NCBI GenBank assembly: GCA_015059375.1
Contig: SVAN01000005.1
Location: 1-56,026, forward strand
Length of the DNA stretch: 56,026 bases
Origin: Bacillota bacterium
GTDB taxonomy: Bacteria > Bacillota_I > Bacilli_A > RF39 > UBA660
Direction of reading: 5' to 3'
Under the pieces are notes generated by a model. That model had not been told where the DNA came from. It did not search any database and worked only from the letters and a program-made list of their open reading frames with translations. Numbering within the stretch: the stretch's first letter is position 1; each line of letters begins with the position of its first letter. The position numbers and the translations under genes are program-made. Of this stretch, positions 1 through 56,026 are shown one piece after another.

Positions 1-120
1 TTATTGGCGAGAACTTTATCTCTAAAAGACCAACGTTATCCAATCACTTCAATCATAATAAAAAGAAGTGCAACAATCAACTACATTTCTGTAATTAATT
101 ATTACACTTTTATAGTACCA

Positions 121-146
121 AAAAGACGTTTCTAAAACATCTTCTT
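121..146 (-). terminator. Intrinsic terminator after gap
   Basis: Minus strand reads AAGATGTTT-TAG-AAACGTCTT-TTT and overlaps the gap stop codon. Confidence 0.6.
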
Positions 147-1136
147 CGCACATCTAAGCATTTGAGCAGTGTATCCATATTCATTGTCATACCAAGCAAT
201 GACTTTGACTAATTGTTTGCCATCACTTTCAACAACAGAAGTGGACAACCCATCTACTAATGATCCATACTTTTTGCCTATTATATCACACGAAACAATT
301 GGATCAAATGTTATTTTTAAACTTTCATTTTCATTCAATTTAAATAAATTATTAATTTCTTCTTTGGTCACGTTACGTTTTAATTCAAGAGTAGTATCAA
401 CAACAGAACCATCAGCTACGGGAACTCTAAAAGCTATTCCATCAAGTTTTCCTTTTAATTCAGGAATTACTAAGCCAATTGCTTTCGCCGCGCCCGTAGA
501 TGCGGGAACAATATTTTCAGCGCAAGCACGACCTCTTCGTGAATTAATACCTTTTTTATGATTATTATCTAAATTAACTTGATCAGATGTATACGCATGA
601 ATTGTACTCATATAACCTTTAATTATTCCTATATTATCATTAATAACTTTTAATAGTGGTGCTAAACAATTTGTTGTACAACTTGCAGCGCTAACAACTT
701 TAGCATCAGCCGGGATTAAATGGTCATTAACTCCTGCAACAATTGTTGGCATTTCATCTTTTCCCGGTGCTGATATCAAAACTTTTTTAGCTCCTGCTGT
801 AATATGTTTCATAGCACCATCAGTACTCGTAAAAGCACCGGTACACTCTAAAACCAAATCTACGCCTAAACTAGACCATGGCAAGTTGACTGGATCTGCT
901 TCAGAAAATATCTTAATCCTTTTTTGACCACAGATAACTAACTCGTCATTATCAAAACTAATTTCATCCTCATGAAAAGTACCGTGTATAGTGTCATATT
1001 TTATCAAATAAGCAAATTCTTCTGCATTAGCGCCTAAAGAATTAATTGCCACAATATCAAAATCAGTAGACGTTATCATTTGCCTAAATGCTATTCTTCC
1101 TATTCTTCCAAAACCATTAATTGCAACCTTAATCAT
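132..1136 (-). CDS. gap: Type I glyceraldehyde-3-phosphate dehydrogenase
   Basis: N-terminal INGFGRIGR, catalytic ASCTTNCL and C-terminal WYDNE motifs. Confidence 0.98.
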   Translation of the reverse strand: MIKVAINGFGRIGRIAFRQMITSTDFDIVAINSLGANAEEFAYLIKYDTIHGTFHEDEISFDNDELVICGQKRIKIFSEADPVNLPWSSLGVDLVLECTGAFTSTDGAMKHITAGAKKVLISAPGKDEMPTIVAGVNDHLIPADAKVVSAASCTTNCLAPLLKVINDNIGIIKGYMSTIHAYTSDQVNLDNNHKKGINSRRGRACAENIVPASTGAAKAIGLVIPELKGKLDGIAFRVPVADGSVVDTTLELKRNVTKEEINNLFKLNENESLKITFDPIVSCDIIGKKYGSLVDGLSTSVVESDGKQLVKVIAWYDNEYGYTAQMLRCAKKMF

Positions 1137-2778
1137 TATTATCTCCTCCTATAAATTCTCTTAATATTGAATCGTTTGGTATATATTCACTGCTTATGGT
1201 AAAAAACTGTTTCATAAAACTTAGTAATCTTCTAGCTTCATTGTAATGATCCGAATCACTTGGAATTGAAAACAGCAATGGTTCTACATAAACTTTTAAA
1301 GCCCCTACTTCATACGCAAGTGATGTGTTAATTATTTTATCTGCTTGATTGATAAAGGGAATTACATGTTTGTTTTCGCCAGCTTTTACTTTAATATTAT
1401 GTTTTATTACCCCTTCCGGATTGAAACCTCTGGTTCTAAAGTCTCGAACAATCCGACGAATAAGTCTTAAATCTCCGCAGGATATGTAATTATGCTCATC
1501 TAAACACAATGGAATATACGGACTTACATATATCTTATATTTAATTGAATTAGGAATCATTGGCAGCAGTCGATCATTAATAGCATGTAAGCCTTCAAAA
1601 ATAATAATACTATTTTCTTTTAACTTAATCTTTTTACTCGACAGTTCTTTACGACCGTTAATGAAATTAAACCGCGGCAAAAAAACTTCTTCTCCATTAA
1701 ATAGTTTTACCACATCTCGAGCTAAATATTCTAAATCGATAGCCTCCAAACACTCAAAATCATAGTCTCCATTTTCACCCCTAGGTTTTTTATCATTATC
1801 ATGGAAATAATCATCAACCGATATTGTAATGGGATCTAAACCATATATTTCAAAATAATTGGCAATTCTTTTTGTTACAGTTGTTTTACCACTTGTAGAT
1901 GGCCCAGCTATCATAACACATTTGATATTTGAATTATGTGATATATATTTAGCAGCTTCATTGATTTCCAAATTAAAGTTTAGTTCACAGGACTTAATAA
2001 AATTAGCAATTTTACCTTTACATATTTCCGCATTTACATCATTTATGTATGGGACCTTCATAATTTCAAGCCACTTTTTTCCTTTTACATAAGAATCAAT
2101 TACACCTTGATAATCAATATATTCAGGAAGGTTTCCTTGATCACTGACCGTAGGATAATTAATAGCCACTAAGTTTTTCCCTAAATAATGAATGCTATAC
2201 GTATCAATTACGCCAGTAGAATATGGCATCTCGCTATAGTAATAATTAATTAAGTCGTCTAAGCGATATAGTACTACGGTTGAATCAACAATATTACGAA
2301 TGTTATCCGCTTTTACATTATTTCCTAATTCTTCATAATATGCAATTCCGTCAGCGTTTTTAACAATTAACTTTTCAATCATTTTATTACTTTTAATAAT
2401 ATTAGACATAGATTCAAGAACAACGGAAATATCGTCATCATTTAAATCTCTATTGTACACTAACTCTGCTATTATACTTTTTGGTAAGCTATAAGAAAAC
2501 TCTACTTTTACATCTGGAAGAACTCTTTTTACCGCATATTCAAATATCATTTTTAGTCCAGCGGTATAAATTCGATTTCCATTGGTACTTGTGATATCCA
2601 AAAATTCTACTTTTCCGCTTGTTTCAGCTTTATCATATAATGAAATTATTTTGTTATTAACCATTGCTCCAACAATCTTATGGGGCATATTAAAGCTTTT
2701 ACTAATCTCATAATATGTAGTATATTTTGGAAATTTTTTTTTGCTTCCATCATTATAAATTATTTCAATTTCATTCAT
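1129..2778 (-). CDS. Uridine/nucleoside kinase family protein with N-terminal TGS/ThrRS-like domains
   Basis: P-loop GPSTSGKTT and uridine-kinase-type DDY and IIFEGLH motifs in the C-terminal half. The N-terminus resembles the ThrRS TGS/editing region. Confidence 0.8.
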   Translation of the reverse strand: MNEIEIIYNDGSKKKFPKYTTYYEISKSFNMPHKIVGAMVNNKIISLYDKAETSGKVEFLDITSTNGNRIYTAGLKMIFEYAVKRVLPDVKVEFSYSLPKSIIAELVYNRDLNDDDISVVLESMSNIIKSNKMIEKLIVKNADGIAYYEELGNNVKADNIRNIVDSTVVLYRLDDLINYYYSEMPYSTGVIDTYSIHYLGKNLVAINYPTVSDQGNLPEYIDYQGVIDSYVKGKKWLEIMKVPYINDVNAEICKGKIANFIKSCELNFNLEINEAAKYISHNSNIKCVMIAGPSTSGKTTVTKRIANYFEIYGLDPITISVDDYFHDNDKKPRGENGDYDFECLEAIDLEYLARDVVKLFNGEEVFLPRFNFINGRKELSSKKIKLKENSIIIFEGLHAINDRLLPMIPNSIKYKIYVSPYIPLCLDEHNYISCGDLRLIRRIVRDFRTRGFNPEGVIKHNIKVKAGENKHVIPFINQADKIINTSLAYEVGALKVYVEPLLFSIPSDSDHYNEARRLLSFMKQFFTISSEYIPNDSILREFIGGDNND

Positions 2779-2886
2779 TGACTAGTCCCCTTATCTTAAA
2801 AATTATATCATAAAAAAAATATTTTTAATATATTTTATGAATAAAACCTAAACAATAACTCTATTATATTTGTAGGAGAGATTTTT

Positions 2887-3456
2887 ATGAATATTGTACC
2901 AATGGTTTTAGATAGTAGTGCAACAAAAGAATATGCATATGATTTATATTCTTTACTTTTAACTAAACGAATTATTTTTATTACGGGCGAAATTAATGAT
3001 ATTAACGCAAATAGCATTATAGGTCAACTGCTATACTTAGACAGCCAAAACAACAATGACATATTTTTATATATTAATAGCCCCGGTGGAAGTGTAACCG
3101 CTGGACTTGGCATTTATGATACGATGAATTATATAAAAAGTAATGTTATAACGATTGGATTAGGAATGTGTGCAAGTATGGGTGCTTTTTTACTTTCAAG
3201 CGGTAATACAAGATATGCTTTGCCTAACTGTGAAATCATGATTCATGAGCCGTTGGGAGGGGCTTCTGGCCAAGCTACAGATATAAAAATCTTAAGTGAT
3301 CGAATCTTAAAAGTAAAAAAGAAAATTAATACAATACTAGCAAAAAACACCAAAAAATCAATTACCAAAATTGAAAAAGATACTTTTAAAGATAATTATA
3401 TGGATGCACTGGAAGCTAAAGAATATGGATTGATTGATGACATCATAAAAAAATAA
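2887..3456 (+). CDS. clpP: ATP-dependent Clp protease proteolytic subunit
   Basis: YINSPGGSV, CASMGAFLL (Ser), MIHEPLGG (His), D-x-YM (Asp); RBS AGGAG upstream. Confidence 0.97.
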   Translation: MNIVPMVLDSSATKEYAYDLYSLLLTKRIIFITGEINDINANSIIGQLLYLDSQNNNDIFLYINSPGGSVTAGLGIYDTMNYIKSNVITIGLGMCASMGAFLLSSGNTRYALPNCEIMIHEPLGGASGQATDIKILSDRILKVKKKINTILAKNTKKSITKIEKDTFKDNYMDALEAKEYGLIDDIIKK

Positions 3457-3462
3457 GAATCT

Positions 3463-3753
3463 TTAATCGATTCTTATAATTAATTCGCCTTCTGAAGAAT
3501 ACAAATATTTTTCTTTAGCATATCGAGCTACATAATTAGGATCTTGCATTTTTGTTACCTCACTAGATAAGGATGCATACTCATCTAATAAATTTTCATA
3601 TTCACTAGTTAATAAACTAGTTTCTTTTTTGTTTTGCATTATTTTCATAAAATCAGTGTAAAGACTTCCAAACAAAGAAACTAACAACACAACAATTGTT
3701 ACCGAAATAAATACTAGTCTTTTCTTTTCTTTTCTAGTTCTACCCTTAGTCAC
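3463..3753 (-). CDS. divIC: Septum formation initiator DivIC/FtsB family
   Basis: Basic N-terminus, one TM helix, coiled coil and YVARYAKEKY motif; follows yabQ. Confidence 0.9.
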   Translation of the reverse strand: MTKGRTRKEKKRLVFISVTIVVLLVSLFGSLYTDFMKIMQNKKETSLLTSEYENLLDEYASLSSEVTKMQDPNYVARYAKEKYLYSSEGELIIRID

Positions 3754-3777
3754 TTTTGCCCCACCTTATATATAATA

Positions 3778-4095
3778 TTATATTTCTCTTTTTTTGATGT
3801 CAATTAGTTTCTGTTTAATTGTCAAAAATTTTACGTGTTTTTTTACAAAATATGCCAAGTAGAACCCTAATAAAAAAGACAAAAGATAATAAATATGAAA
3901 TATACCATAGTTGATTTTATAAATAATAATTAGATAAATAATTGTTAAATCAATAGAAAAAAGCATAGTTAAAAGTACTTTGACTAAGAGCGTTTCATTT
4001 TTAATGAAAAAATAATTTAAAATAAATAATAAAAACGACAAATTACCATAAAAAAAATTAAAGATTACTAAAAACAACTGTAATTGTGCGCTCAT
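3778..4095 (-). CDS. yabQ: Spore cortex biosynthesis protein YabQ (short, membrane)
   Basis: Hydrophobic; QLQLF...FFYG and INYG.FH.Y patterns; located between yabP and divIC. Confidence 0.7.
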   Translation of the reverse strand: MSAQLQLFLVIFNFFYGNLSFLLFILNYFFIKNETLLVKVLLTMLFSIDLTIIYLIIIYKINYGIFHIYYLLSFLLGFYLAYFVKKHVKFLTIKQKLIDIKKREI

Positions 4096-4370
4096 TTAAA
4101 TAATTTAGCAATTAAACTTTCTTCTTTTTTCTTTGCTAATTTTTCAATATAATTATACCCTATAATTTTACCTTTAATCCTGATTACACCATCTTGTGTA
4201 TCTAGTGATAACAGCTCTAACCCTTCACCTTTAATGTGAATTGGTCCCATATTACTTTCTAATATAAATTCTGAACTATCAAAGCTAACTATCTTACTTA
4301 CACCCGTTAACGATAAAATACTCCGATCAATCATTTTTAATTCATGCGATACATTATTTTTTTCGTTCAT
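4092..4370 (-). CDS. yabP: Sporulation protein YabP
   Basis: H.LKM.DRS.LSLTGV..IVSFD...F.LES.MG...IKG..L YabP/YqfC pattern. Confidence 0.92.
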   Translation of the reverse strand: MNEKNNVSHELKMIDRSILSLTGVSKIVSFDSSEFILESNMGPIHIKGEGLELLSLDTQDGVIRIKGKIIGYNYIEKLAKKKEESLIAKLFK

Positions 4371-4416
4371 ATATCCTCCGGTTAATTATATGTTTCTAAA
4401 ATAATATTTATACAAA

Positions 4417-4438
4417 ATAAAAAAGCGATTTCTCGCTT
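4417..4438 (-). terminator. Intrinsic terminator after spoVG
   Basis: Minus strand AAGCGA-GAAA-TCGCTT followed by a T run. Confidence 0.7.
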
Positions 4439-4712
4439 ATTCTGTTTCTTCAACATTTGTCGGATTATTATATTCTTCTAAAATCTTATCCTCAAATAAT
4501 TTTCTTGTTTCAGCGTTAATTGGATGTGCTATATCTTCATAACGATCATCAGCAACTTTACGACTAGGCATTGCTATAAATAACTTTTCATCGCCTTCAA
4601 TAATACGGATATTTCTTACAACAAAACAATCATCAATTGTTACTGTTGCGTATCCTTTCATACGAGATCCTTCTCTTTCAGTTTTGTGAACTTTAACAGA
4701 TGTAATTTCCAT
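4437..4712 (-). CDS. spoVG: Septation regulator SpoVG
   Basis: MEITSVKV, FVVRNIRIIEG, LFIAMPSRK and DIAHPIN motifs. Confidence 0.97.
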   Translation of the reverse strand: MEITSVKVHKTEREGSRMKGYATVTIDDCFVVRNIRIIEGDEKLFIAMPSRKVADDRYEDIAHPINAETRKLFEDKILEEYNNPTNVEETE

Positions 4713-4730
4713 TTACCTCACTCCTTCTTG

Positions 4731-4739
4731 TTATCCACA
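4731..4739. promoter_or_regulatory. Perfect DnaA box just downstream of a putative sigA promoter of spoVG
   Basis: TTATCCACA. The minus strand reads TTGAAA-17-TAAAAT, 5 nt, TGTGGATAA, then the RBS. Confidence 0.45.
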
Positions 4740-4782
4740 ATTATATTTTATCTTATTTAATATTCATTTTCAAGATATATTA

Positions 4783-4995
4783 TCATAAAAACTTCACATT
4801 GATGTCTTTTGTAATGACATCTCGATAAGCAAAACTTTTTTCTTCATTATCATATAATATTGTAAAAATATTAGGGTAAATTTTATAAAGCAGTCCCTCA
4901 TACCGTTCAATTTTATTCCGTAACCCGTAAACGGTAACTCTGACTTTACTTCCTATTTTTTGACAAAGTTCTTTTTTAACAATTTCAATATTCAT
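4783..4995 (-). CDS. veg: Veg family protein
   Basis: IG..V......R.K....EG.L...YPNIFTI and SF.YRDV.T pattern; follows yabG. Confidence 0.92.
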   Translation of the reverse strand: MNIEIVKKELCQKIGSKVRVTVYGLRNKIERYEGLLYKIYPNIFTILYDNEEKSFAYRDVITKDINVKFL

Positions 4996-5771
4996 CTTGG
5001 AAACCCCACATACATAAGGCCATTAGTAATAATTCCCCCAATACCATCAGATCCATACTTAGTTTGTCTTAAAACATTAACAATATCAATTGAATTATTT
5101 CTCTTAGTTAGAGCAACGTTAATAGCTATAATGGCTGGGTCTAACGCATGAATATTTACACGCTTAGGACTGGAAGCAAAATTTGCTCCTGCCTTAATAA
5201 GCTCTTCATAATCACTTTGACATGCCCCCGCAATAATAACTAGTTTTTCTTGACTCTTTTCATATTTTCGAGCGGCCTTGATTGCTTTTATAAAGTTTTT
5301 CGAGTTTTTGTAATTATTTATATCATCCTTTAATCCCTTTTTTTGATAATATGCATCATGACCAGTTATAATGACAATATCTGGACGGTATTCTTCAAGC
5401 AATTTTGTTATTTGATTAGCAATTTCTTCTTCATTAATTTTTTTACCAATAGCCAAAACGCCATTTTCTTTATAGAATTTTAAACATTTCTCCAAATACT
5501 CACTGTCACCATCAATATGAAGAATCTTACCTGGTAAATAAAAATAATCATCTCTGTTACCAAATTCCAAAGAACTTTTATCTACTATAAAATCATCTTC
5601 TGTTTCATCAACTTTTTTTAAATCAGATAACTTACTATCTGCATAAAGTCTAACAAATACCCCTTTTAAATAAACTTTATCATCTGTTATTTTTAAAACC
5701 TTAAACACCGTATCATTGTTATAGGACTTACGAGTAACATAATTTCCTACTTCTATATTCAAATATATCAC
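4992..5771 (-). CDS. yabG: Sporulation peptidase YabG
   Basis: VTRKSYNND.VF, PGKILHIDGD..YL, ITGHD, IAGACQS and ANFASSP.RVNIHALDP motifs. Confidence 0.97.
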   Translation of the reverse strand: MIYLNIEVGNYVTRKSYNNDTVFKVLKITDDKVYLKGVFVRLYADSKLSDLKKVDETEDDFIVDKSSLEFGNRDDYFYLPGKILHIDGDSEYLEKCLKFYKENGVLAIGKKINEEEIANQITKLLEEYRPDIVIITGHDAYYQKKGLKDDINNYKNSKNFIKAIKAARKYEKSQEKLVIIAGACQSDYEELIKAGANFASSPKRVNIHALDPAIIAINVALTKRNNSIDIVNVLRQTKYGSDGIGGIITNGLMYVGFPR

Positions 5772-5816
5772 CGCTATTATATTATTCGCAAGAATTGATT
5801 TTATGAAAAAAAGAAC

Positions 5817-6605
5817 CTAATTTTGGTTCTCAAATAATTTTAGATATATTTCAATAAATAGTTCTTGAGTAATCTGTTCAGCTCGTACATTTTCATTTAA
5901 CTTGTTTGCCTCTAGCACTTCTTTAATGGTTTGCCAATTATATTGCGAAGATAAATTATTTTTAAGTGTTTTACGTTTTAAACGAAAGGCATTTTTCAAA
6001 AATGAAAAGTATTTTTGTTCATTAATATAAAACTCATGATACCGTGGTTCTAATTTAATTACCATACTGTCAACTTTCGGGATTGGATTAAAATCTTTTT
6101 TTGGGACAAATATTTCTGATGTAACATTATAATAGTAATTTAAAAATAAAGTCATATAACCATAATTACTTGAACATGACTTGGCACTAAATCGGTCAGC
6201 TACTTCCTTTTGAACCATAAATACCATTTGATTAATATTCAGACCACTTTTAATTAAATGTTCTAATATTGGACTTGTTATATAGTATGGTAAATTTCCA
6301 ACAATATACAAATTATCGTATTGGTAATTCTGCACTATTGTTTTTAAATCAACTTTTAAAATGTCTTCATATATAATTTTACAATTTTCACTTTCAAATT
6401 TTGATAATACAGGCTTTAAATCCTTATCAACTTCGATACATAATAGTCGCGAAGGTAATTTAGACAACTTTTCAGTCAAAGCACCTCGACCTGGACCAAT
6501 TTCAATTATCAAATCGTTTTCTGTTACATAAAATAAAGATACTATATTTTCAATAATAGTATCATTTATTAAAAAATTTTGACCCAACGATTTTTTAGCT
6601 TTCAT
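5817..6605 (-). CDS. rsmA: 16S rRNA adenine dimethyltransferase
   Basis: AKKSLGQNFL, EIGPGRG and GNLPYYIT motifs. Start placed at the ATG at 6605; the ORF track begins at 6617. Confidence 0.97.
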   Translation of the reverse strand: MKAKKSLGQNFLINDTIIENIVSLFYVTENDLIIEIGPGRGALTEKLSKLPSRLLCIEVDKDLKPVLSKFESENCKIIYEDILKVDLKTIVQNYQYDNLYIVGNLPYYITSPILEHLIKSGLNINQMVFMVQKEVADRFSAKSCSSNYGYMTLFLNYYYNVTSEIFVPKKDFNPIPKVDSMVIKLEPRYHEFYINEQKYFSFLKNAFRLKRKTLKNNLSSQYNWQTIKEVLEANKLNENVRAEQITQELFIEIYLKLFENQN

Positions 6606-7134
6606 GTGTCCAACCAAATCTTAGTACATCATATGTAATTGAGCTTCTGCCAATATATTGTGATGCATATTCTTCACTAATAGATAAAAAATCAATCGCA
6701 TTACCTAAAACTCCGCGATCTAATACTATTGCATATACTGGAGTCGTAGATATTCTATCAGAATTAAAACGTATAATAGTCCCACATGGTAAATTAGCAC
6801 TGGAAGCAACTATGTTAACAATTCCATATTCATCATCTGGATAAGTAATTGTCCCATCTTTAATATTATAATTACTCATACAAGCTAAATGCCCAGTACA
6901 AAGTGGACAATTATAAGCATATCCTGTAAGATCGCCAGTAAATGTATCTTTAGCACCATACAAAGCATCATAGTTAAATTCAGATATTTTTAATGCCATC
7001 GTTGATACATTAACCGCTTTATTTAAATTATTATTATTAACATTGGCTTCAATAACTTCATTATTCGAAGAACTAATTATTACAATAAATACTAACATCA
7101 AGGTTTTACATAACTTAAATATTACTTTTCTCAT
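6595..7134 (-). CDS. Exported 3D-domain-like (YabE/Sps-like) putative cell-wall protein
   Basis: N-terminal signal or anchor; LTGY, LPCGT, VLDRG and NAIDFL resemble 3D-domain motifs; occupies the yabE position between tatD and rsmA. Confidence 0.6.
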   Translation of the reverse strand: MRKVIFKLCKTLMLVFIVIISSSNNEVIEANVNNNNLNKAVNVSTMALKISEFNYDALYGAKDTFTGDLTGYAYNCPLCTGHLACMSNYNIKDGTITYPDDEYGIVNIVASSANLPCGTIIRFNSDRISTTPVYAIVLDRGVLGNAIDFLSISEEYASQYIGRSSITYDVLRFGWTHES

Positions 7135-7168
7135 ATAACCCTCTCACAAATACGGAAAAATTATAGCA

Positions 7169-7927
7169 CTAAAGCTGTATCTTGTCAAAAATTGACATAA
7201 CATTTTCATTGGTAATTTTTGAGATTTCTTCAGAACTTAATTCAAGATATTCTTCTAAAAAGCTTACAATATGTTTTATATTTCCCGGGAAATTTTTTTT
7301 ACCACGATAAGGGACCGGGGTTAAATATGGACTATCTGTTTCTAATAAAAAATTTTCAATTCCTAAGGTACGCACAACTTCTTTAATGTGCGCATTTTTA
7401 AATGTTACTACCCCGTTAATTCCTAATTTATAACCCATTTTAATATATTCTTTAGCAGTTTCAAGCGATCCCGAAAAAGAGTGAATAACACCTTTTAATT
7501 TATATTTTTTTAAAATATTTAAAGTATCCTGCACAGCATCCCTACTATGGATAACAACTGGTAAACGATATTTTTCCGCAAGCTCTAGCTGTTTACAAAA
7601 TAACTCAATTTGCCTTTGCTTGTTATAACCATCGTAATGATAATCAAGTCCAATTTCACCAATCGCTATTACTTTCTTATTTTGTAAATTATTTTCTATA
7701 AATTTAATATCACTTTCCAAATAACTATCTTCGTATTCCGGGTGAATACCTAATGTTATAAACATATTATAATGCTTATTACTTAGAGCTAAAATTTCTT
7801 GGTTCGTTTTCATGTTAACACCAGAATTAATTATATAATCTACTTGATTATTATGAGATAACTGAATTATTTCATCAATATTATCATAATATTCTTCATA
7901 TAGGTGCGCATGGGTATCTATAACCAT
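7169..7927 (-). CDS. tatD: TatD family deoxyribonuclease
   Basis: IDTHAH, GIHP, IGEIGLDY, IHSR and LETDSPYL motifs. Confidence 0.96.
   Translation of the reverse strand: MVIDTHAHLYEEYYDNIDEIIQLSHNNQVDYIINSGVNMKTNQEILALSNKHYNMFITLGIHPEYEDSYLESDIKFIENNLQNKKVIAIGEIGLDYHYDGYNKQRQIELFCKQLELAEKYRLPVVIHSRDAVQDTLNILKKYKLKGVIHSFSGSLETAKEYIKMGYKLGINGVVTFKNAHIKEVVRTLGIENFLLETDSPYLTPVPYRGKKNFPGNIKHIVSFLEEYLELSSEEISKITNENVMSIFDKIQL
7280..7293. promoter_or_regulatory. Noc binding site (NBS) within tatD
   Basis: Perfect palindrome ATTTCCCGGGAAAT, matching the B. subtilis NBS consensus. Confidence 0.8.
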
Positions 7928-9453
7928 TATTTGTCTAACCTTTCAAATAATATTTCTGGATTATTTACTTTATTTCCAGCTTCATATGAACCAAATTTTT
8001 TACAAGAATCATAATTCGTTTGTTTTGTATTAATATTATTGATAATTTTTTGTGATGTTTCAGGTATAAATGGATACAAAAGAACTGAACAAATTCTGAT
8101 AGATTCGATTAAATTATATAATACAGTTTTTAAACGGTCCTTTTTAGATTCATCTTTTGCTAAAGTCCAAGGCATTGTATCATCGATATATTTATTACAT
8201 TTGCGTAAAACATTAATTATACATTCTAAAGCTTCTCCGACTTTATACTCATTCATTTTATTTTCAACATCGGAAAGTAATGACTCAACACTTGTAATTA
8301 GTTCGTGATCTAAAGGTTCTTCAACTTTAGGATTACTAACAATACCATCAAAATACTTATTAACCATGGAAACAGTTCTTGTTACTAAATTTCCTAAAAT
8401 GTTAGATAAATCAGCATTAGACTTTTCAACCAACAATTCCTTAGTTATTGTACCATCATTAGCGTAAGGAATTTCATGCAAAAGATAATAGCGAACGCGA
8501 TCAACACCGAATTCATTAACTAAATCATCAGCATATAACACATTTCCCTTGCTTTTACTCATTTTGTCGTTATCTGAAAGCAGCCACGGATGGCCATAAA
8601 CGGTTTTAGGAAGAGGTAAATCTAAGGCCATTAAAATAATCGGCCAATATATAGTATGAAAGCGAATAATATCTTTTCCAATTAAATGTAAATCTGCAGG
8701 CCAAAGCTTAGAAAATTCATCAGTAGAACCATTAACATCATAGCCGATATTTGTAATATAATTAGAAAGTGCATCTATCCACACATAAATAACATGGTTT
8801 TCATCAAAAGTAACAGGAATGCCCCATTTAAATGAAGTTCTCGATACACATAAATCTTGTAGTCCTGGCTTTAAAAAATTATTTACCATTTCATTTTTAC
8901 GAGATTCAGGTCTTATAAAATCAGGATGAGAGTTAATATATTCAATCAGTTTATCTTGATATTTAGAAAGTTTAAAAAAGTATGCTTCCTCCGTCTTCGG
9001 AGTCACTTGCCGTCCACAATCTGGGCATATGCCGTTTTCTGCTTGCGTTTCTGTCCAAAATGATTCACAAGGAACACAATATAATCCTTCATATTCACTT
9101 TTATAAATATCACCTTGATCATATAGTTTTTTAAAAATTCTTTGTACTACTTCTTTATGATGCTCATCAGTTGTTCTAACAAATCGGTTATAAGAAGTAT
9201 TCATAATATCCCAAATACTTCTTATTTGAGCTGCTACATTGTCTACATATGCCTGAGGTTTAATACCAGCTTCATTAGCTTTTAATTCTATTTTTTCGCC
9301 ATGTTCATCTGTACCAGTTTGAAAATATACCTCATATCCAGCGAAACGTTTAAATCTAGCAATTGCATCCGCTAATACAATTTCATATGTATTACCGATA
9401 TGCGGTTTTGATGACGTATAAGCAATTGCAGTACTAATATAAAATTTTTCCAT
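7927..9453 (-). CDS. metG: Methionine--tRNA ligase (short form, no C-terminal tRNA-binding domain)
   Basis: PHIGN (HIGH-like), GTDEHG, YVWIDAL, IGKDI.RFH and KMSKS motifs; 508 aa. Confidence 0.97.
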   Translation of the reverse strand: MEKFYISTAIAYTSSKPHIGNTYEIVLADAIARFKRFAGYEVYFQTGTDEHGEKIELKANEAGIKPQAYVDNVAAQIRSIWDIMNTSYNRFVRTTDEHHKEVVQRIFKKLYDQGDIYKSEYEGLYCVPCESFWTETQAENGICPDCGRQVTPKTEEAYFFKLSKYQDKLIEYINSHPDFIRPESRKNEMVNNFLKPGLQDLCVSRTSFKWGIPVTFDENHVIYVWIDALSNYITNIGYDVNGSTDEFSKLWPADLHLIGKDIIRFHTIYWPIILMALDLPLPKTVYGHPWLLSDNDKMSKSKGNVLYADDLVNEFGVDRVRYYLLHEIPYANDGTITKELLVEKSNADLSNILGNLVTRTVSMVNKYFDGIVSNPKVEEPLDHELITSVESLLSDVENKMNEYKVGEALECIINVLRKCNKYIDDTMPWTLAKDESKKDRLKTVLYNLIESIRICSVLLYPFIPETSQKIINNINTKQTNYDSCKKFGSYEAGNKVNNPEILFERLDK

Positions 9454-9469
9454 TTTATTACCTTCTTTC

Positions 9470-9660
9470 CAAAATAAAAATCATGAACTAAAGGACGAGC
9501 TAGCCCGCGGTACCACCTTAATTCATGATTATTCATGCACTTATATGATAAGGGAATTACCCACAAAATACTCAAAGCTCACTAAATATTCTTTTTTATT
9601 TTCTTCCACCAACCGAAAACTCTCTATAAAACAGACAATATTTATCTTCTTTATCACTGC
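9470..9660 (-). promoter_or_regulatory. T-box leader upstream of metG
   Basis: Minus strand shows AGAGAG, GGTGGAA, GA-motif flanks, AGTA, CCCTTATC and the T-box AAGGTGGTACCGCG. Confidence 0.85.
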
Positions 9661-9687
9661 ATTTGTAAGTAAATATTATCACAACAT

Positions 9688-10188
9688 TCACTTATTTTCA
9701 ATTATATTTTTCAGGACTTTTACTAAAAATATATCTTCTTTAGTTATTGATGTATTTTTAAATATAATAACTAGTCCATTTGCATCACTATTTTGAATAA
9801 TTGGCTCTATAATAAAATATGCATTTATTTCGTTTCCTGAAAAAGAAAAACAATCTTTAGTTGTAGAAACATATCCTTTTCTTTCATAAAGAAGGTCTTT
9901 TAAATATGGAGGCAGAATAAAATTTTCATATTTGCCGCGAGTAATTATCATTTCTTTATCAGATATTATAATAGTAGCATCTATCAAATCCGTTACAGAT
10001 TCAATGATTTTATTTGTGTCATTTTTTAAATTATGCATTACTGAATATTTTTCTAAAATTAGTTGTTGATTATCAACATAGATTTCTAAATCATCACCAC
10101 TTTCAATATTTAATACTTTACGTATTTCTTTAGGTATAACAATTCTACCTAGCTCATCTATTTTTCTTATTACGCCGGTACTTTTCAA
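9688..10188 (-). CDS. spoVT: Stage V sporulation protein T (AbrB-like N-domain plus GAF-like C-domain)
   Basis: KSTGVIRKIDELGRIVIPKEIR N-domain plus C-terminal domain; follows mfd. TTG start at 10188 behind a GGAG RBS. Confidence 0.9.
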   Translation of the reverse strand: MKSTGVIRKIDELGRIVIPKEIRKVLNIESGDDLEIYVDNQQLILEKYSVMHNLKNDTNKIIESVTDLIDATIIISDKEMIITRGKYENFILPPYLKDLLYERKGYVSTTKDCFSFSGNEINAYFIIEPIIQNSDANGLVIIFKNTSITKEDIFLVKVLKNIIENK

Positions 10189-10209
10189 CAAAAAACACAC
10201 TCCTATAGA

Positions 10210-10238
10210 TAGTGTGTTTCTAAAAAAAAGATTTATAC
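10210..10238 (-). promoter_or_regulatory. Putative sigG/sigF-type forespore promoter of spoVT
   Basis: Minus strand GTATA-17-CACACTA versus consensus GHATR-17/18-CATWHTA; spoVT is sigG-dependent in B. subtilis. Confidence 0.5.
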
Positions 10239-13200
10239 TACAATGTATTTAATAACTTAACAATGTATTTAATAAAATGCTCTTGTAAATTTTTGTAATA
10301 TAAGGTTATGATAATACAATTATGTTTATAAGCTAAGTTAAAGTTTTTCGAAATACTATACGATGAATATAACAATTTATCGCCTTTTATTTCCCGGGAA
10401 ATATTTTCAGGAAGTTCTATTTCTATCAAACGATCTGTTTGACGAACTCGTTTAATCCCTAGGTTTTTAGCAATTTTTTCAAACCACTCTTCATACATAT
10501 AATTTTCAATACTTTCTGTTATTTTGCCAAAGCGATCCTCTAACGTATTTTTTATTTCTTGAAGTTTGTCATAAGAATCAATTTCATTAATCATTTGATG
10601 AATTTCAATTTTAATATCCTCATCAGAAACATAAGCATCCGAAATATGCGTTTCAATATTAATTAAAGATTGTTCATCTTCATCTTCTTCAACAATTTCA
10701 CCTTTTTGGCGGCGCATCTCATCTTCAATCATTTTAGTATATAAACTAACACCGACTGCATCAACAAAACCAGCTTGGTTGGCTCCAAAAATATCGCCAG
10801 AGCCTCTAATAGATAAATCTCTCATAGCAATCCGATAACCACTACCCAATTCTGTAAATTCTTTAATTGCTTGTAACCTTTTAATGGCTATTTCGTTAAG
10901 CATTTTTTGACTATTGTACATTAAATAAGCATATGCAATTTTATCACTTCGTCCTACTCGTCCTCGAAGTTGATAAAGCTGTGATAATCCTAATCGATCA
11001 GCATCAAATACTAGCAGTGTATTTGCATTAGGAATATCAATTCCATTTTCAATAATTGTCGTACAAACAATAATGTTAAACTTCTTTTGGATAAAATCAT
11101 CCATAATATCCTCAAGTTCTTCTTTACTCATTTGACCGTGCGCAAAACGAATTGTTTCTCCAGGAATTAGTTTTCTTAAATAATCAGTTTTTATTTCTAT
11201 GTTTTCGACATTATTAAACAAAACAAATACTTGTCCGCCACGAGATAGTTCTTTGTATATAGCATCTTTAATTATTAAATCATCTTCACTAATTACATAT
11301 GTTTGAACCGGATACCGATTACGAGGAGCGGTATCTATTATCGAAAGATCTCTTAATCCAGAAAGGGCCATTTTAAGTGTACGCGGAATTGGAGTTGCTG
11401 ATAAAGTTAAAACATTAATATCTTCTTTATATTCCTTAATTTTTTCTTTATGTTTAACCCCAAATCTTTGTTCCTCATCAATAATCATTAATCCCAAATT
11501 TTTATATTTAATTTTATCATTTAATAACTTATGTGTTCCAAAAATTATATCAATAGAGCCTTTTTCCAGTTTTTCTAAAATATTTTTTGCCTCCTTTTGT
11601 GTTGTAAAGCGATTTAAGAGAGCAATTTCAATTGGCCACTGCGATAATCTTTTTTTAGCAACTTCATATTGTTGTTTAGACAAAATAGTAGTTGGACACA
11701 AATATATAACTTGGAAATTATTTAAAACTGCTTTAAACATAGCTCTTAAAGCAACCTCTGTTTTGCCAAAGCCGACGTCACCACACAAAAGGCGATCCAT
11801 GGGTCTTTCTGAAGCTAAATCAGCAAATATATCGTTGACTGCCTTTTGTTGATCATCTGTTAAGTTATAAGGAAATGATGCCCCAAAGATGTCCTCTTCT
11901 TCATAAGATTTGTATGGGGTACTTTTTATCATTGCTCGAGCTTTATAAAGAGCAATTAATTCTCGTGAAATATCTTGAATTCTCTTTTGAACGTATTGTC
12001 TGGTTTTTAACCATGTAGTAGAATTTAAACGGTTCAACTTCGGTGCATTACCATCTTTATCAGAATATTTATAAATGTTATTAATCTTTTCTACAGGAAC
12101 ATAAATTTTATCATTATTTAAATATAATATTTGAATATAATCTTTTTTTATTCCATCTTTAGTCAAGGTAACAATTCCATTATATACTCCAATTCCATGA
12201 GCAATATGAACAACATAATCTCCTTTATTTAACTCATTATAATTAACAATCTTTTTTCCACAATAAAAATTGTTTTGGTATTTATACTCATGCTTCACAT
12301 TCTCGATATCGTATTCTGATATAACAACTAAATCCCGTATAATAAAGCCTTGATTAACTTTCTTTTTGACAATTTCAATCTCGGGGAATTCTTGTTTAAT
12401 TTTTTTTACTTCAGTGTCATGTGATAGACAAAATAATATACGTTTCTTTTCAAACTGCCACTTTTCCACGTTTTTTCTTAATAAATCAAAATCTTGATTA
12501 AAATTTTCTATTGAACTACAATTTATCAAATAATCATTTTTACCTGTTGAAAATTTGTTAAGTTGTATTTCATAAGAAGGATTTATTTCTTCGAGTTTAT
12601 GCATTAAAGTTTTAGAAATATTTTGTTTTTCACAATATTCAGTAATATCTTCGAGCAATTTATGATATGATGCTTCAATCTGTGGATAATCAATCGACAC
12701 AACTATTGGATCATTTGCATACTCATAAATATTACTATGACCAAGATCTTCACACTCATCAATTGGTTTAACGACAATTTTGTCAATCAGATTAATCGTA
12801 CTTTGCGTATTTTCATCAAAATAACGTATGTTATCAATAATGTCATCGTCAAGTTCAATTCTAATGGGGTGTATTTCATTTATCAAAAAAACGTCAACAA
12901 TCATCCCTCTTACTGAACATTCACCTGTAGTTGTAGTTATTGATTCCTTTCGATATCCAAAATCTAATAATTTTTTTACTAGTTCATCACGTTGAATTTT
13001 TGTGCCATTTTCAATTACTAGTTTTCGGCTGTTTGCATAATTACGGCTTGGTAGAAACTTAAGGTAAGCCATCAAATTTGTAATTATAATATGATTACCA
13101 CTTTCCATTTTATCAATGGTATTCAATCTAGTTAATTTAAGTTCAGGAGATGCTGTTTTAACCATTGAAGATAAAAAATCATCCATAAGAAACAACAAAA

Positions 13201-13387
13201 CATCATTCGTATATGTTTGCAGTAAATTATAATAATTGTTAGCTTCATATAACGATGATGTTAAAACAATTACATTTTTTTTTACTTTTTGAAATAAACT
13301 TAACACGTAAAAAACATTTAACTCATTAGTTAAACCACATATTACACTATTATTATCATATTTAAAATACGTCTCTAGTAAGTCCAT
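10238..13387 (-). CDS. mfd: Transcription-repair coupling factor
   Basis: GDYVVH..HGIG (CarD/RID), CGDVGFGKTEV, DEEQRFG, SATPIPRT, QLRGRVGRS and TRCF-type C-terminus. Confidence 0.98.
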   Translation of the reverse strand: MDLLETYFKYDNNSVICGLTNELNVFYVLSLFQKVKKNVIVLTSSLYEANNYYNLLQTYTNDVLLFLMDDFLSSMVKTASPELKLTRLNTIDKMESGNHIIITNLMAYLKFLPSRNYANSRKLVIENGTKIQRDELVKKLLDFGYRKESITTTTGECSVRGMIVDVFLINEIHPIRIELDDDIIDNIRYFDENTQSTINLIDKIVVKPIDECEDLGHSNIYEYANDPIVVSIDYPQIEASYHKLLEDITEYCEKQNISKTLMHKLEEINPSYEIQLNKFSTGKNDYLINCSSIENFNQDFDLLRKNVEKWQFEKKRILFCLSHDTEVKKIKQEFPEIEIVKKKVNQGFIIRDLVVISEYDIENVKHEYKYQNNFYCGKKIVNYNELNKGDYVVHIAHGIGVYNGIVTLTKDGIKKDYIQILYLNNDKIYVPVEKINNIYKYSDKDGNAPKLNRLNSTTWLKTRQYVQKRIQDISRELIALYKARAMIKSTPYKSYEEEDIFGASFPYNLTDDQQKAVNDIFADLASERPMDRLLCGDVGFGKTEVALRAMFKAVLNNFQVIYLCPTTILSKQQYEVAKKRLSQWPIEIALLNRFTTQKEAKNILEKLEKGSIDIIFGTHKLLNDKIKYKNLGLMIIDEEQRFGVKHKEKIKEYKEDINVLTLSATPIPRTLKMALSGLRDLSIIDTAPRNRYPVQTYVISEDDLIIKDAIYKELSRGGQVFVLFNNVENIEIKTDYLRKLIPGETIRFAHGQMSKEELEDIMDDFIQKKFNIIVCTTIIENGIDIPNANTLLVFDADRLGLSQLYQLRGRVGRSDKIAYAYLMYNSQKMLNEIAIKRLQAIKEFTELGSGYRIAMRDLSIRGSGDIFGANQAGFVDAVGVSLYTKMIEDEMRRQKGEIVEEDEDEQSLINIETHISDAYVSDEDIKIEIHQMINEIDSYDKLQEIKNTLEDRFGKITESIENYMYEEWFEKIAKNLGIKRVRQTDRLIEIELPENISREIKGDKLLYSSYSISKNFNLAYKHNCIIITLYYKNLQEHFIKYIVKLLNTL
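10389..10402. promoter_or_regulatory. Noc binding site (NBS) within mfd
   Basis: TATTTCCCGGGAAATA, 16-bp perfect palindrome (10388-10403). Confidence 0.8.
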
Positions 13388-13932
13388 TATTCTCCATTAT
13401 ACTTATTCATTGCTTTTTCAATTCCGTTTTCTAAATAATAGTTAATCATTTCGATATACTTGTCACTTTTTAATTCTTTTATTTCTGCTGTTGATAATTT
13501 GTTTAAAACATAATCTGCAGTAGCTATATTTTTATTATGACCAATTCCCACTTTTAAATGATTAAATTCTTGACTACTTAACACCTCAATAATATTCTTA
13601 ACACCGTTGTGTCCCCCAGCGGAGGAAGATGTTTTAAATTTATGTTTACCAATATCTAAAGCTAAGTCATCATGAATTACTAAAATATCATTAACAAGTA
13701 TTTTATAATAATTAACAATTCTTAACACTGCTTGCCCGGACAAGTTCATATATGTTAAAGGACGCAAAAAACACACTTTTTCTCCATTAATATTTAGAAT
13801 CTGATATTCACAATCCTTTTCTTGTATCCATTTAGTATCTTTCAAATAACTATCTAAAATAATGAAGCCAACGTTGTGTCTAGTATGCTCGTACTTTTGT
13901 CCAGGATTACCCAATCCTACGATTAATTTCAT
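13387..13932 (-). CDS. pth: Peptidyl-tRNA hydrolase
   Basis: LIVGLGNPG, TRHNVGF, PLTYMNLSG, HDDL and GGHNG motifs. Confidence 0.97.
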   Translation of the reverse strand: MKLIVGLGNPGQKYEHTRHNVGFIILDSYLKDTKWIQEKDCEYQILNINGEKVCFLRPLTYMNLSGQAVLRIVNYYKILVNDILVIHDDLALDIGKHKFKTSSSAGGHNGVKNIIEVLSSQEFNHLKVGIGHNKNIATADYVLNKLSTAEIKELKSDKYIEMINYYLENGIEKAMNKYNGE

Positions 13933-14648
13933 GATTCCTCCTTAAATATTTGTTGATAAGATTTTACACCATCTACACATAATTCACAATTAAATTTTAT
14001 CCCTGGTTTACTATTTTTAACGCATTTTGCTAAAACAATATATGGTTTTCCCATCTTTTTCGTTGTAATTAACTGAACATTTTTTGCGTAAATTTGATAT
14101 TTAAATCCCAAAGCTATGATTTCATCAAGGCGGTCAGCTCGATGAACCAAATATAGACTTCCTTTATTAACTAAATATTTACGAGCTAAAATGAAAAAGT
14201 CCTCTAATGTAATAGAGATTTCATGACGGGCATATTTTAACTCTTCTTTTGCATTAATAACTCTATCTTCACTTTTATTGTACTTAAAATATGGTGGGTT
14301 GCAAACCATTATATCAAAATATTCATTTGAAAAATAATTCCCCAAATTTTTAACATCATCATTAATTATTTCTAATTGATGGGAAAGACCATTTATTTCC
14401 ACAGATTTATCCCCTAGTTCTGCTACCCTTTTTTGAATTTCAAATCCCACAATAGGCGATGATGTGTATTTCGATAAAATCAATGGAATTGCCATATTAC
14501 CTGCACACATATCAAGAATTTTAACTTTTTTTGGGGGAATATTGACATACTCTGCTAACAATATTGAGTCTAATGAAAATTTAAAAAAATCACTATCTTG
14601 AAAAATATAGCGATTTTCATAATCAAACAAATCATTTTTTACTAACAT
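13929..14648 (-). CDS. yabB: tRNA1(Val) A37 N6-methyltransferase (YabB/TrmN6 family)
   Basis: F.FSLDSILLA, LDMCAGN, CNPPYF and ARHE motifs; downstream of yaaT. Confidence 0.88.
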   Translation of the reverse strand: MLVKNDLFDYENRYIFQDSDFFKFSLDSILLAEYVNIPPKKVKILDMCAGNMAIPLILSKYTSSPIVGFEIQKRVAELGDKSVEINGLSHQLEIINDDVKNLGNYFSNEYFDIMVCNPPYFKYNKSEDRVINAKEELKYARHEISITLEDFFILARKYLVNKGSLYLVHRADRLDEIIALGFKYQIYAKNVQLITTKKMGKPYIVLAKCVKNSKPGIKFNCELCVDGVKSYQQIFKEES

Positions 14649-15423
14649 ATTCTACTTCCTCAGCTTTAACAGTTAGTTTTTCGTCATCAATTAAAATCTT
14701 ATAAGTTCTTGTTAAAATGTCAACACCAACAATAATTCCAACAGAACCATTATACTTAACACTGCAGCCAACATGCAATAATCCTTTACTACATCTAGTG
14801 TATTCTTCATCTTCATAACACAAACAACATAATAAACGGCCGCATGCTCCATTAATTTTTGCTGGATTAAGTGCTAAATTTTGATTTTTAGCTTTGTTCA
14901 TTGAAATTGATTCAATTTGATTTAAAAAATTAGCACAACATAATTTTTGTCCACAGACTCCAATTCCGCCAACTTGTTTTGCTTTATCCCGTGCTCCTAT
15001 TTGTCTTAGTTCAATTCTGGTTTTATAAACACTTGCAAGTTTTCTTGCTAATTCACGGAAATCAACTCGATCATCTGCTGAAAAATTTATAAGTAATTGA
15101 CTACGATCAAAATTATAAGATGCGTTGATTACGAACATATTTAATCCTAATTCATTAACTAATTCCTTGCATTTATTTAATGCATCTTCAGCATCTTTTA
15201 AATTTTTATAATAATTATCTGTATCTTCTCTAGTGGCAATTCGAACTATTTCTTTATACTCATCTTCTTTGGGAGTATTTACTAAAGAAACAACTTTACC
15301 ATATTGTTCACCTTTTTCTGTAATAACAATAACTTCAGTATTCATATCGATATCTAATGTTGATTTAAAATAATACGCTTTACTATTATTTTTAAAAATT
15401 ACTCCATATACTTTACTTTCCAT
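14632..15423 (-). CDS. yaaT: PSP1-domain protein YaaT/RicT
   Basis: RVDFRELAR, RIELRQIG.RD, GIGVCGQKLCC and GACGRLLCCL motifs. Confidence 0.95.
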   Translation of the reverse strand: MESKVYGVIFKNNSKAYYFKSTLDIDMNTEVIVITEKGEQYGKVVSLVNTPKEDEYKEIVRIATREDTDNYYKNLKDAEDALNKCKELVNELGLNMFVINASYNFDRSQLLINFSADDRVDFRELARKLASVYKTRIELRQIGARDKAKQVGGIGVCGQKLCCANFLNQIESISMNKAKNQNLALNPAKINGACGRLLCCLCYEDEEYTRCSKGLLHVGCSVKYNGSVGIIVGVDILTRTYKILIDDEKLTVKAEEVEYVSKK

Positions 15424-16237
15424 ATAATTCTCCTAATTCTATTGCTAAACTATTTAATAACAACGAAATATTCACGTTAAAATTTATCTCTTCTAGATAT
15501 TTCGAAATAATCTTAACCTTTTGATGCAAATGCTGATTATAATTATCAGATAAATCCTTCATATAAAATGATAATAATATTTTTAAGAAATTAATTGTAT
15601 CATTTCGATTTTCAAATTCCTTTAAAAGAACACTACTATTATACCATACAAGGTCGCTACTACTATTTTCTATTTGATTTCGATATTCAATTGCTAAATC
15701 TTTTAGATGATTGTATTGATTTTCATTTATTCCTAAAAGATCATAGTTTGTATTATCATCATACATAATCTTGATAATTTCACATCTACTTATTATTGTA
15801 TTAGCAACGTCATCCTTATTTTCAGTTATAAAAAAGCCAATAATATTATCTTCTGGTTCCTCTAAAAACTTTAACAACTTATTATAAGCTGTACCATTCA
15901 TTTTTTCAGGAGATTTAATTATATAAATATTATTATCAGTGTAAATTGGCTTTTTACTAAAAGAATCTTTAAGATTTTCAATTGCATCTTTTTTTATGCT
16001 TTTACCATCAGGTTCAATAATTATAAAACTAGGCAAATTATTTTGATCAACTAAATGACACAGATTGCACAAACCACAACTATCGCTATACTCATTTTTG
16101 CAATTAATTCTTTTTATTATTATTTTTACATCGTTAACACATTTCGATAAATTATTTGTTTCAATTAAATATGCATGAGATAACTTTTTCTCATGATAAA
16201 GTGTTGTTAATTTATTAATAATGTTCTCTGCTTTCAA
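15413..16237 (-). CDS. holB: DNA polymerase III delta-prime subunit
   Basis: HAYL, zinc motif CGLCNLC, N.LLKFLEEP and TIISRC motifs; upstream of yaaT. Confidence 0.92.
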   Translation of the reverse strand: MKAENIINKLTTLYHEKKLSHAYLIETNNLSKCVNDVKIIIKRINCKNEYSDSCGLCNLCHLVDQNNLPSFIIIEPDGKSIKKDAIENLKDSFSKKPIYTDNNIYIIKSPEKMNGTAYNKLLKFLEEPEDNIIGFFITENKDDVANTIISRCEIIKIMYDDNTNYDLLGINENQYNHLKDLAIEYRNQIENSSSDLVWYNSSVLLKEFENRNDTINFLKILLSFYMKDLSDNYNQHLHQKVKIISKYLEEINFNVNISLLLNSLAIELGELYGK

Positions 16238-16265
16238 CTTTACTCCTTATGTTCAATATTACAAA

Positions 16266-16451
16266 CTACAATACGAAAAATAAAGCAACCAATGTACATA
16301 AACCAGGAATGCCTAATAACCCTACTAAAAAAATTGTAATAATATTAATTGGGATAACAATATTTAAAGATGAAATTATTAAATTTAACCCATATAACAT
16401 AAAAAATGCAACTATTATTCTTTTTACTACTTTTATTAGTAAATTAACCAT
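16266..16451 (-). CDS. bofA: Pro-sigmaK processing inhibitor BofA
   Basis: IPINIIT...GLLGIPG motif; follows recR. ATG at 16451 behind GAGG; the ORF track starts at 16478. Confidence 0.85.
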   Translation of the reverse strand: MVNLLIKVVKRIIVAFFMLYGLNLIISSLNIVIPINIITIFLVGLLGIPGLCTLVALFFVL

Positions 16452-16489
16452 ACTATTTCCTCGGTTAATATTATGCATATTATGATAAA

Positions 16490-17089
16490 TTATGATATTT
16501 TTTTGCGATCCTCTAATGCTTTATCCAACGTTAATATATCCAAATAATCAATTTCTGCTCCCATTGGAATTCCATATGATAAACGAGAAATAGTAACATT
16601 CTTATTTTCAAATATTTTTTTTATATAAAGTGTTGTTGTTTCTCCTTCAATCGATGATTTAAGTGCTAAAATTAATTCCGGATGATCAAGTTCTTTAATT
16701 CGTTTTACTAATCCAGAAATATTTATATCTTCAGGGCCTTTATTGTTAATTGGAGAAATTAAACCATTTAAAACATGATAAACACCGTGATAATTTCCCG
16801 CTTTTTCAAACGAAAAAACACTTTTATAATCCTCAATTACACATATTAAATTCTTATCCCTAGCCTCATTAGAACAAATATCACATATTTCCTTATCTGT
16901 TAAATTATTACAAATTTTACAAGGAAGTAACTTTTGTTTAGCTAAAATAATATTTTTGGAAAAATCGGCAATTAATTCATCGTCTAAATCCAACGTAGCA
17001 AGAGCTAATCTTTCAGCACTTTTTTCCCCAATACTTGGTAATTTTTTATAAAAAGAAATAAGTTTCTCTAAAGTAGTTGGATAGACCAT
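16490..17089 (-). CDS. recR: Recombination mediator RecR
   Basis: LPSIGEKSAERLA, C..C...C..C zinc finger, YHVL.G.ISP, EGETT and G.E..Y.D..TL motifs. Confidence 0.97.
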   Translation of the reverse strand: MVYPTTLEKLISFYKKLPSIGEKSAERLALATLDLDDELIADFSKNIILAKQKLLPCKICNNLTDKEICDICSNEARDKNLICVIEDYKSVFSFEKAGNYHGVYHVLNGLISPINNKGPEDINISGLVKRIKELDHPELILALKSSIEGETTTLYIKKIFENKNVTISRLSYGIPMGAEIDYLDILTLDKALEDRKKIS

Positions 17090-17091
17090 AA

Positions 17092-17388
17092 TTAAAACAA
17101 TCCACCCATTTGTGAATAAGCACCCATTTTGGATTCTGTTTCTTTTTCAATTTTTGATAACCCATCTTTAATCGCTAGTTGAATCATATCACACAAAATA
17201 TCCTCATTTTCTTTATCAAAAGCCGCATCATTTAGAATTTTCACAGAAGTAACATCTCTATTACCTTTAAAACCTACTTCTACCCAATCAGATTTTCCCA
17301 AAAAATCCATCGAATCTATTTGACTTTTTTTAGCCATAATATCCTTCTGCATTCTTTGCGCTTGAGCCATAATTTGTTGCATATTCAT
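17092..17388 (-). CDS. yaaK: YbaB/EbfC nucleoid-associated protein
   Basis: NMQQIMAQAQRMQ N-terminus; between dnaX and recR. Confidence 0.92.
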   Translation of the reverse strand: MNMQQIMAQAQRMQKDIMAKKSQIDSMDFLGKSDWVEVGFKGNRDVTSVKILNDAAFDKENEDILCDMIQLAIKDGLSKIEKETESKMGAYSQMGGLF

Positions 17389-17402
17389 AAATAATTCCTC
17401 CT

Positions 17403-19004
17403 TTATTTAACCTCTATTTTTTTAGTTATAAATATGTCATCTAATTCGTTAAAACCCTCATCTTCTGAAGGTTCATCAATAAATTTATATTCAATTTTAT
17501 TCTTAATATTTTGTTTATAGCGTTCTGTTTCATCATTCCACCTTTTTTGTGTAATCGCTATCAACTTATATTTTTTCTTATATATTTCATTAAAGTCATT
17601 CTCTAACGATCCTAAATAAGCATTAATATTATCTGCTTTTTCCTGAAAATCAGTTTTAATAACCATAATATCATCAGATGCTAAAACAATATCAGAATCT
17701 AGTAACAAACCTTTAACTTTTTTATCTTCTGTTTCATTAATATATTTTTGCCACAACTCTTTTGCAGTTTTCAACCAATCTTTGTTAGCTTTAACAAAAC
17801 AATTGTTCGTCCTAATCTCTATTAGTTTAGAATTATTTCCCGGGAAATAATTATTTGATTTGCTTTGTACAAAATCAACATCACCAGCATTTTTTTCCAT
17901 ATTTGTTATTACTTCTCGATTATTAACAGGTTCCTCTCTATCATTCTTAACACCAGCATCAGATGGCAAACCATTAAGTTCTATGCTAACATAATCTAAT
18001 AAGGTTAATTCCAAAAGAGAATAAGAATCTATATTAACATTACTCTTATATAATAGTGACGATAAATCAAAGCATAAATTTTTATAGTCAGAATAATCCA
18101 TATCAGACCGATATTTACCTAACTTAACACTTAAAGCGCGATTTTTTATTACTTGAACAAGCTTTTTTATTAAAGTTTTAAAATCCGCACTATTTTCTCG
18201 CGTTTTTTCAACAAAATTTAAAACTCTTTCAGAATCATTAAGTTCTATTGCCTCCAGTAAATCTTGAATCGATTTTGTCGATATCAATCCAATAGAATTT
18301 AAAACTTTTTCTTGTGTAATAATTTCACCCGTCTTTGATAACTGATCTAGCATACTCAAGGCATCACGTAATCCTCCGTCTGCAAATTCAGCAATTTCGC
18401 TTAAAGCATCATCATCTATGTTAATTTTTTCTTTTTCAGCTATACTTTTCAATGAATTTTTAATATCTTTATTACTTATTTTTTTGAAATCTAATCTTTG
18501 ACACCTAGATAAAACAGTAATTGGAACATCTTCAATATCAGTTGTGGCTAAAATAAAGACAACATGACTGGGGGGTTCCTCTAAAGTAAGCAATAAAGCA
18601 TTAAAAGCACTTGTGCTTAACATATGAACTTCATCAATAATGTATATTTTATACTTTGAATTTATCGGAGATAATTTGATATTATCAATAATTTCACGAA
18701 TTTGGTCAACACCATTGTTTGACGCTGCATCAATCTCATAAACGTCATTGCTTTGAGAAAAATTAAGACAATTGGAGCATTTGTTACACGGTTTTTCGTC
18801 ATTACAAGCTAAACAATTAATAGTTTTCGCAAATATTTTCGCTGTGCTTGTTTTACCAGTTCCGCGAGGACCCGAAAATATATATGCATGCGAGATTTTC
18901 CCATTATAGATGCTATCTTTTAACAGTTCTATCGTATTATTTTGTCCAACTACTTCGTCAAAATTTGTTGGTCTATATTTCCGATATAACACCTTATAAT
19001 TCAT
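17403..19004 (-). CDS. dnaX: DNA polymerase III gamma/tau subunit
   Basis: YRKYRP, GPRGTGKTS, EIDAASN, IDEVHMLS, LEEPP and SRCQR motifs. Confidence 0.98.
   Translation of the reverse strand: MNYKVLYRKYRPTNFDEVVGQNNTIELLKDSIYNGKISHAYIFSGPRGTGKTSTAKIFAKTINCLACNDEKPCNKCSNCLNFSQSNDVYEIDAASNNGVDQIREIIDNIKLSPINSKYKIYIIDEVHMLSTSAFNALLLTLEEPPSHVVFILATTDIEDVPITVLSRCQRLDFKKISNKDIKNSLKSIAEKEKINIDDDALSEIAEFADGGLRDALSMLDQLSKTGEIITQEKVLNSIGLISTKSIQDLLEAIELNDSERVLNFVEKTRENSADFKTLIKKLVQVIKNRALSVKLGKYRSDMDYSDYKNLCFDLSSLLYKSNVNIDSYSLLELTLLDYVSIELNGLPSDAGVKNDREEPVNNREVITNMEKNAGDVDFVQSKSNNYFPGNNSKLIEIRTNNCFVKANKDWLKTAKELWQKYINETEDKKVKGLLLDSDIVLASDDIMVIKTDFQEKADNINAYLGSLENDFNEIYKKKYKLIAITQKRWNDETERYKQNIKNKIEYKFIDEPSEDEGFNELDDIFITKKIEVK
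17835..17848. promoter_or_regulatory. Noc binding site (NBS) within the dnaX variable linker
   Basis: Core ATTTCCCGGGAAAT, extended to a 22-bp perfect palindrome AATTATTTCCCGGGAAATAATT (17831-17852). Confidence 0.8.
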
Positions 19005-19047
19005 TTTTACCTCCTAGTGCTATTATATCAATATTAATAGTCAAATA

Positions 19048-19473
19048 CTATCTTTTGCGAGCAAAAAACTCCTTAATTTTTTGATAATATTGTTCTTTTA
19101 GAACCTCGTTTTCTTCTATTTGCTTTACTAATATTTTTTTGTTATCTTCATTATTAAATTTAGATGGAAGAAGATAATATACGTTTTTGATTCGTGCTTG
19201 TCTTATAACTTCCATACACATTTTACAAGGTTCAAGTGTAACATATAAATCGCAACCATCAAGACGCCAATCTTCTATTTTTTTTTCAGCTTTCAACACC
19301 GCCAAAATTTCAGCATGATTGATACACGCATGTTTTTTTTGTTTAGTATTATGCGCCTTAGACAAAATATTTTCGTCTTTTACGATTATGCAACCAACTG
19401 GAACCTCATTTTTTTTCAACGCTTTTTCAGCTTCATTTAATATTATTTTTAAAAACTTTTCATTTTTCAACAC
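19048..19473 (-). CDS. tadA: tRNA adenosine(34) deaminase
   Basis: EVPVG, HAE and YVTLEPC..C motifs. GTG start at 19473 behind GGAGG; the longer ORF-track start overlaps the SRP RNA. Confidence 0.9.
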   Translation of the reverse strand: MLKNEKFLKIILNEAEKALKKNEVPVGCIIVKDENILSKAHNTKQKKHACINHAEILAVLKAEKKIEDWRLDGCDLYVTLEPCKMCMEVIRQARIKNVYYLLPSKFNNEDNKKILVKQIEENEVLKEQYYQKIKEFFARKR

Positions 19474-19489
19474 TATTTCCTCCACAAAA

Positions 19490-19566
19490 AAAGTGCACAC
19501 AAACATTGATTGATATGGCTGCTTCTTTCCAGATCTGACCAGGTTACAATATATTTGTTGCACACA
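19490..19566 (-). ncRNA. ffs: Signal recognition particle RNA, small (4.5S-type)
   Basis: Minus strand CCTGGTCAGATCTGGAAAGAAGCAGCC matches the SRP helix 8 motif (GGAA tetraloop), closed by a GTGCA...TGCAC stem. Confidence 0.9.
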
Positions 19567-19602
19567 TAAATATTATCAAAAAAAGTCTTCTTGTGCAACT
19601 AA

Positions 19603-19618
19603 TGTTTCACGTGAAACA
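19603..19618. promoter_or_regulatory. parS site 1
   Basis: TGTTTCACGTGAAACA, perfect parS palindrome. Confidence 0.92.
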
Positions 19619-19640
19619 TATATTTTCTTATATAACGCAA

Positions 19641-19656
19641 TGTTTCACGTGAAACA
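19641..19656. promoter_or_regulatory. parS site 2
   Basis: TGTTTCACGTGAAACA. Confidence 0.92.
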
Positions 19657-19710
19657 TTGCCATATTTTTTATATTTAATTAAAGAAAATCTACACATTTT
19701 TTTAATATAA

Positions 19711-19726
19711 TGTTTCGCGTGAAACT
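19711..19726. promoter_or_regulatory. parS site 3 (two mismatches)
   Basis: TGTTTCGCGTGAAACT. Confidence 0.7.
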
Positions 19727-19731
19727 ATATT

Positions 19732-19767
19732 AAAAAATCCTGCTTTCAATTATGTCAGCGGGATTTT
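19732..19767 (-). terminator. Terminator hairpin after gyrA
   Basis: AAAATCCTGCT...AGCGGGATTTT inverted repeat with a T run on the minus strand. Confidence 0.65.
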
Positions 19768-19796
19768 AAATTTTTATAATATTTTGATGCTCTCAA

Positions 19797-19812
19797 TGTT
19801 TCACGTGAAACA
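19797..19812. promoter_or_regulatory. parS site 4, abutting the gyrA stop codon
   Basis: TGTTTCACGTGAAACA. Confidence 0.92.
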
Positions 19813-22263
19813 TTAGTTGGCTTTTGTAGTGGATTCTTCCGGTTCTTCTTTATCTACAATGCTTATAGCAGCAACTTGTTGGCTATCTTTTAAATTAATT
19901 AACCTCACACCTTGGGTAACTCGACCCAAAACAGAAATTTGTTCAATCGGCATTCTCATTGTCATTCCAGAGTTAGTCATTAAAATAACATCTTTTGTTG
20001 TATCCGATACTTTAATGGCCACTAAATTTCCATTTTTTTCTGTTATATTTAATGCCTTGACTCCTTTACTGCCTCTTTTGGTTTGACGATATTCATCTAC
20101 GTTAGTTTGTTTTCCATAGCCTTTCTCAGTAACTAAAAGAATATTTTCGTTTTCGTGAACAATTTCAACACAAATACATTGACTGTTTTCAAGAGTAATA
20201 CCTTTAACGCCACTAGCTGTTCGGCCCATAACTCTTATATCTTCTTCGTTAAAACGAACCATCCTTCCAGAACTTGATCCTAAAAGGACTATATTACTGC
20301 CATTGGTCTTTTTTACACCAATTAATTCATCATTTTCTTTCAAATTGATGCAAATTTTTCCGGAATTTCTAATGTTATCAAACTCTTCAAGGGATGTTTT
20401 TTTAACAATTCCAAGTTTGGTGGCAAATAATAAATACTTACTTTCTTTATCGTTATTTGATAACGATATAATCGTATTAATATTCTCATCTTTTTCTAAA
20501 GGTAACAGATTGATAACAGGTAATCCTTTAGATGTTCTACTAAATTCAGGTATTTCATATCCTTTTAACCGATATACTTTTCCTCTATTCGTAAAGAATA
20601 ATAAGTGATCATGCGTAGATAAACTTAACAATTTATCAACATAATCCTCTTCATTTGTGCTCATTCCTTTGATTCCAACTCCACCTCGACGTTGGGATTT
20701 GAAAGTATCGGATGTAGTTCTCTTAATATAACCTTTATCAGTTAAGACAATAACAATATTTTCTTCCGGAATTAAAGATTCATCTTCTATGTATTCAATT
20801 GCGGTCATATCAATTGTAGTCTTTCGGTCATCCCCGTATTTATCTGCAATTTCTTGAAGTTCATTCTTGATTATACCTAAGACTTTTTCCTCACTTGCAA
20901 GTATGGAACGAAGTTCAGCTATAAGTTTAAGCAATTCATCAAGTTCTTCCTCTATTTTACTACGTTCTAAACCTGTTAATCGACGAAGTTTCATTTCTAA
21001 AATTGCTTCGGATTGTATCTCAGACAAACCAAACATACGTTCTAATTCTTGTTTTGCAGAAGTGTCACTTTCAGCAGATTTAATAATTTTTATTACTTCA
21101 TCAATATTATCTAACGCAATTTTATATCCCTCTAAAATATGCACTCTTTTTTCGGCTTTATCAAGATCAAATCGAGTTCTTCTGATGATAACTTCTTTTT
21201 GATAATCAATGTATTTAGATATGATATCTCGGATACCAAGTGTCTTAGGAACACCATTATCTAACATCAAGAATGTTATACCATAACTAGTTTGAAATTG
21301 GGTATGTTTATATAATTTGTTAAGTATAACCTGTGGATTAGCATCTCTTTTTAATGTAATTGTAATCTTAACACCATCTTTTAAATCGGTGTGATAATCA
21401 GATATTCCTTCAATTGTTTTATTATGAACTAATTCTGCAACTTTGTTTTTAAGTTCTAAAGTAGTAACACCATAAGGAATTTCGTCAATTATTATATAAT
21501 TTTTGCCATTTTTTTCTTCAATTGTGGCTTTACTTCTAATGGTTATACTGCCTTTTCCAGTATCATAAGCTTGTTTTATACCACTATTTCCTAATATAAT
21601 GCCTCCAGTAGGAAAATCTGGACCTTTAATATGTTGCATCAACCCTATTGTATCAATATCTGGATTATCGATATATGCTATACAACCATTAATAACTTCT
21701 CTTAAATTATGAGGTGGAATATTTGTTGCCATTCCAACTGCAATTCCCATAGTGCCATTAACCAAAATATTTGGAAATCTTGATGGTAAAACGTCTGGTT
21801 CCTTACGAGATTCATCGTAATTTGGAGAAAAATTTACAGTATCTTTATTAATATCTCTAAGCAACTCTGTTGATATTTTTGAAAGTCGAGCTTCAGTATA
21901 ACGATATGCTGCAGCACCATAACCTTCAATATTACCAAAGTTACCATGGCCATCTACTAACATATAACGATAGTTAAAATCTTGAGCCATTCTAACCATT
22001 GCTTCATATATTGATGAGTCGCCATGTGGATGGTATCTTCCCATTACATCTCCAACTATAGTTGCAGATTTACGATGTTGTTTATCAGGAGTTAGTCCAT
22101 TTTCACTCATTGCATATAAAATACGACGATGAACAGGTTTTAATCCATCTCTTAAATCTGGTAAAGCTCTAGCTACGATAACACTCATTGAATATTCAAG
22201 GAATGACGTTTGGACTTCGCTAACAATGTTATTTTCTTCTAATCTATCTCTACTATGATCCAT
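19813..22263 (-). CDS. gyrA: DNA gyrase subunit A
   Basis: [31 protein letters not shown] (catalytic Tyr) and GyrA-box QRRGGVG motifs. Confidence 0.98.
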
Positions 22264-22275
22264 ATTCTAACCTCC

Positions 22276-24192
22276 CTAAATATCTAAATTTTTAACGTAC
22301 ACGGCATTTTCTTCAATAAATTTTCGCCTTGGTTCTACTTCTTCGCCCATCAATTTAGCAAAAATTTCGTCAGCAGCCATTGCGTCGTCAACAGTTATCT
22401 TTCTCAAGATTCTCTTTTCAATATCCATAGTTGTTTCATTTAATTCTTCTGCATCCATTTCGCCTAAACCTTTCATTCTCATAACATCCGGTTTAACATT
22501 TCCTGGTAATGTTGCTAAATAAGCATTTTTTTCATCCTCATTTAATACATATTTTATTGTTTTTCCATGTTTAATGCAGAATAACGGTGGTTGGGCAGCA
22601 AATACATGACCAGCCTCAACAATTGGTCTAAAAAACCGGTAAAACAACGTTAAAAGTAACACGCGAATATGTGATCCATCAACATCGGCATCTGTCATGA
22701 TGATTATTTTATGATATCTTAATTTTTCCAAGTCGAACTCTTGACCAATGCCAGTACCAAAAGCAGTAATAATAGTTCTTATTTCCTCGTTATCTAATGC
22801 TTTATCTAATCTAGCTTTTTCAACATTTAATATTTTTCCTCGTAACGGAAGTATGGCTTGTGTCATAGAATCTCTGCCTTTTATTGCACTACCTCCAGCA
22901 GAATCACCTTCGACAATGAATAACTCGCATATACTTGCATCTTTTTCTTTACAATCAACAAGTTTTCCACCAAAGTTTACTATATCTAAATCACTTTTTC
23001 TACGAGTAGCTTCTCGAGCCTTTTTCGCTGCCAAACGAGCATGAGAAGCTAATAAGCTTTTTTCCACAATGATTTTGGCATCATTTGGATGCTCCATTAA
23101 AAATCTTTCAAATCCTTGGCCAAAAATATCTGAGGCAATCTTTCTAACCTCTAGATTTCCTAATTTAGTTTTTGTTTGACCTTCAAATTGGGGATTTGGA
23201 TGCTTACAAGAGATAATCATTGTTAAGCCTTCTCTAACATCATCACCTGTTAAGCTATCAGCATTTTCCTTCAAAATTTTTGCTTTTTTAGCATAACTGT
23301 TAATAATGCGTGTTAACGCTAACTTAACACCGTCTTCATGCATTCCACCTTCATAAGTATTAATATTATTGGTAAAAGAATATATTGCTGAATTATAAGA
23401 ATCATTATATTGTAACGCTACTTCAATAACTATATCGTCAACTTGTCCAGATATAGATATTATTTCTTCATGAATACTCTTTTTACTTTTGTTAAGCATC
23501 TGAACATATTCAACAATTCCACCATTATATAAGAAAGATTCATGCTTTCCTTCTTCTCTTTCATCTATAAGTTGAATGCGAAGTCCTTTATTTAAAAAAG
23601 CTAATTCTTGTAATCTTTTATATAAAACATCATAATCGTAAACAGTAGTTTCAGTAAAGATTTCTGGATCTGGCAAAAAGGTTACTGTTGTACCAGTTCG
23701 ATCTTCAGCACATTTATCGATTATTTTTATTGTTCCTACAGGTTTACCACCATTTTCAAATCGTTGGTAATAAACGTTTCCATCGCGGTAAACTCTAACT
23801 TCCAGCCATTTTGATAAAGCGTTAACAACTGATGCACCTACACCATGTAGTCCACCAGATACTTTATAGCCTCCTCCGCCAAATTTACCACCAGCATGAA
23901 GAACTGTAAAAATCGTTTCAATTGTTGACAAACCCGTTTTAGCATTCATTCCAGTTGGCATCCCACGTCCATCATCCTTAACCGATATTGAATTATCTTT
24001 ATGAATCTCTACTTCAATATCATCACAAAACCCTGCTAACGATTCGTCAACAGCGTTATCAACAATTTCCCATACTAAATGATGTAACCCTTTACTACTT
24101 GTTGTACCTATATACATTCCCGGTCTTTTTCTAACCGCTTCTAAGCCTTCTAGTACTTGTATATCACTATCGCCATAATTAACATTTTCCAT
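22276..24192 (-). CDS. gyrB: DNA gyrase subunit B
   Basis: [38 protein letters not shown] and KGLGEM motifs. Confidence 0.98.
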
Positions 24193-25286
24193 TATAAATC
24201 TTTCCTTTCCACGTTGCCATTTTCTACCTTGAAAATTGTGCTATTTTTTAGTAATTGTTTATCAATTTTATCAATATTTGTTGTTGTAATAAAAGTTTGA
24301 ACTTCTTTATTCAACATATTAATAATATTATTAATTTTCTGATCATCTAGTTCACTAAATAAATCATCTAAAATCAATATCGGATATTGATTTTTTAATT
24401 GCTTAACGATTAACAATTCAGACAATTTAAAAGAAATAATCGCATTTTTTTGTTGACCAACACTACCATATTCTTTAATACAGTTGCCGTCTAAGATAAA
24501 ATCAATATCATCGTGATGAATACCTATCAATGTTTTGCCAAGAGCCATTTCTTTACGATAATTTTTTCGATAAATTTCCAACACTTTTTCAGCATCTTTT
24601 CTTGAATACTCACTCTTATATTTGACATGTAGTTCGCCATATTCAAAAATATTTTTATATATCTTTGAAATATGTGCATTTATCATATCAAGATATTCAA
24701 TCCTAATATTACGTATTTTCAATCCAAAATCAACGAGTTTTCTTGTTAATATATCTAAATAATCAGAGGAAGCATTTCCGTTTAAATATAGTTGTTTTAA
24801 ATATGCATTACGATGCTTTAAGATTTTATTATAAGTATTTAAAAACAATAAATACTCTTTATTAACTTGAGAAATTTCAATATCAAGCATCTTTCTCCGG
24901 AACGCCGGCGAATCGCTAATAATTTTTGTATCAAGGGGATTAAATAAAATAATATTTATCCTTGAAACATAATCACTTATTTTATTTACTTTATCAGAGT
25001 CAATAAAGACTTTCTTACCTGTTAAGCCTAAATCCAATTGGTACCGCGTTTTTTCAGTGCTTTCAACTGTCCCTTTAATTATTGTCTCATTTGCACCTTT
25101 AGAAATTAAATTACTATCATTATTGGTTCGAAATGATTTTGTCAACGCTAACATATATATAGCTTCTATCAAATTTGATTTTCCACTGCCGTTGTTACCA
25201 TATATTAAATTTAAAGTGTTCGAAAAACTTAAATCAATTGTGCTGTAATTACGAAAGTTTAATAACTTTAAATTTACAATTTTCAT
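24192..25286 (-). CDS. recF: DNA replication/repair protein RecF
   Basis: [10 protein letters not shown]-loop, GS.GQQK and [12 protein letters not shown] motifs. Confidence 0.97.
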
Positions 25287-25387
25287 TTAAAACCTCTTTT
25301 TAAACAAAATATTAAACAATTATCTTGTTTGCGTACTCCTCTACACAATATTATTATATCATAAAATTAGCTTAAAAAAAAGCAAAA

Positions 25388-25834
25388 TTAACGTTTTTTG
25401 CTTTTTAATACCGATTCTAATCTTGAGGATTTAAATATTTGATTACTTATAATATGATTAGAAATCTCTAGAGTAATCTTAAACCCATTTTTTAATATTA
25501 TTATACTTTCCTTTGAATTTTTTGTTGAATATTTTTCTATACTATTATAGTTTATCCACATACATGAGTTTTTTTTAGCAGAAGTTGTTGGAAACATTAT
25601 AATTTCCTTTACTTCACTAATAACAATAGGACATTTATACTTAACACCTATCATATAGTCAGTAGCCTCACATCGCCCTTGTAGTGAACTACCATAAGAT
25701 TTACAACTATCATTAATAATATCATATGGTCGACGATTAACAACATAAGAAATGTAGCTTTCGATAACCTTACTTTGAATGCCATTATATGGCATAATCA
25801 TTAATGTATTTTCGTTAATATAATACTTATCCAC
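25388..25834 (-). CDS. comK: ComK family competence transcription factor
   Basis: Y.IN..T..I.P, P..II..SC..YGSSLQGR, K.PI, FPT.S and C.WI pattern matches ComK. GTG start at 25834 behind GGGGGA. Confidence 0.85.
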   Translation of the reverse strand: MDKYYINENTLMIMPYNGIQSKVIESYISYVVNRRPYDIINDSCKSYGSSLQGRCEATDYMIGVKYKCPIVISEVKEIIMFPTTSAKKNSCMWINYNSIEKYSTKNSKESIIILKNGFKITLEISNHIISNQIFKSSRLESVLKSKKR

Positions 25835-25898
25835 AAAAATTCCCCCAGACATTTTTTTTATATCATAAAACCTGAGCAAAATTTGTCAATTTTTGTTG

Positions 25899-27017
25899 TT
25901 AATATGTTTTAATTGGTAAAATTAACTCAATTATTGTATCATCATCTACAGCATTTATAATAATTGGTTTATCGTCACTATTTATTAATAAAATAATATT
26001 TGTTGTATTTAACACTTTTAAAGCATCCATCATATATTTAGATGAAAAACTAATATCTAATCTTTCTTTATTGTTAGACTCTATAATCAATTCTTCCTTA
26101 GTTTTTCCACTTTCAGCAGAACTTCCATATATTGTCATTTTTTTATCATCAATACTCATTTTAACAATATTTTTATCTTTACTTAAAGTAATAATTGAAG
26201 CACGATCAATAGCATCATAATACTCTTTTAAATTTAAATTAATCATGTACTCAAAATCTTTTGGAATATAATTTGTTGTATCTGGATACGTACCATTTAA
26301 TAAAGTACTTTGAAACATTATATTTTTATAAATAAACAAAATTTTGTTGGTAAAAAGATGAATATCAACATTGTCTTCGTCTTTTAATATAGAAACCAAT
26401 TCATTAACACTTTTACCAGGAATAACGATATTAACAGATTCTTCAATCGGTTTAGATAATTTAATAACTTTTTTAGCTAATCGATATGAATCTGTTGCTA
26501 TACATTCTAATATATCACCATTAATTTTAATATTAATTCCTGTTAGTAATGGTCTTACTTCTTGCGTTGACATTGCATATGAAGTTTGGTTTATAATTTG
26601 GCGTAATAATGTTGAATCTAGGTTAATAACATTTGCACTTGTATCAATAGCAATGTTTGGATAATCTGAAAGATTATAACAATTTAAAACAAATTCGTTT
26701 GTATCAGAGTATATTTTAACATTACTATTATCTATACTTTCAAAATAAATTAAATCTGTTGGCATTTTTCTAATAATGTCTAGTATATAACGACTTTGTA
26801 TTACGATTTTTCCTTCTTTTTCTATATTTTTAATTTCTTTTTTATCAACTACCACTTTAATTGTTAATTCACTATCACTTGCTAATAATTCTAACCCATT
26901 AGCATTTACTTCTATAACAATTCCATTTAAAACTGGAATAGTTATTTTTTGCGATAAAGCTTTTACTACATTGTTTAAAGCTTCTAATAAAATATTTTTA
27001 TCAATTGTAAATTTCAT
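25899..27017 (-). CDS. dnaN: DNA polymerase III beta clamp
   Basis: IPVLNGI, RPLLTG, ATDSYRLA, G.YPD and C-terminal LILPIKTY motifs. Confidence 0.98.
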   Translation of the reverse strand: MKFTIDKNILLEALNNVVKALSQKITIPVLNGIVIEVNANGLELLASDSELTIKVVVDKKEIKNIEKEGKIVIQSRYILDIIRKMPTDLIYFESIDNSNVKIYSDTNEFVLNCYNLSDYPNIAIDTSANVINLDSTLLRQIINQTSYAMSTQEVRPLLTGINIKINGDILECIATDSYRLAKKVIKLSKPIEESVNIVIPGKSVNELVSILKDEDNVDIHLFTNKILFIYKNIMFQSTLLNGTYPDTTNYIPKDFEYMINLNLKEYYDAIDRASIITLSKDKNIVKMSIDDKKMTIYGSSAESGKTKEELIIESNNKERLDISFSSKYMMDALKVLNTTNIILLINSDDKPIIINAVDDDTIIELILPIKTY

Positions 27018-27139
27018 CTTTCCATCCTTCTTTCTTTATCTTAATAAAAATTATTATTATATTTATACTGTTTATGTTGTGGGAAACTTGTTTATTCCCC
27101 TATTTACCATATAAAAGTTATCAACACTTTTCCACATTT
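27018..27139. other. oriC, dnaA-dnaN part: DnaA boxes and AT-rich unwinding element
   Basis: TTATCAACA (27118), TTTTCCACA (27128) and TGTGGGAAA (27078), next to an ATT-repeat AT-rich tract (about 27040-27068) resembling DnaA-trios. Gene orientation flips just beyond dnaA. Confidence 0.8.
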
Positions 27140-28498
27140 TTATAACTTATTTTTAATTTCTTTAACAATCGTATTTAATTTTTCATCAGTTTTTAATTCA
27201 TTTGTAATTTTATCATACGAAGCAGAGATTGTTGAATGGTCCCTCCCCCCAAATTCTAAGCCAATTCTTGCTAAACCTTCATCTGTTTCTACTCGGCAAA
27301 GATAAATTGCAATATGCCTAGGTTTTGCTATGTTACCAGTTTTTTTCTTACTTTTTAAATCGGCAATTGTAATATTAAAATAATCCGCAACTATTTTTTG
27401 AATTTTACTTATAGAATTATCTGCATATATATTTATGTTTAAATAATCTTTTAACGCTTCGATTGCAAAATTTAAATCTATTTTATCAGGAACCATCATT
27501 GCTGTATATGCCATTAATCTATTAATTGTTCCTTCTATAAATCTTATATCATTTTGACAGGAATTTGCAATATATTCTATAATTTCTTGACTTAAATTGT
27601 CTTCCAAAGATGTATTTTTTATTTTAGTATTAATAATTTTGCATCTTAAGTTGAAATCTGGTGGATAAATGTCAACAGGAAGCCCCCACATAAAACGACT
27701 TCTTAATCGATCTTCGATTTTCTTTAAATCATCCGGTGAACGATCACTACTAATTATAATTTGTTTATTTGCTTGATATAGTGCGTTAAAAGTGTGAAAA
27801 AATTCTTGCTGAGACTTATCTGCACCTACTAAAAATTGAATATCATCAATTATTAAAACATCAACATTTTGGTATTTATTTTTAAAATTTTTAGCATATT
27901 CTAGTGAATCAACACCTTTTTCTATTGAAGCAAAACCTGTATAATCAGCGACAAAGTCGTTACTTGTTATATATAATACTTTTTTATTAGAATTCTTAAC
28001 TATATAATTTCCAATTGCATGCATTAAATGAGTTTTCCCTATTCCACTTTTACCATATAAGAATAAAGGATTGTGAATGGTTCCAGGGTTCTCTGCAACC
28101 GCATGCGCAGATACAACTGCTAAGCGATTTGAATCTCCAACAACAAAAGATTCAAAAGTGAATTTGGGATTAAGATTTGTTTCCCACTCTTCATCATATT
28201 TAGGAAGATCATTAAGGATTTCTTTTTCATCTTCCTTATTTTCTATTTCAAGTTCATCTTCCGTAATATATTCAAGTTCAAAGTTTTGTCCAGTTATTGT
28301 ATAAAGAGTTGAATTAATAATATCTTTATAATTTATACTCAACATATTTTTATGAATTTGCATAGGTACTTTGATTTTAAGTTTATTGTCATACAAAGAA
28401 ACTGGTTCTATTTTAGAAAACCATAAATTAAAAACATTAACGCTAACAGCTTGTTCAATTTCATCTAAGAAAGCTTTAAAAAGTTCCTCTATTTTCAT
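27140..28498 (-). CDS. dnaA: Chromosomal replication initiator DnaA
   Basis: NPLFLYGKSGIGKTHL, IDDIQF, RLRSRF.WG and GGRDHST motifs. ATG at 28498 preferred; GTG at 28510 is possible. Confidence 0.98.
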   Translation of the reverse strand: MKIEELFKAFLDEIEQAVSVNVFNLWFSKIEPVSLYDNKLKIKVPMQIHKNMLSINYKDIINSTLYTITGQNFELEYITEDELEIENKEDEKEILNDLPKYDEEWETNLNPKFTFESFVVGDSNRLAVVSAHAVAENPGTIHNPLFLYGKSGIGKTHLMHAIGNYIVKNSNKKVLYITSNDFVADYTGFASIEKGVDSLEYAKNFKNKYQNVDVLIIDDIQFLVGADKSQQEFFHTFNALYQANKQIIISSDRSPDDLKKIEDRLRSRFMWGLPVDIYPPDFNLRCKIINTKIKNTSLEDNLSQEIIEYIANSCQNDIRFIEGTINRLMAYTAMMVPDKIDLNFAIEALKDYLNINIYADNSISKIQKIVADYFNITIADLKSKKKTGNIAKPRHIAIYLCRVETDEGLARIGLEFGGRDHSTISASYDKITNELKTDEKLNTIVKEIKNKL

Positions 28499-28510
28499 CC
28501 CATACCCCAC

Positions 28511-28722
28511 ACAATGTTTTCAACACATATATTTTAACTTATTTTTTGTTAAAGTTAAAGAATTAATTTGTTAAAAATAGTTTTCCCCAAACTTTTCAAC
28601 ATCTATTTTTGGCAATGATTAGTATGTTAACACAAGTTTTTAACACTTTCAACAAAATATCTTTGTGGACAAAACTAAATTATCAACATCTTCAAAATAA
28701 AGTGTTGTTGAATTGTTGATAA
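28511..28722. other. oriC, upstream DnaA-box cluster
   Basis: Many 9-mers: TTTTCAACA (28517, 28593), TTTTCCCCA (28581), TTTTTAACA (28637), CTTTCAACA (28646), TGTGGACAA (28664), TTATCAACA (28680), TGTTGATAA (28714). Confidence 0.8.
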
Positions 28723-28755
28723 ATGAATGTTATAATCCAAATACTAAGGTGGATT

Positions 28756-29619
28756 ATGGAAGAAACTAAAAAAATTAAAATTGCAAGTTTACTGGGGATT
28801 TTTGGTAATTTATTTTTATTGGTGGTTAAATCTGGGGTTGGATTATTATTCAAAAGTCAAGCTATGATTGCAGATGCTACAAACAGTGCTGGTGATATTT
28901 TTGCGTCAGTAATGGCATTTGTTGGAAATAAAATATCAACGGAGCCAGCTGATGAAGACCATAATGTTGGTCATGGAAAAGCAGAGTATATTTTTTCCCT
29001 ATTTATTGGCCTAGCGATGATACTTGCATCTTTAATAGTTATTATTAACAGTATCAAAAGTATTATAACTAATCATGCGTTTAATTATTCTTTTTTGTTA
29101 GTTATAATTTGTATATTAACAATTATAATAAAGCTTTCCTTATATATATATACAAAAATTATTTATAAAAAGAATAGTAGTATATTATTAAAGTCGCTTT
29201 ATAAAGATCATCGTAATGATTGTTTAATTACATGTGGAACACTTGTAAGTATATTGTTTTCTTTGATTAATATTTATTGGATAGATAGTGTGGCTGGTAT
29301 TCTAATATCTTTTTGGATAATATTTACTGGATTAAAAATAATTAATGAAAGTTATGATGTTCTTATGGATCAAAGTATAGATAACGACAGTAAATTACAA
29401 ATTGAAAATATTATCTATCAACATTCTAAAGAAATTGAAATGGGGAAGATGAGTTCAATACCTATTGGCTATAAATATATAATAGTTTTAACAATTTACG
29501 TAGATGGTAAGATGTCAACAAAAGATGCTCATGAAATAACGAAAATATTACAAACTAATATAAAAAATCAAGTAAAAAGAGTAGATCGAGTTATAATTCA
29601 TGTTAACCCTAAAGAATAA
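28756..29619 (+). CDS. Cation diffusion facilitator family transporter
   Basis: Six TM segments, S.AMIADA..S..D, H..GHGKAEY, H-x3-D and C-terminal H...V.IHVNP motifs. Start at 28756 behind AAGGTGG. Confidence 0.93.
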   Translation: MEETKKIKIASLLGIFGNLFLLVVKSGVGLLFKSQAMIADATNSAGDIFASVMAFVGNKISTEPADEDHNVGHGKAEYIFSLFIGLAMILASLIVIINSIKSIITNHAFNYSFLLVIICILTIIIKLSLYIYTKIIYKKNSSILLKSLYKDHRNDCLITCGTLVSILFSLINIYWIDSVAGILISFWIIFTGLKIINESYDVLMDQSIDNDSKLQIENIIYQHSKEIEMGKMSSIPIGYKYIIVLTIYVDGKMSTKDAHEITKILQTNIKNQVKRVDRVIIHVNPKE

Positions 29620-29650
29620 ATAATATTCAAAATCGCTTTATTAAAAAAGC

Positions 29651-29680
29651 TTGACATAATAAGATATTAAATATTATAAT
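29651..29680 (+). promoter_or_regulatory. sigA promoter of the rpmH operon
   Basis: TTGACA-18-TATAAT. Confidence 0.75.
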
Positions 29681-29707
29681 AGAAACGCTAAAAAGGAGAA
29701 ATTATAA

Positions 29708-29830
29708 ATGAAGAGAACTTATCAACCAAATAAACGTAAAATGAAAAAGACTCATGGTTTCTTTTCTCGAAAAGGTGGAAAAGTATTATCATTACGTCGT
29801 AAAAAAGGAAGAAAAGTATTATCAAAATAA
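29708..29830 (+). CDS. rpmH: 50S ribosomal protein L34 (not in ORF track)
   Basis: Translates to [40 protein letters not shown]; RBS AAGGAG; precedes rnpA. Confidence 0.95.
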
Positions 29831-29856
29831 AAACCACTGTTAAAAGTGGTTTTTTT
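29830..29856 (+). terminator. Terminator/attenuator hairpin after rpmH
   Basis: AAAACCACT-GTTAAA-AGTGGTTTT-TTT. Confidence 0.7.
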
Positions 29857-29875
29857 ACAATAGAAGAGGATTTCA

Positions 29876-30211
29876 ATGAAAAAATACGAAAGAGTAAAAT
29901 CAAATATATTGTTTAATGAAGTGATAAACAAAGGAAAAAAAAGGGGAAATCAATTTTTTACTATTTTTTTTATGGAGTCTTCTGAAAATAATAAAAAATT
30001 CGGAGTGGCGGTTTCAAAAAGGTTGGGAAATGCTGTAATACGTAATAGATTGAAAAGACAAACTAGGGAATTATTGGATAAGACGAAAATTTTGTTTAAA
30101 AATAATGGAAACTATATTATAATAGTTAAAGAAAAGTGTTTAAAGGAAAGATTTAGTGTTAAATTAGCTGCATTAGAGCAACTTATAGGAGATATGAATG
30201 AAAAAAAATAA
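29876..30211 (+). CDS. rnpA: Ribonuclease P protein component
   Basis: FGVAVSKRLGNAVIRNRLKRQ (RNR motif). Confidence 0.96.
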   Translation: MKKYERVKSNILFNEVINKGKKRGNQFFTIFFMESSENNKKFGVAVSKRLGNAVIRNRLKRQTRELLDKTKILFKNNGNYIIIVKEKCLKERFSVKLAALEQLIGDMNEKK

Positions 30212-31268
30212 AATATTATCAATTTTTCTTGTTTTAACAATTTTTTTAACGACAGGTTGTGGAAATGACAATTATATTAAAGATAACGATAGTAAAATAG
30301 TAATTAACAAAGAAACTGGTCAGAATTTGCAAAAAGATATTTATTGTAGACCATCTGAAGATACAGAAGTATATAAATTATACAAAGAATATGAATCTCA
30401 ATTAGATGTTAAACTTAATGATTTACCAAAATGTAGTGATTACAAAATAAATTCTAATAAAACCCAAAGTTTATGGCAATTCTTATTTGTTAAACCTTTA
30501 GCTTACATTATTTTAAAATTAGGTTATGCATTAAAATCGATTGGTTTATCCAAATCATATTTGGGCGTTTCAGTAATGTTAATTGGCTTGTTAATAAGAA
30601 TTATTATGTTACCTGTTCATTTAAAAACACAAAAGCAATCTAAAAAGATGCAAGAAATGGCTCCAGAGCTGCAAAGAATTGAAAAAAAATATGCAAATCG
30701 TCAGGATCAAGAATCAATGCTGATGAAGAGTCAAGAAACTATGGCATTATATCAAAAATATAAAGTAAGTCCATTTTTAAGCTGTTTACTTTCATTAATT
30801 CAATTGCCATTATTTTTTGCCTTTTTACAAGCTATTTACAAAATACCAGCAATATATGAGGGAGAAATCTTTGGTTGGAATTTAGGGACAACTCCTAATG
30901 TTGGTTTGTTTACTAATCATCAGTATTCTTTCATTATACTAATTGTATTAATTATTTTAACAACTTATTTTTCGTTTAAATATACAATGAGTCAAAATAA
31001 AACTACTTCGGCGGTGCCAGGAGCAGAATCACAAATGAAAACAATGTTGGTAGTTATGACTGTATTTATTGCGTTTGCATCATTTAGTTTACCTACCGCA
31101 ATAGCATTATATTGGATTATAACTTATGCTTTTATTATTATTCAAACTTTTATAATGAATTTAATTCAAAAAAGAAATAATAAAAAAACAAATTATAATA
31201 AGTCAAAAAATCAAATTAAAGATAAGTTAAAAATGAAAGAAGGAATGAAGTATGGAAAGAATAAGTAA
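30198..31268 (+). CDS. yidC: Membrane protein insertase YidC/SpoIIIJ (lipoprotein signal)
   Basis: Lipobox TTGC, IRIIMLP...Q, M.LYQKY.VSP..CL..LIQLP and ALYW motifs. Confidence 0.94.
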   Translation: MKKNKILSIFLVLTIFLTTGCGNDNYIKDNDSKIVINKETGQNLQKDIYCRPSEDTEVYKLYKEYESQLDVKLNDLPKCSDYKINSNKTQSLWQFLFVKPLAYIILKLGYALKSIGLSKSYLGVSVMLIGLLIRIIMLPVHLKTQKQSKKMQEMAPELQRIEKKYANRQDQESMLMKSQETMALYQKYKVSPFLSCLLSLIQLPLFFAFLQAIYKIPAIYEGEIFGWNLGTTPNVGLFTNHQYSFIILIVLIILTTYFSFKYTMSQNKTTSAVPGAESQMKTMLVVMTVFIAFASFSLPTAIALYWIITYAFIIIQTFIMNLIQKRNNKKTNYNKSKNQIKDKLKMKEGMKYGKNK

Positions 31269-31863
31269 AACAGGGAAGGACTTTGAAAATACTTTAAATG
31301 AAATTCTAGAAGAAAATAAATTAGATAAAGAGAATGTAATTTATTTAACTGGAGAAGTAAAAAAAGGTTTATTTAAAGGAGAAACAACAGAAGTAATAGT
31401 ATACAAAAAAGAAGATATTTATTCCTTTGCAAAAGATTACTTAAAAGAAGTTATTAATAATTTGGGGCTAGAGGTAACTTTTGAAATTAAAAAGCAGGAA
31501 GATCGAGTAATGCTTAAGATGTATTCAAATAACAATAATATATTAATAGGCCATAATGGAAATACTTTAAGAGCTTTAGAAACATTGTTAAAACAAAAAA
31601 TTCAATTAGAAATTGGTACTTATTTTTCAATTTCATTGGATGTTGAAAATTATAAAGATAAAAAAGTAGCTCGAATTGAAAGATTAGCAAAACAGACAGC
31701 AAAAGAGGTATTAAAAACTAAAATGGACGTTCATTTAGAAAATATGAATGCTTATGAAAGAAGAATTGTTCATAATATTTTAACTAATTTTAAGGGGATA
31801 TCAACTAAAAGTGAAGGCGAGGAACCAAATCGTCACGTTGTAATAAGCATAACGAAAGAGTAA
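31252..31863 (+). CDS. jag: Jag/EloR (KhpB) RNA-binding protein, KH plus R3H
   Basis: LIGHNG.TLRAL, LDVENY, M.AYERRIVH and SEGEEP.RHVVI motifs. Confidence 0.93.
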   Translation: MERISKTGKDFENTLNEILEENKLDKENVIYLTGEVKKGLFKGETTEVIVYKKEDIYSFAKDYLKEVINNLGLEVTFEIKKQEDRVMLKMYSNNNNILIGHNGNTLRALETLLKQKIQLEIGTYFSISLDVENYKDKKVARIERLAKQTAKEVLKTKMDVHLENMNAYERRIVHNILTNFKGISTKSEGEEPNRHVVISITKE

Positions 31864-31932
31864 AAATCTTTCGTTTTTATATACTTTTTTTTATTGACAT
31901 ATGCTATAATACGTTTGCGAAAGGGGAATATT

Positions 31933-33276
31933 ATGGAAGATACTATTTGCGCTATATCAACTGCCATTGGAGTTGGAGCGATTTCGATAATCAGGATAAG
32001 CGGAGATAATGCTATTAAAATTATTAATGATATTTTTAGCAATAAAATTCAAGAGGAAGAGACTCATGTAATAAAATATGGATACATTAAAGATAATGAA
32101 GAAATAATTGATGAAGTCCTTTTAATGGTCATGCGTGCTCCAAAAACATATACTAAAGAAGATGTGATTGAAATTAATTGTCATGGTGGTATAAATACTA
32201 CTAATAAAATGCTTGAACTACTGCTAAAAAAGGGATGTAGATTGGCAGAACCAGGAGAATTTACAAAACGCGCGTTTTTAAACGGTCGAATTAGCTTGCT
32301 AGAATCTGAAGCTGTTGGAGAATTGATAGCAGCTAAAACTGATTCGCAAAGAAAACTTTCGCTAAACCAATTAGGAGGTAACCTAAGTCATAAAATCAAT
32401 AATCTTCGTGAACAAATCTTATCTTTAATGGCAAATATCGAAGTTAATATTGATTATCCTGAGTATACCGATAATTTAGTTGTAACTGAAAATTTATTAA
32501 AAGAAAAATTAGTTTCCATAACACGTGAATTGGAAAATTTGGTTGAAGGAACAAAATATGGAAAAATAGTATCTAATGGAATTAACGTTGCAATTATAGG
32601 TAAACCTAATGTAGGAAAAAGTAGTATTTTAAATCATTTGTTAGATGAACAAAAAGCTATTGTAACTGATATTGCAGGAACAACTCGAGATTTAGTTGAA
32701 GGCGTTATTTCTTTAAATGGTATTGAAATAAAATTAATTGATACGGCTGGAATTCGTGAAACAACTGATTTGGTTGAGAAAATAGGGGTTGAAAAAAGTT
32801 TTGAATTAATAAAATCTGCTGATGTAGTAATTTTAGTGGTTGATGGAAGTAAATGTTTAGATCAAGATGATTATACAATTTTACAACAAGCAAAAGGAGC
32901 TAATATAATAGTTTTTGTAAATAAAAATGATCAAAAAACTATTGTGGATATAACGGGATTAAATAATATTGTCTTTGGTAATACTATAGAACCTAATGGG
33001 TTAGATTTACTTAAGAGCAAATTAATTGAAATGTTTAGTATCAACGAAATCAATAAGGATTTAACTTATCTATCGAATGCAAGACAAATTGATTTAGTAA
33101 ATAAGGCAAATGATTCATTGAAAAACGCAAATTATTCATTAAACAATGGTATTCCAATTGATATGATTGAAACCGATTTAAAAGCTTGTTTTGATTATTT
33201 GGGACAAATTATTGGCGATACATATGAACAAGCCGTTATTGATCGTTTATTTAGGGATTTTTGCGTTGGAAAGTAG
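31933..33276 (+). CDS. mnmE: tRNA modification GTPase MnmE
   Basis: DTICAIST, GEFTKRAFLNG, GKPNVGKSS, DTAG and FCVGK motifs. Start at 31933 behind AAGGGG. Confidence 0.97.
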   Translation: MEDTICAISTAIGVGAISIIRISGDNAIKIINDIFSNKIQEEETHVIKYGYIKDNEEIIDEVLLMVMRAPKTYTKEDVIEINCHGGINTTNKMLELLLKKGCRLAEPGEFTKRAFLNGRISLLESEAVGELIAAKTDSQRKLSLNQLGGNLSHKINNLREQILSLMANIEVNIDYPEYTDNLVVTENLLKEKLVSITRELENLVEGTKYGKIVSNGINVAIIGKPNVGKSSILNHLLDEQKAIVTDIAGTTRDLVEGVISLNGIEIKLIDTAGIRETTDLVEKIGVEKSFELIKSADVVILVVDGSKCLDQDDYTILQQAKGANIIVFVNKNDQKTIVDITGLNNIVFGNTIEPNGLDLLKSKLIEMFSINEINKDLTYLSNARQIDLVNKANDSLKNANYSLNNGIPIDMIETDLKACFDYLGQIIGDTYEQAVIDRLFRDFCVGK

Positions 33277-33284
33277 GTGAAACA

Positions 33285-35150
33285 ATGTACGATGTAATTG
33301 TTGTAGGTGGCGGACACGCCGGCTGTGAAGCTGCACATATTTGTGCACAAATGAATAAAAAAACTCTTCTTATCACTTCAAATGTTAATAATATTGCTGA
33401 TATGCCATGTAATCCTTCGATTGGTGGTAGTGCAAAGGGAATCATTGTTCGTGAAATCGATGCGTTAGGCGGTTTAATGGGAATTGTAGCTGATAAATCA
33501 CATTTTCAAATTAAAATGCTGAATAATTCTAAAGGTCCAGCGGTAAGAGCGTTAAGAGCTCAAGCTGATAAAAGTATTTACCCAAAGGTTATGAAAGAAT
33601 ATTTAGATGCTACCCTAAATCTTGACATAATCGAAGGAATGGTAGAAGATTTAATTATTGAAAATAATACGGTAAAAGGGGTTCTTTTGGAAAATAGAGA
33701 ATCATATTTATCAAGTTCAGTTATATTAACTACTGGAACTTATTTGAATGCTAATATTTTAATTGGTAGTGAAAATACTCCGAATGGACCTCATGGCGAA
33801 AAAAGAAGTAATTTCTTATCTAAGAAGTTAGAAGAAATAGGATTTAATATTAAACGATTAAAAACTGGAACTCCCCAAAGGATAAAAGCAAATAGCGTTG
33901 ATTTTAGTAGATTAAAAGAAGAATGTGGTGACGATTCATACTGGACATTTTCGTTTGATATTGAACCACAATATCAAATTAATAATCAACAAAAATGTTA
34001 TTTAATATATACCAATGAAAAAACTCATCAGATTATCAAAGATAATTTGGATAAAAGTGCTATGTATGGCGGATACGCAACTGGAGTTGGACCTCGTTAC
34101 TGCCCTTCAATTGAGGATAAAGTTGTTCGTTTTGCTGACAAGGAGAGACATCAATTATTCTTGGAGCCAGAAAGTATTTATTATGATGAGTGGTATTTAC
34201 AAGGATTTTCTACATCAATGCCTCGAGATGTCCAAGAAGAAATGGTCCACAGTCTTGAGGGGTTAGAAAATGCTGTAATAAGTAAATACGCTTATGCAAT
34301 TGAGTATGACGCCATTGATCCAATGCAAATTAAGGCTTCATTAGAAACTAAAATTATTGAAAATTTATTTACTGCTGGTCAGATAAATGGTACTTCTGGA
34401 TATGAAGAAGCTGCAGGTCAAGGATTAATAGCAGGAATAAATGCTTGCCTAAAAATTGATGGAAAAAAGCCATTTATATTAAAACGTCACGAAGCATATA
34501 TAGGAGTTTTAATAGATGATTTAGTAACCAAAGGAATTACTGATCCTTATCGTATGCTAACTTCGCGAGCAGAATTTAGACTTTTATTAAGACATGATAA
34601 TGCGGACTTGCGATTGACTACTAAGGCGTATGAAGTTGGTGCAATTATTCCTTCAAAGTATCAAAAATTAAAGAATAAAATAAAGCAAATAAATGAATTA
34701 ACTGAATATTTAAAAAATAATCGATTAATCATTAATGAACAAGTTAAAGCTTTTTTTGCAAAGAATAATTTGTCGTTACCTAATGGAAATTTTAATTATT
34801 TATTGCTATTAAAAAGGCCTGAAATTACAATGGATGTAATAAGTAATTTTTTAGATCTTTCTAATTATTCAAAGGAAGTAATTGAACAGGTTGAAATAGA
34901 AAATAAATACGAAGGTTATATAAAAAAAGAATATGCAGAAAAAGAAAAATTGAATAAACTTGAAGAAAAACAAATTCCTGAAGACATTGATTATAGCAAG
35001 GTTAAAAATATAGCTAGCGAAGCACGACAAAAACTGGAGTTAGTGAGGCCTGTTACGATAGCTCAAGCCAGTCGTATTAGTGGAGTAAATCCAGTAGACA
35101 TAAGCTTACTATTAGTGTATTTAAAAAAAGAGTATGGTAAAAATGAATAG
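33285..35150 (+). CDS. mnmG: tRNA uridine-5-carboxymethylaminomethyl synthesis enzyme MnmG
   Basis: GGGHAGCEAA, CNPSIGG, RLKTGTP, GPRYCPSIEDK and GTSGYEEAA motifs. Confidence 0.98.
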   Translation: MYDVIVVGGGHAGCEAAHICAQMNKKTLLITSNVNNIADMPCNPSIGGSAKGIIVREIDALGGLMGIVADKSHFQIKMLNNSKGPAVRALRAQADKSIYPKVMKEYLDATLNLDIIEGMVEDLIIENNTVKGVLLENRESYLSSSVILTTGTYLNANILIGSENTPNGPHGEKRSNFLSKKLEEIGFNIKRLKTGTPQRIKANSVDFSRLKEECGDDSYWTFSFDIEPQYQINNQQKCYLIYTNEKTHQIIKDNLDKSAMYGGYATGVGPRYCPSIEDKVVRFADKERHQLFLEPESIYYDEWYLQGFSTSMPRDVQEEMVHSLEGLENAVISKYAYAIEYDAIDPMQIKASLETKIIENLFTAGQINGTSGYEEAAGQGLIAGINACLKIDGKKPFILKRHEAYIGVLIDDLVTKGITDPYRMLTSRAEFRLLLRHDNADLRLTTKAYEVGAIIPSKYQKLKNKIKQINELTEYLKNNRLIINEQVKAFFAKNNLSLPNGNFNYLLLLKRPEITMDVISNFLDLSNYSKEVIEQVEIENKYEGYIKKEYAEKEKLNKLEEKQIPEDIDYSKVKNIASEARQKLELVRPVTIAQASRISGVNPVDISLLLVYLKKEYGKNE

Positions 35151-35853
35151 AGATATATTTATACAAGAATTACAAAAGTTAGATATTATTGTTGATGAAG
35201 AAAAATTAAATTTGTTAAATAAGTATTATGATTATTTAATTGAATATAACTCACATACTAATTTAACTACAATAACTGAGAAAAATGATGTTTACTTAAA
35301 ACATTTTTATGATTCATTGACCTTGAGTCGTTATATTAATTTAAATGAAATTGAGTCGATGATTGATATTGGTTCAGGAGCTGGGTTTCCAGGGGTAGTT
35401 CTCAAAATTTTTTTCCCTCATATTAACGTCACAATTTTGGATTCAAATAATAAAAAAACAACGTTTGTTTCAAATTTAATTACAAAATTAGGCTTAAATA
35501 ACATTGAAGTTGTTAACGCTCGAGCAGAAGATTATGCAAAAGAAAATTTAAATAAATATGACTTATGTACTTCGAGAGCAGTTGCTTTCATAGATATTAT
35601 TAGTGAACTATCATTACCGTTTATTAATCTTAATGGAAAAGTAGCATTAATGAAGGGAAATATTGATAATGAAATAAAAATTTTAAATAATTATCAACAA
35701 AAACTTAACATTAAAAACTATATAATTAACTCTTTTGTATTACCAAACAAAGATGAAAGAAATATAATTATCTTAACTAAAAATGGTTTAACCAAGAAAG
35801 TATTAAATTATTCTCAAATTGTTAAAAGAAGTAAAATATGGAATGGCAAATAA
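35143..35853 (+). CDS. rsmG: 16S rRNA m7G527 methyltransferase RsmG (GidB)
   Basis: NLT.IT, KHFYDSL, DIGSGAGFPG and SRAV motifs. Start at 35143 or 35134. Confidence 0.96.
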   Translation: MNRDIFIQELQKLDIIVDEEKLNLLNKYYDYLIEYNSHTNLTTITEKNDVYLKHFYDSLTLSRYINLNEIESMIDIGSGAGFPGVVLKIFFPHINVTILDSNNKKTTFVSNLITKLGLNNIEVVNARAEDYAKENLNKYDLCTSRAVAFIDIISELSLPFINLNGKVALMKGNIDNEIKILNNYQQKLNIKNYIINSFVLPNKDERNIIILTKNGLTKKVLNYSQIVKRSKIWNGK

Positions 35854-35925
35854 TATTGCATTCCATATTTTATTGCAAAAAAAATGAATTTAAGATATTA
35901 TATTAATAGTAGGAGAAGGGGCTAA

Positions 35926-37062
35926 ATGAATTTTGATTCTAGTGTTTTACAAGTAGCAATTGAAGATATTATACCCAATCGTTTTCAACCACGATTAACG
36001 TTTGAAGACTCTTCTTTGCGTGAATTATCCGATTCAATTAAGCAACACGGGGTAATTCAACCGCTTGTATTAAGAAAAATTGGTGATAAATATGAAATAA
36101 TAGCCGGTGAGAGAAGATATAAAGCGTCTACTATGGCTGGATTATCATCAGTTCCTGCGGTTATTTCCAATATAGACGATAAAACTAGTGCTGAGGTAGC
36201 TGTTGTTGAAAATGTTCAACGCCGAGATTTAACCGCTATTGAAGAAGCAAGATCATATAAGGCATTACTGGATCAAGGTTATATGTCTCAAGAACAATTA
36301 GCTCATAAAATGGGGCTTTCTCAAAGCGCTATTGCTAACAAGCTGCGTTTGTTAAATCTGGCACCAGAAGTTCAAGATGCGATATTGGAAAATAAGATTT
36401 CGGAAAGACACGCTAGGTCATTGCTTGTTGTTAAAGAGTTAAACGATCAAGTACGTTGGCTTGAAAGAATTATCTCTAATCGGCTTACTGTTAGACAATT
36501 AGATGAAGAATTAAGAAAAGAATATAAAGGTGAAACAATGAACTCGGGAATTGATATTAATCAAATTAAGCAAAATGCCGTTGATATAAAAACAATAACT
36601 AATGATCCTGTTACAATGAATGCACCTTCACCATCTGCTTTTACCATGGGCCCTATTGATTTAGGTCAAAAAACAACTAATAAGTTTTTTAATAATTTGG
36701 AAGATCAAGCCGCAAATATGCAAATGACTGAAGCGATTAATCCTTTTAGTAGATTTAATGATTCTCAAGTTTTACCAAAGGAGCCAACGTCTAATAGTTT
36801 TCCTCAAATGACTATTTTGCCAGCCGATAATCAAACTTCCTCTCAAATAATATCAGAAGTATCTGCACCTAGTAACGTTGAATCGTTAGATAGCTTGGAT
36901 TTTGCTCCCCCAAAAGAACAGAAAGATATACTTAAAGCCAAAAATAGGATAACTAGTTTATTAAATGAATTGCGAAGCGATGGTTATTTAATTGAGTATA
37001 CCGAAAGTAATATTGGTGGAAAAATAACTTATCATATTGAAATCAAAGAAACTGAGAATTAA
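35926..37062 (+). CDS. noc: ParB-family nucleoid occlusion protein Noc-like with a long internal linker
   Basis: PNRFQPR, IAGERRY, ENVQR; HTH QSAIANKLRLL and ERHAR are Noc-type rather than Spo0J-type; follows rsmG. Confidence 0.8.
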   Translation: MNFDSSVLQVAIEDIIPNRFQPRLTFEDSSLRELSDSIKQHGVIQPLVLRKIGDKYEIIAGERRYKASTMAGLSSVPAVISNIDDKTSAEVAVVENVQRRDLTAIEEARSYKALLDQGYMSQEQLAHKMGLSQSAIANKLRLLNLAPEVQDAILENKISERHARSLLVVKELNDQVRWLERIISNRLTVRQLDEELRKEYKGETMNSGIDINQIKQNAVDIKTITNDPVTMNAPSPSAFTMGPIDLGQKTTNKFFNNLEDQAANMQMTEAINPFSRFNDSQVLPKEPTSNSFPQMTILPADNQTSSQIISEVSAPSNVESLDSLDFAPPKEQKDILKAKNRITSLLNELRSDGYLIEYTESNIGGKITYHIEIKETEN

Positions 37063-37073
37063 CTCAGTTTTTT
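37049..37073. terminator. Bidirectional terminator between noc and the PBP gene
   Basis: AAACTGAG-AATTAA-CTCAGTTT-TTT spanning both stop codons. Confidence 0.7.
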
Positions 37074-38992
37074 ATTGGTTCGCTTCCTCGTAAATAATAA
37101 AACATATTTACTTTGCTAGTGTCATTTGTTATTTTACCATCTACTGCGTTTAAAGGAACTCCCACGACATTAGTCGGTTTATTATACCAGTGATCGTTAT
37201 TGTTTGTTTCTAATATTTTTTCCACAGTATCTACCCAAATATTTTTGGCATCTAGTCCAACCGATACCGCAAGTGGAGCATTATCATCATATCCGGTCCA
37301 TGTGACCATTAGAATGTCTTTGTTGTATCCAACTGTCCAATAATCTGTATCTGTAGTACCTGTTTTAAAAGCGTATTTTGTAGTTAGTTTTGAGGCAATA
37401 TTTAAAGCTGTCGGTTTATTATAATCTATAAAAGCTGAATTCGTTGTACTTGTAAGTAATTCATTAAGAATATAAACATAATTAGGGTTTAAAATTAAAT
37501 CATTTTTTTCTTTATATTCATATAGAATATTACCATCTTGATCTTCGATGCGTTTTATTAAATGAAGATTACGTTTATAGCCTCCGCTGGCAAATGTTGT
37601 ATAGCCATCTGCAAAATCCAACAGATTGATTTCACTGGTACCTAGCGCCAATGAAGCGACTTCTTGCAGATTGGTATCAATTCCACATTCGTGAGCAGTT
37701 TTAATTAATTCTTCAACTCCTAAAAAAAGATTTGTTTTTACTGCATATATGTTATCGGAATATGCAATGGCTGCTGCCATAGTAATTTCTTTGTTACCAT
37801 ATATATTAGCATAATTTTTAGGGGAATATGTTTTACCATTTGCTAAGTTAAATGTAGTATATTGACTTTTAAAGGTTGATGAAGAGGTCATACCATTATT
37901 AAGAGCTGCGTAATATAAGAATGGTTTCATTGTGGATCCTACTTGTCTTTTCGAAGAAATTGCACGATTGTATTGACTTTTAGCGTAATCAACACCTCCG
38001 GTTAAAGCTAAAATACTTCCATCAGATGGATTTATTATTACTCCTGATGTTTGTAATTTATCATCATCTAAATGTTCTAATATTTCCTTTTCCATTGTTT
38101 CTTGTGCTTGATAATTTAAAGTGGTGTAAACTTTAAGATTCCCAGAGTTTAGTTGTTCGTTGCTAATTTTTTCTATACTTTTTAATTCATTTATAACTGC
38201 ATCTTGGAAATACATTAACATTTGTAAATCGTTATCAGATCTTTTTCCGTGTATATTAATTGTATCTTTGAAAAGATTATCGTACGTGGATTTATTAATT
38301 ATTTTATTATTATACATTGTTAACGCAACGATTTTTGCTCTTTTAATGGCAGCATCGTAATTGGTAACCGGATTATAATTATTGGGGCTTTTGGGGATGC
38401 CTGCTAAAATTAGCGCTTCCTCTAATGAAAGTTCACTAGGTAGTTTATTAAAATAAAATTTGGCTGCACTACTTATTCCATAGTTTCCTTGTCCATAATT
38501 AATCGTGTTTAGATATGCTTCTAATATTTCATCTTTTGAATAATGAACTTCTAAATTAAGCGTTAATAACGCTTCTTTTATTTTTCGTGTCCAGGTTTGA
38601 TCAAATTCTAAGTAAGCGTTTTTAATGTATTGTTGTGAAATTGTACTTGCACCTTCGACAATTTGGCCTTTTGTGATATTTTTCATCATAGCTCTAATTA
38701 TTCTTAAGTAGTCAAATCCCGTATGATTATAAAAGTTTTTATCTTCAACAGAAATAACTGCATTTAATAAGTCTTGGGAAATTTCTTTTAAATTAATCCA
38801 TTCGTTAACGCTACTGCCTTGATATATTAAATTTTCTTTTTCATCATATAAATAATATGTTCCAAGCCTATTAAGTTCAATAGCATCTTCAAAATATGCT
38901 TTTGTATATAAACCTATTATTACTATGATACATGATAGAAAAATAAATAAAAATGCCTTATATCCAAATCTAATAATTTGCACGTTTTTCAC
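37064..38992 (-). CDS. Class A (bifunctional) penicillin-binding protein, PbpG-like
   Basis: Transglycosylase EDKNFY.H.G, GASTISQQ and RKIKE motifs; transpeptidase STMK, SDN and KTGT motifs. Confidence 0.93.
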   Translation of the reverse strand: MKNVQIIRFGYKAFLFIFLSCIIVIIGLYTKAYFEDAIELNRLGTYYLYDEKENLIYQGSSVNEWINLKEISQDLLNAVISVEDKNFYNHTGFDYLRIIRAMMKNITKGQIVEGASTISQQYIKNAYLEFDQTWTRKIKEALLTLNLEVHYSKDEILEAYLNTINYGQGNYGISSAAKFYFNKLPSELSLEEALILAGIPKSPNNYNPVTNYDAAIKRAKIVALTMYNNKIINKSTYDNLFKDTINIHGKRSDNDLQMLMYFQDAVINELKSIEKISNEQLNSGNLKVYTTLNYQAQETMEKEILEHLDDDKLQTSGVIINPSDGSILALTGGVDYAKSQYNRAISSKRQVGSTMKPFLYYAALNNGMTSSSTFKSQYTTFNLANGKTYSPKNYANIYGNKEITMAAAIAYSDNIYAVKTNLFLGVEELIKTAHECGIDTNLQEVASLALGTSEINLLDFADGYTTFASGGYKRNLHLIKRIEDQDGNILYEYKEKNDLILNPNYVYILNELLTSTTNSAFIDYNKPTALNIASKLTTKYAFKTGTTDTDYWTVGYNKDILMVTWTGYDDNAPLAVSVGLDAKNIWVDTVEKILETNNNDHWYNKPTNVVGVPLNAVDGKITNDTSKVNMFYYLRGSEPIKN

Positions 38993-39104
38993 CCTATATT
39001 TAGTATTTAAAAAAATATATAATTTATAAGTGCATTTTTAATATATGTATGCTATAATGTTCTAGAAAAAAAGCAAGACATACTGATTTTTAGCAAAAGG
39101 AAGG

Positions 39105-40718
39105 ATGTTTATGAAAGAAAAAATAGTTGCACTTATAGCTCGTGAACTAGAAAAATTTGGCATTGTAAATAGAGAAATTACAATTGAAATACCTAAAAAT
39201 AAAGAGAATGGTGATTATAGTACTAATATAGCTTTACAGTTAGCAAAGGAATTAAAGAGAAATCCATTAGAAATCGCAAAAGAAATATCACTAAACCTAA
39301 ATGATTCTTTAATAAAAAAAGTAACGGTAGCGGCTCCAGGATTTATTAATTTTTATGTATCTAATGACTATTTGCTTGATAATATTAATGAAGTTATAGA
39401 ATTAAATGATCAATATGGAACTAATAATTTAGGATTAGGTAAAAAAATTAATATTGAATTTGTTAGTGCTAATCCTACAGGTATTCTTCATATGGGAAAT
39501 GCTAGAGGTGGAGCATATGGGGATTCATTAGCAAGAATAATGAAATTCTGTGGATATGATGTTACAAAAGAATATTATTTAAATGATGCAGGTAATCAAA
39601 TTAATAAACTAGCATCTTCCATTTATAGTCGTTATTTAACTAAATGTGGAATCGATAATCCGTTTCCTGAGAATGGGTATCCAGGACAAGAAATTTATGA
39701 TATAGCAGATATAATATACAATGAAAAACAAGATTCATTAGTAAATAATGATTTAGAAATTTTTAAAAAATATGGTGTTGAATATTTAACAAAGCAGATA
39801 TTTCAAGATTTAAAGGATTATCGTATTACATATGATGTTGTTACATCAGAAAAATCAATATATGAAAAGTATCCAATTACTAACGTATTGGAGAAAATTA
39901 ATAGTAATGGATATTTATATCAAAAAGATGGGGCAACATGGTTTAAAAGTAGTGAAATATATGATGATAAAGATCATGTGTTTGTAAAAGAAGATGGTAG
40001 TTATACATACGTTGTTCCCGATATCCCGTATCATATGGATAAAATGGATCGTGGATATGTTAAAGTAATTGATGTATTAGGCACCGACCATCATGGATAT
40101 GTAGCAAGACTTAAGAGTGCTATTAAAGCTGTTGGGTATGATGATGACAAAATTTCTGTAAAACTATTACAACTTGTAAGAATTGTTAAAAATAAAGAAG
40201 TAGTAGTAATGCATAAAAGAAGTGGAAATGTCATAACTCTCCGAGATTTAATGGATGAAGTAGGAGTAAATGCTGCTCGATATTACTTTTCAAAATATTC
40301 TTTAGATACGCAAATGGATTTCGATATTGAATTAGCAAAATCAAAATCTAATGATAATCCGGTTTTTTATGTTTGTTATGCATATGCTCGAATTAGTTCT
40401 ATCCTAAAAAATTATTCAGAAATACCGAAAGTAGAAAAATTTGAATGCATAAATGAAGATGCTGCATATAATGTTCTAGCTAGTGTTTATCGCTTCAAAG
40501 ATGTTGTAAAAAGTGCATGTATTAAAGAGCAACCCCATATTATTACGAATTATGTTTATGAATTAGCAACTTTATTTCATGCTTATTATGAAAGATGCCG
40601 CATCGTAAGTGATGATGAAAAGAAGACATTAGAGAATTTAAATTTAATTAAATGTGTACAAATTACACTTTATAATGCATTGAATTTAATTGGCGTTGTC
40701 CCAGATGAAAGGATGTAA
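39105..40718 (+). CDS. argS: Arginine--tRNA ligase
   Basis: NGDYSTN, PGFINF, SANPTG.LHMGNARG, MHKRSG and Y..YAYARI motifs. Confidence 0.97.
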   Translation: MFMKEKIVALIARELEKFGIVNREITIEIPKNKENGDYSTNIALQLAKELKRNPLEIAKEISLNLNDSLIKKVTVAAPGFINFYVSNDYLLDNINEVIELNDQYGTNNLGLGKKINIEFVSANPTGILHMGNARGGAYGDSLARIMKFCGYDVTKEYYLNDAGNQINKLASSIYSRYLTKCGIDNPFPENGYPGQEIYDIADIIYNEKQDSLVNNDLEIFKKYGVEYLTKQIFQDLKDYRITYDVVTSEKSIYEKYPITNVLEKINSNGYLYQKDGATWFKSSEIYDDKDHVFVKEDGSYTYVVPDIPYHMDKMDRGYVKVIDVLGTDHHGYVARLKSAIKAVGYDDDKISVKLLQLVRIVKNKEVVVMHKRSGNVITLRDLMDEVGVNAARYYFSKYSLDTQMDFDIELAKSKSNDNPVFYVCYAYARISSILKNYSEIPKVEKFECINEDAAYNVLASVYRFKDVVKSACIKEQPHIITNYVYELATLFHAYYERCRIVSDDEKKTLENLNLIKCVQITLYNALNLIGVVPDERM

Positions 40719-40722
40719 ACAA

Positions 40723-41169
40723 ATGAAATTAAAAGATTTATCAAAAGAAGATTTAGAAACAATGAGTTTTGGGGAAATTACCGAGTTAGTTTTAAATGAA
40801 AATGGTTCAAAAATGAAGATTGTAGACATTTTTAAGAAAATATGCAAAATTCTAGAAATGAGTGAAGCTGAATTTGAAAATAAAATTGCTGATTTTTTTG
40901 AACTTATTTCAACTGATAAAAAATTTATAGTATTAGAAAAAGGTTTTTGTGATTTAAGAAAAAAACATACTCCAAAAGTAGTCATTGAAGATGATGAAGA
41001 AGAAATAGTTGAATCTGAAAGTGTTAATGATGAAGATAAAGAAGAACTAGAAGAACGTGAAGAAGATATTTTTTACGATAATTCTAGTGAAGAAGACGAT
41101 GTTGATGACAATGATGATGAATTGAATGATTTTGATATTGTTGTCGATGAAGATGAAACAAGTATGTAA
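40723..41169 (+). CDS. rpoE: RNA polymerase delta subunit
   Basis: HARE-HTH-like N-domain (IADFF...STD.KF) plus a long acidic tail; follows argS. Start at 40723. Confidence 0.88.
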   Translation: MKLKDLSKEDLETMSFGEITELVLNENGSKMKIVDIFKKICKILEMSEAEFENKIADFFELISTDKKFIVLEKGFCDLRKKHTPKVVIEDDEEEIVESESVNDEDKEELEEREEDIFYDNSSEEDDVDDNDDELNDFDIVVDEDETSM

Positions 41170-41203
41170 TGCTTGTTTTTTCATATAGATAGGATGTGAG
41201 AAA

Positions 41204-42268
41204 ATGTTTGAAAGATTAGATGGAATCTTAGCAAAATATGATGAATTAAGTGCAAAACTAGTTTCTGAAGAAGTTTTTAATGATTATAATTTATTAAAAA
41301 AGTATTCTAAAGAAAAAAGTGATTTAGAAGAAACCGTAATTGTATATAAAGAATATAAACAAGTTAAAAATAATTTGGAAGAAGCCAAAATTATGTTAGA
41401 AGATCCAGAAATGAAGGAAATTGCTAGTGAAGAAATAATAAATTTAGAAGAAAAGGAAAATGAATTATATGCTAAGCTAGAAATATTATTAGTGCCAAAA
41501 GATGAAAATGATGGTAAAAACGTTATAATGGAAATTCGTGGAGCAGCAGGTGGCGATGAAGCAAACATTTTTGCTGGCGATTTGTTTAGAATGTATTCTT
41601 ATTATGCCGAAAAAAATGGCTGGAAAATTGAGGTAATATCGACGATTGAAGGAACATCAGGTGGTTTTTCATATCTAGAATGTATTATAAAAGGAAATAA
41701 CGTTTATTCCAAATTGAAATATGAAAGCGGTTCCCATCGTGTTCAAAGAGTACCTGAAACTGAGAGTCAAGGAAGAGTTCATACTTCGACAGCAACTGTA
41801 TTAGTAATTCCTGAACTCGAAGATGTTAACATTGATATAAACGAAAATGATTTAAAAATTGATGTATATCATTCATCTGGTGCCGGTGGTCAATCGGTTA
41901 ATACAAGTAATTCTGCTGTAAGAATTACACATATACCAACCGGAGTTGTTGTTACTTGCCAAGATGAACGAAGTCAATTAAAAAATAAAGAAAAAGCATT
42001 AAAATTGTTAAAAATTAAAATTAAAAATGATTTAGAAGAAAAACAAATGAGTGAATCTCAAAAAGAGAGAAAGAGCAAGATTGGAACTGGTGATCGAAGT
42101 GAAAAAATTAGAACATATAATTATCCACAAAATAGAGTTACTGATCATCGTATTAATTTTTCAATAATGGAATTAGACCGTGTTATAGATGGCTATCTCG
42201 AACCTATAGTTGATGCTCTAATCAATGAAGATATGCGTTTAAAACTAGCAGGAGTAAAAAGTGAATAA
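41204..42268 (+). CDS. prfA: Peptide chain release factor 1
   Basis: EIRGAAGGDEA, HRVQRVPETE, GAGGQ and IRTYNYPQ motifs. Confidence 0.98.
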   Translation: MFERLDGILAKYDELSAKLVSEEVFNDYNLLKKYSKEKSDLEETVIVYKEYKQVKNNLEEAKIMLEDPEMKEIASEEIINLEEKENELYAKLEILLVPKDENDGKNVIMEIRGAAGGDEANIFAGDLFRMYSYYAEKNGWKIEVISTIEGTSGGFSYLECIIKGNNVYSKLKYESGSHRVQRVPETESQGRVHTSTATVLVIPELEDVNIDINENDLKIDVYHSSGAGGQSVNTSNSAVRITHIPTGVVVTCQDERSQLKNKEKALKLLKIKIKNDLEEKQMSESQKERKSKIGTGDRSEKIRTYNYPQNRVTDHRINFSIMELDRVIDGYLEPIVDALINEDMRLKLAGVKSE

Positions 42269-42980
42269 CTTCGATGAGGAGTTAATAAAAAAATACGTTG
42301 CTAGGGATAAATGGAAAACAGCAATTAATAAATTACAAAGTGGATATCCAGTTCAATATATTATTGGAAATGTTGAGTTTTTTGGTAATATTATTGAAGT
42401 AAATGAATCTGTACTGATTCCCCGTTTTGAAACAGAATATTTAGTGGAAGATTTATTAAGTTTAATTAAACAATATCATTTTAATGAACCTGAAATAATT
42501 GATATTGGCACGGGATCTGGATGTATTGCAATATCCTTAAAAAAGAATGTTAAGTCGACGATTGATGCTGTAGATATTAGTGAAAACGCGATACGTGTTG
42601 CTCGTAAAAATGCTAAAAATAACAATGTAAATATTAATTTTATAACTGGCGATATTTCGAATATTATCTTAAATAGGAAGTATGACATTATAGTTTCAAA
42701 TCCCCCATATGTATCTTATGAAATTCCTGTTGATGACAAAACTAAATATGAACCTCAAAATGCGATATTTGCTCCAGATAGTGGATTATATTTTTATAAA
42801 GTGATTTTAGAAAAGAGTGCATCAATTGCGAAAAAAAGAAGTATTATTGCTTTTGAAATAGGCCATAATCAAGCATCTACAATTGAGCAAATGGCATTTA
42901 ATTATTATCCGAATGCTAAGGTCATTGCTAAAAACGATTTAAATGGGTTCAATCGATATATTTATATTATTAATGATTAA
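42261..42980 (+). CDS. prmC: Release factor glutamine methyltransferase (short N-terminus)
   Basis: PVQYIIG, VLIPRFETE, DIGTGSGCI and SNPPY motifs; follows prfA. Confidence 0.94.
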   Translation: MNNFDEELIKKYVARDKWKTAINKLQSGYPVQYIIGNVEFFGNIIEVNESVLIPRFETEYLVEDLLSLIKQYHFNEPEIIDIGTGSGCIAISLKKNVKSTIDAVDISENAIRVARKNAKNNNVNINFITGDISNIILNRKYDIIVSNPPYVSYEIPVDDKTKYEPQNAIFAPDSGLYFYKVILEKSASIAKKRSIIAFEIGHNQASTIEQMAFNYYPNAKVIAKNDLNGFNRYIYIIND

Positions 42981-43022
42981 AATACACTATTATTTTTCAT
43001 AATTATATTGGTGATACAAATT

Positions 43023-43529
43023 ATGAAAAAAATAATAGTGTTTTTCTTTTGCTTAACATTAATTGTTATGTCTAGTAATAAAAATAAGGAGTTTATAATA
43101 CCAGAAAAAAGTTTGCGGTTTCGTATTGTAGCAAATAGTAATTCTCAAATTGATCAAAATATAAAAAATAACGTTAAAACTGAGCTTTTACCCATCTTTC
43201 AAAAAATACATCTTAATTCAACGAGTTTGGAATCTACTAAGGAAAGTGTTCTTCAAAACTTAAATTTAATAACACAAGTTGTGGAAAAACACGTAGATGA
43301 TTATGATATATCCTTGGGAAATAATTATTTCCCTCAGAAAACATATCATAACGTGGTATATCAATCAGGGAATTATGATTCGTTAGTAATTACTTTGGGA
43401 GATGCTGTAGGAGACAATTGGTGGTGTGTGTTATTTCCTCCTTTATGCTTATTGGAAGCCCAAAAGACCGACTTAGATAAGATTACTTATGAATCATATT
43501 TTCAAAATATCATAAAAAAATATTTATAA
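43023..43529 (+). CDS. spoIIR: Stage II sporulation protein R
   Basis: LRFRIVANSNS..DQ..K, FP.KTY....Y..G.Y and G.A.GDNWWCVLFPPLC motifs. Confidence 0.95.
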   Translation: MKKIIVFFFCLTLIVMSSNKNKEFIIPEKSLRFRIVANSNSQIDQNIKNNVKTELLPIFQKIHLNSTSLESTKESVLQNLNLITQVVEKHVDDYDISLGNNYFPQKTYHNVVYQSGNYDSLVITLGDAVGDNWWCVLFPPLCLLEAQKTDLDKITYESYFQNIIKKYL

Positions 43530-43543
43530 AAATATAATGTAGT

Positions 43544-44077
43544 ATGAATATAATAACACTTATTTTAATTGGAATTTCATTATCTATGGACACTTTTTCT
43601 TTGTCTCTTAGTTTAGGAACATTTAATATAAATAAGAAACAATGTTTTCTTTTTTCTTTTATTGTAGGAACATTCCATTTTGTTATGCCTTTATTGGGGC
43701 AACTTTTAGGCGCTTCAGTATCATCCTTTTTAATAGTTAATCCAGATAAATTATTATTTATTATTTTTGTCTTTATTGCCATTGAAATGCTAGTAGAACT
43801 GCTTTCCAAAGAAGAAAAAAAATATGATTTTTCTTTATTAAATATGATTATTTATGGTTTTTCTGTAAGTATAGATAGTTTAACTGTTGGAATAGGTCTT
43901 AATAGTATTATATCTTCTAATTTTTTAGGCCCTTTTCTTTTTTCTCTTTTTTCATTTTTCTTTACATTCTTAGGCTTAGTAATTGGAAATTATTCCTATG
44001 AAAAACTTGGCAAAGCCTCGAAAATACTGGGATTAATAATTATTTTGATATTAGCTTTAATGCATCTTATAAAATAG
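43544..44077 (+). CDS. mntP: MntP/YtaF family membrane protein (putative Mn2+ efflux)
   Basis: ISLSMDTF and SVSIDSL duplicated motifs; six TM helices; occupies the ywlD/mntP position after spoIIR. Confidence 0.75.
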   Translation: MNIITLILIGISLSMDTFSLSLSLGTFNINKKQCFLFSFIVGTFHFVMPLLGQLLGASVSSFLIVNPDKLLFIIFVFIAIEMLVELLSKEEKKYDFSLLNMIIYGFSVSIDSLTVGIGLNSIISSNFLGPFLFSLFSFFFTFLGLVIGNYSYEKLGKASKILGLIIILILALMHLIK

Positions 44078-44082
44078 GAAAT

Positions 44083-44167
44083 TTGACTAGTTTATAAAAA
44101 TAAAATATAATGTGATTAGGGAAGAAAAAATATAAAATTTGACTAAAATAGATAAATAGGATATAGT
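44083..44167 (+). promoter_or_regulatory. Tandem sigA promoters upstream of murAB
   Basis: TTGACT-17-TATAAT (44083-44111) and TTGACT-17-TATAGT (44139-44167). Confidence 0.7.
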
Positions 44168-44239
44168 ACATATGCTTTATTTTATAAGCAGATTACGTGT
44201 GGCATATAAATTTCTTTGTATGGCCAGAAGGGTGATAAA

Positions 44240-45508
44240 ATGAAACAAATTAAAATTAATGGTGGCAAACCACTTAGTGGAGAAATTCATATTGGTGGAG
44301 CAAAAAACAGTGCAGTTGCTTTAATTCCTGCTGCTTTATTGGCTGATGGCATTAGTGTCATTAATAACGTCCCAAATATTACTGACAAGGATGCGCTATT
44401 TGAAATTGTTAAATCATTAAATTGTGAAGTCAAAATGGATGGAACAGTTGTTACTTTAGATTCAAGTCATATAGTGAATACAACTATTTCAGAAAAACTT
44501 TCACATCAATTAAGAGCTTCTTATTATTTTATGGGAGTGTTATTAGCAAAATATAAACATGTAGAAATGTATTTCCCAGGCGGATGTAATATTGGAGCCC
44601 GACCAATTGACCTTCATTTGAAAGGCTTTGAGGCTTTGGGTGCAAAAATTGAGTATAACGAAGATAACCATAAATATATTATTTCAGCGGATGAATTAAT
44701 TGGTACAAGAATACCTTTAGAGTTCGCTTCAGTAGGAGCAACAGTAAATATCATGTTTGCTGCATCTTTGGCTAAAGGTATTACTACAATCGAAAATGCC
44801 GCTAAAGAAACCGAAATTATCAATATAGCAGATTTCTTAAATAAAATGGGAGCCAAGATTTCTGGTGCTGGAACTTCAACTATTATTATTGAAGGGGTAG
44901 AAAGATTAAAAGCGACAACAATTGATGTTATACCTGATCGAATAGAGGCTGGAACCTATTTGTTAATGGGGGCTCTACTAGGAGAAGATTTAGTGGTTTG
45001 TGGGGTAAATCCTAATCATATTACCTCACTTTTAAATAAATTAAAAGATATGGGAGTTAAATTTTCGATAAATGGCGATAAGATTAAAATAAATAAGTGT
45101 AATAATCTTAACCCAATTAATATTACTACGCTTGTTTATCCTGGATTCCCTACTGATTTAGGGCAACCTATGTCAGTGTTATTGACTCAAGCAAATGGGG
45201 TTTCATTGTTCGAAGAAACAATTTGGGAAAATAGAATGCAACATATAGAGTATTTGAATAAAATGGGAGCTAATATTATTTTAAAAGATAACACGCATGC
45301 AATTATTAACGGCCCATCTAAATTAAAAGGAAGTATGATAAATGCTACTGATTTACGCGGCGGAGCTGCATTAGTGATGGCAGGGCTTATTGCTGAAGGC
45401 GAAACTATCATTTCTAATATTGAATATATTTTACGAGGATATGAAAATATCATACGTAAATTAAAAAATGTTGGCGCTGATATAAGAATCATAAAATCAG
45501 AAGAGTAA
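44240..45508 (+). CDS. murA: UDP-N-acetylglucosamine 1-carboxyvinyltransferase (MurAB-type)
   Basis: GAKNSA, RASYYFMG (MurAB-like), PGGCNIGARPIDLH and PGFPTD motifs. Start at 44240. Confidence 0.96.
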   Translation: MKQIKINGGKPLSGEIHIGGAKNSAVALIPAALLADGISVINNVPNITDKDALFEIVKSLNCEVKMDGTVVTLDSSHIVNTTISEKLSHQLRASYYFMGVLLAKYKHVEMYFPGGCNIGARPIDLHLKGFEALGAKIEYNEDNHKYIISADELIGTRIPLEFASVGATVNIMFAASLAKGITTIENAAKETEIINIADFLNKMGAKISGAGTSTIIIEGVERLKATTIDVIPDRIEAGTYLLMGALLGEDLVVCGVNPNHITSLLNKLKDMGVKFSINGDKIKINKCNNLNPINITTLVYPGFPTDLGQPMSVLLTQANGVSLFEETIWENRMQHIEYLNKMGANIILKDNTHAIINGPSKLKGSMINATDLRGGAALVMAGLIAEGETIISNIEYILRGYENIIRKLKNVGADIRIIKSEE

Positions 45509-45548
45509 TTTTTTAAAAAACGATGAATATCCTTTAATAAGGTGATTT

Positions 45549-46166
45549 ATGCGAAGAAGATATAAACTATTATTAATAATTTTTATATCTTTTCTTTTGG
45601 TTATTTTTATTTATTTATTTTTTAGAAAAGATAAATTTATATATGTGAGTTTAGGTGACGAATTATCTTTCAACAACATTTCAACATACAATTATAGAGA
45701 ATATATAGATTATTATTATCAAAAACGTAATATTATTACTTATCAGTATGCAGATGAATATAACCCTTCAGAAGATTTATTTAAGCAAATTATAGAAAAT
45801 GTTGGTAATATTAATTATTACCTTAAAAATGCAGATTTAATTACTATAAGTTTGGGGACAATTGAACTTAATAATTATAAAGAGCTTAATGAAGAAATAA
45901 TTATTCATTATCTGAGTAACATTTATATTTTATTAGAACGGATTAGTAAATTAAATAAAAATATATTTTTAATTAACGTATACGATAGCAAATATAATTT
46001 AGTTAATAAAAAAATAAAAGAATATTGTTTATTACATAAAATTCATTATATTGATTCAAGTATTATTAAAAATAACAATATTTACATAACAAATTCAAAG
46101 ACTTACTTAAATTATAAAGGCCATAAAAATATCGCCAGTAAAATAATCGAACTATTTGAAAGATAA
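45549..46166 (+). CDS. Membrane-anchored degenerate SGNH/GDSL hydrolase-like protein
   Basis: N-terminal TM helix; YVSLGDEL, ITISLGT and LNYKGHKNIA align to SGNH blocks I, III and V with catalytic residues changed. Confidence 0.55.
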   Translation: MRRRYKLLLIIFISFLLVIFIYLFFRKDKFIYVSLGDELSFNNISTYNYREYIDYYYQKRNIITYQYADEYNPSEDLFKQIIENVGNINYYLKNADLITISLGTIELNNYKELNEEIIIHYLSNIYILLERISKLNKNIFLINVYDSKYNLVNKKIKEYCLLHKIHYIDSSIIKNNNIYITNSKTYLNYKGHKNIASKIIELFER

Positions 46167-46281
46167 CGTGTGACAAATAAAAAAATCGAAAGTAATTATG
46201 GTTGCTAAAATTAATTTTTATGATATAATATCAAAGAAACAGGAACTATGCCAATTATTTGGTATGGGAAGGGAGGATAGA

Positions 46282-46500
46282 ATGAAAGCAAATATTCATC
46301 CAGAAGTTAAAGAAGCTACTGTAACATGTGTGTGTGGAGCTACTTTTAAAACAAAATCAACAAAAGAAAAAATTAATGTTGAAGTTTGTAATGAATGCCA
46401 TCCTTTTTATACAGGATCACAAAGTAGAGCAAGGAAGACTGGAAATATCGAAAAATTTAACCGTAAATATGGTTTAGATAACAAACAAAAAGCTGCTTAG
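46282..46500 (+). CDS. rpmE: 50S ribosomal protein L31 (zinc-binding C+ form)
   Basis: MKANIHP, CVC...[10 protein letters not shown] and KFNRKYG motifs. Start at 46282 behind GGGAGG. Confidence 0.97.
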
Positions 46501-46554
46501 TTTTTTGTTTTTATTTTGATTGTAGTATAGTATAATTATTGAGGAGAGTGAATA

Positions 46555-46998
46555 ATGAAAATATATATATCATCTGATCATCGTGGCGTAGAGGCAGAAA
46601 ATAAAATAGCAGATTATTTAAGACAATTAGGTTTAACAGTAATTCAATCGCAAATAGAACACAATCCTACAGACGATTATGTAGATTACGCATTGGAAGT
46701 GGCAGCAAACGTTGCTAACGATGAGTCTTCATTGGGAATTTTATTATGTGGGACTGGCATTGGCATGAGTATTGCTGCAAATAAGGTTAAAGGGATAAGA
46801 GCTGCTAGATGCGTTGATGTTGACGATGCATTTTATGCTAAAAATCATAATGATGCTAATGTTTTGTGTATTTCTGCTAATATACAAGTAGATTATTTGT
46901 TTGAAATAGTTGATACATTTATTAATACAAAGAGAGCAAATGAAGAAAAGCATATAAATCGCGTTAATAAAATCATAAAATACGAAACGAGATCATAA
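46555..46998 (+). CDS. rpiB: Ribose-5-phosphate isomerase B (RpiB/LacA family)
   Basis: SDHRG, DDYVDY, CGTGIGMSI.ANK..GIRAA and HNDANVL motifs. Confidence 0.93.
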   Translation: MKIYISSDHRGVEAENKIADYLRQLGLTVIQSQIEHNPTDDYVDYALEVAANVANDESSLGILLCGTGIGMSIAANKVKGIRAARCVDVDDAFYAKNHNDANVLCISANIQVDYLFEIVDTFINTKRANEEKHINRVNKIIKYETRS

Positions 46999-46999
46999 A

Positions 47000-47188
47000 A
47001 TGAATTATAAAGTATATATATATGCTTTGATGTTGTTTTTATCAGTATTTGCAACAAGCGGTCTAAATTTTGAAGGCATTATTAAAAGAAATCATATTTA
47101 TGAAGCAAAAGCTTTGGTTATTTTATTAATTATGTCTTTAACATATTTATCTGCAAGTTTTATTATTAGTTTTATCGAAGTTTTATAA
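47000..47188 (+). CDS. YwzB/DUF1146 family small membrane protein
   Basis: Two TM helices with the L..LNFE..IK.N...EAK.L pattern; precedes spoIID. Confidence 0.7.
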   Translation: MNYKVYIYALMLFLSVFATSGLNFEGIIKRNHIYEAKALVILLIMSLTYLSASFIISFIEVL

Positions 47189-47196
47189 GGAATAAT

Positions 47197-48111
47197 ATGA
47201 TTAATAAAATTTTAACAATTGTTGTCTTAGTTTTAGCAATAACATACAGTTTATTAAGAAGTTATCAAAAAGAAACTTCTTTTTTTATTGAGAATGATAA
47301 TATAGTGGTTATTAAAGACATTGAAAATAGCAGTTTAATTAACCTTCCAATGGAAGAGTACTTAATTGGTGTACTTGCTGGCGAAATGCCAGCATCTTTT
47401 GAAGAAGAAGCATTAAAAGCTCAAGCTGTTGCTTCGCGAACATATGCTTATTATAAAATATTAACATCAGATAAAGAATATGATTTAACTACCGATATAA
47501 CTACGCAAGTTTATTTGTCAGAATCGAAGATGAAAGAAAAATGGCAAGGTGACTATGAAAAATATTATCAAAAAATAAAGAAAGCCATTGATGATACAAA
47601 AGGTGAAGTATTAACTTTTAATGATGTAGTAATCCCTGCGTATTATTTTTCTATGAGTAATGGGTACACAGAAAGTGCTTTAGCCGTTTTTGGGGAAGAT
47701 AGAAAGTATTTAGTTAGCGTAAATTCACAAGAGGATGTAACTCATCGTAATTATGAAGTAACAAAAATAATCGAAAAGTCAGAATTTTGCACAAAATTAA
47801 ATATTGAATGTAATGACATTGTTATCACTAATCTTGAACGCAATAATACCCAAAGAATTATATCTCTTGATATTAATGGTTTATCATTTACTGGAATTGA
47901 GGTACGTAAACTATTAAATCTTCGGTCTACTGATTTTGCTTTAAAAGTAGCGGAAAATAACGTGGAAATCACAACTAAAGGATATGGTCATGGTGTTGGT
48001 ATGAGCCAATATGGCGCAAACACAATGGCAAAATCTGGTTTTAATTATGAACAAATATTATTTCATTATTATTCTGGAGTAGAAATTAACGATGTAAGTA
48101 GTATAAAATAA
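47197..48111 (+). CDS. spoIID: Stage II sporulation protein D (lytic transglycosylase)
   Basis: EEYLIGVLAGEMPASF..EALKAQAVASRTY, QVY, LRST.F and G.GHGVGMSQYGA motifs. Confidence 0.95.
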   Translation: MINKILTIVVLVLAITYSLLRSYQKETSFFIENDNIVVIKDIENSSLINLPMEEYLIGVLAGEMPASFEEEALKAQAVASRTYAYYKILTSDKEYDLTTDITTQVYLSESKMKEKWQGDYEKYYQKIKKAIDDTKGEVLTFNDVVIPAYYFSMSNGYTESALAVFGEDRKYLVSVNSQEDVTHRNYEVTKIIEKSEFCTKLNIECNDIVITNLERNNTQRIISLDINGLSFTGIEVRKLLNLRSTDFALKVAENNVEITTKGYGHGVGMSQYGANTMAKSGFNYEQILFHYYSGVEINDVSSIK

Positions 48112-48130
48112 TTATTTTTCCCCATACTTA
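48101..48130 (+). promoter_or_regulatory. Putative sigF/sigG forespore promoter of spoIIQ
   Basis: GTATA-17-CATACTTA ahead of the AGGAGG RBS. Confidence 0.55.
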
Positions 48131-48149
48131 TATATAGGAGGAATTATAT

Positions 48150-48791
48150 ATGAGAAAAGGAAGATTAAAAAGATGGGTATTACCGACCATTTATGTTATG
48201 ATTATTGTAGTTTCGTTTTTTAGCGTATCAATCATTAATAACCTTTTATTAGGAGACATAAGTAATTATGATTATTCAAATTCTTTAATAAAAGACGTTA
48301 CAGAAGCTGTTATGAAAGAAAATGAAAGTGTAAATCTTAAAGAAACGACAATTATTAAACCTTATGTATCGCTATCGGTTAAAGATATAGTATTGTACTA
48401 TAATAAAGATGATGAACCGGAAAGACAACAAAAATCTTTAATATTTTATCAAAATACTTATATGCCATCAACCGGAGTAGTATATGCTTCAGAAGAAGAT
48501 TTTGATGTTGTAGCGGTATTAGATGGTGAAGTGAAAAATGTTAAAAATGATGATATTTTAGGAACTGTTATTGAAGTTTCACATAATACTAATCTAACAA
48601 CATATTATTACTCGCTTAAGGATGTTATGCTTAATGTCGGTGATCAAATTAAGTCCGGAACTGTTTTAGGAAAAGCTACAACTAACAAAATATATGATAA
48701 GCAAAATAATTTCTTGTTTGAAGTTTACTACCAAGGAAAATCATTAAATCCGGATCATTTTTATACAATGAATATTGATGAATTGCAGTAG
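48150..48791 (+). CDS. spoIIQ: Stage II sporulation protein Q (M23/LytM-like)
   Basis: RWVLPTIY N-terminal TM, Y.PSTG, FDVVAVLDG.V, G..IEV.H and LNP motifs; follows spoIID. Confidence 0.88.
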   Translation: MRKGRLKRWVLPTIYVMIIVVSFFSVSIINNLLLGDISNYDYSNSLIKDVTEAVMKENESVNLKETTIIKPYVSLSVKDIVLYYNKDDEPERQQKSLIFYQNTYMPSTGVVYASEEDFDVVAVLDGEVKNVKNDDILGTVIEVSHNTNLTTYYYSLKDVMLNVGDQIKSGTVLGKATTNKIYDKQNNFLFEVYYQGKSLNPDHFYTMNIDELQ

Positions 48792-49365
48792 CATATTAAT
48801 TATCTGCAGTTCATATGTTGTATTAAATCATCGAAACAAAAAATATCGACTGGATTTATCTAGAAATGTAATAGATAACGGTATCATAATAGATAATCAA
48901 CTGTTTTCTAAAGCATATCTGAAATTTATAAAAAAAAATCATACATATAATTTTTGGAAAAAAAACAGTATTACGATTATTTATAATGTTTGTAATAATC
49001 GCCGAGATATTGAAAATCTATATCATCTATTTAAAGAACTAAATTATATAAATATTTATCTAGTTGAAGAGAAAAAATTGTTAAACCTTAAGTTGTCTAC
49101 TAATTATTTATTAGTTGATAAAAGTATAAGATTATTTTATATTGATAAATATAATCAAAAAAAGGTTCTTGTTTTAAATCCTGAAATCCTAAGTAATTCG
49201 GAAATTTGTAAGCTTATTGCAAGTCGTAGTTCAAATAGAATACTTAATATTGTTGGCGACGAAGATCAAAAATGGAATTTTCCAAATTTAAACTATTACG
49301 TTTTCGACCAATTGAGTGAATTTTTTTTCGAAAAATACATGTCGATAAGTAAAGACTTTGATTAG
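48775..49365 (+). CDS. Highly degenerate, truncated MreB/Mbl-like protein
   Basis: A 64-residue stretch (G.I.D...FI.K...K...I...YL.EE) aligns without gaps to recalled B. subtilis Mbl; mbl position after spoIIQ; nucleotide-binding motifs absent. Confidence 0.55.
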   Translation: MMNCSSILIICSSYVVLNHRNKKYRLDLSRNVIDNGIIIDNQLFSKAYLKFIKKNHTYNFWKKNSITIIYNVCNNRRDIENLYHLFKELNYINIYLVEEKKLLNLKLSTNYLLVDKSIRLFYIDKYNQKKVLVLNPEILSNSEICKLIASRSSNRILNIVGDEDQKWNFPNLNYYVFDQLSEFFFEKYMSISKDFD

Positions 49366-49459
49366 AAATAACCCGAATAATGTCGAATTTTGGCATACTA
49401 AATTTCTTGAAACGCTTAACTTCCTATGATAAATTTTTATCAGGAAAGAGGTGTTGAAG

Positions 49460-49672
49460 TTGAAAGGAAAAGTAAAATGGTTCAACAATGAGAAAGGATA
49501 TGGATTTATCGAATCTGATAATTTATCTGATATTTTTGTTCATTATTCTGTTATAAAGAAAGATGGCTATAAAACCCTATCTGAAGGCGATTCTGTATTG
49601 TTTAAATTGATTGAAACGCCAAAAGGGTTACAAGCTCAAGATGTTGAAGCCTTACAATTAACTACTGTATAG
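49460..49672 (+). CDS. Cold-shock domain protein
   Basis: GKVKWFN.EKGYGFI and DIFVHYS (RNP1/RNP2) motifs. TTG start at 49460 preferred over 49451. Confidence 0.95.
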   Translation: MKGKVKWFNNEKGYGFIESDNLSDIFVHYSVIKKDGYKTLSEGDSVLFKLIETPKGLQAQDVEALQLTTV

Positions 49673-49720
49673 TAGTTTTTTTCTTGAAAGTTTGTTAAAA
49701 TAGTATTAGGAGATGATGAA

Positions 49721-50260
49721 ATGAAAATTAGCATACGTGGCGATAAAGTAGAAGTCACAAAATCAATTAAAGAGTATATTGAGGATAAACTGTCAAAGTT
49801 AGACAAATACTTTGAGAAAGCCAGTGATATCAAATGCTCAGTAATTATACGCGTAAAAAATGGTAATCAAACAATCGAAGTTACAATACCAACTTCAAAA
49901 TTTACTATTAGAGCTGAAGAAAGTCATGCTGATTTATATGCAGCTGTAGACTTAATTATTGATAAACTAGAAAGATTAATTAGAAAGAATAAAACAAAAT
50001 TAACTAAACATTATAAAAATACTCCATCATTTGAAATGTCATTTGATTATGATGATGCTCAAGAAGACGAAGACGATGATGAAGAAATAATTGTTAAAAG
50101 AAAAAATATTGATACTAAACCAATGAGCGAAGAAGAAGCAATTTTACAGATGCAATTATTAAATCATGATTTCTTTGCTTTTAAGAATACTGATGAAGAG
50201 TGTGTATCGGTATTATATTTAAGAAAAGATAATACATACGGAATTATAAATGTTAAATAA
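49721..50260 (+). CDS. hpf: Ribosome hibernation promoting factor (long HPF)
   Basis: IRG..VEVT..I..Y...KL.KL, DLYAAVD...DKLER and KPMS.EEA.LQM.LL.HDF motifs. Confidence 0.96.
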   Translation: MKISIRGDKVEVTKSIKEYIEDKLSKLDKYFEKASDIKCSVIIRVKNGNQTIEVTIPTSKFTIRAEESHADLYAAVDLIIDKLERLIRKNKTKLTKHYKNTPSFEMSFDYDDAQEDEDDDEEIIVKRKNIDTKPMSEEEAILQMQLLNHDFFAFKNTDEECVSVLYLRKDNTYGIINVK

Positions 50261-50264
50261 TATG

Positions 50265-50294
50265 GAAGATCGCTTATAAGCGGCTTCTTTTTTT
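50265..50294 (+). terminator. Terminator after hpf
   Basis: GAAG-ATCGCT-TATA-AGCGG-CTTC followed by T7. Confidence 0.65.
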
Positions 50295-50345
50295 ATTGTT
50301 TAGGCTTGTATTATTTGTTATAATAATTTAATGAGGTGATAGATA

Positions 50346-52832
50346 ATGAACTTTATAAAAAAATTATTAGATACCGAATATAAAGAATTAAAGAGATTTG
50401 AAAAAATTGCTGATCAAATAGAAGCTCTATCTGATGAAATGACTAAACTAAAAGATGGAGATTTTAAGCAAAAGACTGAAGAATTTAAAAATAAAATTCA
50501 TAATGGTCTAAATATAGATGATGTATTGGTTCCGGCAATGGCATTAGCCCGTGAGGCTTGTTTTAGGGGAATTGGAGAAAAACCTTATCGTGTACAAATT
50601 CTTGGCGCGTTAGCTATTTATTTTGGTAATATTGCTGAAATGAAAACGGGAGAAGGTAAGACTTTAACGACTGTCTTGGCGGCATATGTAAATTCTCTTT
50701 CAGATAAGGGAGTACATGTTGTTACTACCAATGAATATTTATCACAAAGAAATGCAGAGTGGATGCGGCCAATATATGATCTTTTGGGAATTTCTGTTGG
50801 TATAAATCTTCGGGAGTTAAGCGCTAAAGAAAAAAGAGAAGTTTATAATTGTGATATAACTTATTCAACAAACAATGAAATAGGATTTGATTATTTACGA
50901 GATAATATGGTTGTAAGTAAGGAAGACCGTGTCCAAAGACCACTAAATTTTTGTATTATTGACGAGGTAGATTCAATTCTTATTGACGAAGCGCGTACAC
51001 CATTAATTATTAGTGGTGGGCAAATGCAATCTCAAAATTTATATTTAGATGCAAATCGAGCTGTTCAAAGGCTAAAAGAAGATGAAGATTACACTGTTGA
51101 TGCCAAAACAAAGAGTGTATCTTTAACTGAAGAAGGTAGCAAAAAAGTAGAAAAGATATTAAATATTAAAAATCTTTATGATATTGATAACTCCGTAATG
51201 GTGCACCATTTGAGCCAAGCTTTAAAGGCTAATTATGGATTTGCAAAAGATGTTGATTACGTTGTAGAAAATAATGAAGTTATTATAGTTGACCAGTTTA
51301 CGGGAAGACTTATGCATGGTCGACAATATTCTGAAGGCCTGCATCAAGCTATTGAAGCTAAGGAAGGCGTTAAAATCAATGCTGAAACCAGAACAATGGC
51401 AACAATTACATTTCAAAATCTTTTTAGAATGTACAATAAACTTTCTGGGATGACAGGAACGGCCAAGACTGAAGAAGAAGAATTTAGAAATATCTATAAT
51501 ATGTATGTTATAAGCATTCCAACAAATCGGCCAGTTGTTCGAGATGATATGGCTGACTTGGTTTATGCAAACATTAAAGGCAAATATAAAGCTATTATTC
51601 AAACTGTCAAAGCTATCCATGAAAAAGGCCAACCAATTTTAATTGGAACGATTTCTGTTGAATCAAACGAATATTTAAGTAATTTATTAAAAAAAGCTGG
51701 TTTAAAACACGAAGTATTAAATGCTAAAAATCACGAACGTGAGGCAGAGATTATAGCTAAAGCCGGCGAAAAAGGCGCTATTACTTTAGCTACTAATATG
51801 GCGGGCCGTGGAACAGACATTAAATTAGGAGAAGGTGTAAAAGAGCTAGGTGGTCTATGTGTTATTGGTACAGAAAGACATGAATCGAGAAGAATTGATA
51901 ATCAATTACGCGGTCGTGCCGGTCGTCAAGGGGATCCTGGCATGAGCCAATTTTTTGTTTCTTTTGAAGATGATTTAATGAGACGTTTTGGCACCGATAG
52001 AATCAGAACTATGCTAAAATCACTAGGCATTGAAGAAGAAATGGCCATTCGTAGTAAAACATTAACAAAGAGCATTGAGACTGCTCAAAAAAGAGTCGAG
52101 GGGAATAATTATGATATTCGTAAAAGTCTATTAGATTATGATAATGTTTTGAATGAGCAACGAGAAATCATCTATTCCCGTCGTAATGAGATCATTGACG
52201 AAGCTGATATTCACGAAAAAACTTTAGAAACTTTTAGAAATACAATTATTAATTTGTGTGATTCTCATCTAGCTCCTGAGGGATATTTAACAGATTTTGA
52301 TAAAAGTGAGATAGTTGAATATATAAATACAAATTATCTTAAAAACAAGAACTTAAAAGTTTCGGATATTAAAGATTTAAAGGATGAAGCGATAGCGGAA
52401 ACTATATCGAACATGGTAATAAAAGAATATGAAGAGAAAGTAAGAGATTTACCAGTACGAGTTGAGTTTGAAAAAGCTATATCATTAAGAGTAATTGATT
52501 CCAATTGGGTTGAACATATGAATACAATGGAACATCTTAAAGAAGGAATTGGATTGCGTAGTTATAGCCAAACCAGTCCGGTTCAAGCGTATACCATGGA
52601 AGGCTATGAACTTTTTGATAATTTATTAAATAAAATTGATTCTGATATAACGACTTTTTTGTTAAAAGCTGAGATTAGACAAAATGTTGAAAGAAAGCAA
52701 ACTCTAAAAGGACATGCTAACGATGGAAAAGAAACGGTAAAAAGTTCTCCAAAACGAGTTCAAAAAGTAGGCCGAAATGATGCTTGTCCATGTGGGAGCG
52801 GCCGTAAGTTCAAGCAATGTTGTGGAAAATAA
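50346..52832 (+). CDS. secA: Preprotein translocase subunit SecA
   Basis: EMKTGEGKT, DEVDSILIDEARTPLIIS, ATNMAGRGTDI, QLRGRAGRQGDPG and C-terminal SEC-C CPCGSGRKFKQCC motifs. Confidence 0.99.
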   Translation: MNFIKKLLDTEYKELKRFEKIADQIEALSDEMTKLKDGDFKQKTEEFKNKIHNGLNIDDVLVPAMALAREACFRGIGEKPYRVQILGALAIYFGNIAEMKTGEGKTLTTVLAAYVNSLSDKGVHVVTTNEYLSQRNAEWMRPIYDLLGISVGINLRELSAKEKREVYNCDITYSTNNEIGFDYLRDNMVVSKEDRVQRPLNFCIIDEVDSILIDEARTPLIISGGQMQSQNLYLDANRAVQRLKEDEDYTVDAKTKSVSLTEEGSKKVEKILNIKNLYDIDNSVMVHHLSQALKANYGFAKDVDYVVENNEVIIVDQFTGRLMHGRQYSEGLHQAIEAKEGVKINAETRTMATITFQNLFRMYNKLSGMTGTAKTEEEEFRNIYNMYVISIPTNRPVVRDDMADLVYANIKGKYKAIIQTVKAIHEKGQPILIGTISVESNEYLSNLLKKAGLKHEVLNAKNHEREAEIIAKAGEKGAITLATNMAGRGTDIKLGEGVKELGGLCVIGTERHESRRIDNQLRGRAGRQGDPGMSQFFVSFEDDLMRRFGTDRIRTMLKSLGIEEEMAIRSKTLTKSIETAQKRVEGNNYDIRKSLLDYDNVLNEQREIIYSRRNEIIDEADIHEKTLETFRNTIINLCDSHLAPEGYLTDFDKSEIVEYINTNYLKNKNLKVSDIKDLKDEAIAETISNMVIKEYEEKVRDLPVRVEFEKAISLRVIDSNWVEHMNTMEHLKEGIGLRSYSQTSPVQAYTMEGYELFDNLLNKIDSDITTFLLKAEIRQNVERKQTLKGHANDGKETVKSSPKRVQKVGRNDACPCGSGRKFKQCCGK
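52788..52832 (+). repeat. secA 3-prime tail copy 1 (in use); putative attL of cassette A
   Basis: CCA TGT GGG AGC GGC CGT AAG TTC AAG CAA TGT TGT GGA AAA TAA = PCGSGRKFKQCCGK*. Confidence 0.9.
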
Positions 52833-52874
52833 ACTCGGAAACCCAAGTAAATAAAGGGAAAAACCGAGTTTTTT
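52831..52874 (+). terminator. Terminator after secA tail copy 1
   Basis: AAACTCGG...CCGAGTTT stem with a T run. Confidence 0.7.
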
Positions 52875-52914
52875 CTATTACATAAAAATGGTAATTTTTA
52901 ACGAAATTTTCACC

Positions 52915-52934
52915 TTAGATAAGTTTTAGATAAG
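52915..52934 (+). repeat. Cassette A left tandem repeats (11-bp period)
   Basis: TTAGATAAG-TT-TTAGATAAG. Confidence 0.85.
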
Positions 52935-53053
52935 CTGAATATGATTTTATCGTATTTAATAAATATAAATTTAATCAAAATAGTATGATTTTTCCGTAAT
53001 ATATGTAAAAAATAAGTAAAAAAATATGTTATAATATGTATGGAGGTCAAATT

Positions 53054-53392
53054 ATGGAAGATAAAGAACTTATAGCTAATAAATTAGGTTTTGAGTCTAG
53101 TGATGAAATGGAAGCTTATTATGATTTATGTAGAGGTCATTTTGAAGACGATACAATAATGACTAAAGATTTATGTGAAAAACATGTTAAAGGTTATGGA
53201 TTAGACAAATTTTTGCATGTACCAAGAGAGGAAAGATTAGAAGGAAAAATTTACTATGATTTTGGTGGTTTAGTTGAATGTGTAAAATTAGGAGATGCAG
53301 AAAGGGCGCAATACCTTAAAAATCTAGTAGATTCTCAATTATCTGAATTAGACAAATGTTATACTGTTCAGGCTCAAAAATCAATGAAATAA
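53054..53392 (+). CDS. Hypothetical protein (cassette A cargo), 112 aa
   Basis: ORF with GGAGG RBS and extended -10 TGTTATAAT (53027-53035); no family recognised. Confidence 0.75.
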   Translation: MEDKELIANKLGFESSDEMEAYYDLCRGHFEDDTIMTKDLCEKHVKGYGLDKFLHVPREERLEGKIYYDFGGLVECVKLGDAERAQYLKNLVDSQLSELDKCYTVQAQKSMK

Positions 53393-53405
53393 AAAAGCAG
53401 TTTTT

Positions 53406-53426
53406 TTAGATAAGTTAATAGGTAAG
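53406..53426 (+). repeat. Cassette A right tandem repeats (12-bp period)
   Basis: TTAGATAAG-TTA-ATAGGTAAG, 13 nt after the cargo stop. Confidence 0.8.
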
Positions 53427-53516
53427 TTGTATGAATTTAGTTGCAATTTATTACAAATATTAAAGAATATAATGCAAAATTAAAGCAATTTGTTACATAA
53501 AAATTGCAATATGTTA

Positions 53517-53561
53517 CCATGTGGCTCTGGTAAAAAATATAAACAATGTTGTGGCAAATAG
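53517..53561 (+). repeat. secA 3-prime tail copy 2 (orphan); A/B junction
   Basis: CCA TGT GGC TCT GGT AAA AAA TAT AAA CAA TGT TGT GGC AAA TAG = PCGSGKKYKQCCGK*; in-frame stop upstream at 53481. Confidence 0.9.
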
Positions 53562-53567
53562 CCTCGT

Positions 53568-53602
53568 AAGCCTAGGAAATATAAGGATTCCTGGGCTTTT
53601 TG
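53568..53602 (+). terminator. Terminator after secA tail copy 2
   Basis: AAGCCTAGGAA...TTCCTGGGCTT followed by a T run. Confidence 0.7.
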
Positions 53603-53640
53603 TTTTTTAAAAAAGTTGTCTTTTTCTTCAAAAATAGCCT

Positions 53641-53678
53641 CTACATACGTTTTACATACGTATATAAAACGTATGTAG
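53641..53678 (+). repeat. Cassette B left repeats (11-bp period) plus an inverted third copy
   Basis: CTACATACG-TT-TTACATACG; 14-bp inverted repeat CTACATACGTTTTA (53641) / TAAAACGTATGTAG (53665). Confidence 0.85.
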
Positions 53679-53798
53679 GCAATATTTCAAGATAAACAAT
53701 CTCTTTATTTATAAGGATTTATGAGTAAAGTGATCCGTGTCCTTTTAGTTCTTTACAAATGCTATAAAAATTCATGATATAATATTAATGAGAAAAAG

Positions 53799-54560
53799 GT
53801 GTATTTTGTGTCAAATTTTACTAATGAATTTTTAAAATATTATTTAACAAATCCACTAATAATAACAATATTAATATTAGGTTTAATATCAGCAATTTTT
53901 TATAAACAGATAGTTGGATGGTTTGGAGAGCATTGGACTAAAAAAGCTTTAAGAAAATTACCTAAAGCTAAATATAAAATTATAAATAATTTGTTTTTAT
54001 CAGTTAATGGATTGACTCATCAAATAGATCATGTAGTAGTTTCTCCATATGGAATATTTTCTATAGAAACAAAACAATATAATGGTTACATAACAGGAAG
54101 TAAATATGATAAAAACTGGGTAAGACATGCTGGAAAAAATAAATACTATTATATGAATCCTATTAGACAAAATTATGGACATTGCAAAGCATTAGCTGAA
54201 TTATTAAATATAGACGAATCAAAATTATATAATATAGTATGTATTCCAAGTAATGCAAAATTAAAAATAGAACATGACGGGGAACTTGTAAGATATGATA
54301 CTATTGTTAATAAAATAAAATCTTATAATGAAGAAATAATTAATAATGTTAGTGAATTATATGATAAATTATTAAAGAGTAATGTGAAAGACAAAAAAAT
54401 AAAAAAAGAACATATTGAAAACATAAAAACTAATATTGAGAAAAAAGATATTAGTAAATGTCCTAAATGTGGAGGAACGTTAGTTGAACGTGAAAGTAAG
54501 TATGGGAAATTTATTGGATGTGCTAATTATCCTAGGTGTAAGTACACTCAAAAAAAATAA
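53799..54560 (+). CDS. NERD-domain protein with N-terminal TM helix and C-terminal topoisomerase-type C4 zinc finger (cassette B cargo)
   Basis: G.FGE, QIDHVVV...GIF.IETK NERD motifs; CPKCGG.L..R...YG.F.GC.NYP.C; extended -10 TGATATAAT at 53775. Confidence 0.88.
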   Translation: MYFVSNFTNEFLKYYLTNPLIITILILGLISAIFYKQIVGWFGEHWTKKALRKLPKAKYKIINNLFLSVNGLTHQIDHVVVSPYGIFSIETKQYNGYITGSKYDKNWVRHAGKNKYYYMNPIRQNYGHCKALAELLNIDESKLYNIVCIPSNAKLKIEHDGELVRYDTIVNKIKSYNEEIINNVSELYDKLLKSNVKDKKIKKEHIENIKTNIEKKDISKCPKCGGTLVERESKYGKFIGCANYPRCKYTQKK

Positions 54561-54563
54561 ATT

Positions 54564-54584
54564 CTACATACGATTTTACATACA
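54564..54584 (+). repeat. Cassette B right tandem repeats (12-bp period)
   Basis: CTACATACG-ATT-TTACATACA, 3 nt after the cargo stop. Confidence 0.85.
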
Positions 54585-54691
54585 AATTGGTAGCGTTCTC
54601 GAGTGCTCTCAAACTTTCTCAAAAGTCCATTTATGAGGTTTTATAAAGGTTTTAAAGCCTACTAAAGTCTCGAAAGTTCGAAAAATCGCAT

Positions 54692-54736
54692 CCATGTGGC
54701 AACGGTAAGAAATACAAGCGATGTTGTGGAAAGTAA
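54692..54736 (+). repeat. secA 3-prime tail copy 3 (orphan); B/C junction
   Basis: CCA TGT GGC AAC GGT AAG AAA TAC AAG CGA TGT TGT GGA AAG TAA = PCGNGKKYKRCCGK*; in-frame stop upstream at 54653. Confidence 0.9.
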
Positions 54737-54791
54737 GTAATATCAAGGCTTTTAGAAGATTGATGAATGAAGAAAAGTGAAAAATCGTGAA

Positions 54792-54811
54792 TTAGATACC
54801 ATTTAGATACC
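54792..54811 (+). repeat. Cassette C left tandem repeats (11-bp period)
   Basis: TTAGATACC-AT-TTAGATACC. Confidence 0.85.
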
Positions 54812-54826
54812 CTAAAATAGTAAATG

Positions 54827-54851
54827 AAAAGACCCAAATGGGTCTTTTTTT
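54827..54851 (+). terminator. Terminator-like hairpin ahead of the cassette C promoter
   Basis: AAAAGACCC-AAAT-GGGTCTTTT-TTT, followed by TGATATAAT (54851-54859). Confidence 0.6.
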
Positions 54852-54880
54852 GATATAATGAATATAAAGGTGTAATGTAA

Positions 54881-55624
54881 ATGAATGGGTATATTAATTT
54901 AGATGAAAAGAACATTGATGAAGAACATATTTGTTGTGCAATTGGAGATCCTAAACATCAAGACGGTGTAGATAAAAAGAAAGAATGGATTAAAAATAAA
55001 TTAAAAGATGGGCATGTATTTAGAAAACTAAATACTAGAGGTAAAATCTTTATTGAATACGAACCAATAGAAACAGCTTGGGTTCCTATCAATGGTAAAA
55101 ACTATATGCATATTTATTGTTTATGGGTAGCAGGCAGTTTTAAAGGAAAAGGTATTGGTAAAGAATTATTAGAATATGCTATTGAAGATGCTAAAAAGAA
55201 AAAAATGAGTGGAGTTTGTACAATAGTTACACAAAAGAAAAAACCATTTATTGGAGATAAGAAATTCTTTGAACATTATGGATTTAAGGTAATAGATACA
55301 ATTAACGACTATGAATTAATGGCATTACAATTTGATGATAAAGAAACTCCTGAGTTTAGTGATACAGCACGTAAGATGGAAATCGAAAGTCAAGATTTCA
55401 CTATTTATTATTCAAATGAATGTCCCTATGTAGAATATGAAGTAAAGGAATTATCTGGCTATGCTAAAGATAAAGGAATTGAATTGAACTTCATAAAAAT
55501 AGATTCGTTAGAGAAAGCAAAAAATGCACCATGCGTATTTAACAACTGGGCTAACTTTTATAAAGGAAAATTTGTTTCAAATACAATCTTAAACGCTAAT
55601 GCATTTGAAAAATTATTAAAATAG
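54881..55624 (+). CDS. YoaP-domain GNAT family N-acetyltransferase (cassette C cargo)
   Basis: NI..EHICCAI, GK.FIEY.P.E.AW, CLWV.GSFKGKGIG, QCPY-like ECPY and A.NAP...N.WA.FY.GKF motifs. Confidence 0.85.
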   Translation: MNGYINLDEKNIDEEHICCAIGDPKHQDGVDKKKEWIKNKLKDGHVFRKLNTRGKIFIEYEPIETAWVPINGKNYMHIYCLWVAGSFKGKGIGKELLEYAIEDAKKKKMSGVCTIVTQKKKPFIGDKKFFEHYGFKVIDTINDYELMALQFDDKETPEFSDTARKMEIESQDFTIYYSNECPYVEYEVKELSGYAKDKGIELNFIKIDSLEKAKNAPCVFNNWANFYKGKFVSNTILNANAFEKLLK

Positions 55625-55628
55625 ATTA

Positions 55629-55682
55629 TTAGATACCTTTTTGGATACCTTCCGGTGAGTATTTAAAAGATATCTAGATACC
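55629..55682 (+). repeat. Cassette C right repeats (12-bp period) plus a third copy
   Basis: TTAGATACC-TTT-TTGGATACC, 4 nt after the cargo stop; CTAGATACC at 55674. Confidence 0.8.
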
Positions 55683-55904
55683 TTTTTTTGAAGTGAAAAT
55701 ACAAAAATTTTGTATCGTTAAAAATGCAAGGTTTCTTTTATTTATAAAGAATTACGAAGATTTTGATGATAAAAAAAGATTAAATTGTGTCCACTGCCAT
55801 TGATATTTTAAACCCTCATTTTTTTAATAAAAACACGTAGTTTTATGTTATAATAAATAATGAAAGAGGAGATAAAAAGGTGGATATTTATTAGGAGGGA
55901 AAAT

Positions 55905-56026
55905 ATGATAAGTACAAGTAGTCATAATGATTGGCAGTCAGATAAATATAGAACCTATTCTATCTCTGGTAATCGCGGAAAAGATGCTAACTATCAAGGT
56001 AAATGTTATCCTGAATTAGCACCTAA
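55905..56026 (+). CDS. Partial CDS, possibly DUF488-related, truncated by the window end
   Basis: AGGAGG RBS, extended -10 TGTTATAAT (55846-55854); MISTSSHNDWQSDKYRTYSISGNRGKDANYQGKCYPELAP. Confidence 0.5.
   Translation, partial: MISTSSHNDWQSDKYRTYSISGNRGKDANYQGKCYPELAP

Follow-up and report, generated by a model that had tools for sequence, protein, structure and literature searches.

Rows of small integrase-less gene cassettes at the 3′ end of secA in uncultured gut Bacilli

In an uncultured gut bacterium secA, an essential gene of protein secretion, is followed by a row of small units without integrase genes, and such units, which form rows in about a third of the related species, are discrete and horizontally mobile. 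We describe how the units are built and, from 66 examples, how regular they are, and we show that integrase-bearing elements and complete prophages with the same arm motifs occupy the same site and that whole units, with breakpoints at the tail, have passed between genera. The units are probably CIME-like cassettes that use phage or element integrases supplied in trans, mobilisation in trans and excision being inferred. The window analysed is the whole stretch of 56,026 nucleotides, which is the entire contig C3 of a metagenome assembly that is 72% complete.

The row downstream of secA

The secA gene (828 amino acids) occupies positions 50346–52832 and, like every feature of the window given below, lies on the forward strand; its last 14 codons and stop codon come from the first unit, A. 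The final 45 bp of the gene occur three times in the window, with spacings of 729 and 1175 bp. Tail 1 (52788–52832), which encodes PCGSGRKFKQCCGK followed by the stop codon, is the end secA currently uses and the left junction (attL core) of unit A. Tails 2 (53517–53561, encoding PCGSGKKYKQCCGK and a stop) and 3 (54692–54736, encoding PCGNGKKYKRCCGK and a stop) are orphans, located at the junctions of units A and B and of units B and C, respectively, the body of tail 2 being assigned to unit B. All three copies open with CCATGTGG; measured against copy 1, identity is 67% for copy 2 and 78% for copy 3. No copy beyond these three was found when the 1.01-Mb assembly was searched for the 45-bp secA end. 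With a weight matrix built from strict tails, real tails scored 48–74 bits against a maximum of −13 bits in 348 kb of shuffled sequence, so the triple occurrence is far beyond chance.

An in-frame stop lies 11–12 codons upstream of each orphan tail of the window, and no genuine ORF leads into either of them; ahead of tail 2 lies just an ATG-started mini-frame of 16 codons that lacks a ribosome-binding site. Orphan tails vary mainly at third codon positions (entropy 0.35, 0.25 and 1.09 at positions 1, 2 and 3), and the reading frame is intact in 69 of 75. Their first codon is not proline in 27 of the 75, whereas it is CCN in all 45 functional tails. This third-position variation, the intact frames and the freedom of the first codon show that orphan tails once were coding sequence. 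The same observations bear on the possibility that each orphan tail closes a small gene translated on its own, or helps to regulate a cargo gene. In its favour, those 69 orphans keep an open frame and a stop codon, and the mini-frame terminates in tail 2; against it, the upstream stops, the lack of a ribosome-binding site ahead of the orphans, the first codon that varies in orphans and never in functional tails, and the position of the orphans before a terminator rather than a cargo gene leave this explanation practically ruled out. We prefer to read the frames as intact because each tail was, or is carried to become, the working end of secA.

The units share one order: a replacement secA tail, usually a terminator, a pair of 9-mers with an 11-bp period, a TGnTATAAT promoter, the cargo, a second 9-mer pair with a 12-bp period, and a spacer of about 100 bp. 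In the window the TGnTATAAT boxes start at 53027, 53775, 54851 and 55846, one ahead of every cargo gene.

Unit A, at the secA end, is 729 bp long, lacks an integrase and carries one cargo gene. Its terminator, a hairpin with a T-run (52831–52875; fold −12.2 kcal/mol, z = −2.5), arrived with the unit. The left arm (52915–52936) consists of two copies of TTAGATAAG, 11 bp apart at 52915 and 52926, and the left module includes the extended −10 box TGTTATAAT (53027–53035) of cargo gene A (53054–53392), which encodes 112 amino acids of no known family, with neither a Pfam match nor a PADLOC hit. In the right arm (53406–53429) TTAGATAAG is followed by TAGGTAAG, 12 bp apart, and then by an 87-bp spacer. 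The left module is conserved in contig L244, where it precedes a different cargo gene, and positions 53404–53560, comprising the right arm, spacer and tail 2, are 89% identical to that contig.

Unit B (1175 bp) is likewise integrase-less with one cargo gene. Its terminator (hairpin and T-run, 53568–53605; fold −15.4 kcal/mol) has a stem that is variable on both sides among related units. The left arm (53641–53680), with two direct copies of TACATACG 11 bp apart (53642 and 53653) and one inverted copy, is invariant across five units from four genera. The extended −10 box TGATATAAT (53775–53783) is kept in all five units of this arm class, ahead of unrelated ORFs. Cargo gene B (53799–54560, 253 amino acids) encodes a NERD nuclease-related domain and a topoisomerase-type zinc ribbon (Pfam E-values 3.6e-28 for NERD and 1.3e-15 for Zn_ribbon_Top1); a weak match to the N-terminus of PglW was also seen. 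The right arm (54564–54610) contains TACATACG (54565) and, 12 bp on, TACATACA, followed by CGAGTGCTCTC. Homologous right arms occur in G396 and G026, and the CGAGTGCTCTC motif also occurs in the attR of a prophage.

Unit C has a left arm (54792–54812) of two TTAGATACC copies 11 bp apart, at 54792 and 54803, with a third copy at 55629, and an extended −10 box, TGATATAAT, at 54851. Its cargo gene (54881–55624, 247 amino acids) encodes a GNAT acetyltransferase with a YoaP-like C-terminus and shares 88% nucleotide identity with a cassette gene of G252, a different genus. It is followed at 55625–55855 by a fused block made of an arm and the left module of a fourth unit, D, with TAGATACC at 55630 and 55675, GGATACC at 55643 and TGTTATAAT at 55846; a spacer, a tail and a terminator would be expected there but are missing. 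In G252 a spacer and a tail stand between gene C and a block matching the fused one, which is 73–80% identical to the left modules of G007, G015, G062 and G252. An arm-to-arm deletion has occurred in the window between genes C and D. Cargo gene D (217 amino acids, DUF488-N3a) starts at 55905, reaches the end of the window at 56026 and runs on to position 659 of contig C27.

Contig C3 terminates within the island. Its last 127 bp are the first 127 bp of C27, a unique join, and prfB starts at C27:2210, about 2.1 kb beyond it. From the join to prfB there is neither a fourth tail nor a recombinase gene. The loss of the tail at the C/D junction and the absence of a final tail before prfB imply that part of this row is already immobile.

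Much of this had been proposed in an earlier note made from sequence alone. Its claims of three secA ends at 52788, 53517 and 54692 with a shared start, of orphan copies 2 and 3 without an upstream ORF (the mini-frame aside), of flanking repeats and an extended −10 promoter for each cargo gene, of no recombinase in units A and B (confirmed with Pfam), and of an island continuing past the window all held. The rightward extension it proposed, in search of more tails, a recombinase and prfB, yielded only the last.

Regularity, distribution and elements at the same site

Among relatives, the tail pattern was matched in 334 of 401 genomes of the family, and by our tally of the table about 127 of the 401 have at least two tails, with a maximum of eight in one genome. 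The rows are in every case co-oriented and directly follow secA. In 20 further loci that were re-scanned, the row starts at the secA end wherever secA is present and no tail lies on the opposite strand. The 66 units extracted span 0.26–5.5 kb, many of them being one-gene units of 0.7–1.5 kb. Nearly every ORF points the same way as secA, and among annotated cargo GNAT acetyltransferases are the most frequent (13 of 124 ORFs). Of 41 units, 37 have left repeats with a period of 11 bp, and of 51 units, 33 have right repeats with a period of 12 bp; the left repeats begin about 126 bp past the tail start and the right ones about 129 bp before the start of the next tail. Arm modules including the promoter and ribosome-binding site carry unrelated ORFs in at least four genera. 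Some rows hold decayed tails, and some units contain integrase fragments or split integrases.

Two families of tyrosine integrase adjoin the secA tail in relatives, and their carriers include complete prophages. Members of the 423-amino-acid family (Arm-DNA-bind_4, SAM_3 and Phage_integrase domains) have a tail in 22 of the 26 loci found, starting about 270 bp before the integrase start in 17 loci and about 300 bp after its stop in four. In the other family (376–395 amino acids) the secA tail is followed after about 80 bp by a TTAGATAAG or TTAGATACC doublet and then by the integrase gene on the opposite strand. An HTH_17 excisionase-like gene lies upstream of the integrase in one element, and the G353 element encodes a CI-like repressor and a large terminase subunit. 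An IMG/VR prophage contig, 100% complete by CheckV, has both junctions: on the left, two TTAGATACC copies 11 bp apart; on the right, a TTAGATACC doublet with a 12-bp distance, then about 110 bp and a tail.

The attL and attR of prophages share arm motifs with the integrase-less units. The TTAGATAAG doublet of unit A also adjoins the integrase in the G353 and G153 prophages, and the TTAGATACC doublet of unit C occurs in the attL of the IMG/VR prophage. The attL of the G153 prophage has the very same 66 nt past the secA stop, and the tail and terminator of unit A match that attL at 106 of 111 positions (95.5%), whereas the secA of the window is only 73.8% identical to that of G153, which is another genus. 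The arm dialects TTAGATAAG, TTAGATACC, TACATACG, TGTTTGTAA and TGTCCACA have one core target in common. No integrase of either secA-associated family was found in the source genome (72% complete), where the nearest integrase (contig C21) is 40% identical and has different arm repeats and another site.

All genomes compared are metagenome assemblies and many of them break at or near a tail, both of which favour the view that assembly merged the secA ends of several co-occurring strains or species into a chimeric row. This view can be set aside almost entirely. Rows lie inside long contigs from many independent projects, such as one of 416 kb, where three tails separate secA from prfB, and one of 273 kb, where five tails follow secA; on a Hi-C contig of 1.19 Mb the secA-tail site is occupied by an integrase-bearing element, and two tail-integrase loci are present on the complete chromosome CP091739.1. 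Each unit, moreover, has its own cargo and arm class, and the C3–C27 join is unique.

Transfer between genera

G231 and G064 belong to different genera, and their secA genes are 69.8% identical, yet they share a 962-bp unit at 100% identity, which begins at the tail start and stops 14 nt inside the next tail. Further unit pairs reach 95.8% and 95.7% identity where secA reaches 74% and 70%. G007 and G015 share 96.8% identity in secA and stay collinear as far as a tail, past which their sequences are unrelated. These observations establish the small units as discrete and horizontally mobile. Counting against mobilisation in trans, no excised circle, empty site or read-level polymorphism has been seen, and a metagenome search for the secA end of the source species gave no match.

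A first rival explanation is that the units are inert, immobile scars left by in-place deletion of prophages or other elements and inherited vertically. The integrase remnants in some units, the tail decay in some rows together with the deleted C/D tail of the window, and the absence of a cognate integrase from the incomplete source genome speak for it. Against it, units that are identical, or 96% so, follow secA genes with 70–74% identity and have breakpoints at tails, the same arm modules serve unrelated ORFs in at least four genera, and most of the 66 units keep both arms at a constant distance. In-place decay accounts for the origin of units, not for their spread, and we consider this rival very improbable.

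A second possibility, less easily dismissed and still unlikely, is that units spread mainly by homologous recombination after DNA uptake, with tails and arm modules serving as flanking homology and site-specific recombination being relevant to the parent phages only. A published analogue exists in phage–ICE tandem fragments, which spread via transformation and RecA-dependent recombination when excision fails (PMC13651849). Also in its favour are mosaic units: of the three near-identical unit pairs, two have a tail body unlinked from its own left arm, as does unit A compared with L244, and cargo is swapped between conserved arms. Arm-to-arm deletions, seen in L128 and L030 besides the C/D junction, point the same way. 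Against it, the left breakpoint of the 100% pair lies exactly at the tail start, with only 70%-identical secA homology upstream, the right one lies 14 nt inside the next tail, G007 and G015 diverge at a tail start, and doublets stand at fixed spacing on both sides, which this route does not need. The unlinked tail bodies do leave the crossover point unsettled and imply that homologous recombination or gene conversion also shapes the rows.

Proposed mechanism and known systems

In the site-specific reading that we favour, the last 14 codons of secA would serve as attB for lambda-type, arm-binding tyrosine integrases, encoded by temperate phages and by smaller integrative elements found in this family of small-genome uncultured gut Bacilli. 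The attP of each element would supply a working secA tail and usually a terminator, so that insertion would leave SecA intact and displace the previous tail downstream as an orphan. Strand exchange may occur within the first ~14 nt of the tail, CCWTGTGGNNNNGG. The window would hold four tandem integrase-less derivatives (A, B, C and, without a tail, D), each of them stripped down to one cargo gene between a left and a right arm. Cognate Int and excisionase from a resident or incoming phage or element are inferred to excise and insert units in trans, which is mechanistically plausible since units and integrase-bearing elements share arm motifs. Units may travel between cells when a neighbouring element excises together with them (accretion-mobilisation), or through transformation, and recombination between arm repeats may fuse or reshuffle units.

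The wider proposals of the earlier note are supported, with qualifications. A secA-targeting element family is supported by the integrases and prophages at the tail, its suggested search of other genomes for integrases beside tails being positive for two families. Trans-mobilised minimal cassettes are supported as plausible, mobilisation itself remaining an inference. One fixed arrangement in all relatives, which would have refuted it, is not what we see, as their arrangements differ. That the newest cassette lies next to secA is only the simplest model, since internal changes and arm-to-arm deletions also occur.

Tandem accretion is of a known kind; the secA target, the one-gene size and the promoter-bearing arms are new. 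CIMEs, a category defined in ICEberg 2.0 (PMC6323972), accrete site-specifically in tandem with ICESt1 and ICESt3 at the fda 3′ end in Streptococcus thermophilus. They resemble the secA units in lacking an integrase, in attL/attR-type flanks, in having a housekeeping gene's 3′ end as the tyrosine-integrase target, and in standing in tandem with or beside integrase-bearing relatives whose integrase is expected to mobilise them. The secA cassettes differ in targeting a SEC-C zinc-finger tail, in having temperate phages among their partners, in often being one-gene units (0.7–1.5 kb) with a conserved arm module that has its own terminator and promoter, and in forming rows of up to eight tails in around a third of the species of a large family, with mobilisation inferred.

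Lambda Int and Tn916 Int are arm-binding tyrosine integrases with an attP/attL/attR architecture. The secA site is similar in its core with arm-type sites about 125 bp off on both sides, in the N-terminal arm-binding domain of the 423-amino-acid family (Arm-DNA-bind_4) and in the excisionase-like gene of one element; it differs in its simple doublets, 11 bp on the left and 12 bp on the right, for which there are no binding data, and in its several arm dialects for one core.

Tycheposons build islands at tRNA genes in Prochlorococcus (bioRxiv 10.1101/2020.12.28.424599). Both systems show repeated integration at a single site, older elements pushed inward, partial target copies at boundaries, and small cargo elements that bring niche genes to a streamlined genome with few other gene-transfer routes. 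Tycheposons, however, target tRNA genes and mostly retain integrase and replication modules, whereas secA units target a protein-coding tail and most lack any mobility gene while keeping complete arms. In tandems of phages and conjugative elements, phage integrases likewise act on composite tandems at a common att site, with homologous recombination as a back-up; the secA site instead pairs phages or elements with one-gene cassettes, and no conjugation machinery was found in the window.

Integrons, including sedentary chromosomal ones, consist of co-oriented, mostly single-gene cassettes of diverse functions. The earlier term integron-like fits the outcome, the secA rows being co-oriented, mostly single-gene and functionally very diverse with GNAT proteins foremost, but not the mechanism, which involves no IntI, attI, Pc promoter or folded single-stranded attC; every secA cassette has its own promoter, most have a terminator, and the att sites are of the duplex phage type. 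SCC and pseudo-SCC islands of staphylococci, tens of kilobases long, lie at the rlmH (orfX) 3′ end and use Ccr serine recombinases. They too are tandem cassettes, some without a recombinase, at the 3′ end of a conserved gene with an integration-site repeat at each junction, whereas the secA system has tyrosine integrases with arm sites and units as small as 0.7 kb.

The secA tails and the units behind them

In this 1.01-Mb assembly (72% complete, about 29% G+C), in which the window is the entire contig C3, the 3'-terminal 45 bp of secA (52788-52832, here called the tail) were found again at 53517-53561 and 54692-54736, giving tail-to-tail spacings of 729 and 1175 bp. The second and third copies are 67% and 78% identical to the first, all three start with CCATGTGG, and each encodes an intact SEC-C tail. 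The second and third tails are orphans: no real ORF leads into them, and their reading frame is closed by a stop 11-12 codons upstream. With a weight matrix derived from strict tails, real tails scored 48-74 bits, against a maximum of -13 bits in 348 kb of shuffled sequence, and no tail copies beyond these three were found in the assembly.

The tails at 52788, 53517 and 54692 form the boundaries of units A and B, the first two of the successive one-gene cassettes (A to D) behind secA. Inside both ends of each lies an arm doublet, that is, two copies of a unit-specific 9-mer, and in each window interval such doublets flank a single cargo gene. The 9-mer, or arm class, is TTAGATAAG in unit A, TACATACG in unit B and TTAGATACC in units C and D. 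Hairpins followed by T-runs occur directly after tails 1 and 2, so that units A and B begin with a terminator. Since a promoter scan was uninformative in this AT-rich DNA (24 matches versus 23.6 expected), exact TGnTATAAT boxes were used as promoter evidence instead, and one is present upstream of every cargo gene in the window. In Pfam searches cargo A belonged to no known family, cargo B was a NERD and Zn_ribbon_Top1 protein, and cargo C was a GNAT-YoaP acetyltransferase.

The last 127 bp of C3 are the first 127 bp of contig C27, and this overlap is shared with no third contig. The extension carries the remainder of gene D (217 aa, DUF488-N3a by Pfam; window 55905-56026 and then C27), a 45-aa Cys-rich ORF, a gene for an Rce1-like membrane protein of the CAAX protease family and, immediately after it, prfB with its frameshift site (start C27:2210). 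The span from cargo D to the Rce1-like gene covers window 55905-56026 and C27:6-1839. Among the fetched loci the Rce1-like protein had a single homologue, which matched it only partially (48%) and opens locus L054, beside another genome's row of tails (G396); the Rce1-like gene may be native or a further decayed unit. Homologues of cargo A, D and E were sought in the fetched loci and none was found.

Most of what the earlier note had claimed for this stretch was confirmed. The secA end is present three times, copies 2 and 3 are orphans without an upstream ORF, units A and B encode no recombinase according to the Pfam profiles of their cargo, and the island continues beyond the contig, with prfB found further right on C27. 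The further tails and the recombinase that it had proposed looking for in this extension were absent: up to prfB there is neither a fourth tail nor a recombinase gene, and no PF00589 match was obtained on C3 downstream of secA or on C27 upstream of prfB.

Rows of tails in related genomes

The tail pattern was matched in 334 of 401 genomes of the same family, about 127 of which (counted from the table) had two or more matches, with a maximum of eight in one genome. When 20 further loci were re-scanned, no opposite-strand tails were seen, and the row started at the secA end wherever secA was present. The related records, which originate from the gut of humans, ruminants, deer and rabbits, were deposited as 'Bacilli bacterium', 'Mollicutes bacterium', 'uncultured Tenericutes bacterium', 'uncultured Erysipelotrichaceae' or Clostridium sp. 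CAG:914; these small-genome uncultured gut Bacilli are, we think, the GTDB order RF39. All the data are metagenome assemblies, yet the rows sit within long contigs, and integrase-bearing elements occupy the secA site on a 1.19-Mb contig and on a complete chromosome.

The tails have been coding sequence. In a codon-position analysis of 45 functional and 75 orphan tails, variation fell mostly at third positions in both groups, with entropies at positions 1, 2 and 3 of 0.18, 0.13 and 1.13 for functional tails and 0.35, 0.25 and 1.09 for orphans, and the Cys pattern and stop were retained in 69 of the 75 orphans. The first codon was CCN in all 45 functional tails, whereas 27 of the 75 orphans had a different codon there. 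Being free in the latter and fixed in the former, it marks this Pro codon as the left edge of the shared segment, which is where similarity to secA had been said to stop.

The 66 tail-to-tail units that we extracted measure 0.26-5.5 kb and hold at most eight genes each, nearly all of their ORFs being co-directional with secA. Their order is regular: tail, usually a terminator, left doublet, promoter, cargo, right doublet and next tail. The left doublet starts about 126 bp past the tail start and has a period of 11 bp in 37 of 41 units; the right doublet, made of the same 9-mer, starts about 129 bp ahead of the next tail and has a period of 12 bp in 33 of 51 units. Doublets were found on both sides of the tail in 37 of the 66 units. 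If a unit were circularised, its two doublets would flank the tail in the manner of arm-type sites around a lambda-type attP core, an inference for which there are no binding data. Besides TTAGATAAG, TTAGATACC and TACATACG, the recurring arm classes include TTAGATACG, TTAGATACA, TGTTTGTAA, TGTCCACA and others. A CTTTATTTATAAGG-like motif also lies between arm doublet and promoter in left modules of different arm classes, and the spacers of right arms, among them that of a prophage attR, or right junction, repeatedly contain a CCCGAGTGCTC motif (motif positions are window 53700-53720 and 55735-55760, and L019:3605-3630 in a fetched locus); these may be sites for accessory bending or excision proteins.

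The cargo is diverse, the 126 unit ORFs falling into 104 clusters. In the Pfam tally of 124 cargo ORFs, GNAT acetyltransferases were commonest (13), followed by NTPase_I-T, GH10, DNA methylases, YunG, RhuM, NUDIX and AAA_21; MetRS, AsnA and a class II tRNA-synthetase occurred as single cargo genes.

The content of the secA-prfB interval differs even within the genus, with 5.3 kb in this genome versus about 8-10 kb of other genes in two congeners, G013 and G014. In these two (loci L033 and L034) the 8-10 kb of genes are co-oriented and partly common to both. No orphan tails or arm doublets were detected in their intervals, so some of the DNA between secA and prfB cannot be recognised as cassettes, whether it never was such or has ceased to look like it. 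Moreover, two genomes with 96.8% identical secA (G007 and G015) share the arm nearest the integrase as well as a 257-aa cassette, and show no relatedness from the next tail start onward. Together with the shared units described below, this divergence means that the relatives have no single fixed arrangement. A fixed arrangement in all relatives, which would have refuted the reading offered in the earlier note, was thus not seen, but no empty secA-prfB site was found within the family among the fetched loci; the shortest interval, 1.3 kb, belongs to a genome of another family (G042).

One unit departs from the common pattern. In G071 and G189 (L052 unit 2 and L053 unit 1), a 719-729-bp unit without recognisable arm doublets ends in a copy of about 50 codons of the secA 3' end before its LCGSG... 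tail, and may represent a different type of insertion or duplication.

Integrases at the site and exchange of units

Integrase genes beside SEC-C tails, which the earlier note had proposed looking for in other genomes, were found in two tyrosine-integrase families, prophages included. The first, of 423 aa, has Arm-DNA-bind_4, Phage_int_SAM_3 and Phage_integrase domains by Pfam, uses TGTTTGTAA arms and occurs in two forms. Form 1 starts about 270 bp past the secA tail and is transcribed away from it; form 2, about 45% identical to form 1, has an HTH_17 excisionase-like gene upstream, and its 3' end lies about 300 bp short of a tail. Among 185,579 species' genomes there were 26 loci of this family, 22 of them with a tail, and of these 17 had the form-1 and 4 the form-2 arrangement.

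Some genomes carry both forms: L091 and L086 lie about 43 kb apart on CP091739.1, L078 and L083 about 38 kb apart on CAKOYD010000006.1, and the same was seen in G015, UMGS1402 and HGM10772. One form stands directly behind the secA tail, the other, with the excisionase-like gene, tens of kb downstream before another tail, and TGTTTGTAA arm repeats are present at both ends. Either a single large element with two paralogous integrases or a tandem of two elements could account for this.

In the second family, of 376-395 aa, Pfam detects the SAM-like and catalytic domains alone. In G353, G363 and G153 a TTAGATAAG or TTAGATACC doublet lies about 80 bp beyond the secA tail, and next comes the integrase gene, encoded on the other strand. 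Since it encodes both a CI-like repressor and the large subunit of a terminase, the G353 element is a prophage; the right ends of the G153 and G353 prophages are absent from their contigs. Both ends are present in an IMG/VR contig of 40,114 bp (CheckV 100% complete), which reads secA end, tail, TTAGATACC doublet 11 bp apart and integrase on the left, and TTAGATACC doublet 12 bp apart, CCCGAGTGCTC motif, about 110 bp and tail on the right. The arms of the G353, G153 and IMG/VR prophages and of G363 are thus TTAGATAAG or TTAGATACC at the same locus. Both tails are likewise present in an 11-kb element of G376, whose arms are TTAGAACC and which encodes an integrase, an HTH regulator and a replisome organiser.

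Several observations concern these integrases more widely. The G353 prophage also encodes, away from the junction, a serine-recombinase-like PHROG 'integrase'. Beside secA, 3-4-kb units of the TGTCCACA class carry an integrase in two pieces, an arm/SAM part of 170-173 aa and a catalytic part of 207-231 aa, with the split at the identical place in three genera (L062:4440-5671, L050:4023-5260 and L058 unit 0, from G093, G122 and G407); the gene may be a pseudogene passed on by descent, or its two-part or recoded form may be deliberate. Distant relatives of the 376-395-aa family away from secA (C21:5338-6760 in this genome, and L104-L121) have a doublet 11-12 bp apart after the integrase stop, for example CGTACCTAAA, TGTTACATAA or AATAAGTGGT, and this post-stop doublet might serve as a general signature for locating att sites of the family.

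The possibility that an integrase of this genome mobilises the units was ruled out, as its integrases are just 24-40% identical to the secA-associated families. The one on contig C21, with its CGTACCTAAA doublets, is located at a site other than secA, and no cognate integrase of the secA-associated families was found in this 72%-complete genome.

The window is tied to the integrase-bearing elements by its sequence. The tail and terminator of unit A match the attL (left junction) of the G153 prophage at 106 of 111 positions, with the TTAGATAAG doublet next in both, while the secA genes of the two genomes are only 73.8% identical overall and 72% over the last 300 nt. The working SecA C-terminus in this genome is therefore element-derived. 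The modules around cargo A also recur in L244, a single JGI contig retrieved by a second metagenome scan, with 86% identity over the left module (which extends past the -10 box as far as the GGAGG ribosome-binding site) and 89% over the right arm, spacer and following tail, and there they enclose an unrelated 167-aa ORF in place of cargo A. Similarly, five units in four genera share the left module of unit B as far as the end of TGATATAAT; in them the terminator stem varies on both sides and the downstream ORFs are unrelated. The arms thus behave as conserved carriers in which the ORFs alone differ.

Whole units were shared between genera whose secA genes are far less alike. A 962-bp unit is 100% identical in G231 and G064 (secA 69.8%), and the unit pairs of G071 and G189 and of G006 and G122 are 95.8% and 95.7% identical (secA 73.8% and 70.4%). 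The identity between G231 and G064 runs from the tail start to 14 nt inside the next tail, at CCTTGTGGAAGTGG; overall, two right junctions and one left junction bracket exchange within the first 14 nt or so of the tail. In other unit pairs the tail bodies are not linked to their own left arms, so the crossover point is merely bracketed and homologous exchange must also act. Excision and mobilisation of units by a partner integrase are inferred, with only the indirect support of this whole-unit transfer. A metagenome scan with the secA end gave no match to other strains of this species.

The rows also lose junctions. In G252, a spacer, a tail and a terminator separate gene C (88% nucleotide identity) from the block that adjoins gene C directly in the window, which means that the window has lost one junction, likely, we infer, by recombination between TAGATACC repeats of neighbouring arms. 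Similar fusions in G033 and G376 place cassettes directly against the integrase gene, and arm fusion is conceivably a route by which phages gain cassettes.

Relation to known systems and significance

The process is of a known kind: elements that bring a replacement end integrate at the 3' end of a gene, they accrete in tandem, and att-flanked derivatives arise that lack an integrase. Known cases are the cis-mobilizable elements (CIMEs) with ICESt1/ICESt3 (category in PMC6323972), phage-ICE tandems (PMC13651849) and tycheposon islands (10.1101/2020.12.28.424599). SCC composites are a further case. Like CIMEs, the window units are flanked on both sides by att-type direct repeats of the target end, lack integrase, excisionase and transfer genes, and have integrase-bearing counterparts with the same att site and arms at the same locus. 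The 423-aa recombinase, with its arm-binding N-terminal domain, and the arm repeats that a circularised unit would have on both sides resemble lambda-type att systems.

Three other identities fail their defining tests of recombinase, junction or target. For an integron, this genome's locus has no integrase, and those of relatives are phage-type with arm domains rather than IntI/attI/Pc; moreover, the window cassettes have their own TGnTATAAT box and are joined by 45-bp coding tails, whereas integron cassettes are promoter-less with a folded attC. Tycheposons target tRNA genes and not a secA coding tail, and SCC islands use Ccr large serine recombinases at rlmH, in contrast to tyrosine integrases at secA.

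We therefore consider it likely that the window units are att-flanked cassettes, with their excision inferred, and we lean, without great confidence, towards the units of this particular genome still being able to move. The earlier note's overall interpretation, of minimal secA-targeting cassettes mobilised in trans, is supported, the trans-mobilisation itself being inferred. A bolder reading, which we offer tentatively and on balance would not expect to hold in all its parts, is that the rows are a phage-built counterpart of the integron, a shared library of exchangeable accessory genes for reduced-genome gut Bacilli. Arm modules (replacement tail, arm sites, promoter and ribosome-binding site, usually a terminator) would then serve as prefabricated expression vectors, with single ORFs exchanged in and out of them; integrases of phages and other elements would excise, insert and reorder cassettes in trans; and phages would take up adjoining cassettes, through use of the outer tail at excision or through arm-to-arm fusion, and carry them between genera.

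The lineage consists of uncharted small-genome gut Bacilli, and the route of gene flow at this site appears undescribed, because the full-text literature searched holds no description of secA as an integration or attachment site. The secA 3' end is a widespread, precisely bounded hot spot where accessory genes (GNAT acetyltransferases, DNA methylases, nuclease-like proteins and even aminoacyl-tRNA synthetases) are gathered and exchanged between genera. SecA routinely receives its zinc-binding C-terminus, together with the terminator that follows, from such elements, and both can be swapped, so that mobile DNA supplies the end of an essential protein. The site also offers a natural parts list of orthogonal integrase/arm-site 'dialects' on one common core target.

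Finally, many tails of the relatives are located at contig ends, and the rows explain the frequent assembly breaks right behind secA in these organisms. A separate break lies at the left end of C3, where the first 100 bp (window 1-100) recur at the starts of contigs C8 and C12 and a repeat therefore interrupts the assembly.

Follow-up and report, generated by a model that had tools for sequence, protein, structure and literature searches.

Single-gene cassettes with putative arm-type integrase sites stacked at the 3' end of secA in small-genome Bacilli

In a 56,026-nt contig of a Bacillota bacterium (SVAN01000005.1 of assembly GCA_015059375.1; the whole stretch is hereafter called the window), secA is followed by three small cassettes in tandem, each starting at a copy of the secA tail and carrying a short word of its own as a direct pair at either end. 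From comparisons with related genomes, we consider it probable that these pairs represent arm-type sites within lambda-like attachment sites and that the units are integrase-less mini-elements inserted at the secA tail. This arrangement is seen again in a large family of gut and rumen Bacilli, which are uncultured and have genomes of about 1 Mb.

Results

Three cassettes behind secA

The attachment site in use is the end of secA that encodes the SEC-C zinc-finger tail. We defined the core as the segment from CCATGTGG up to and including the stop codon, and the crossover, as mapped in relatives, lies inside or adjoining the CCWTGTGG of this core. The codons of core 1 to the right of the crossover would accordingly be those contributed by cassette A. 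Each cassette of the window holds one cargo gene, preceded by a TGnTATAAT-like -10 element that was read by eye; the cargo of cassette A had no match in Pfam, PADLOC or PHROGs. ATTACA...GGTAAT words related to the palindrome-ended element of cassette A occupy the equivalent position in many relatives, and this element may be a candidate site of an accessory DNA-bending protein. The coordinates are collected in Table 1.

Table 1. Features of the secA 3' region in the window
Feature	Position	Strand	Description
secA	50346..52832	+	final 45 nt are core 1, encoding the SEC-C zinc-finger tail PCGSGRKFKQCCGK
Core 1	52788..52832	+	CCATGTGG...TGTTGTGGAAAATAA
Hairpin, then T-run	52835..52874	+	3' of the secA stop; read as a terminator imported with cassette A
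Palindrome-ended element	52877..52895	+	ATTACATAAAAATGGTAAT; between the terminator and the cassette A left pair
Cassette A left (putative P'-arm) pair	52915..52934	+	TTAGATAAG twice, period 11, 127 nt from core 1 start; TAGATAAG at 52916 and 52927
Cassette A cargo	53054..53392	+	112-aa protein
Cassette A right (putative P-arm) pair	53406..53426	+	TTAGATAAG and ATAGGTAAG, period 12, 111 nt 5' of core 2; TAGATAAG at 53407, TAGgTAAG at 53419 (one mismatch)
Core 2	53517..53561	+	displaced secA tail (PCGSGKKYKQCCGK and stop); boundary of cassettes A and B
Cassette B left pair	53640..53678	+	TCTACATACGT and TTTACATACGT, period 11, 124 nt from core 2; TACATAC at 53642 and 53653; third, inverted copy at 53669-53678 (TACATAC inverse 53671-53677), giving a possible 17-bp hairpin
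Cassette B cargo	53799..54560	+	253 aa; NERD nuclease-related domain and Top1-type zinc ribbon
Cassette B right pair	54563..54583	+	TCTACATAC and TTTACATAC, period 12, 128 nt 5' of core 3; TACATAC at 54565 and 54577
Core 3	54692..54736	+	displaced secA tail (PCGNGKKYKRCCGK and stop); boundary of cassettes B and C
Cassette C left pair	54792..54811	+	TTAGATACC twice, period 11, 100 nt from core 3; TAGATACC at 54793 and 54804
Hairpin terminator	54827-54848		3' of the cassette C left pair
Cassette C cargo	54881..55624	+	247-aa GNAT acetyltransferase with YoaP-like C-terminal domain
Cassette C right arm	55629..55682	+	TTAGATACC and TTGGATACC, period 12; TAGATACC at 55630, TgGATACC at 55642 (one mismatch); third copy CTAGATACC at 55674-55682 (8-mer at 55675)
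TGTCCACTGCCA	55787..55802	.	includes the reverse complement of the core word TGGCAGTGG

A preliminary description of this DNA had assigned each cassette its own motif, spaced 11 bp on the left and 12 bp on the right, and all of its motif positions are found in the sequence; its coordinates are one base lower because its motif included a leading T. With cores starting at 52788, 53517 and 54692, the distances it gave for the left pairs (127, 124 and 100 nt) and for the right pairs (111 and 128 nt) hold, and the right pairs indeed stand close behind the cargo genes, 4-14 nt past the stop codons in all three cassettes. The right pairs all have period 12 as described, but in cassettes A and C the second copy is one mismatch off. 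An intact core downstream of cassette C was not found where it was expected (55787..55802).

The repeat pattern is not accidental. The 8-mers of the three cassettes (TAGATAAG in A, TACATAC(G) in B and TAGATACC in C) all occur as direct pairs, and TAGATAAG, TACATAC and TAGATACC are paired nowhere else in the 1.01-Mb genome. The whole genome contains 40 exact 8-mer pairs of period 11, from which density we estimated by hand a probability of ~1.4e-3 that a given 35-nt segment contains one such pair, and of ~3e-9 for three out of three. A chance origin of the pairs in the window is thus excluded. A genome-wide search with the degenerate motif returned 16 matches, six of which are the six pairs of the window, so that the motif is not common elsewhere, in line with the earlier expectation. 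In the window, direct repeats in tandem and unlike the core flank the crossover on either side within ~150 bp.

The same layout in relatives

A strict secA-tail core pattern matched in 197 of 301 genomes of the family, many of which have tandem arrays of two to six cores 3' of secA. We compared the left and right pairs of 65 non-redundant cassettes that have a core at either end: in 49 of them the two share at least 7 nt, against 5 of 300 random site pairs. Thirty-seven cassettes could be typed. The identical 8-mer stands on both sides in 34 of them, against 11.0 ± 2.5 (maximum 21) when partners were shuffled 2000 times, and 35 have periods of 11 on the left and 12 on the right, although one scan pattern presupposed the period of 12 for the right pair, a number for which the arrays found by the core alone constitute the unbiased sample. 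The distance between pair and core has its mode at 127 nt, left and right alike. We found a TAGAT-type left end 3' of a core in 65 genomes out of 401, covering 58 of 214 genera; the reversed pattern, run as a control, gave none. Variants are mixed in a few cassettes, for example at loci L125 (left ACC, right AAG) and L159, and the right pair of the cassette common to genomes G064 and G231 (see below) combines ACG and AAG, suggesting that the arm-word specificity may be loose.

Transfer between genera and the possibility of prophage relics

Could the units be dead relics of prophages that decayed in place, with the repeats as fossil arm sites of immobile cassettes? Comparison across genera argues against it. 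Single cassettes shared by different genera are 97-100% identical, compared with 54-68% for their flanks. A 962-bp cassette in G064 and G231, which belong to different genera, is 100% identical over 917 nt, and the flanks are 68% (upstream) and 58% (downstream) identical; the identity starts at CCTTGTGG and ends within or after CCTTGTGGAAGTGG of the next core. The cassettes of the pair L106/L179 are 98.9% identical, with flanks of 65% and 59%. In both of these aligned pairs, the identity begins and stops at the cores, and the G064/G231 junctions are as expected of a short strand-exchange overlap that is identical in attP and attB. Judged by these alignments, single cassettes have recently been transferred between genera as core-bounded units.

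The relatives' cassettes are also uniform and compact (0.7-3 kb), and the agreement of left and right words noted above is likewise at odds with decay. Of 120 loci with TAGAT-type right ends, we screened 80 (L081-L160), and none had an integrase or a fragment of one directly 5' of the right pair; the integrase matches in these loci are members of another family, of 423 aa, and are located either past the next core or a long way upstream. In favour of relics, no cognate integrase was found in the 72% complete assembly of the window genome, whose five tyrosine recombinases (two Xer-like, one of 320 aa) include none of the secA clade. The missing core behind cassette C, with 2.3 kb up to prfB free of arms and cores, the mismatched second copies on the right of A and C, and the single core within a secA-prfB interval of 8-10 kb in several relatives also point in that direction. 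On balance, we regard decay in place as unlikely.

Integrases and prophages at the secA tail

Two prophages, G345 (40 kb) and G346 (35 kb), are inserted at the 3' end of secA. Both have direct pairs of period 11 on the left and 12 on the right about 125 nt from a core, with the word TAGATACC in G345 and TAGATACG in G346, and both encode a three-domain tyrosine integrase of 373-376 aa adjoining the left pair. We compared integrases at least 49% identical to that of G345, most of which are adjoined by a secA core. TAGATACC pairs accompany prophage G345 and the L218 integrase; TAGATAAG pairs lie beside the integrases of L219, L205 and L222, TAGATACG pairs beside those of prophage G346, L215, L250 and L251, and TACATACG pairs beside that of L252. 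Further variants next to integrases are TAGATACA, TAGAACCA, TAGATCCA/TAGATCAA and GGAGCCA. Altogether, a distinct integrase lineage stands beside each of at least eight repeat variants, among them all three of the window. The preliminary description had predicted secA-associated integrases and a single attB serving several of them; such integrases exist in the relatives, each with its own repeat variant in identical geometry, and the crossover site in the secA tail is common to all. Integrases of the secA clade were found in only ~10 of 401 genomes, and a scan of metagenomes added few close ones, among them that of L252, the TACATACG partner. The right pair was absent from the partial viral records L212-L215, in which we looked for a free-phage attP.

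In the structural model of the G345 integrase (mean pLDDT 82), residues 3-57 (pLDDT 83-90) form three beta strands and a helix, followed by the core-binding and catalytic domains, and the best PDB matches of the fold are the Tn1549 integrase and full-length lambda integrase. The predicted sheet and helix are as expected of an arm-binding domain, and no arm-binding domain model of Pfam matched this protein. As to co-variation of the N-terminal domain with the repeat, overall N-domain identity does not separate integrase pairs with the same arm word (67-91%) from pairs with different words (up to 68%). No single N-domain residue follows the arm variant perfectly among the integrases compared. 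We rejected a simple N-domain code; the residue ahead of the conserved SKK motif, which may be V, T, I, Q or N, tracks the variant only imperfectly.

Several other integrases were discarded as partners of the cassettes. In the window genome, the integrase on contig C16 serves a tRNA-Cys element with TGATACGTTTT arms, and that on contig C21 is 41% identical, has TTAGGTACG arms and is not adjoined by a secA core. The integrases of the cassette-holding relatives G252, G146, G331 and G230 have arm words (AGTGTGTTTG, AATAATGGG and TGAGAGTAA) that differ from those of the cassettes in the same genomes, and the 423-aa family (G002 type), tried as the TAGATA-type partner, targets the secA core but has TGTTTGYAA arms.

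The pairs might instead be bound by an accessory protein, be it an excisionase (recombination directionality factor) or the like from a helper phage or a DNA-bending protein of the host. The sites of lambda Xis are likewise short tandem direct repeats about one helical turn apart, and since each phage lineage would have its own excisionase, the variant could track the phage rather than the integrase, as the lack of separation by N-domain identity would allow. Lambda Xis sites, however, are confined to one arm, whereas the pairs here occur symmetrically on both at ~127 nt. Moreover, more distant integrases of the same family with other targets have a pair of related words (TTAGGTxx, TTATGTAAC) 0-100 nt from the integrase stop, which together with the arm-binding fold predicted for the integrase makes binding by an accessory protein rather improbable. 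That the pairs are operators through which a transcription factor controls the cargo genes is very improbable and already largely refuted: the left pairs do sit 5' of the cargo promoters and in cassette A the left pair is overlapped by one match to a promoter-like consensus, but the motifs are paired nowhere else in the genome, the cassettes encode no regulator, the word recurs past the stop codon with a constant spacing to the next core, prophages have the same pairs at their ends beside their integrases, and the promoter scan (24 sites against 23.1 ± 4.1 in shuffled sequence) is uninformative in such AT-rich DNA.

Discussion

A model for the secA cassettes

In the arm-site reading that we favour, site-specific recombination at CCWTGTGG, which encodes Pro-Cys-Gly of the C-terminal zinc finger of SecA, would have brought the three cassettes in succession into the last secA codons. 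Each unit would begin with the crossover word, followed by a replacement for the last ~12 secA codons with stop and terminator, and then by an 8-9-nt word as a direct pair of period 11 at ~100-127 nt from the core, presumably the P' arm. A single cargo gene, apparently with its own promoter, would follow, and directly past its stop the same word pair with period 12, the putative P arm, and a spacer of ~110-128 nt to the next core. Excision would join the right pair, core and left pair in a circle to reconstitute an attP of ~270 bp. The words would differ among cassettes because each type comes from its own lineage of temperate-phage tyrosine integrases and is presumably served by that lineage; the lineages would have the secA core in common and an arm word each of their own. 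We infer that the N-terminal domain of the integrase binds the arm words and that the variable positions 6-8 of the word may set the specificity; the cassettes would be mobilised in trans or co-excised with a phage next to them (accretion).

A more ambitious reading, which we put forward only tentatively and would not bet on, is that the secA tail acts as an active, integron-like platform for gene capture made of lambda-type sites and operated by at least eight phage integrases, in which positions 6-8 would serve as an insulating code and neighbouring cassettes could be taken or left singly by any phage that came through. Each single-gene cassette would then bring a full miniature attP together with a spare SecA tail.

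Arm-type sites and integrase-less, att-flanked elements are both already known. What is unusual is a single attachment site for a whole panel of arm words, with most units reduced to a single gene; our literature searches on secA as an integration site found no published description. If the arm-site model is correct, these loci would provide a natural set of related integrases with one core and differing arm words, and swap experiments could then address how arm sites are read by N-domains, a long-standing question. It would also explain how single accessory genes, here including those for a NERD-domain protein and a GNAT acetyltransferase, are exchanged among ~1-Mb genomes with few other mobile elements, and the frequent breaks of assemblies directly 3' of secA in these organisms.

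Comparison with known systems

All units occupy a single site between direct copies of the secA tail, unlike a transposon or MITE, which would have terminal inverted repeats and target-site duplications at variable sites; we discarded that reading. IMEX elements and pdif modules, which exploit the host XerC/XerD, are comparable as small modules of recombination sites and cargo that borrow a recombinase, but the site here is not dif-like, pairs of arm type are present, and phage integrases rather than host Xer proteins are implicated. Tycheposons and the tandem ssrA islands of Dehalococcoides encode their own integrases (bioRxiv 10.1101/2020.12.28.424599; PMC3146451). Such elements and islands at tRNA genes or ssrA resemble the secA arrays in the repeated integration at one gene end, by which older elements are pushed inward, and in building a variable island in small genomes; by contrast, the prevalent units here are integrase-less, and the target is a protein-coding tail replaced by each element.

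Integron cassettes, recombined by IntI between attC and attI, also form single-site arrays of small, mostly single-gene cassettes that lack a recombinase and rely on a tyrosine recombinase acting in trans, as the secA cassettes would. Unlike them, the secA cassettes have no attC hairpin substrate and no resident IntI, attI or Pc, and they have apparent promoters of their own and sites of the lambda-type core-plus-arm kind. We rejected an identity with integron cassettes, the repeats being direct and not attC-like and the window array having no integrase beside it.

The CIMEs (cis-mobilisable elements) of Streptococcus thermophilus accrete in tandem with ICESt1/ICESt3 at the 3' end of fda (PMC5704250, PMC6323972). 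They are bounded by attL and attR, lack genes for recombination or transfer, and stack at the 3' end of a housekeeping gene in reliance on a related autonomous element. The cassettes of the window are likewise att-flanked and without integrase or transfer genes. The helpers here are apparently temperate phages, whereas those of CIMEs are ICEs; the secA cassettes are far smaller (0.7-3 kb, mostly one gene), very numerous and spread over many genera, and no integrase remnants were seen in the 80 loci screened. A CIME arises by deletion within an autonomous element and is mobilised in cis once accreted to it. Among the secA arrays, some (G236, G169 and G033) have cassettes adjoining integrase-bearing elements, and no deletion intermediates were seen.

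Attachment sites of the lambda type (P1, P2 and P'1-P'3 of lambda; those of the Tn916/Tn1549 Int), on which heterobivalent tyrosine integrases act, share with the secA sites short direct repeats unlike the core on both sides, within at most ~150 bp and about one turn apart, an integrase with a separate N-terminal beta-sheet domain, which is predicted here, and a target gene whose 3' end is restored by the element. The secA system differs in that most arm-bearing units have no integrase and a single cargo gene, in the symmetry of its two pairs, which lie at about ±127 nt and have periods 11 and 12, and in its one attB common to at least eight variants of the arm word. Autonomous elements at the same site with a cognate integrase, whose arm domain is taken from the model, are represented by prophages G345 and G346.

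Paired repeats at the ends of the secA cassettes

We read the stretch 52000-56026 directly and placed every motif by script (see table). The spacing claimed in the preliminary description, 11 nt in the left pair and 12 nt in the right pair of all three cassettes, was reproduced, as were the distances measured from the core starts: 127, 124 and 100 nt between core and left pair, and 111 (A) and 128 nt (B) between right pair and next core. Its coordinates lie one base below ours, a leading T having been counted in. The core, which is the coding end of the SecA C-terminal zinc finger, has only three copies in the whole genome. Exact 8-mer pairs at period 11 number 40 across the 1.01-Mb genome, in which no second paired occurrence of any of the three cassette motifs was found, and the degenerate pattern proposed earlier gave 16 matches, six of which are the six window pairs. 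The pairs are real, and chance is no adequate explanation for them.

Repeat pairs, cores and associated words behind secA (window positions)
Feature	Word	Period (nt)	Position	Remark
Core 1	 	 	52788	start
Palindrome-ended word	ATTACATAAAAATGGTAAT	 	52877-52895	between terminator and left pair
A, left pair	TAGATAAG	11	52916, 52927	 
A, right pair	TAGATAAG + TAGgTAAG	12	53407, 53419	no extra copy
Similar word	GTTACATAAAAATTGCAAT	 	53493-53511	directly before core 2
Core 2	 	 	53517	start
B, left pair	TACATAC	11	53642, 53653	inverted extra copy 53671-53677
Possible 17-bp hairpin	 	 	53641-53678	B left pair with inverted copy
B, right pair	TACATAC	12	54565, 54577	 
Core 3	 	 	54692	start
C, left pair	TAGATACC	11	54793, 54804	 
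C, right pair	TAGATACC + TgGATACC	12	55630, 55642	direct extra copy 55675
Expected core after C	TGTCCACTGCCA	 	55787-55802	contains reverse complement of core word TGGCAGTGG

The word at 55642, TGGATACC, is also the second member of TAGATACC pairs in several unrelated cassettes (G230, L096, L098, L125); this looks more like a conserved variant of the second site than like random decay. The possible hairpin in cassette B coincides with a minus-strand match in the terminator scan. The palindrome-ended word, ATTACA-N8-GGTAAT, is also present in many relatives and might bind an accessory protein that bends DNA.

Each cassette holds one cargo gene, encoding a 112-aa protein that matches no family (A), a protein with a NERD domain and a zinc ribbon (B) and a GNAT/YoaP acetyltransferase (C). 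An intact core is absent downstream of cassette C. The window is an entire contig of an assembly of 1.01 Mb (72% complete, 29% GC), and contig C27 opens with the same 127 nt that close the window (55900-56026). When the two are joined, prfB, with the frameshift site CTTTGAC, begins about 5.3 kb past the secA stop; the remaining 2.3 kb between cassette C and prfB contains a 217-aa gene, a small ORF and the gene for a 232-aa membrane protein, and no arms or cores.

Recurrence of the layout in relatives

Most same-genus assemblies stop 0-4 kb past secA, where repeated cores and strain-variable cassettes probably break the assembly. Every one that continues has a period-11 pair 103-123 nt after the core, and the word varies among genomes (TAGATCCA, TAGATACC, TAGATAAG, TGTTTGYAA, AAAATGTGC). 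A strict core pattern matches 197 of 301 family genomes, many with 2-6 tandem cores; the complete genome G169 has six across 42 kb from secA to prfB. These relatives are labelled as uncultured gut or rumen Bacilli, Mollicutes or "Erysipelotrichaceae" MAGs, and also as Clostridium sp. CAG:710 and CAG:914. One right-end match in a cultured organism outside the family, [Eubacterium] infirmum NCTC12940 (L082, 1136001-1144000), may be a true secA cassette or a chance match.

We collected 65 non-redundant cassettes of 0.7-6.8 kb bounded by two cores and typed 37 of them for arm words. Left and right pairs have at least 7 nt in common in 49 of the 65, a level reached by 5 of 300 site pairs drawn at random, and an identical 8-mer stands at both ends of 34 of the 37, against 11.0 +/- 2.5 with shuffled partners. 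The distance from pair to core peaks at 127 nt on both sides (65 cassettes). Periods of 11 on the left and 12 on the right occur in 35 of the 37; since one locus scan demanded a period-12 pair of the TAGAT type (a class of arm words), the right period is unbiased only in arrays found by cores alone, where period 12 is near-universal. The two arms may be told apart by this asymmetry.

Integrases with the same arm words at secA

Scanning viral contigs with the right-end pattern yielded two prophages at the secA 3' end of relatives, G345 (40 kb) and G346 (35 kb). At the left end of G345, secA, core and terminator are followed by two copies of TTTAGATACC at period 11; a 376-aa integrase is encoded on the opposite strand, with its stop codon 35 nt past the pair, and phage genes come next. 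The right end has two copies of TTTAGATACCTT at period 12, a spacer of about 115 nt and a second core. G346 follows the same plan with the word TAGATACG. The G345 integrase is predicted (mean pLDDT 82) to consist of three beta strands and a helix (residues 3-57), then core-binding and catalytic domains. Among PDB entries the model resembles the Tn1549 integrase and full-length lambda integrase most; Pfam recognised the catalytic domain only.

With this integrase as query, we searched 401 family genomes, a viral collection and a metagenome collection. All integrases at least 49% identical to it have a tandem pair just past the stop codon, and a secA core adjoins most. The arm words are TAGATACC (L211, L213, L214, L218), TAGATAAG (L219, L205, L222), TAGATACG (L204, L215, L250, L251), TACATACG (L252), TAGATACA (L255), TAGAACCA (L221), TAGATCCA or TAGATCAA (L223-L225) and GGAGCCA (L220). 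All three window words therefore have an integrase-bearing counterpart, and the L252 arm, TCTACATACGTTTTACATACGT, equals the left arm of cassette B in every letter. No cognate integrase for the window cassettes was found in the assembled part (72% complete) of their own genome. Less similar family members, among them the integrase on contig C21, are accompanied by words of related sequence (TTAGGTxx, TTATGTAAC); a neighbouring secA core was not detected for any of them.

That contig of the window's genome encodes a 378-aa integrase (5338-6760, L003), 41% identical to the secA-prophage integrase. Behind it come words resembling GTACCTAA and, at 6744, ATCGTACCTAA as an exact pair; on the other strand the latter reads TTAGGTACGAT, a relative of the cassette arms. 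Contig C16 of the same genome (74640-90700, L004) contains an element of about 16 kb at tRNA-Cys(GCA), with one full and two partial tRNA copies. Either end carries paired TGATACGTTTT, the pairs at 74826 and 90548 having period 11 and the one at 90381 period 13; the layout is that of secA, but a 386-aa integrase is present and the core is different. A second, unrelated-looking family of 423-aa integrases targets the same secA core (G002 (L048), G236, G169, G006, G015). Its gene lies immediately past the core on the strand of secA, the protein weakly matches a Pfam arm-binding domain model, and its arm word, TGTTTGYAA, occurs two or three times in direct orientation and also inverted. The G169 integrase lies in an element of 20 kb that also encodes ParA/ParB and a protein of 2367 aa.

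Movement of single cassettes

Of 120 loci with TAGAT-type right ends, 80 were screened (L081-L160), and in none does an intact or fragmentary integrase lie immediately upstream of the right pair. A 962-bp cassette in two different genera (G064, G231) is 100% identical over 917 nt, whereas the upstream secA sequence is 68% and the downstream DNA 58% identical; within the first core identity starts at CCTTGTGG, and in the next core it stops after CCTTGTGGAAGTGG. L106 and L179 show a similar pattern (cassette 98.9%, flanks 65% and 59%). Such identity between diverged flanks therefore shows recent movement of single cassettes as discrete units; recombination took place at the core, and each cassette carried its own SecA tail along. 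A TAGAT-type left end lies behind the core in 65 of 401 genomes (reversed control pattern, 0), against about 10 of 401 with secA-clade integrases, a ratio to be expected if the elements are non-autonomous and rely on passing helpers.

In the best-supported reading, every cassette would have a miniature attP, with the pairs serving as its P' and P arm sites, and would depend on phage integrases. The cassettes could move in trans or be co-excised with an adjacent prophage whose arm type matches theirs; co-excision would also be compatible with their small size.

Several related integrases had been proposed to share one attB, each recognising its own arms. The pairing of each window variant with an integrase lineage at secA upholds the first part. 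Specificity may not be strict: left and right words are unlike in 3 of the 37 typed cassettes, and the right pair of the recently transferred G064/G231 cassette is mixed (ACG/AAG). Overall N-domain identity does not tell same-arm from different-arm integrases. Each integrase may be restricted to its own word; if every phage lineage has an excisionase of its own, that could account equally well for the word tracking the lineage.

Comparison with known systems

The secA array resembles an integron in outline only, and identity with integron cassettes was rejected after the attC and IntI tests failed. Tycheposons (bioRxiv 10.1101/2020.12.28.424599) and ssrA islands (PMC3146451) encode their own integrases, unlike the secA cassettes. 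Full-text literature searches returned no description of secA as such an integration site. Our analysis contributes a link from every arm variant, the three window words among them, to an integrase lineage, a test of left-right concordance, a base-level map of the crossover and counter-examples to strict arm specificity. The integrase-less secA units match CIMEs and tandem accretion as these are defined, and their site architecture is that of the lambda-type heterobivalent integrases.
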